The translations under genes were made by a program, and so were the position numbers. From Chrysemys picta bellii (lineage: Eukaryota): a stretch of DNA of 64,000 bases. The first letter of the stretch is position 1; the number at the start of each line of letters is the position of its first letter. Below the pieces are notes generated by a model. It had not been told where the DNA came from, did no database searches, and was given only the letters and a program-made list of their open reading frames with translations. The stretch covers positions 15,872,001 to 15,936,000 of the forward strand of contig NC_088795.1 of the NCBI RefSeq assembly GCF_011386835.1. Direction: 5' to 3'. Positions 1 through 64,000 of the stretch are shown piece after piece.

Positions 1-42
1 GACCTTCTAAATAACCAGTATAACCTTTGAATGAAGGGAATA

Positions 43-254
43 CAGGGGAGTCGCATCTTATGCGGGGGTTAGGTTCTGAAGTCAGCGCATAAGGTGAAAA
101 TAGCATATAATCAAACGCTCATTGAGTGGAATGGCGGGCGGAATCGCCCGCACTACAGGTACAGTATTTAAATTGTTTTCTCCTTTTTTTGTTTTGCCAA
201 GCGTGTATAGTTAAAATTGCATAAGTTAAATGCGCCTAGGATGCGACTCCACTG
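43..254. mobile_element. TcMar/Tigger-like MITE
   Basis: TIRs CAGGGGAGTCGCATCTTATGCG / CGCCTAGGATGCGACTCCACTG flanked by TA (41-42, 255-256). Confidence 0.85.
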
Positions 255-1031
255 TAGTGCATATGAAATAAGTGAAAAGTGGAAGGTTCTAAGATGTAAA
301 GGATTAATGTTTGATTTAGGGCGTGGTAGAGTATTTACTGTGCAAAGAAAGCATGAGGCCTCAAGTGATTTCATCTCAAGTATGAACATTTGAGATTTGG
401 CCTATTTCATGCATTCATTAAAAAAGATGGGAGGGGGAAGTGGGGGGGTTTCTGGCTGGAGAAGGAAAGGTTCTAGAATCATTCGCTAATGTTACTGTCC
501 TACTTTGAGCCTAGTATTTTTCCTGATAAGAGGCAACATGTCTAATGTGAAGTACTCTCGGATCTCTTCAGTTGACATCTGTTAGCCTGTGGTGCTAATT
601 CATAGTTCTGAAACAATTTTGTTTTACCCTGACAGTTTTGCAATACCCCACGAATTCTCCGTTTTGCTGCATCAGAACTTTGGCAAATCTTCAACTGTGA
701 GGAAATGCTATTTGAGGCAGAGTCAGTTACTTGTAAAATAGTCACTTTACAAGGTGTGGCTTCATCTGTCCCATTCACACTCCTGCCTTGTAATCCCAGG
801 TGGCTAGTGAGTCTGGTTAACCTTCTGGTTTACCATATGCGCCCCCCCCACACACACACTCTGTTGCTTGGAAAAAACAGATTGTAGATTCCATACTTGG
901 CTACAATTTTTCAACCATCTTTCTCTTTATTTTAAAATAAATTGAGATTGGTATAACATCAGATGCATATGAAACTTGAACACAGGAATTGCCATACTGG
1001 GTCAGCCTGGAGTCCAGTGTCCTGTCTCTGA

Positions 1032-1285
1032 GGGAAGGTCTATACTTAAAACGCTGCATTGGCACAGCTGGAGCACTTAAATGAAGGCACTCCTACGCCA
1101 ACAGGGGAGAGTTCTCCCATCAGCATAGTTAATCCACCTCCCCGAGAGGCAGTACTGTAACTGTCAATGGGAGAAGCTCGCCTGTCAACATAGCATGCTC
1201 CACACAGGCAGTTAGGTCGGTATAACTTTGTCGCTCATGGGGTGTGGATTTTTCACAATATAGGTAGACCAGTGTAGACCACACC
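1032..1285. mobile_element. PIF/Harbinger-like MITE
   Basis: Termini GGGAAGGTCTATACT / AGTGTAGACCACACC; 3-bp TSD TGA/TGA; internal sequence related to 37828-38097. Confidence 0.7.
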
Positions 1286-2204
1286 TGAGTCTCGGTGTTC
1301 AGTGTGTTAGGTGAAGATGCAAGAATCCCAATAAAGGACAATTATGGACAGTTTTCCAGCTGGATGTCTTAGCCAGCCATGCAAATTGACCAAATAACTA
1401 CCAAGGCTGTAAAGATAGGAGCTGGTTGTATAGCAACTTTCCCACCTGCTCTCAAAATGCTGAAAGTGAGATGATTTAGTTAGGTTTTTTTTAAGGTTTA
1501 TTCCTGTAGCAGGCTGGACAGACACATTTATAGTCTACAGCAGTAGCTTATGTGATTAAACTTTAGAAATAAACAAGAATATCTGTCTGGAATTTTTTTT
1601 TCCTGGATAAACTAGTGAAAGATGCAAAACTAAAGTAATTTTGGTAGCAAAAATAATTCGAACTCTTGAAATTCAATGACTGATTCAACCTGAACTTATC
1701 TCACTGTTAGAAGTACTGCACTCTATGCCTCCTCTAGTCTGGACATCTATTCTGCATGATTAGGTGCTCTCCCTGAAATTGATAGCACGTGGGTACCATT
1801 GCACCCACCCAGAGCCCCACAGAAGTCAGTGACTCCATGTGGGTGCAGCAATCCACCTATGTACCAGCGCTCTGGAGAGTAGACTTTTGCTAATTCACAC
1901 ACACAACTGGGAGACACATTACCAAGTAAGCGAGCAAACAATTTTTAAAAAGGGGTATTGAATCACAAAATGGACTTCATTTATTTTATCACCGTTTTCT
2001 CTCTAGTCTAAGTTTCTGGTACATCATAGTATACTGGTAAACATTACCACAGTTTATTTTCTAGGATTTCACTAATTTTTAGGAGATCCTACAACCCTTG
2101 CCTTTTAATGTAATGCAGCAACTTTTTTTGCATTGGTTTTAATTGGGTTTTTTCCCCCATGAGTATCATTGACTCTGTAGAGGAGATATTAAAAAAGCGT
2201 TTAA

Positions 2205-2403
2205 AGGTATGTCCACACTGCAGTCCGAGGCTACCAATAGCAGCATGAGCTAGTCACGTCTCTAGCAGGCTTGTATTTGAGCAGCAGCTGGCACTGCTAT
2301 GGCTTCACTTCTGTTGGAACCCGAACTAGCGAGAGATTTAAGCTAGCTGAGGTATGTCTACACATGCTGAAATCACACCTCTGATTGCACTGAAGACATA
2401 TCC
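2205..2403. mobile_element. PIF/Harbinger-like MITE
   Basis: Termini aggtatgtccacactgca / tgcactgaagacatatcc; TSD TAA/TAA. Confidence 0.7.
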
Positions 2404-3334
2404 TAAATGAGTTAGGCGCAGAAGTCCCATTCACCTGCAGTGGGACTTCTGCTCCTAACTCACTTAAATGCTTTTTAAAATCCTGCCCCCTGGTTTTATC
2501 TTTATCATTCATAGGTATTCCTAGCCAAAATCTGATTGCTTTTTTGGGGGGGTGCTTAATCTGTTTGTAGGCAGATGGCTTGTTTTGTTTGTTTGTTGAG
2601 GGAGAGGAAGGGATGAGGAAGAGAAACTTGGCTCAGCACTGCAGTCTGCATGCAAAGGAAAAGTCCCACTGAAGCCAAAAAGTTTTGCCTGGGTATGGGA
2701 TGCAAGATCACACCCTTTTGGTTACGTCCCTTGATTTAGTTTCTGCCTGCATTCAACTATGCTTTCTCAAGACAAGCAGAGGGATACCTGAATAAAGTGG
2801 ATGTGTGCTAAAAATATCCCAAAGACAGTCTCTGCTAACCGTGCACAGCTACACTGGCAATGCAGTGTTGGTGGGAACAATCTCAGAAATGTGCTAGCCA
2901 CGTATACTTACTGTTTCTGTCAATGCTTTGAGCCCAGACATGTCCAGAACAGTGGAACAGATAGGAGTTCAGAATCAGGACAATGCACATTTTTTAAATG
3001 ATGTAACTAAGTCAACATTCCTGAAAGACTGAGGTCATAGCCTGTTTGCTTTTTTTTTTTCCTCCACACCCACAAGGATATATCCCCGTTTCCCCCATTT
3101 AAATAACTTAAATACAAGCAGGGCAAGAAAATTAAATGGGATTCTGGTTATGGATTTCCTGTCTTGTATAGCTGATCTGTGCATTTTTCAATTCTTGTCC
3201 AGTTTCTTCCCAAGATTATTCACTAACACTGCCTTACAGTAACTCTTCAGTGGGAGGAACTGAAATATCCTTGATCCAGTGATCTTTCAGCAGATGGCCA
3301 TTAGCTTTTCTAGTTCATTTTATTCGTTGCATTA

Positions 3335-3430
3335 CAACAGTGTCTACAGACTGCAGCTGAGATCAGGGGCCCGTTCTGCTAGGCTGTGTACAAAGTCCCA
3401 GCCACAGAGAGCTTACAATCTAAATAGCCA
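3335..3430. mobile_element. MIR/CORE-like SINE fragment
   Basis: ggggcccgttctgctagg...gagcttacaatctaaatag resembles the amniote MIR tail; similar fragments occur at ~47870 and ~62520. Confidence 0.5.
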
Positions 3431-3690
3431 GGTCAATTATGTTGACTAATCAGATACAGCTGGGAAGGGGATAAGTCTTGCCTATAAAGTGTGTGTGGAG
3501 CTGGAGTTCACTACAGGAAGGGACAGTCTCCTGCAATAGACCCTGGAGGAAAAACTCCAGGTAGGAAGCCTTGAGAGATGTGGCTGGGTAGAACCCCCGC
3601 TGGAAGTTTTTTATTTTGTGAGTTTGATTGTTTGGACAACAAATGAAGCCTGGAGGTAAGAGCAGAAGACTAATCTGGGTGTGACTGATA

Positions 3691-3927
3691 CCCTGTTTCC
3701 CCGAAAATAAGACAGTGTCTTATATTAATTTTTGCTCCCAAAGATGCGCTAGGTCTTATTTTCAGGGGATGTCTTATTTTTCAATGAAGAAGAATACGGT
3801 ACACATCGGTGGATGCCTTATTATCGGGGAGGTCTTATTATCGGGGGGATGCCTTATATTACAACGAGAGGCAAAACTGTAAGTAGGCCTTATTTTCGGA
3901 GGATGTCTTATTTTCGGGGAAACAGGG
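3691..3927. mobile_element. TcMar/Tigger-pogo-like MITE
   Basis: TIR CCCTGTTTCCCCGAAAATAAGAC / GTCTTATTTTCGGGGAAACAGGG (perfect, 23 bp); TA TSD; internal repeated gtcttatt-type motifs. Confidence 0.9.
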
Positions 3928-4014
3928 TAATTCATCTGGTTGGTGAGGAAAGTTGCCAGCTTCCATGCCAATTGTGAGAGAGCACCAAAAAGTGGGGGAG
4001 AGACTGTGTTGGTA

Positions 4015-4155
4015 TTGTCATTTTTATAGATGTAGGGAGTTGAAGCACAGAGGAGCGAAGTGACTTGGCCAAGTCATCACAGGAAGTTTGTGGCAGATGG
4101 AAATTAAAAACAGACCTTCTGAATCCCAGTCCAGTGTCTTCATATACAAGGCCAC
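4015..4155 (-). mobile_element. MIR-like SINE
   Basis: Reverse-strand CORE: ...gcacagaggagcgaagtgacttggccaagtcatcacag...tcccagtccagtg. Confidence 0.6.
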
Positions 4156-6050
4156 GCTTTCTTTAAATTATAAACCTATGCTGGCAGAAATGGAGATGGC
4201 TGACCAATGTCTGTTTCCCTGCTTAGTGTATCAACGTGGATACATGTTGGGCCAAATTCATTGACTGTGGTGTGCTTACATGGGAGAGAATTTGGCCCTT
4301 TGCGCCTTCTGTGTACAATGGGTTTAGGATGCTTACTTTTATCTCCATTCAGTTGAACTCTGCTGAATCTGTCACTTCTTAGCAATATTTTTCTATTTTT
4401 AAACTGACTGCTAGTTAATATTTGGATTTCAATTTTATTGAATCCTCCTCTGCTGCACACACCCTTCCCCTCCCCTCCCCCCCCCCCCCCCCCCCACAAT
4501 AAAGCTAGAATGGGGCAGGGATAAGACTGAACAAAAAGGGAATCAGAGGGAAGAGGAGAGCAACATCTTAGTTTCCTTCTGCTAGGAGTTAATCAAAGAT
4601 TTTTTTTTTTAAACAAAGTTAGACCAAAAGCTTTTCACTTTTTGTCTAAGGTTCCTCTGCTCCAAAACGTTACCTGGTCTTTAGCAGTCAGGTCAGCCAA
4701 GTGGCAGTGCCAAGCCTATATCCCTGGAGGCAGTCTGCTCTTCTTCCATCTAAGAAGGATGAGTTGTCTAGCTACAAGCACTTGAGAGAACTTTAAGTTC
4801 TTTAAGACTTAAATCCAAAGAAGTGTTTCATGGACTGTTACCAAAGTCCCCTGTCAGACAGTATTTTGTTGCCCTTTTCTGCAAACATTGATCAGATAAT
4901 GTCATTTACCAGGTTTAGTTATATGTACCTAATCTCAGGCTAGTTACCAGTGGAAATGCACAATGCTTGACAATCTCAGCAGAGAACCCCCTACGATAGA
5001 GTGGGCATGGAGACTGAGCTCTGTCTCCAACCTGGCTCAGGGACAGGGTTGAGGAACACTGTTGGAGCAGTGCAAGGAAGCTGGCATTCTATGTCAGTCT
5101 GAGACTGAATATTTAGAATTACAAAATCTTACCACTGCTGTTGTTTCAAAGTACATCTTTCCTGTTTATGTGTTTCATTAAGGTAGCCACAGTGGACAGT
5201 ATTTTTGTCAGCAGGCAATAATTTACAAGATGTACATTAGTAGTTGGGGAATAACGTGCTTGTTTGACATGTGTTCACCAAGAAGTGCTATTAACTTTTG
5301 TGGGAACAAGATGTGAAGAAGGAGTCCATGATGAAGGCAGTTGCGCAATAATGTTGCAGCATATCCTGGTATTAAACAATACTCCACGACTTGCCCAACA
5401 GCCTATATGGGGAAGCTTACTGCTAGAACGTTTAAACCTGAGGAAGTTTCACCTTCAGATCTGTATCTAAACTAATGTTAACACTTGTCTTTAATTCTGT
5501 AATTATGTATAGCAATCCTTTTAAGTGTAGCGGCACTTGATTAATCATAACCCCACCCAAAATGTGTTACTTTTGGGGGGAGGGGGAAGCAAATTTCAAA
5601 AGTGTTCGGCTTGCAAAGTTTCCTAATACAGGGTGATCGTTATGCTCCATTGTTAGTAAAGACAAAATCAAGTGTCTATGAAAACAATGTTAAACAATTC
5701 AGGAAATTAAAATCAAACTGTCATACAACTCAATGGAGCCTGTATTACAATGTGAGAGGGGAAAAATCAGGTTGGTGTCAATCTAGGGAGAGAAGAGATT
5801 TGAAGGTAAGTAAAACTATCTCTGTATGTAACATACACAGTAAAAACAGAGTGAAAACTTCACGGAGCAGCATCTTGTGGGATTTTTACTTGGCATTGTT
5901 TGCAATGCCCACCTGAAAGCTTGAAAATAAAATTTTTCATTGAGTTTGTAACATCCAGTTAGCAAATACATTTTGGCTTGTTTCTAATGTTACCTAAAAT
6001 CAACAGTGTAGCACTTTGCATTTACCTCCTTGGAATTGACATGAGAGGTC

Positions 6051-6825
6051 TGTGACAGATGTGGCAATTTCTTGCCATATCTTTGCGAGATCTTATTGAA
6101 TTAAGTTTAAATAGCTTTGGAGTCTGCTGGATTTTAAATGCAAAGTTAATGTATTGTGAGAATGTGTAAACTCTCTAGGAGGGAGATGTGCCCAGTGTAA
6201 ATGCTGGAAAGTGTTAAGCTTCAGAAGACTATTTCAAACAATATGCCAGACAAGAAGGAACTCTTGGGACAAAGTTGTGAGTTTCCTAAGAAATACTGTG
6301 GGGAGATGAATGCAAAGTCCCACCTTCTGATTCTCTCCTTGAGGAGAGAATCAGTCTGACTGATATAGGGTCTCTGAAGATCAAAGACCCCAAGTGTATA
6401 AAGGAAAGGTTAACTTATGCATAAGTGTGCTTGTTCAGAGCTAAGGCAGTTATGAGTTTCCTTCAGTTTGAAGGACTGATCATCTACCAGAGTGCTTGTT
6501 TTAATGTGTTCTCTAATGCTTTCACCTTAAGAATAAATCTGTGGAGAAAGGGCTGTGTGGTAACTTGTAACTGTGGGCAATTAGGCTGTTTGCATTGTCC
6601 TCAGTGGCTGTAAAGTGCAGATGCAGGTCTGTGTAGGCAGTCTGACGTGTTAGAGAACATGGTGCAGGCTGCACAATTCCTTGCCTCTAAAAACCCTGAT
6701 CAGGAGGAAGAGACACAGGTGTCTGCCCAAGACAGGTGAGGGCTGATGAGCCAGGAGCCTCAAGCAGGTGCCCTTGCTGGACCATGAGGGGGGGGACACA
6801 GGTGCAGTTTCCCAGAGCTGTGACA
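6051..6825 (+). mobile_element. Solo LTR (Gypsy/ERV-type) in ANXA3 intron
   Basis: TGTGACA...TGTGACA termini (TG..CA), TATAAA at 6397, AATAAA at 6532; about 775 bp. The flanks aggtc/gtgtc are only a degenerate TSD. Confidence 0.7.
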
Positions 6826-8474
6826 GTGTCTGTGTAGCCTTGGAAATAACTATAACTGTGAGCTTCTTTTGCAGCAGCAGTGTCCTGTGTCTGTGCAATG
6901 ATGTGGTTTTAATCTTTCTGTGGCCAGTGGCTCTTAACTTTAATAAGATCATTAACATGCATAGAGTCCTTTGTACCAGGTTTCAGTAACTTTAAAGCAG
7001 GTCAGAGTTGAGGCTTAAACCAAACTATTAACTGAATTATTTTAATATAAAGGTTTGTGCTAAGGCACTGAGTGGAACTAGCTAGAGTATGAGAAGGGGA
7101 GGGGGTGTAAAGTTCTTCCATCATCTGTGGATTTACTTGAGTCCTGTCCTGTGCAACCCCTTCTGTTTCCATCCTGGACTTCTCTTGAGGAGTGACTGCT
7201 AACCATACTGTGGTATGATAGGTTGGTGATGTGTATACGTGCAAACAAATCTTTGAATGTTGCCACTGATTGCAGTGGTGCCATTTTTGGGGTGCCCAGT
7301 TTGCTACCCCAAGGGCCTGAATTTCATTAGATGAACTACATGCAGCTCCCAGAGTTCAGCTGGATTTGTGGTTGTTCATCACTTCTGAAGATCAAGCCTA
7401 GCGTGGTTCAGGTTGGTCCCCGTCAAAAAAATTGACATGAAATTGACACATCCAAAATCAGGTTCCACTTTGAGAAATTTTGGCTATCCCAGCTAAGATG
7501 AAAGTATCAAACTCGCTTTCCCTTTTATCCCCCAGCAGTTGAATTTAGGTCATTTTATGTGAACCACTAACCCACTACCCTAATGCGCCATGCACCAATG
7601 AGTCAATCCTTTTACTTCAGATACATTTTGCTGATAATATCCTGCCCAACTTGGGTGTAGTGGGGAAAGAGGATTATATTGTTTATATAAAGCAGTGTTT
7701 GTACCTTTCTCTAACAATGTAGAAGCTCTTTGATCAAAAGCCTGAATTATTAAAAAAAAATGTAGCTGATGTGCATTGTGAATTAGATCTATTTAACCAT
7801 AAATTGTATTCAGCAACACTATGCATATCCAATTACTTTTCCCTATTACCACCCAGACCTAATTTTGCTTGCTTTAAAAATGATCATCTTCCCTCCGGCA
7901 CATTGGTGTTTACGGGGAAAGCAGTGCCATTATGATTGAGATTAAGGTAACTTGCATTGCTGTAATCTGATTATTTTTGTTTGAAATTTATATTCCAGTC
8001 ATACCCAGAGGCCCCACTGAAAGTTGTTTCAATATTTAGAATTTCAAGCCTGTGCATTCACCATTTCCCCTGTGTGTCCATGCCAGAGCTAGAATTTTCC
8101 TTCAATTTAATACAAAAAGGGTTATCCTGGCATGAAACTCTCTAATTTAAAAAAAAAAGGGGGGGGGGGAGCGGGGGACAAATCTCCCCATCACTAATCG
8201 AGACTGAATACTTCAAAAAGCCTGTGAACAGGGGATATATTGGCACCAACCTTCCTGGTGAATCTGCCAAAAATGAATGTTTTGCTACAGAAATAAGTTT
8301 GAAAAAACAAATGTCAACATGGCTTAATCATTGTGCATCTGTAACCCACTGATGAGTATGTATTATCATATCCCCAGAGGATATGAGAGGTTACAGTCCC
8401 CAGCTACAGCATTTGGACTCTTTGAGCTGCTGCAGCTTGCGTTATGCTTTTTGAATTAGGGACCTATGGAGCGA

Positions 8475-8590
8475 TCTCCCCGTTTTATGGATGGGGAAAC
8501 TGAGGCAAGGTTGCATAAGGCCAGTGAGAGTTGATATCAGAGCTGTGATTAAAATGTGGGAAGTCTACACTCCCAGCCCTGAGCTCAGTT
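8475..8590 (-). mobile_element. MIR-like SINE
   Basis: cccgttttatggatggggaaactgaggca is the reverse CORE motif. Confidence 0.65.
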
Positions 8591-8725
8591 AAATTTTAAA
8601 CACTAGTTTATTGTTGCCATGGTGAAAATATGAAGCAGATGGAAACAGTTTGTCAAACTTTGAACCTAAAACTCTTTGGGGATTTTTGTTGCTGTTAGAT
8701 CTCAAAATGTTGTTTTGATCTCTAG

Positions 8726-8813
8726 GTTGGAAGCAGAGGAACCATTCGAGATTACACAGGATTTAATGCTTCCAAGGATGCTGAAACTGTTCGGAAGGCA
8801 ATCCGCGGAATTG
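8726..8813 (+). CDS. ANXA3: ANXA3 exon (human exon 3 equivalent)
   Basis: tctag|GTTGGAAGC...ATTG|gtaaat; [29 protein letters not shown](G); 88 nt. Confidence 0.95.
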
Positions 8814-11800
8814 GTAAATATGCATCTAAGTTTCACTCCTATATTGTTACAGAAAAGCAGATATGGTATTCTGTGTCGGGCTTAGCACAAAAATGCTGGA
8901 ATTCTGTGTGCCATAAAAACGGCCATACTGGGTCAGACCAATGGTTCATCTAGCCCAGTATCCTGTCTTCTGACAGTGGCCAATGCCAGGTGCTTGAGCG
9001 GGAACAAACAGAACAGGTGATCATCAAGTGATAGATCCTCTGTCATCTACTCCCAGTTTCTGGCATTCAGAGGCTAGGGATGCCCAGATCGTGGGATTGC
9101 ATCCCTGGCCATCTTGGCTAATAGTCATTGATGGACCTATCCTCCATGAACTTACCTAATTCTTTTTTGAACCCTGTTATACTGTTAGCCTTCACAATCT
9201 CCCCTGGCAATGAGTTCCACAGGTTGATTGAAATATTTCCTTCTGTTTGTTTTAAACATACTGAATATTAATTTCATTGGGTGAAGCTTAAATATTTCCT
9301 TATTCACTTTCTTCACAAGAGTCATGGTTTTATAGACGTCTATCATATCCCCTTAGTCGTCTTTTTCCAGACGAGATGTCCGTCTCTTTAATCTCTCTTC
9401 ATACAGAAGTTCTATACCCTTAATCATTTTTGTTGCCCTTCTCTGTACCTTTTCCAATTCTAATACATCTCCTTTTTGAGATGGGGTGGCCAGATCTGCA
9501 CACAGTATTCAAGGTGTAATGCCTCCATGCAATCAGTAACTATGATGATTGCGCAAGGTCACACTTTTGACAAAGGGGGGGTACTACAACCACCTGAAAC
9601 CCCTAACACTAAGATAATATCTGCCTAAGTCTCATCTCCATTTGAAGGTATCTTTGCCGTTCTCATTTTCTGTTTTGCTTTCAGCAAGTGTTCATGATGG
9701 AGATAGCTTCAGAACAAATTGACAAATCAGCAAGGACAATTTAGTTACTAAAAATGCCTCCTTGCTGAAGTACAAAAGTGAATAATATGCTTCGTTTCCC
9801 AGTGAATTAAAACTAGTTTGAATAACTCGTTTTAGTTTCAGTGCATTAGGAGTTTTGTTGGGTTGTGTAAAACTGGGAGTTGAACAACCCTGAGTAAAAT
9901 GATTTTCTTTCAGGGACGGATGAGAAAACACTGATCAACACCCTCACTGAAAGATCAAATGCTCAGCGGCAGCTGATTGCGAAGGAGTACAGGGCAGCTT
10001 CAGGAAAGGTACAGCTTGGGGGGGGGGGGGGATAACTGACAGTAAAAATATTATCCTGTAGCATCTTCATTATGCAAAACTAACCTGTCTATGCACAAAC
10101 CCTAACCAATCTTGATTGAGACAGGATATGAGAAATTAATGCATCTAAGTAACTCCATTTGAATTTGTAGCCAGCTCTGGGAACAGAGAAGGAATGTTTT
10201 GATTAAGGAAAAAACTAACTCTACAAACTCTTTTCAGTGCACCATGAAGCATGCCCTAAACACGGGGAACCAAACCAATGCTACTGTTGCAGTGTGGACT
10301 AGGCACTGTAAATAAAGTAACTCCGAGCATGTATTTTTGGGAAGATGACAAATGAGAAGGCTCGGTGTTAAAAGGCCCCTTTTCCAGCATTTGCAGTTAC
10401 CTTTTACTGGACTAACTAACAAATTAATTTGATTCCCTGCCTTCTCCACTTGAGAATCAGTATCTACATTTCTGTGACTTTTTTTTTTTTTCTTAAAAAG
10501 GACATTCAGTGGGCTGACCTTAATTTGGACTTAATTTTGAATGGGACCTACTCAAAGAGAATTAGCTTTAGAATTAGAATTAGCTTTCTAAATAATAGTA
10601 GTTTTTTTGGGAAGGAAACATCAAAAGCAACACAGCCATGAGCAAGATGCTTCTGAAAGTAAAGTGATTGAGGAGAAGCAGGGTGGAATTATTCCAGTAG
10701 TAATAACTAAACTCCCTAAACTGCCATTTCATCTGGAAATAATGTGATCTGTGCAAGCTAATCATCCTGGGTCTTCCCTGTTTGTTTAGGACCTGAAAGA
10801 TGACTTGAAGAGTGATCTCTCTGGCAATCTGGAGCGTATTATGGTTGCACTTGTAACACCACCAGCTGTGTTCGATGCTAAACAGCTTAAGAAATCCATG
10901 AAAGTAAGTCTGCAAGAAAATTTTTTCATTCTTTTGATTAGAGCCAGTTTGAAACAAGATAAATATATTTTGTAAAAATGTTCAAAGGAAATGAAAATAC
11001 TTTGTTTAAAATTTTCCATTACATTTTTTCCCCAAATGAAAAGATATTTAGTTTCAGTAGGGAGAGGAAACATACTAAAACTTTTTTTACTTTTGGGGAG
11101 GGGGAAATTATTGGGAGTGGGGAAGTCAGGGTTCCACACATCTGAAATGACCTTTTTTCAAAATATTTCAAAAAAGTTTAATTGGAAAACAATGACAAAA
11201 AGTGACCAGAACCAAATTTTCACTGAAATTTGTTTGGTCAAAATGGAATCTTGTTAAAACAAAGGTGAAATTGTTCATCTATCTCTACTCCTTAGTGTGT
11301 TATGCAAAATATCAGGGTGACTGGAAATTTTTTTCCATTTTTCAGATAGCATATTGGTGGGCTATGACACTTCTAGTGCTTTAGTTATAAGGTGGCAGGG
11401 GAAACCATGCCACAATTTATTAGCTATTCGTTGCCGGAAACTCTTTTCAAATCCTGACTTCGTTGTAAGTGGGAATCTGAGTTTGGTGTTCTGTCTAGTT
11501 CTATTTCAGGATCCTAAAACAACACTTAATTTGGCATGTCTGCTCTGTGCTCGAGCCCTGAGATTAGAATGTCAAATGTGTTGAAATGTAGGAGTGACCT
11601 GCATTCTCAGAAGCTGCGTGTGGATTCTGGCAGAACCTGGCCTCTCATCACTGGCTCATTCCCTTATCTGCAGATATGAGAAACTGTTAAAGCTAATGAG
11701 CCATCTCTTGATAGGCTCAAATAACTTTTCATTTCAGTAATTGAATCTTTTCACAAACATTATTTTCTTGCTAATGTGAATTGTCTGAATTTTGATATTT

Positions 11801-13477
11801 GAAATCACAGTATTTTGGGTATTACCTGGTTGGTTTTTATTTGCAATGTGTGATGTTTAGAATTCTTGCTTCAGGTCACTTGAAACTAATCCCCAAACAA
11901 CCTCTATAAAAACTGCATTTTTTCCTTGTAATAAACTGTATGTGATTTTTTAGGGTAGTGGAACTAATGAAAAAGCACTGATAGAAATCCTAGCCTCCAG
12001 GAGCAGTAAGCAAATGAAAGAGGTATCCCAGGCATACTATACAGGTAATGCTTTCTCAAACATATGTATATTAATACTGTTACCTGATTGCATCCTATCC
12101 AGTGCTCGATAGTCGCTTTTCATAGATCATTTCAAGTAGGTTATTTTGAACTTGGAAAGTTGAGCTTTAGATACAAAAAGTATTTTGCAATAATTGCAGT
12201 TTTTACAAAAGATTGTGTACTATGCTGTTAGCAGACACATGCACTCCCATGAGGTGATTCTAGCATGTCGTACCACTCCACTACCTACAGGACAATTCCA
12301 TATTTGGGAACAAATTTGCTTTTTAAGTACACACCTGTGCAGGCAGCTCCTATTGAAATTAGAGCCATGTGCAAGCATCTGAGGGCAAAATTTTAGTCTT
12401 GCAGCCAAATTCCAGTTTCAGATGCATGGCTTGGCCAGTAATGGATGTTTTCCCTTAAGGAATGTGGTGATGTGCTCCTTTATATCTTGCTTATTAGGTT
12501 CATTCCCTTAGAGTTGTGCAGTAATTACTTTAAAGTGCACAGTACAAACAGCAGCCAATAGGAATGACTTTAAGATTTGTCACTTTTTTTTTTTTTTTTT
12601 TTCATTATATAGCTCCACCTTCAGGGGCAAATGACTCAGCCATGCAAACTCCTTGCGAACAAACTTGGCACATGAGTCGTGGAGAATTATTTTAACAAGT
12701 GATGCACTTCTGAATCTTGTGTATTTACCAAACAGCATGTGTCTGTACATACCTAATATCAAGTTTAAGATGCTGTGGGGGAGGGTGCTGGTTTCTGAAA
12801 ACTTTTTGGGTCAGATGCTCCACTGCGTTCTGGCCCTTTGCGCTGCTCTGATGGCACAAATGGGCCAGTAAAGCCACTGGCTCTACCCAGGGAAGATTAC
12901 TCCAGTGGCTCCTATGCCACCCCCTCCTGCAGCATAAGAATATTGAGGGGGGCGTGGCCAGAGCACTCCTGTTACTCCAGTTTACCCTACTTGCTCCTAT
13001 GGGATAGAGCCATCCGAAGTAACTTTGAGTATATCTCAGGCTGGTATTTGTCACACCAGGATTGGCATAGAACCAGCGTCCATAATCTGGGAGCTTCAAA
13101 CAGCACCTTTGGGCTGCCGCTCCAGTTGTACCCAGTGGATACCAGAGAATCGGGTCCATTATTTTTAGTGATTTGGAAAAATGCACAGAACAGATTATGA
13201 AGCATTGCACTATGGCTGCATCTACATTATGAGCTAGGGGTGTGGTTACCATCTTGCATACAGGTAGCCAGGCTAGTTCAGTGAGCGCTAGTGTGAGCAT
13301 AAATAGCGGTGTAGCTGCAGTAGCATGGGCAGCAGTAAGGCCAAGTATAAACCTGCCTGAACCTCCCAGGTATGTACTCAGGACAGGTAAGCCCAGTGCC
13401 ACTGCAGCAGCACTACTACTTCTACTCCCACTATTTCTCATTGGCTAACGCGTTGTATGTGCACACAAATTGGGACT

Positions 13478-13518
<41 letters not shown>

Positions 13519-16015
13519 GCTCATAGCATAGCCAGTGTGATTCCACAGAAGAGATGTTTCTTTGGCATGCCTGGCATCCAGTAACCTAATGTCTCATAGG
13601 TGTTAATTCTAGGATAGACTGAAGTTTCTAAGTAAATATTTTTCAATGTGTATTTGCCATACACGTTCTCGGAGCAATAATTCATTGTCATGCTATTTAA
13701 AAAATACTGTCCGTTTCAAGCCGCAACACACTGTCCAAAGGCGCTTGACAGCACTGCAGTAACTTTCTTGCACCTCTCATTTTAAAAGTTCAGGTACCAG
13801 AACATGTGGTTTCCGTCGCTGTGTGTATACATAGATACAGGAAAATCTGAGATTTTTATTGTTTTTTTTTTTAATGGTAACTGGCAACAGTTCTGCTCCT
13901 TTCCCAGGAGATTAATTGCTTAGCAGTATAGCAGGTGAGGTTGATTTGCACATTAGAAGAGCAAACTGTGGACGCATATGCTGGGAACAGATGCACCTAA
14001 TGCTGGGTACAGCCTTGTTTGGATTCATAACTAGAAGATTTATAAAGTACCATATAAGGAGCAGTTTGAGTTACAGTAGGCAACACATTATAGAATCTTC
14101 TACAGGAAGCTTTGCAAACAAAAGGCAGGAGGTAAAACAAATGAAAAGCAAAAAAGTTCCCTTTAGTGAAAATGTGGTGGTGGTGGTGGTGGTTAGTCTG
14201 GCATGGAAAAGCCTGTGGAGACAGAAGTATGGCGTACGTGACTAGGGTACTAGAATGAGAGCTGGGGTCAATTCCTACCTCAGATGCACTCTTTCTTTGT
14301 GACCTTGGACAAGTTGCTTAATTTAGGTCCTGTCTAAGATGGAGATAAAATTTCCCTCCTCCCCAAGGTGTTGCAAGGATAAAATCCACAAATGTCTGAG
14401 AGTCTCTTGCATACTACAGTGATGAGGGTATATCAATGGCACCCTGGCTCTCTACAGAGCATGGGGCATGTGCCGATGAGTTCTTTGACTACTCAGTCCG
14501 ATGCATGAGTAACAGTCCTGTCCACAGCGCGCACACCCACGCACTAGCAAGGCTCTGAATCCAAACAGCAGATTCTTTCCACCTCTGACACCAGTCTTCA
14601 CAAATCTTGATCCAGTCTGCCTCAATCCCTCGCTCAATCGACAAGCTGAGTCCACCAACCAGAGTGGCATTCTGCACTGCCTTCCCAGATTCTAAAGCAG
14701 TGGTTCTCAAACCCTTTTTTGTACTGGTGACCCCTTTCATATAGCAAGCCTCTGAGTGTGACCCCCCCTTATAACTTAAAAACACCTTTTAATATATTTA
14801 ACACCATTATAAATGCTGGAGGCAAAGCGGGGTTTGGGGTGGAGGCTGACAGCTCGTGACCCTCCCCCCCCCATGTAATAACCTCATAACTCCAGTTTGA
14901 GAACCCTGTTCTAAAGGATACTAAATCCATCTTTGGAAGCATCCTAATCTAGGCAGTGGTCTGCCTCTTTCTAGACCCTTCAAGCTTCCGAATACAGCAC
15001 ACTCTTCAGGATCCCATAATCCGGCATTCGCTTGACATGTCCAAGCCCCCTGCATCTCTTTTCTTACTAATCAACCATCCCATGAATGACATAGCAGCAT
15101 GATTTAACACTTCCACATTTGTCACCCTGTCTTGCTTGTGTAAAATTCTTCCAAGTTGGCATCTGATATGAAAACGGTTTAGTCTTCTGATATTTTGGCA
15201 TAAGTTGTTCATGTTTCTGAGCCACACAGAAGAGTGGATAAAACACATGTCTTCGGAATATGGATTTTCACTTGAGTTGACAACTTGCTGTTCCAGGCTG
15301 TCTTGCAAAAGACCCAAGTTTCTAGCTGCTCTGCCAATTGTACTAGTAAGCTCAGCATCAGGATCTACCTTGCTGGTTACAATAGAGCCAAGGTAGCAAA
15401 ACTGGTCAACGACCTCTAGACAAATACCATCTAAGATCTCTGGAACTGGTTCTGAAGAGCCTTGGTGCATGAGAACAGTCTTTGTCACACTTATTGCTAG
15501 CCCACAGATTTTGCATGAATCAGTAACTTCTCACTTAGTCATCCCAGTTAATGTTGTTTCATTGTTACATTGCTGATCAATTAGAGAACGTGCAATGCTC
15601 CCTTATAACATTTGTTTGGCAGCCGCCTGCTTTGTCTGCTGCTTGCAGGAAAAGCAGCCTGTTGCAGCTAGCTGGTGGGGGCTTGTAACCAGAGTGGCCC
15701 AGCAGCCCCCCTATCAGCTCCTCTAAGTTCCCTGTGCAGCAGCCGCCCAGCAGGCTATCAATTGCCAGCAGTTCAGCTGTCCCTCCCCCCACTGCCATGT
15801 GCTGCTCCTGCCCTCTGCCTTGGAGGTGCAGAGGGGGGAAAGGGATGCTGATGTCTCCCTGCTCCTGTACCCCATCTCCATAGAGCAGGGGGGGGACAAC
15901 TACAGGGCTCAGGACAGAGAGCTTGCTGGCAGCAGCTGCTGTCTCCACTTGCTGAACTACTTAAAAAGGCAGTGTACTTAGAGTGAGGTCAGCGTCCTTA
16001 AAGGGGCAATGCACA

Positions 16016-16053
<38 letters not shown>

Positions 16054-19000
16054 ATGCTGTCTCCCCTCCCTCCATTCATGCTGCCTTGTAAAGTGTGAGA
16101 TTACATTAACAACAATGTGCTAACCCTTGAGGGCTCAGCCGAGTGCTAGTTCATCATTTAGCAGTAAGGCATCCCCTGGGAAATATCCCTCCCTCTTCCA
16201 CCCTCTGACTCCACCTCAGCCAAACTTCACAATCATCATTGCTGTGTACAGTATTAAATTGTTTGAAAACTTATTGTGTGTGGCAAATAAAATTTCCCTG
16301 GAACCTTCCCCGCCCCCCCACTTACACTAATTCTTATGGGGAAATTGGATTTGCTTAACATCTTTTCACTTAAAGTAGCATTTTTCAGAAATGTAATCAC
16401 AATATTGAGCGAGGAGTTACTGTAATATGTTGTAAAGCATCAACATTCTGAGCCACAAATGTTGCATCATCTGCCAACAGATATTAATATTTACTTCTCC
16501 TTCCTGCCTCAATATGTGTTCTGTGATAGGCATCTTCTTGAACATCTTAGCACCAGAGATGATGATTTGCTTAACAGTGCAAGGTTCAGAGCTAAGACAA
16601 AGCTGAAGGAGATCATCTTAAGGGACCTGTTTGCAGATGATGCAGCCCTTGCGGCTCAGTGTTGAGGGCATATAAGTACTTAAATAATTAGGGAATTATG
16701 AAGATTATTAATGGAGTAAAAATGTCAAATCTCCCCTTAGTTCTCAAACACTGCTCCCAGGTTGGCAAACGTATTGTTTTTAATTGTAACCTGTGGTGTG
16801 GTGGTGGTGGTGGATGATCACTTGTTACAGAGTATGATCCTCTTCCATGGGAGTTATGAGTCCTCAGGTGGCAAGGACAACTCTTGAACCACAAGTTCTA
16901 TTACAATGAAGGCAGATGTTTTCAGGCTCAGCAGGAGGTGTTGACCATGACTGGAAGCCAGTCTCTCCTTCCTCCTGTGCTTCTTGTCCTTGTCGGCGAG
17001 CAAATTCAAAATGCAGGGGACCATCACGTAGGACTTCACTCCATTTTACCGATCCTGGGCAAGTGTCTCCCAAGTGTCAATGTCAATATTACTTTTTTAG
17101 ATTGTCCTTCAGCAAGTTCTTATAATGCTTCTGTTGTCCACCCACGTTACGGTGCCGTTCTTTCAGCTGAGAGAACAGGACCTGTTTTGGGAGGCGATGG
17201 TCTGGCATGCCAACAACATGACCAGTCCAGCAGAATTGCTGAAGGATGATGGTTGCCTTTATACTGGTGGTCTTTGCCTCTTCCAGAACACTAATGTTGG
17301 TGCACCTGTCTTCCTATTTGATCTTCAGAATCTTACGAAGGCAACGCTGATGATACCTCTTGGACTTTCAAGTGGTGTCTCTAGGTTGTCCAAGTTTCAG
17401 ACCCATACAAGAGTGTTGGAAGAATAATAGCTTGATAAACAAGAAGCTTGGTGTCTGTTCGAGTGTTGTGATCTTCAAGAAAAAGCTACACTGGCACAGC
17501 TCAGGCGATGTTGAATTTCTGCATCAATATCTGCCTTGGATGAAAAATTACTTCCAAGGTCGACATTCTCCAGTGCCACTCCATTGATTTTGATAGATGG
17601 GACATGCAATACCTTATTTGGAGAGGGCTGATAGAGCACTTCAGTCTTCTTGATATTAAGAGTGAAACCAAGACCTGCATAAGCACTGTCAAACACATTC
17701 AAGATAGTTGAAGGTCTTTCTGAGTGGGCCAAGATTGCGTTGTCATCAGCAGACTGAAGTTCCACAATAGATGTTGTGGAGATCTTACTCGTGGCTTTCA
17801 GCCTGCTAAGCCTGAACAGCTTTCCGTCCATTCTATAAACTACTTCAATGCCGGCTGTAAACTTCCCAGCAATTAGGTAAAGACTAACAGCAATAAAAAG
17901 CGCAAAAATGGTTGGAGCAATGATACAGCCCTGTTTGACTCCTGTTTGTACTTTGAAAGGTTCACTCTGGGAGCCAGTGCTGCTCAGAACAGTCACTTTC
18001 ATGTTATGAAGCAATTTTAGAACACTGATGTATTTATCAGGACATCCAATCTTAGAAAGTACAATCCAGAGGGCACGGTGATTCACTGAATCAAAGGCTT
18101 TAGTTAAATCAATAGAAGCCATGTAGAGTGGTCGGTTTTGCTCCTGATGCTTTTCTTGCAGCTGCCGTGCTGTGAAGATCATATCCGCAGCTCCATAACT
18201 TGGTCAGAAACCACTGTGACTCCAGTAAAATTTCTTCTGATGGGGCAGAAGGCTGGTTGCAAGGATCCACGCCAGAACTTTGCCTGCAACGGCTCGGTGG
18301 GAGATACCACAATAATTTCCACAATCCACTTTATCCCCTTTCTTGAAGAGGGTGACAATAGGGCATCTCATTTTCCTGAGTGTTAAGGAGATCTTCAAAA
18401 TGTTCTTTCCAGCAAGAATTGATGGCTTTGTTGTCCTTCAAAGTGTGGTTCCATCCTTGGAGCGCAGAGGATTCATGCCATGGCAAATTGGCCCATAAAT
18501 AGCCTTGGTGGCACTAAAGAAACCACACGTATTGTGGATATTCACAAGATGTTGGAGTTCTTGCGCTTTCTCAGTTCACCATTTTGTTCTGGAGTTCTCT
18601 GGTTTTACGTTGCACTTCTTCCCTCGCCTTGGCGTGCAACGCTGTTGTTACTACAACAGTTGCAACACTTGAATTTATAAATGACTCTGTAAACCCAGAA
18701 ATGGTAAATATTTTGTTTTGTTCTGTACCAAACTCAGGTTTGGGGGAAATGCTTTAAAACTCTTTAAGAAAAAGGACATGGTTGTAGCATTAACTCTGTT
18801 AGATGAGCAAGTAATAGTACAATAATGGAGCAGTTTCTTTTTACTTCTCAGAATTTTAATTTCTCTGTGGTATGTGCAGAACTCCTGTCATAGTTTCCAG
18901 GTGCTAGATATAGGTCCCTCTTCTTCCATCCAACATGGCAACAGCCACATCAGTATTATAGCCCCACCAGTCAGGAAGCAGGAGGTAAGAATGTCCATAA

Positions 19001-21979
19001 ATTTTACATTCACTGAGGAAAATCCAAGCAGTTGTACATCTGCTTTGAAGATGTAACAAGCACAGGGCAGCCTGCAAAGACCTTTGTTTCATCCAGTTAC
19101 CCCTGTTTTGAGCCCAATCATTTCTGTTTGACTGGATGCCTTAACTGGAGATGTGCTTTAGTCTTGATTTGAAGACCTCAAGAGATGGGGAATCCACCAC
19201 TTCCCTTAATAGTTTGTTTTAATGGTTAAAAACCCTCCCTGTTAGAAACTAATTTGAATTTGTCTGTCTGTCTAACTTCCAGCCATTGGTTCTTGTTATG
19301 CCTTTGTCCACTAGATTAAAGAGCCTGGTGTTTTCCTCCCATAAAGGTGCTTTTACACTGTAATTAAATCACCTGTCTTCATGTTGATAAACTAAACAGA
19401 TGGCTCTTTAAGTCTCCCACTGTGTAGAGCATTTGTATTCTGCCCTCAAGTCACTTTTTTAAGGCTTTTGCTTGCACCCCCTCCAATGTTTCAACGTCCT
19501 TTTTTAAAATGTGGACACCAGAACTGGACGTGCGATTTCAGTATTGGTCTCGCCAGTGCTGTAGATTACCGGGGGGGAGGGAGAGATCACTTTCCAACTC
19601 ACTATTTCCTTGTTTATACATCTAAGAATTTATACCCTTGTTGCCACAAGCTTCACACTGGAAGCTCAGGTTGAGTTGCTTGTCCATTATGACCCCTAAA
19701 TCCTTTTCAGAGTCACCACTTTCCAGGATACAATCCCCCATTCTGTAGGTATGGCCTGCATTCTTTGGTCCTAGATATGACCATGCATATGACTGTACTA
19801 AGGAGAAGAGACTGGATTGTGGGGCTAAACTGTCAGTGGACTGATGGATCTTGCCTAGTACTATAACATTGATACGTCAGAGTTGTTGCTGGGTAGGCTA
19901 GGATGATAAGGCTACAACAAATCCGTTACTGGTCAGTGATCTTCCCTTGTCATGCAGATGCCTTTGCTAATCTTACCTTTTGGGTTTTTTTGTTTTTTAA
20001 ATTACAGAATTCAATTAAATTTGATTATTTTTCTTTTTAGTATATAAGACGAGTCTTGGAGATGACCTCAGTTCTGACACCTCTGGTGACTTCAGAAAAG
20101 CCCTATTAACTCTAGCAGATGTAAGTTCCGTCAACTGACAATCAACATCATTACTGTACAGAAATGATATTTAGATCTTGAAATTGTAAATATCAGCAGT
20201 CATAGTGAATCCTCTGACAACTGATACAGTACTTCTAGGGTGTGCATAGCTTTGCTTATTTAAACTTAAGGTAAGCGAGTGGCATGGTAGGTTAGAGTAC
20301 TGATATTTCCCCTCTAGAGATTGAAGTCCCTATCTGGACTTGTCGGTTGAGATGGATTTGGTCTCCTCTTATCCTTGTCTACTTTTATACCACTTGCAGC
20401 ACCATAGTTTTATCACAAGTAACCATAACTGGCATTCTCTTCTTGGACTCTTTGTACTATAGCAATTGGGATGTTACAGATCAGGATTGAGGAGTTACAC
20501 GTTGAAGCCAATGCGCAATTCATGCTGTGGCTTGGCTATGGCTTTGCTGTTGCATGATCGATTCAGGAGTACTAAATCCAAAGTTTGACGGGTCAGGCTC
20601 TGTCCTATTCCCATAAGAAGCAGAATGATGCAGTTTCTCTCATTCATCCTATTGGACCCCAGCATTGTTGAACATAATGAGGGGGAGTCACCACTCCAGG
20701 CTTGATCAGGTAAAGAGGAGAAATAGCAGGAGTGGTGGCTTTGGCCTTAGACCACACGTGGAGGCCCCAAATGCTCATACTCAGCCTTCCCCCCGCAATG
20801 CTATTAATGACCTTGTCAGACAAATTTGGGGTGTAAAAGGATGCTGGCAAGAGCCATCACAATCTAAAATAATTATTCTTGGGTGGGTGACTGGGAGAAG
20901 GTGTCTGTATTTGAGACTTTCAAATTCTGCACCTTTATGGGCTTTAAACTTCATTTCTCCTTATTGCAGGGCAGAAGAGATGAAAATGTAAAAGTGGATG
21001 AACATCTTGCAAAGAAGGACGCACAGGTACAGCAAAGCAAACCAATGGCTGAACCAAGCTGCATTTGGCATGTAGATATAAAGTGTTCCCTATTGCAATA
21101 CAAAATTAGCTGCTAATCGGCATCTTACAGGGATGGATCATACCCAAGAAATTCAGAGCTTTGAACACCCCAAAGTTGAAATGGAGTGGGCAGGGAGATC
21201 ATGAGATTAGGCTTTTCCCCCTACTCCTTCCTATAACTGGCATTAGTTTTCTATATATAATCCAGTCTAGAGTACCCAGTTTCCCAATTTCTAACAATGC
21301 ATTGTTAAACTGCTATAGTCACCTTTTGAAGTGTAAGTATTGCCATTTTACCTGTGGTGAGAGTGAACATGAACATGGGTTTCTTTGAGGGTTTTTTTTA
21401 AATGGCCTATGGGGAAAGTTTTTTCATTTTAGTTAACTTCCCATTAACAGGGTAGAACTTTGGATTGACCTTCTCCTTGTTGCCACCATGTGAGGTGCAG
21501 AATTTGGGCCCAGCAATCCTGGGCCAACACACACTGCAAGTGTGCTCAAACTTGCTTATTTAAACTCATGATGCACTCAAAACGTGCCTGGGGCTGGTAT
21601 GTGAGTGGTGCTGATGGGATCTATAAAACACCATCCCCAGTTTGGCCAGTGGGAGGATTATAGTGAAGCCTCTGTCTGAAGAAGACACCACAGCCACTGA
21701 TGCCCTTGAGTGTAATGGATGGCCAGGAAAGCTCCAAGGAACCCCCATTCCTGAATAAGACACGTTGTTTACGAAGTCCTATTTGTATTTGATGCATTGG
21801 AATTAACGCTAACATTCACTTTGTGATGAATTGCATCTTTTAGAAAGCAAATATTTCCATGCTGTCATATTCCTGGAAAAATCTTCTCATTTTGATGAGA
21901 CATTAAGGGAGTCATATTTTTCCACAGTATAAGATGGTCCAGTGTAGCTCAATAGACAGGCAAGTTCTGCTTTTTATGA

Positions 21980-22020
<41 letters not shown>

Positions 22021-25000
22021 AGTTCAATTTTCCAGGCTTGAGTTTCAGCAGCTCATGACAGCAACACTATGGCACTGCAATGAAGTCCATTGCATCGCCC
22101 AGGTTCAGAATCCTGTCTTCAGAAAACTTACTGAAAATGCAGAGACTAGTTTGCAGTGGCACGGCTCAACATTCTTCTTTTGAGGTCTAGTCTAGTGGCC
22201 ACAGTGATGTCCTTTCTTTCCTTGTAATAGGTTCTCTATAATGCTGGTGAGAAGAAGTGGGGTACAGATGAAGATAAGTTCACTGAAATTCTGTGCCTTA
22301 GGAGCATACCGCAACTGAAACGAAGTATGACATTGATTTTTGTACCATTTTGTGATATTTCTTATTAAATGATTTGTTTTCTATAGCCAAGCATTTGTAT
22401 GTGTAATTTGGATTGAGGTGCCACTCATTGTCCCACCATCACTTCCCTGGGTCCATCAGCTTTTGCTAAAGGTTGCAGAATAAAAACCTGAGTGTTTCTA
22501 GCTCTCATGGTTGTGAAGATGAGCAGTACTGTGTCCATTCACATATGGAAGGCTGCAATCTGAAACAATAGGTCTAAGATGCACGTATTGTCCTTGTTGA
22601 GTGTGCCACATATCAGCGTGTGTGTAGATTTTTGAAGTGGGCTCTTCCTGTGCAGTTTTACTCTAAGGTATTTTCATTCCCACTTTTGCAGGAGAAGAGA
22701 TGGAAAGTTTGATCTTAAACCCAGGCAGCAGGTGGTCTTTTACTTATCCCTGTCTCCAAAGACTGCGTGGATTGAATAGCGTGCTTTAAATGTAATTGTC
22801 TGCATGTACAAATGTCCTGCAGACTTGGGGACCAAGCAAGCCTCTGATAAGGAAGTAATTGTGTTTGCTATTTTGTGAATCACTGAATGCATCTTTGCCT
22901 TATGACTAATGGAATGTGCTGCATGAGACACCCTCTTTTCTTTATGGGGAAAAAAACAAAAACCCAGGGATCGTGAAAGCTTCAGTGGATAAAATTTGTC
23001 TCCACCCACTCAATATATCGGAGTGTCTTAATTTTATGATTATTAAAGCAAGACAATTGGGTAAATGGGCTAACTGAAGCAGGGTCTGACATGCTGCATT
23101 AAAGAACAGAGGCCAACTGCCTTTAGAGAGAAAGTGGTGAATGTTAAAATGATGGCACTTGAAGGTTGTTTATTCCTTAATATTTTTACATATATACCTT
23201 GATTGGCTTAGAATGATGGCACTGTTGCTCTCATCGTACGGTATGTGTTCATCAAAGGGCTGTTTCAAATAATATTGAAGGTAGTGGAAAGACTCCCATT
23301 AATTTCACTAAGGTTTGGATCAGACCCCAAATGGAGCCTGACACATGAGAACACTGAGTAATTTCCTTGTGATATATGTATCAACAAACTGTTTGGTTAT
23401 CTTTTTAGCATTTGATGAATACAGGAACCTCAGCAAGAAGACCATTGAAGAAAGTATACAGGGTGAAATGTCAGGGCATTTTGAGGATTTACTCTTAGCC
23501 ATTGGTAAGATTCTTGTGGGGGCGGGGGGGGAGAGGCATGGCTGAAAATAAGCTGTGCCTTTTTAAAAAAAAAAAAAAGTAGGATAGGTAAAATATTAGT
23601 CTGAATACCTTTGATTCACAGTGACTTTAATTCTTGCTTTTAGTGATAAGCAGTATCACTGCAGTAAGTATTGGTAACACTGACTTAGGTTTACAAAAAG
23701 AAGAGAGCTTGTTAGTTCTGTAGCATATGTTCAGCTGTGTTGGTGTTACAATTAGTACAGTGGTAGCATCTAGCAGCCCTAATCCTGCACTAGGACTGCT
23801 TTGTGCTAAGTCCTATAGACCAGCACCCCCTCCATCATTTATACTGACTCTAGGCAAGTGCCAAAAAACCCTCCACCATACTTAGGGATGGGTCACCAGA
23901 CTTCAGCCACCCATAGTGCTGAACCATTTCTGTAGCACTATGGGGTATTTTACTTTCAGGGCAGGCCTGAGGGTTGGATAAAGTCTTGTTGTTCTTAACA
24001 ATAGAAATGCTTTAATTAAATATCTATAGATTCACTCTTCATATAAGTGGGTGCATCTCTCATGGGAGTGAGTGTGTAAAATGTATGTAGTTTACCAGCC
24101 TGGGGCATCAGCAGGAAGAGAAGTATAAAGTGAATGCAGAATTGGCCAGATGCATATGTGTATATACCTGACTTGTGCATGCATGTCAGGCATTAACTGG
24201 TACAAGGCTGGTGCATACAATTGCATTTACAGTAACTCCTTGCTTAGCGATGTAGTTATGTTCCTGAAAAATGCAACTTTAAGCAAAACAATGTTAAGTG
24301 AATCCAGTTTCCCCATAAGAATGAATGTAAATGGCGGGGGTGGGCATGGTTAGGTTCCAGGGAAATTTTTTTCACCAGACAAGTCTGTCTTCTAAATGAT
24401 GAACTAGCACTTGGCTGAGCCCTCAAGGGTTAACGCATTGTTAATGCTGCCTCACACTCTACAAGGTAGCACAAATGGAGGGAGGCGAGAGAGCTCCCTC
24501 CATCCTGAGCCCTGTCATGTCCATCTCCCCCCCCCCCCCCCCACTGTATGGAGAAGGGGTGAGCGGGGGGAGGGAGACACCCTGACATTAGCACCCCTCT
24601 TCTCCCCCCCTCCTCCCCCGCCCCGCCCCAGCAAGCAGGAAGTTCCCAGGAGCAGCTCCAAGGTAGAGGGCAGGAGCAGCACATGGCAGTGGGGGGAGGG
24701 ACAGCTGAACTGCCTGGCAATTGATAGCCTGCTGGGCAGCTGCCACACAGGGAACGTAGGGGAGCAGGGAGCTGATATGGGGGGGGGTGACGGGGGGCTG
24801 CCAGTCCACCCACGAGCTAGCTCCAACAGGCTGCTCTTTCTGCAAGCAGTGGACAAAGCAGGCAGCTGCCAAACAAGGTTATAAGGGAGCATTGCACAAC
24901 TTTAAATGAGCATGTTCTCTAATTGATCAGCAACGTAATAACATTAACTGGGAGGACTTTAAGTGAGGAGTTACTGTACCTAGCTTTGAAAATCTGGCCA

Positions 25001-48300: not shown

Positions 48301-49322
48301 CTTCTGGAGCTAGCTGTGGGTGTTTGTGTTTCTAGAAACGTTTGTTACTGGGCTTTCTTCCCATTAATAACTGGGAGGAGCTTTTATTCGTGTGAGCTTG
48401 GGTAAATATGTATGAATGAGGGTATTCGTGCTGGACGTGCTAGCTATGCTGTGTACACTGTGACTGGGTTTGAATGAGGACAAGAAAAGATTGAATATTG
48501 GCCATCGGATTTTATAAATATGGCTTCTCCCTCTCCTCAGTCAGGAAGGAAACCAGCTATTTTTAAGATCTGGCATTTACTTATGCAGCCAAATAGAATG
48601 CAAGAGGTGGATGAAAGATTTAGACTGAGTTTCCGAGGCCTGTACACCTTCTGCTGTCTCTCTCCTTAAGCACGCCTCTCCCTGACAGACTCACAATCCC
48701 TGCAGGCACCATTCTAGTTTGTAACATTAGGGCATCCAGACAGGGAACAGAAATGATACCATGTGACTTAGACCCCAGTCACACAATGGGCACAGCAGAT
48801 TCCAAGTATTTGAAGGAGCACATGCTGTCGTGCTGTGGACAGTTTGCAAACGCTACCAATGTAAGGTGTTCATAAGAACTACACCTTGAACTGCAAACCA
48901 CCAACACAAGTCACAGCAGAATAGGCCAAATTCAGACAGGCCGTCGTTTACGTGAAACAGCTCTAGTCTGCAGCTCCCCAACCAGGCACCACATGTATTT
49001 AGCATAGGGCTGAACATGACATTTAAAATCTATGGATCAGCATCAAGCTGGTTTTCTTCCACCCCCCCCCCAAGCCCTCCAACTGCCTAGAGTTTCATAT
49101 AAAAATATTCCTTTTTGTCTATAGTCCCCTTCTGCCACGTGCTCTGTTTCCATGCTTTGCATCTCTGCCCCCCTCTCCTTCCCTTCCAGAAATGGTGGTG
49201 GTTGTATCGATAGCAGGAACTTCTTCAGGGATTGGCGACAAAGGGGACATTGCAAAGCTAAGAAAAGCAAACCTCTCACCCCTTCCCGCCCCGCTTGCCT
49301 GATTTTTCAGTGGGCTGCTGCT

Positions 49323-49609
49323 CAGAAGCGCTGCCAGCTTTTTTGCCGCCCTAGGCGGCAGAAGGTCTTGCCCCTGAAATGCCGCCCTAGGCGGCAGAAG
49401 GTCTTGCCCCTGAAATACCACCCCTGACAGGCGGTGGAAGGTCTCCCCCCCCCGAAATGGCGCCCCCGACAGAGGCGGCAGAAGGTCCCGCCCCCGAAAT
49501 ACCGACAACGACTGGGGCGGCTGAAGATCTGGCCACCGTGGTCGCTGCCCCCCAAATGTTAGTGCCCTAGACGACCACCTAGGTCACCTAATGAGTTGCA
49601 CCGGCCCTG
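49323..49609. mobile_element. GC-rich hAT MITE with 36-bp tandem repeats
   Basis: Perfect TSD CTGCTGCT; right end gttgcaccggccctg; gccgccctaggcggcagaaggtcttgcccctgaaat occurs twice exactly, followed by diverged units. Confidence 0.85.
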
Positions 49610-52600
49610 CTGCTGCTTTAAAGGCACAATGCCTCTAATGTAAACATGCTTTGTACTGATTTTATTGCCTACTGATCATGTGTTATTGTCCCTGATCCCT
49701 TGAGTAGATAAGTGTAACTAAACCTCAGCGGACTCAAGGGAACTACTGGGACTTTGAATCTCTGGGGCAGAGGCAGCAGTGTAGGGTGAGGCAAAATTTA
49801 AAGTGTGGAACCTTTCCCACCACCTTTCCCCCAGGCATCATTCTTAGACAATACTGTTAACTAACAGATTTATTGGCTGGGTGTAGAGTTTATTCTACAC
49901 CTAAGCTCTGAACGGAAAATGAATGATTGCACATGCAATTGCAAGTTTTCCACTAGGGCAGTGACAACATGTTAGCTAATGGGATTAAGAGATTTGGATT
50001 CTCTCAGCCTCTTGGCTTCCTAGATGATGATGGGTGAGTCACTTAACTGACACACCCCACTTCACCCATCTTTGTAAAGCACTTTGAGATCCTAGGAGGG
50101 AAGTTTGATGCAAGTGCAAGGTACCCAAATTGTGGATGTATAGCCACACGTGGCTCTTTGTGGTCCCACCTACCGTTGTAATGGAGTTCGTCGCACTAGG
50201 AAGAGCAATCCAAGTGTTTGTCACACTAGTGAATCCATGCTATGTGAGCCACTCAAGACATCACTTGGAGCATTAAGCAAGCTGGCATGAAGGGGAGAAA
50301 GAGAGGGACTTTAGGAGATGGAACCGGAGACTCAAGGGCTGCATAAGTAGCACTGCAGACCATGGAGAGAAAAGAGTAATACTGAACTCTATCAAAGCAC
50401 AGAGTTTTGATCTACTTCGAAGCATTTCTAAAGAGAACTGTTCAGAAGAGTTGTCAAGTTCTCTACTCTTAAATCTAGTTGCAGGCTGTTATTTATGAAT
50501 GCACTGTCAGATTTCCTTGTGCTGTAGTTTTTTGTGGGATGGTGAAGATACATACCCTAAGTAGAATTTGAACATGAAAATAGAAGGGTTATTCCTGATC
50601 TCCTTGGGAAGGGTGCTCCTGAAGCTTGGTGCTGCTGTTCAGAAGGGTCCAAGTGCAGTCTATATACCAGGGCTCTATCGGATGTGATGTGCTGAACAAA
50701 TTGCAGCTATCCTGGGTAGCTGTGTTGGTGCCTCTTCAAACTTCCTTCCTGCAGCATAACAATGAAGAGTCAGGACTGTGAGGTTTTCACAGCAACTGTG
50801 TGCCATATTGACCTACAGCCACTGAAGACAAGCAAAGGAAGGAGTGTGGCTTCCGTTTGGTTGAAATGCAGCTTGGATTAATGCTAACAATATCTGGGTG
50901 GAGCGATTCTGTTCCAGCTAGCCTGGTCAGGCGTTCTTCCTGCTCAGCATTTTCTGTAGCCCAGTGTTAGAGTTAATTTAGTCATTTGTCAACTTGTGTT
51001 CTTCCTTGAGGGGTTTATCTGCAACTTCAAACTGCTTCCCTGGAGTCTTGTCTCCACTAAGAAAACTTACACTGGAGTATCTGTGTAATTACAGTGAGGC
51101 AAGTGCAGCATACAGCCCGGGTTGCATGGAGTGGGGCTTACACCCATGTATCCTGACTCAGTATTTTAGCAAATCAAGCTAGACAGCTATAAGCCCAATT
51201 TTGTGCCAGTGTAGCTTGTCTAGGTCACAGGTTTACCATAGTGTAGCTACAGCAATACAGCTATTCTAGGAGAGATTTTCTTATGGTAGACAAGACCTAA
51301 GTCATTTTTACAGGTGTAAGCTCCCCCAAATACAAGCATTAACTTTTTATTTCCCACAGGTAGCTAATGGCCTGGTTATCAACAATGTTTAGTACACTAG
51401 CAGCAAGCTGTAGCTATGAGTCAGACCACCACATGACTAGCAAAATAAAGAACAGCCAAAGAGATGGTGTGTAAATACAGCAGGAGTGAGGGAAGAGTTG
51501 GTTACACCAGCAAATATACAGTTACACAAGTCCCATACCCCCAAGTTTCTTAGTGATTAAAGTATGAAGGGTTCCCCAAAGTCTCTCCCTTAAAATGCTC
51601 AATAGCCATTTTTGTAAAGAGGAAGGCCCCTATCACAGGCTCTTTAGGCCAGCACCCGTTCCCTTAGCATTCCTGCTTTCTTCTACTACTGATTGAGAGG
51701 TAGAAGAACCTGTATTATTTCAGGCCCCAGAATTCTCCCATTCCCAGCATGCCTTGCTAAAAGAAACTAACAGCACTCCTTCTCTTTCAGAGTGAAAAGC
51801 TTCCTTCGTGCTATGTTCGGAGGCGCCCTCTGAGGCGGGGGCAAGCGTCCCAAGCTCTACTTCCTGTTTTCTCCTAAGAGAAAAGTCCAATAAGGGTGAG
51901 GTAAACACTACAAGCTGAGCCACTTCCTTCCCCATTTTTATTTCCTTTTCTTCGAATCATGGCCCTAGCAGCAATTGGGGGCAAAGGGGCTTTGCCCGTC
52001 CTGGGGTCTTGGCTGCACTGCAATAGCTAACCCATAATGTAGCTGTGCTTTTCTGCAGCAAGGTGGGGTTTGTGCCAGCATGATGTACCGGCCCAGTTGG
52101 TCTGAGGGGTTGTGCTGCCCAGGGGAGAAAATGCTCTTGGGGCCCTGCCAAATGGCTGAGCATTGAAAAACCCCACCACACAGTTTGCACCCTTCACCCT
52201 TCCTGAATGTTGATTTGGAGCCCTTGAAAGCTGGCACCCAGGGTAACTGCCCTGATCACCCACCCCTAAGGCGTGTCCTACTGATTGGTCCCTTGTCCCT
52301 TTTACATGAGTTTGGTTTCACAGCTTTAAATTACTCTTGGCAAATCCTTAGTCCAGTTTCTCAAAGAGTATGGCTGTTTCTTCCCAGGCGCTTTCCTTTT
52401 CTCTGTGATGGTTGACACCCACTGCTCCCGCCTCTGAAAAAGCGAGTTCAGGAAGTGTCTCTGCCCACACTGTCAGAACACCATTTAATTGCAGTTGCAT
52501 GTGGGGAAGAACAGTGCATGGTGGAAAGGAAATTATAGGGCCCAGGCCCTCAGCACTCATGTGTTGTAGATTTTTTATCTCTACTTCCTGGTCAAAACAC

Positions 52601-53582
52601 TGCTCTGGGAATTGGGGCATCTGGGTTTTGTTCTCATCTCTATCATGTCATGTGGGGAATTGATTTAGGCCAGTGGCTCTCACCCTTTTCCATACTGGGT
52701 CCCCGTGTTACAGCAGAAAAAGCTTTTTGTTTATTCCTAGCTATCCCTAAAGAAATGAAGGATGGTTGTGACCCTCTGGCCCCATTTGCTACCCTGAAAA
52801 CTCATGATTTAACCTCTTTCAATATCCAGGTCTAACTCTGGCCACCAAAAACAATTTTTAACCAAACTTTCCATTTTTCTCTGTACCTTGGTGATGTTCA
52901 TGTAATTAACCAATCTCCTAACATGTAAGCTTTGTGATATTCTGCTTATACCTGGCAGTAACTTATCATTCTCCACTGACAGTATAACCCAGCGGTTAGT
53001 GTGTATTACTCTGCGTCCAATTGGCAGAGGCTATGAGCTTGTTACAGCCTCATCTATAGAGTCTTGGCTATTTCACTCAAGCTGTAGTAACCTGTGTTTT
53101 CAGCCCGAGAGGTGTCTGGTGGTATGTCCTCCAGGATGGGTAGCTAGCACAACAGCTCCGTATTTCTCCTGGACTAAGGGTGAAATCTCTCCTCCTCTAA
53201 GTGATTTGATCAAGCAGATAGAATATATAGTCTGTCTTTAACTGAAACCGCATCTATGCTCAGATTAGATTTTCAGAAGGAAGATACTATGGAAATACGG
53301 TGGGTTTTTTTTTTATTTTTTATTTTTATTCTCCCCCAAAGTGAAGGGCCTGCCAAAACAGGCCTCCTGTTCTAAATTGTTTTCTTCACCAGAAGTGTGA
53401 AAAAAAATCTGAAACTACTCTCAAACATATGATTTTGACTGAAGAAGTGGAGGAGGAGCTGTGAGGCAACATTGCTACTTTCTCTAGGCTAGAAATGTGG
53501 TACTCTGCCAATGCATTAACTTTGTCGATTGCCCATGAGCAGCTTGTTACGCAGCTGGAAAGTTAGTATGCGGGAAGACCCG

Positions 53583-53660
53583 GGCCCAGATCCTCAAAGC
53601 TATGTAGGTGTCTAACTCTCATGGGTGCTAAGTGCCTAACTAACATTGAGGGTCTGGGCC
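53583..53660. repeat. Short palindromic MITE-like repeat
   Basis: Arms ggcccagatcctcaa / ttgagggtctgggcc (14/15 complementary); a partial second copy lies at ~59826-59890. Confidence 0.6.
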
Positions 53661-54939
53661 TAACTTTCCCACTGGTGAGGCAAAAGGGTTCACTGAGCAA
53701 AACACTATGCAGAGGAAAGCTTCCTTGCTCTTTTAGAAGTGCTTGATTTCCCTTACCAGGCCCATACGCTGCATGTATATGGTTAGACATTTGTCCCCTC
53801 TTTGGGCATATAGCCCAGTCCTGCGCCTGTTGCAACCGGTGAGAGATTTCCCATTGACTTGGAATATAGGATTGGACCCATTTGTTATGTAGCCGTGGAG
53901 AACTCCTGGGATAAAGCACCATCTCTGTGCCCAATGACCTCTCCTCTGCTGTTCTCCAAAGCCATTCAGGCATCGCTAACTGTGTCCTGTGCTGTAAAGT
54001 ATGAAGGCCTAACTGAGTCAGGGAGGGCCTCCAGTGCTCCAAAGAGAGCTCCTGAAATATATGCCAGTATTAATACCCTCCTTGTTCACTGATTGTTCTG
54101 CTCCAGCTCTCCTCTTCCCTGCTCCTGGGTTTTGTTTCCTGCAGGAGCATTCCCTTTTCCCTCAAGACCATGGTGGCAAGTGCAGGATGAAACTCCACTT
54201 TCAGCTTCACACTGCAGATCAATTGCTCATTTTACATTTAAAACGCCAGACTGAACTCCCATTGATGTCAATGAGTTTTAGGGTCCTACATTTCTGTCAG
54301 CGCCATCCACCAGACGGCCTTCTTCAATCCCTGTTTGTTGCTAGAAAGGGATAGTAATGTAAGTGCCTTTCAGATGTGTGGCATTAGTCACTTACCACTC
54401 TAGCAACAGAGACCAATGCAGTATGAACTGAGTTATACTGGCATGGAACTCAAGCGGTTAATGGAGAGTCTTGTTTTACCATCTGCACAGGAAAATGATT
54501 CTGTAGCCTTTTTCTCCATGAAATAGGCCTCTATCCTTCCTGGTTATCTGCATCCTGCAGTAATTTCCTCCCCTCAGCTAAAATGAAGTTTATCTGTAAA
54601 ATAATTCTTAGAGTTGCTATATGAGCAACAAGCAAGAGAGATAATTAGAATAATTCTTTCTTGCAGTGCAATGGTATGATTCCAGCGGACTCTGCACGCA
54701 TCGGTGTGCCCTACTGGTTAGTGTAGTATTCTCAACCCTGAAAAGTTGAATAGATTTTTCTTTTGGGTGGAGACTGGAGTGGATACTTGTTCTTGTAAAA
54801 AAAATTAAGTGCCTGATCTTGCAGTTGTAAGCTCTCGTTGTCATCAGATGTGTTTTGCACAAGTGAAAGTTACTATACACAATGTAAGGCAGTAGAGAAG
54901 CAGGCCTCACAAGTGCAAAGTATTTTTAGGAACAAATAT

Positions 54940-55070
54940 NNNNNNNNNNNNNNNNNNNNNNNNNNNNNNNNNNNNNNNNNNNNNNNNNNNNNNNNNNNNN
55001 NNNNNNNNNNNNNNNNNNNNNNNNNNNNNNNNNNNNNNNNNNNNNNNNNNNNNNNNNNNNNNNNNNNNNN
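54940..55070. other. Assembly gap (131 N)
   Basis: Run of n. Confidence 1.
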
Positions 55071-56159
55071 AGGGATAGTATACTAAGTTTTATTATATTT
55101 TTGGATTCTGACAAGTTTTACAGTGTTTTCCATTCTCTGAATATTTCCGAGTGAATTATACTCATAGGCCAGAGACTTAAAGTTCTTGATCCAAAGTTTG
55201 GAGGTGTTGAAATGCTGCATCATAGCACAGATTCAATTCTAGTAAGAGGTTGGTTATTGTACATGAGGTAATTCAGACAATGAGAGTTTTAAACGTTCTT
55301 TGAAGACAGAACATTATGTAAGCGTTGATTATTGTATTAGTGTGACATGCAGCCTTAGTAATAGACGCGCTCTTTGGAGGCGAGGCAGCATAGATTAAGG
55401 ATTTAAAAGGTTTTCTTTTTTGTCCATGGGAAATTATATAAATGAATTTAAGTACCAGGGAGGGCTGAGTTTTAATTTCAGAAGAGAGAAATAAAACCAA
55501 ATGGAAAAGATGAGGGAAAACAATCACAAGCAGCAGAGAATCGTCTACTGTGGGAATGGAACGCTTTATATGTTGTACTTTGTTTGTTTATGTGTATCAG
55601 AATGGCTATATTTTCTCTCCAATAAAAGCTAACTTGAAAAAAGCCTATACTTCCATGGAGTCTGAATGGATATCTTAGTATATGCAGTTCCTAGGACCAC
55701 AAGACACTGTGCGGTGCCAGTGTTCCTCTTCCTCAGACGGCCAATCTAGCAGTGGTAGAGGACTGAAATAGTTGGTGCCTTGATGCCATAAAACACGTGG
55801 TTGCATTTAAAATGATGAGGTGAAATGATTCTCAGGGTCCCTAGCCAGACAGTGTAGCATAGCCAGAGAATTGTTTCAAAATGATGATCCCTCCATACAA
55901 TGGTGTAAACTGCAAAGCCAGAGACCATTCAAGAGAGAGAGGGCAGCAGGAGCCTTTGTGCAAACACACAGATGGTCAAGTCATAATTGTTACATCAAGG
56001 AATGTCCATACAATACTGTGCAAAGGGCCTGAGAGAGGCTGGCCTTCTGCAGTGACAGCAGTACAAGGAGCCTTCCTTCTAACCCCTCTGTCTCCAGCCA
56101 GCCATTATCGTGGTCCATTCACTTGGACTGAAGGGCTGATGGATAATCTAGCATTTAGG

Positions 56160-56352
56160 GTGCTAGCCTGGGGCTTTGGTTCAACTGCCTGCTCCTCCAT
56201 GGACTTCCCGCATGACTGTGGCAAATCTCTGCCTCAGTTCCCCATCTATAAAATGGGGATAATCGCACTGCTCTGCCTCGCAGCAGCGTTGGGGGGATAA
56301 ATACATTAATGATAGTGAGGTAGTCAGACGATAGTAATGGGGGCCATGTAAG
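56160..56352 (+). mobile_element. MIR-like SINE
   Basis: ctgcctcagttccccatctataaaatggggataat CORE, and tail gatagtaatgggggccatgtaagcacc. Confidence 0.75.
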
Positions 56353-56416
56353 CACCAACCATAGGTAGGGCTTGCTAATGCCACTTTATTAATGCCTGTA
56401 ATACATGGCTAGCAAA

Positions 56417-56893
56417 CAGGGCTGGCTCCAGGCACCAGCCCACCAAGCCTGTACTTGGGGCGGCAACTGGAGGAGGGTGGCGCGGGGCTCCAGCCCGAGA
56501 GCAGGATCCGCAGCGGGCTCGCCGCCCTCCCCCGGCGCTCTGGCCGCCGGGATGAGCAGAGCCCCGGCCGGGCTCGCCGCCCTCCTCCCGGCGCTCTGGC
56601 CGCCAGGGAGAGCCGGAGCCCCGGCCGGGCTCGCCGCCCTCCTCCCAGCGCTCTGGCCACCGGGGAGAGCTGGAGCCCTGGCCGGGCTCGCCGCCCTCCC
56701 CCCAGCGCTCCAGCCGGTCGGGGAGAGCAGGGCCCCGGCTGGGCTCGCCGCCCTCCCCCCGGCGCTCCAGCCGGTTGGGGAGAGCAGGCCCGTGGCCTGG
56801 CTCGGTGCCCTCCCCTGCCGCGCTGGAGGGGGGGGGGGGCGGCGGCGGGAGGCTTTTTTGCCTGGGGTGGCAAAAAAGCCAGAGCCGGCCCTG
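56417..56893. mobile_element. GC/CpG-rich hAT MITE with ~55-bp internal minisatellite
   Basis: TIR CAGGGCTGGCTC / GAGCCGGCCCTG; perfect TSD CTAGCAAA; about 5 units of gccgggctcgccgccctcc...ggggagag. Confidence 0.9.
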
Positions 56894-58329
56894 CTAGCAA
56901 AGACTGGACTGCAAGGACTTCCAGTTAGCTCAGCCCCTGTCCAAATGATGAAAGAAGTGAAGAGCCAACCTGTATCTTGACCTTCCCTTGTCACCCGCAC
57001 AAGCTGGCCTGAAATGTATTAAATAAATAAGGCAGAGAAATCAAAAACGCTCTAGCTAGCTAGAGCCAGACCACTCGCAGCCACATGGTCACAGTTTGTC
57101 TAAAAAACAGGCACAATGCCTGATTGTTTCCTTGCAAGTAAACACAACCAGAACAAAGCCTCAGCTGTATGTGTGTGTGCTTGTGAACCTCCTTGTACTT
57201 ATGTTCCTGGCTGTCCGCGGGCTGGCCAGAGCGATGCCAAAGGGGATGGGTGCAGGATACAAGCCTCGCAAAGGGAGACAAAGGGGAGACATGTGCAAGC
57301 AGCGAGAGGACAAATTAACCCCGTGACCTTTCTCACATGCACAGTGAGACCTGCCATTAACCTGTGCCTCGCGTATGACTCTGCCATGTCCAAAGATTTT
57401 ATCCTGTCTGACAGCAGCAGTCCCCAGCTGCTGATCGCAGGTTTAGAAAACAGATCTAGATCTAAATGGAAATGGAGTTTGCAAACCGATTCAGATTAAC
57501 CAGGCCTGCTTACAATTATTTTAATTGGCTCTAAAAACAAAACAGCCGCGCCAGTGAAGTTTACAAGCATGGCTAATTTGCTTCCTAACGTGGTCATTTA
57601 GTCTTCATGGCAAGAGTGGGTGTAATTTGCAGCCTGGTGCTATCTGTTTGGGTTTTATTTGACATGCACCTGTTAATACAGCACGGCTAATAGGTCGCCC
57701 ATTATGCTAACTGCTATGCTGATGAGATTTATCTGATTGAAGGCTATGAAATAGCCCTTCCATTTCCACACTGCTGAACAGCTCCACTTTCTGTCTGGCT
57801 ACGGAGACTCAGAACCTGCGACTTCATTGCCCGTATAAAAGGAGAGGCGTCAGTTTTAATATTTGGTATCAGCAGGTATGGCTTATCTGTTCCCACAGTG
57901 ATAGGCTTAGGTTAACACTAGGGAAAGTTTCCCAGGCTTGACGTTCCCCCAAAGTTATTTGTAATGCCTGAATCTCACAAGGAATAACAAACACTACATT
58001 CGATGTAACTTTTGTTTGACACATTTGTCACTGGCTCCTAGTGATAGAAGGAAAGAATGGGGAAACATTTCATGATGCAGTGCTGGGCTGGGGAACAGAA
58101 CGCAAATTCTATGGTAAAACTATGTGCAAAGCAGTCTGATCAGGTTACTGTCGCTGTTTTCTGTCTTCTGTTTCATTTTTCCATTGTTTAAATGGGCCGG
58201 ATGGGAATTCGATACATGTCTACAAGCATCTGGAAGGTGAAAATGCCAACGTTCCAGTCCTGCACTTGCAAGTCAATAGGAGTTTTTTGCCATTTATTTC
58301 TATCGAAGCCGTATCAGGCGCCATGGAGG

Positions 58330-58590
58330 GAGAAGAATTGTTTAGAGTGGTCTGAGGGTTATAATCAGGAGTAATAATATGGAACTGAGCAAAGGAGGCA
58401 CCTAATTAAATGGGAGAATTCAGGCGAACTGTCAGGGGGAAATTCCTCTTACTGAGCAATAAAGAATAGTCCCCCACTGGAAGTGATGGGAGACTGTTTG
58501 ATATTTAAAACTGGATAAAATATTAGTGAATTATGTTATAAAGACGAAACCTACATTGGCCAAGGGATGGGTTTAAGGAGCCAAGATTTT
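58330..58590 (+). mobile_element. Old CR1 3' fragment
   Basis: ggaactgagcaaagg...ttcaggcgaactgtcaggggga...tcccccactggaagtgatg...tttaaaactgga resembles a degenerate CR1 ORF2 end. Confidence 0.5.
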
Positions 58591-61048
58591 TCCAAATGAC
58601 TATTGATTTTTCAGTCCCTCAAGTTTTGGATGTTGTAGTTAAGACTCCTAAAAGGGGGCTGGTTTTCAGTGCTCAGTACTTCCCTCAAATCAGACCCCTT
58701 TAAGGTGTCTGAAGTTAGGCATCGCTAGTTATTTGGGAAAATCTTGGCTGAGTTCAGAACTCTTTTTCCAGCTTTATTTTCTACAATATTTTCTACTTAA
58801 AAAAAAATAAAAATAAAAGTTGAAAATGTAGTTGATACCTGCTCGTTGGAGGACTAAACCTGTTAGCCAGAAGTAGATCTAAAAGACAAGAGGCCAGATT
58901 GTGCACTTTGTGGAGTCATTACATTAGCCCCAAGTCTCTGCTACACCGTTTCTTCTGCAGTGTTCAGGGTGCTGTGAGGAGGCCTCTGCTCCTTTTCCCC
59001 CTCCTCAGCCTTCATTTTATAGGACCTCCTGTAGCACCATGAATAATAGCATTCCCAAGCAACAGCATGAAATGAACACGACCCCTGGCAATCTCTCTGC
59101 CCACAATGGTCTGAAGAGCAATAGTGAAACTGAAGTCTCAATAATTTCACACTGTTTCTGCTTGGCAAAGCTGCTATTCGATCTGCAGGTGTGGGCCTGG
59201 AACAGTGGTATGCCGTGACAGTTTTAGTGAGGCAACTCACTCGCATGACTTAGGCAGTTCAAAATGGTGTCCTCACAGTATGGTGCATACAAAGGCACGT
59301 CGTGCAGAGGACACCATTTTGTTCTACAAAATGATGCCCTCCAGGGGGGCTCAGGTGGAATCGTCCCTCAGAGAACTGCCAGTTGGACAGCATGCAGCAT
59401 GGAGGGCGTGCAGTGTGTACTTTGCAGACGTAGGCAGCACTCCACTGCACTGGAGCAGCTGGCAGACTCAGGAAGGCAATACTGCATTGGTTTACATTCT
59501 GATCCCATTCAGTAGGTTTTCTTTCCAACCATAAGGGCAATTAACCTGCTTAATTAAAGATGAAACCTTATATTTTGCAGACTTTCATGGCTTCTGTCAC
59601 CATATCACCAGAGAGGGCTTTCCACAGATGAAGTGGATTTTTTTTTCCAAGCTCTGTTTTAAAATATAAGCCTTAAAGTAGTTAGAATAGCTCAACGGGC
59701 GGGGGGGCACTAAGGATTTGTATAATGTAACGAATGTAGGAGTGACTACATAAATGAGACTGTGTAATGTTAATGACTAGGATAATGTCTGCGGTAAGCT
59801 GCTGAGTACACCCAGTATAGACTAAGGCCCAGATCCTCAAAAGTATTTAGGCACCTAACTCTCACTGATTTCAATGTACTTTTGAGAACCCAAACCTAGA
59901 TGTTTCCCAAAGGTGCCTTTCACCCATCTGACACAGCTCTCGAGTGCTTTACTGACCTCATTTTAGGACAGCTCCCATCCTCTAAAGATATTAGTAATCC
60001 TTTTCCAGTCTACATACGCACGTCTGGATCTGTGCCGGTTTGGAATTTCCCTCAGCTGCTCCTGATAAACCCAGTGACAGCTCTGTAAACGCCAAAGTAA
60101 AAACGGGGCATTTACGTTGGGAAGGAAGAACAGAGGACTGCCAGATTTTCTCACTGAAAAAAGCAAGAGCCAGGCCCGGAAAAGCGAAAAAAAGCCAAAG
60201 GCAGTTAATGGCTGGCCCGCATGTGGAACGATACTGTCTCCTGGCAACCTATGGCAATCGGGTGAGAGAGTGAAAGGAGATGGAATGAAGGGAAGTGCCA
60301 GCTTCTATTTCAAGTGGTTGAGAGAAAGTTTACTGTTCATTTACTGCAGACCTGCCCAGTTTATTAATATGCTGCATTCAAATTTAATCCCCACTGATGC
60401 AAAAGTACTGACAACAAGTATTTGTACAGTATCCAGCTGCCCATAGAAGAGTTGGGTGGTTAGTTATACTTGGCAGTTCCCATCTTTCTGCTCTGGCATT
60501 TGGTTGCCGTACTGATTTTTCAGTGTTAATTCATAATCAAAGCATAACCCTGGCATTTTCAGCTCTAACTCCTGTTCATCCCTGATTGGTCATATCACTA
60601 GTCATTTTTGTGCAACTGGCTTGTTACTTTGAATGCTGACAAACATTTTTTCATGGAAAAATTCTCTGTCTTATCAAAATACTATTTTTATGCAAAAAAT
60701 TGTTGGGGGAAAAATGTTGACCTGCTCTAAATTGAAGTTAGTCGAGACCATTAGATTGGATTAACTCTATTGACTTCAATGCAGGGATGAATCTGGCCTG
60801 CTGTTCCCTAAATATGTGATTGTAGTGTCCAACTTTTCCTCTGCCTTAGGATATCACTGCTTTAGAGTGCAGGGGACTGAGTAGATAAAAAAGAGCTAGC
60901 TTTTTGCCGTCTGATTTCATAAAAAAAAATGGAATTTCATTAAAAGACAAAAACAAAATTTGCAACAGTTTTTGGGGGGAAAAGGCCATTGATTGGGAAA
61001 AAAATCTTTCAACCAAATCATTTTGACTACCTGTAGTATCACTATATA

Positions 61049-61210
61049 CAGGGTCGGCTCTTGGTTTTTTGCTGCCCCAAGCAAAAAAAAAAAAGGCTGG
61101 AGTACCACCGCCGAAGCAAAGGTGCCACCCCCAAAGGGCCGAAATGCCGCCCCTTCAGAAGTGCCGCCCCAAGCACTTGCTTGGGACGCTGGTGCCTAGA
61201 GCCAGCCCTG
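61049..61210. mobile_element. Short hAT MITE (same termini as 56417-56893, opposite orientation)
   Basis: Termini CAGGGTCGGCTC / GAGCCAGCCCTG; perfect TSD ACTATATA. Confidence 0.9.
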
Positions 61211-61789
61211 ACTATATATTGATACTTAAGGGTCTGTCAGCATTTTCATTTCAAAACCCACTTTCAAGAGGCTTTTCACTTGGCTAGTGAAATTCATACC
61301 ATATTTAATATACACTCAGTATTCTGAAGTTGTTTTGATCGTGCTACCTAAGAAGCCATGTGCTTTAGGGATTAAAGCAGGATGACTTTGGTTGCTAATC
61401 TCACAAGTCACTGAGGTATTGTGCAACTACTGGCAAACCTGTTGACCTCAATATGACTAAGTCAACAAAACTGCTGACTGGATGGTATCACATCTAAGAC
61501 ATCAACTGCAGTCATGCTGGATAGCATCTTCACTGCTATACAGGCTTTGCAATGCTGCTTTCATTTCATGGTGTTTGATACTGATTTCCTCATTTCAAAA
61601 ACTCTTGAATGTGACTTTTAAAAACAGAGGACGTGATTCCCCGTTGCTCTGTATCTTGGGCCTTACTCACTTACACTAAGGTCTCTTTATACTGCTCTAG
61701 CACAGTAAGAGAGCCTTAAAGTGGGTACAAAAATCACATTTGCTCCCACTTTACATTGGCAGAGCAATGGGGCACGGAGCACTTGCTGA

Positions 61790-61965
61790 AGGATTCTCTG
61801 CACCTTGAGGTCTTTAAACCACGATTTGAGGACTTCAATACCTCAGACATAGGTCAGGGGTTTGTTACAGGAGTGGGTGGGTGAGATTTTGTGGCCTGTG
61901 TTGTGCAGGAGGTCAGACTAGATGATCATAATGGTCCCTTCTGACCTTAAAGTCTATGAGTCTCT
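61790..61965 (+). mobile_element. CR1 LINE 3' end
   Basis: ggtcagactagatgatcataatggtcccttctgaccttaaagtctatgagtc is the canonical CR1 terminus. Confidence 0.85.
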
Positions 61966-62504
61966 AAAGAGATCTTAATGTAAATGACAATCCGCCTTCT
62001 TGTGTAGTACCTTATGCCAGGCCTGAATGAATGGAAAACGCCACCATGCTGATCTGGAAGAATTTTATATCCACTTTGTACTGGTGTAAAGGACTACACA
62101 AGGTGCAAGGCGACTGAGAATTGGGGTGTCTGTGGACCAGGTATGTACATTGGCACATAGTTGAAGTATAGAATGACAATAGGAATTTTGCAGCTGGTTT
62201 CAATAGAGCAGAATTAGGCCCCAAGACTTTAGGGTCCTTAAATATTGGTCACTTTATAAGTCACATGGCATCATGTAAACATCTGGCACTAAATAAAAAG
62301 AACATGAGAATTTAGGAGTCCCTGGAAAGTTCATTTGCTCTGTGCTGTAGCATACCTTATCATTCAGAACAGTTACCGCAACTCTGGAGGTGCTACAAAC
62401 TCATTGGAGATATAATTCCCTTGATCTGACGTGACTCTCTTCATGAAATTCACAGGCACTTCAGGTCTAAATGCCATCTGAGCCATCATCATTATTATTA
62501 TTAA

Positions 62505-62690
62505 TGATATGCCTAGAGATCCCCAGACAAAATCCACTCTCCACTATGCTAGGCACTATACAAACACATAGTACGAAATTGTCCTTGCCCGAAAAGCTTA
62601 AAATCGAGACAGACAACGGGTGGGATGGGAAGTGATTTTTGCAGGGTCACGACAGAGCTTGCAGTGGAATTCAGGTCTCCTAATTGCTAG
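62505..62690. mobile_element. MIR-like SINE fragments
   Basis: atgctaggcactatacaaacacatagt...gtccttgcccgaaaagctta, then gtgatttttgcagggtcac...caggtctcct. Confidence 0.55.
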
Positions 62691-64000
62691 GTCAATGGCT
62701 TATCTACACTAGACCATGCTGCTACTTGCATGGAATCAGACCTCTAAAGAGACCATCTGATTTCAAAGGAGTGAAATGTCATCCTAAAGAAAGAGAGGGT
62801 TTTTGCTGTATAAATAAAAATGTCAGCAAGCAAACCATTTTGCCATTGAAAAGAAACTGTAACTGTGAGATGGAGAATAGCACTTGTGGTAGAAGTGTAG
62901 TGCTTTCTGTTTTGCAGAGAGGAAGGCAAGATTACAATATTGTAAAGAGGATCAGAGAAGCCAGTCTTGCAACTGACAGCAGATTTAGCCAAATCTAGCT
63001 CTTAGTCCTAGAGTTAGTAAAGGAGTGCAAAATACAGCTTTGCTAATTGAATACTGAATAATTTGTGCTGTTCATTAGGATGATTGCTTCCCTTGCCATG
63101 GGATGCCACACAAGTTTTGAAGACCGTTAAATATATATATGCATACAGAGATTTTCTTTTTCAAAGGTTCCCTGAGAGCAAGGGCTTCTGAAGGGTGGAA
63201 GCTCCCAGAGAAACAGGAATGTAAATCCTTAACAGCAGGCTGCAAGACCACTTTGTTGAAATCAAGAGGATCTGGCAGACTTCATCATTAGTGGCCACCT
63301 GCAAACTATTAGCTAAATCAAGCTACAAGCCAAATCCTGAAATGATGACTTAGGGACTGAGTCAGGCAAAACTCCCACAGACTTCAGAGGGAGGACTCTA
63401 AGACTTGATCCAAAGTGTGTGAAGATTTGTGTGCATAAGTATGTAGGTTTATGTCTCTCTAGCAGGAACTACACCTGGCTTGGAAGTCAGCACACCTCAG
63501 AGTGGGCAGATGGGATAGAGAGCAGCTGGTTAGCCACCCATCCCAAAACTTGAAGGGTTATCTTGATCAAGCAGGATGTGGAAGGTAATTTAAATGTACC
63601 CCAAATTACAAAGAGCTGGCGTACCACCAGTTTGTGGTGGTCCATGGCAATGTGATGACTTTTTTGTCACAAGGTTGTTTTGCCAACTGAAGACTCGGTG
63701 AGTTTGTCCTGCAAGACAAACAGCTAAAGCAGAATAGTCAGAGCAGGCTCTCCGTGGATAAAATGCCCTTCCTGCTGTGGATTTTGCAGAAGCAGAAGCT
63801 CATAAAGTCTGGAACAAGCTGTTTTTAAACCTACATCTACAAGCTGGCTGTTAGTGGTCCGCTCCTGAGCGATCACCCTGCCATTCTTATCAGCACAGAT
63901 TTTCCCCCCCTGGCATGATGAACATAAAACTCCGCCTGAGCACAGAGCACTGAGGAGGACGACTTCCAAAGCAGAAACAAAAACATTCAAAACCACCAAC

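Follow-up and report, generated by a model that had tools for sequence, protein, structure and literature searches.

A 5'-inverted RTE-like LINE enclosed by one target-site duplication in the turtle Chrysemys picta bellii

Composite organisation of the locus

The window analysed here is a 64,000-nt stretch of the Chrysemys picta bellii genome (GCF_011386835.1, NC_088795.1:15,872,001-15,936,000, forward strand), and all positions given below count within it. At this locus lies an old, decayed RTE-like LINE that was inserted with its first ~190 bases inverted and with one target-site duplication (TSD) around the whole, the order across the locus being TSD, inverted arm (breakpoint b to breakpoint a), uninverted arm (breakpoint c to the 3' end), and TSD (Table 1). 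A preliminary description of this DNA had already proposed such an inversion, and the inverted structure is indeed real, though the anatomy given there was confirmed only in part and is in need of correction. In fact, the minus-strand LINE frame running to the 3' end (15518 to 14434), the plus-strand frame terminating at 16662, the FADD end of the inverted piece adjoining the TSD, and both nested transposons were all borne out. By comparison, the minus arm, said to end at 15520, carries on beyond the Tigger-like MITE, where the minus-strand reading from 16480 to 16424 is collinear with SCKICGL across the MITE, and hence 16425-16473, earlier counted with the plus piece, belong to the minus arm. 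Moreover, instead of a loss of some 10 codons at the break, the two arms overlap, and the Tigger-like MITE, previously placed at the inversion junction, is located inside the uninverted arm, 58 nt away from that junction.

Table 1. Positions of the features that make up the 5'-inverted LINE insertion and its flanks.
Feature	Positions	Strand	Remarks
Left flank, MIR-like SINE body	14230-14416	+	core GTGACCTTGGACAAGTTGCTTAA at 14299-14321
TSD copy by element 3' end	14417-14433		CAGTGATGAGGGTATAT; 15/17 match to 16657-16673
Uninverted arm, 3' terminal part	14434-14697	-	C-terminus of LINE ORF and ~15-21 nt 3' UTR
hAT-type MITE	14698-14908		TIR CAGTGGTTCTCAAAC; second 8-bp TSD copy at 14909-14916
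Uninverted arm, middle part	14917-15520	-	RT C-terminal half; aa 761-917 of P0066, E ~1e-13
Tigger-like MITE	15521-16422		TIR CAGTAACTYCTC; TA at 16423-16424
Uninverted arm, 5' terminal part	16425-16480	-	P0039 12/19, P0034 9/19; 5' end is breakpoint c
Inversion junction	16474-16480		CCAACAG; translates to P-T (plus arm) or L-L-A (minus arm)
Inverted 5' arm	16474-16656	+	RT motif B to motif C; matches 40 homologues at i-E<0.01 (lowest 1.3e-10)
Overlap of two cDNAs, inverted-arm copy	16627-16659	+	repeated in the uninverted arm at 16448-16480
TSD copy by inverted arm	16657-16673		CAGTGTTGAGGGCATAT

The direct repeat reported earlier (tgagggtatat/tgagggcatat) holds at 10/11 positions and can be extended to 17 nt with mismatches at two of them; among random pairs of 40-nt zones, a 10/11 match arose in 0.7% of trials and a 15/17 match in 0.045%. 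Within 14417-14433, the target is unambiguous for GGGTATAT alone (14426-14433), and 16657-16665 also fits the RTE sequence CAGAATGTTGA. The TSD measures 8-17 bp, with 14-17 as the best reading. Judging from the sequence, 16657-16665 is possibly a priming microhomology: at this 5' junction, CAG is certain, and up to 9 nt (CAGTGTTGA) match both target and RTE, the length depending on the family consensus. Outside the TSD, the tail of the left-flank SINE, on direct reading, picks up again at 16674 (AAGTACTTAAATAATTAGG). By its likeness to the MIR consensus, the flanking sequence is putatively MIR; a search of the window for other MIR copies against which flank continuity could be tested found none.

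Both MITEs were inserted into the uninverted arm after the LINE had inserted. The hAT-type MITE has a perfect 8-bp TSD (TTCTAAAG) and a sequence depth ~10^4 times that of a single copy, while a second copy of the Tigger-like MITE, with clean TA flanks, is found at 24227-24976. Relative to a paralogous copy, the left TA and ~15 nt of the RTE are absent at the locus, flush with the left TIR of the Tigger-like MITE, the paralog contig joining 15520 to 16444 with 33 nt between.

In the inverted arm, end a (PTLF, 16474) lies at the internal junction and end b (16656-16665) adjoins the TSD, such that the 5' TSD is abutted by the 3'-most end of the arm. The overlap between the arms extends over 30-39 nt, or 9-10 residues, and breakpoints b and c are thus close in element coordinates. 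At the DNA level, 16448-16480 and 16627-16659 are identical at 28/33 positions (15% divergence between the arms), and the overlap is the strongest inverted repeat within 14100-17000. A microhomology is possible at the inversion junction too and would span no more than 7 nt (CCAACAG, readable in both arms), its length again depending on the family consensus. A longer, 64-nt overlap, obtained by carrying the alignment out to 16503 and 16605 (common GAAGGAGA), was rejected, since 16483-16503 reads NIYFSF, which matches the family motif B, and the intervening 14 nt can be aligned only with three gaps; the 8-nt complementarity behind this longer alignment may be due to chance. RNA folding of the plus arm was no better than that of shuffled sequences (z -1.12), and a Pfam search with the short arms gave no match.

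Contigs of four related species bridge the left, inversion, and right junctions, as well as the MITE ends sampled, and the structure is therefore not an assembly artefact. An empty site, which the preliminary description had suggested looking for in related turtles, was not found, the insertion being present in all four of the related species sampled.

Homology of the two arms and clade assignment

To identify the arms, we performed a search against 1.84 billion proteins and then ran phmmer against its matches. In 40 distant LINE proteins, the match to the plus arm was always directly upstream of the match to the minus arm, with an overlap of 9-10 residues; in P0066, for instance, the matches follow one another in the order 683-745, 736-752, and 762-917. 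Moreover, in related species, contigs of paralogous copies link sequence of the plus arm to sequence of the minus arm, which at the locus are on opposite strands, and the arms are accordingly collinear in normal copies. Both arms have much the same sequence depth. The closest library proteins (from amphioxus, coral, butterfly, and contigs) are 30-45% identical, and the labels carried by the homologues (cluster names, Atlas) are 'hypothetical protein' or 'reverse transcriptase' only.

The uninverted arm carries the 3' end of the element, as the final homologue residues fall at 14461-14476 and the element end at 14434 meets the TSD. Specifically, the C-termini of three homologues were placed on this arm, these being P0034 (aa 758-786 of 790, at 14544-14461), P0134 (aa 1049-1089 of 1096, at 14598-14476), and P0104 (aa 1042-1062 of 1070, at 14535-14476), and the LINE ORF would by homology end at ~14449-14455, which leaves ~15-21 nt up to the 3' junction. 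No A-run that could represent poly(A) is seen in the sequence at the element 3' end.

Malik and Eickbush (1998) reportedly described the RTE clade as lacking poly(A) and as having a 3' UTR of unusual shortness, and both traits were found here, the latter by way of homology. Short tandem (often trinucleotide) 3' repeats, a further RTE trait, were not found as a tail at 14434-14450. The clade is further marked by one long ORF of ~1000 aa that encodes an APE endonuclease and an RT. P0043, P0066, and P0104 are 1048-1070 aa long with Exo_endo_phos and RVT_1 domains; as the present copy is 5'-truncated, this ORF was recognised through its homologues only. From this architecture, it is plausible that the element belongs to the RTE clade, and the RTE assignment made earlier stands to that extent.

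RTE-like LINEs are dense in this region, and an unrelated RTE-like copy, terminating in (CCA)n at 16806-16826, occupies 16803-18629, 130 bp to the right. As an in-window reference, this neighbouring copy proved too distant, with no match by blastn and a failure of blastp on the plus arm.

Probable twin priming and the competing explanations

On the evidence assembled here, the locus was very probably produced by a single retrotransposition of an RTE-like LINE that was primed from both ends of a staggered target break (twin priming). The twin-priming interpretation given in the preliminary description is thus supported, and is in fact stronger once the anatomy is corrected, with every testable hallmark fitting. 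Starting from the directly demonstrated geometry, overlap, TSD, collinearity of the arms with LINE proteins, and presence in related species, we infer an order of nicks, an annealing, and a joining that would have been as follows. The bottom strand would be nicked at ...GGGTATAT^AAGTAC, and its 3' OH would prime cDNA 1 on the 3' end of the RNA, this extending for ~1.1 kb before stopping at breakpoint c (LLADD). With the top strand nicked 8-17 nt away, the freed 3' overhang would anneal inside an RNA at GCUCAG/AAUGUUGA, which may be the same RNA or a second one of the family, as one and two RNAs ('dual priming') are indistinguishable. The overhang would then prime cDNA 2, whose synthesis would proceed upstream for another ~185 nt and stop at breakpoint a (motif B, PTLF), and the 3' ends of the cDNAs would be joined through the short complementarity CCAACAG/CTGTTGG. 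As the outcome, 30-39 nt would be copied into both arms, with the hAT MITE and the Tigger-like MITE inserted later. The 9 nt that fit both target and RTE at the 5' junction are what annealing-dependent priming predicts, though the case is one old copy whose exact breakpoints and microhomology lengths are uncertain. Snap-back self-priming of cDNA 1 was considered and rejected, since the inverted arm has ~150 nt that lie upstream of all the sequence in the uninverted arm.

Among the alternatives, we consider it unlikely that the inverted piece is a filler derived from stray RTE cDNA or RNA and captured during the end-joining of a 5'-truncated insertion, with no priming by the overhang. Geometry alone does not separate such a filler from twin priming, and an overlap of 30-39 nt, hard to picture with two polymerases working on a single RNA, comes easily with two molecules; filler and extra nucleotides are moreover known at the 5' junctions of LINEs (PMC4245944). 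Yet the captured piece would have to stem from exactly the part that adjoins the truncation point, to be inverted, and to terminate in a stretch of up to 9 nt matching the target, and all three of these features are predicted by twin priming and none by random capture.

A later inversion, at the DNA level, of the first ~190 bp of an ordinary 5'-truncated RTE insertion (for example, by breakage associated with a transposon, by recombination, or by a template switch during replication) strikes us as highly improbable. While the loss of ~17 nt flush with the left end of the Tigger-like MITE, so near the junction, does indicate some DNA-level damage nearby, this MITE retains its two TIRs and is flanked on either side by collinear RTE sequence, and hence is not at a breakpoint; lying wholly within the uninverted arm, it makes a Tigger-mediated inversion unnecessary, and the Tigger-associated inversion put forward earlier as the main alternative loses that place. 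Furthermore, one breakpoint would need to coincide exactly with the boundary between element and TSD, a simple inversion leaves no inverted duplicate of 30-39 nt at the far end, and recombination between short inverted repeats inverts a to c only, leaving b away from the TSD. About as improbable are two independent, opposite-facing RTE insertions side by side with a direct repeat by chance, dense as such LINEs are here (the unrelated copy being so close by). A TPRT insertion brings the element 3' end, whereas the plus arm consists of 185 nt from the interior of the element and breaks off at motif C, precisely where the repeat lies. In element coordinates, the two arms adjoin and overlap, a 15/17 repeat is expected so rarely by chance, and there is no alternative TSD around the minus arm alone.

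Comparison with known 5' inversions and implications

As the work of Ostertag and Kazazian (2001) is presented in PMC2837659, PMC2912911, and PMC12016303, 5'-inverted L1 insertions share with the turtle locus one TSD around two opposite-facing pieces, an inverted piece whose priming end abuts the 5' TSD, breakpoints that are close in element coordinates and overlapping, a putative microhomology at both the 5' and the inversion junction, and a TSD within the 10-20 bp range. For L1, 95% of 5'-inverted copies were reported to have 5'-junction microhomology (Kojima, 2010; PMC2912911), and overlapping cDNAs were found in 42% of germline twin-priming cases, with a median of 12 nt (PMC12016303); what had been read at the turtle locus as a deletion at the break is in fact such an overlap of two cDNAs, of the kind that this paper records for L1. 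In contrast to L1, the turtle element is a non-L1 LINE without poly(A), with a 3' UTR of ~15-21 nt and relatives that have ~1050-aa APE and RT ORFs, and its host is a turtle; its overlap of 30-39 nt exceeds the L1 median (PMC12016303), and its first-strand nick is at TATAT^AAGT rather than the TTTT^AA of L1.

Outside of L1, there is a close likeness to a single insert of Nimb-2_DR (I clade) in chicken DT40 cells (PMC4245944), in which a LINE other than L1 likewise combined a 5' inversion with a long TSD (~12 bp), a likeness that supports overhang length, and not L1 identity, as what permits second priming. Nimb-2_DR is, however, a zebrafish element in a de novo experimental event in cultured cells, whereas the turtle case is a germline fossil from another clade. 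Yamaguchi et al. (2014) gave 5' inversions only for human L1 and that one Nimb-2_DR insert, and proposed that a long 3' overhang permits second priming (PMC4245944). According to the part of the same paper that cites Ichiyanagi and Okada (2008), TSDs of the RTE clade peak at 10-12 bp, with which the TSD here, as a single case, is compatible, and such an overhang would be long enough for second priming under the model of that paper. Dual priming (Meyer et al., 2010; PMC2837659) also has two cDNAs that are primed from two target ends and joined internally, although the proposal there involves a pair of RNAs that anneal through their poly(A) tails, and the second priming in the turtle is internal, at motif C. 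In the literature naming twin priming that we searched, which did not extend to Ostertag and Kazazian (2001) or Ichiyanagi and Okada (2008) themselves, no report of twin priming in RTE was found, and the earlier view of the signature as one known mainly from mammalian L1 is consistent with this body of papers.

In the papers searched, 5' inversions are presented as something that L1 does in mammalian cells. Bearing all the testable hallmarks of twin priming (a long TSD and overlapping cDNAs, with a possible microhomology at the 5' junction and a possible short complementarity where the arms were joined), a germline insertion of an RTE-like LINE fits the overhang-length rule in another clade and another host. 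Tentatively, and with rather more doubt than conviction, we suggest that twin priming may be a general outcome of TPRT wherever the target is cut with a stagger that yields a 3' overhang of ~10 nt or more, and not a peculiarity of L1. If this general rule is true, a measurable share of turtle RTE copies would be 5'-inverted and flanked by TSDs, against almost none of the short-TSD CR1/L2 copies of the same genome, and the rule is thus testable by a census of RTE versus CR1/L2 in one genome. Moreover, 5'-inverted copies are easily mis-annotated as two fragments, by which counts of insertions are inflated.

Placement of the two arms on related proteins

Using the 171-residue minus-strand ORF as query, we searched 1.84 billion protein representatives and obtained 260 relatives, several of which are ~1050 aa long with Exo_endo_phos and RVT_1; Pfam gave no match for the short pieces of the studied copy. 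Placed on the relatives by tblastn and phmmer, the arms took positions that were consistent across relatives. The plus arm gave 40 protein matches at i-E < 0.01 (best 1.3e-10), and in 40/40 proteins its match lies directly upstream of where the minus arm matches, the two overlapping by 9-10 residues. The C-terminus of three further distant LINE proteins (P0034, P0104, and P0134) reaches 14461-14476.

Arms and target duplication (TSD) of the studied copy, with placement on P0066, a distant LINE protein from the search
Feature	Position	Strand	Protein placement or sequence
Plus arm	16474-16656	+	P0066 residues 683-745
Minus arm, 5' piece	16480-16424	-	P0066 residues 736-752
Minus arm, main piece	15518-15057	-	P0066 residues 762-917
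TSD left copy	14417-14433		CAGTGATGAGGGTATAT
TSD right copy	16657-16673		CAGTGTTGAGGGCATAT

In line with the preliminary description, a two-strand reading of 14200-16900 reveals a LINE reverse-transcriptase frame running on the minus strand from 15518 downwards and a plus-strand frame ending at 16662. Overlooked there was that 16448-16480 is the reverse complement of 16627-16659 (28/33 match by self-comparison and repeat search), and no inverted repeat in the region is stronger. In minus-strand reading, 16480 to 16424 gives motif C FADD, as at the end of the plus-strand piece, and then the residues preceding SCKICGL in LINE proteins. The ~10 codons once thought missing at the break are mostly residues located across the Tigger-like MITE, at its far side. 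With the inverted arm denoted a..b and the uninverted arm c..3' end, the protein placements of both arms give the order a (PTLF, motif B) < c (LLADD) < b (AALAAQ) in element coordinates, and ~30-39 nt are common to the two arms.

By homology, the ORF ends ~15-21 nt from the 3' junction, and a tandem-repeat tail is absent in the studied copy. The lack of poly(A) and of a long 3' UTR, together with the ~1050-aa APE+RT relatives, excludes an L1-type element and agrees with RTE, although the missing tail speaks for the more cautious term RTE-like.

Target duplication and junctions

The proposed 10/11 direct repeat held and extends to 15/17; when 40-nt zones with the same spacing were paired at random 20,000 times, 10/11 arose in 0.7% and 15/17 in 0.045%. 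Since the right copy begins with 9 nt (CAGTGTTGA) that match the RTE sequence there as well (CAGAATGTTGA in the uninverted arm), the TSD length is 8-17 nt, with GGGYATAT the sole unambiguous target sequence; an indel-free reading gives 14-17 nt. For RTE, a TSD peak of 10-12 bp is cited in Yamaguchi et al. 2014 (PMC4245944). A priming microhomology of 3-9 nt is possible at the 5' junction, where microhomology is found in 95% of 5'-inverted L1 (PMC2912911). At the inversion junction, CCAACAG (16474-16480) codes for P-T, part of motif B, on the plus-arm side and for L-L-A on the minus-arm side, and the microhomology would be at most 7 nt; the exact lengths at both junctions depend on the family consensus. 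Inside the plus arm, near breakpoints a and c, we noticed an 8-nt complementarity (TCTCCTTC at 16496-16503 and GAAGGAGA at 16605-16612), which could have helped annealing of the two cDNA ends, or may be chance. The plus-arm RNA fold was not better than shuffles (z -1.12).

Nested MITEs and neighbouring repeats

A perfect 8-bp TSD encloses the hAT-type MITE (14698-14908), whose TIR reads CAGTGGTTCTCAAAC; a TIR-like fragment also occurs at 16740-16752. The family is very abundant, its contig depth being ~10^4 x single copy in 4/4 related species. The Tigger-like MITE (15521-16422, both TIRs present), formerly placed at the inversion junction, instead lies within the uninverted arm, 58 nt off the junction; another copy (24227-24976) is cleanly flanked by TA. 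In three related species' contig sets (X8, X9, and X11), a paralogous RTE contig links 15520 to 16444 with 33 nt between, reading ...AQNDALQHLVSKFSHSCKICG when set in frame, and the RTE is therefore collinear across this MITE. Relative to that contig, the studied copy is without ~15 nt of RTE and the left TA, a loss that reaches exactly to the intact left TIR and may reflect damage to the target during integration or a flush deletion afterwards. Its flanks (15505-15525 and 16420-16445) show TA on the right and only AT on the left. A (CT)n microsatellite within the MITE (16017-16050) resembles one 6 kb away (21983-22020), both being simple repeats only.

Another RTE-like LINE fragment, far better preserved, follows 130 bp to the right on the minus strand (16803-18629), extending from RT motifs, including QSADDNAIL, through the C-terminus with its CxxC...HxxxH motif to a (CCA)n 3' tail (16806-16826). 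It belongs to a different family, without nucleotide match to the studied copy and with higher paralogue depth, and no inverted 5' arm was detected in it. (TGG)n runs flank the studied locus on both sides; the right one (16806-16826) is this neighbour's tail, and the left one (14174-14194, gtggtggtggtggtggtgg) showed no adjoining LINE homology at the thresholds used.

Proposed twin priming and its alternatives

The order TSD, inverted b..a, uninverted c..3' end, TSD matches L1 descriptions (PMC2837659, PMC2912911), in agreement with the preliminary description, and this geometry is exactly that of twin priming. In L1, cDNA overlap occurs in 42% of germline cases with a median of 12 bp (PMC12016303), shorter than the overlap in the studied copy.

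Logan contigs of four related species, 1.5-2.5% divergent at the locus, span the left junction (e.g., X8 record 16, 13526-14685), the inversion and right junctions together (X8 record 20, 16369-16870; X9 record 27), the hAT ends (X11 records 3 and 4; X8 record 17), and the right Tigger end (X8 record 20). This shows the structure to be genuine and to have arisen before these species diverged; among their contigs, no empty site was seen. Other contigs align to plus- and minus-arm sequence on opposite strands (joints 15521/16658, 15472/16608, and 15523/16516), the expected appearance of normal un-inverted paralogues aligned to an inverted copy. Together with similar paralogue depth for the two arms, these joints argue that both arms are one family.

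Within this geometry, two RNAs instead of one may have served as template or, less probably, a second cDNA was captured as filler in end joining. For a later inversion of an RTE insertion, one breakpoint would have to fall precisely on the element/TSD boundary, and the c..b stretch would not become duplicated. Had two RTE copies inserted independently, one of them would be an internal fragment that lacks a 3' end and stops exactly at the 15/17 repeat. Because ~150 nt of the inverted arm were never contained in the uninverted arm, snap-back priming is excluded.

In the literature searched on twin priming, nearly all of it about L1, no paper reports the mechanism for RTE, though an earlier mention is possible. 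Yamaguchi et al. 2014 (PMC4245944) found 5' inversions only with human L1 in human cells and in one Nimb-2_DR insert and argued that the overhang must be long, a rule with which the studied locus agrees. We regard the studied copy as a sound but single fossil example of twin priming, one that carries a known mechanism into a new clade and a new host.
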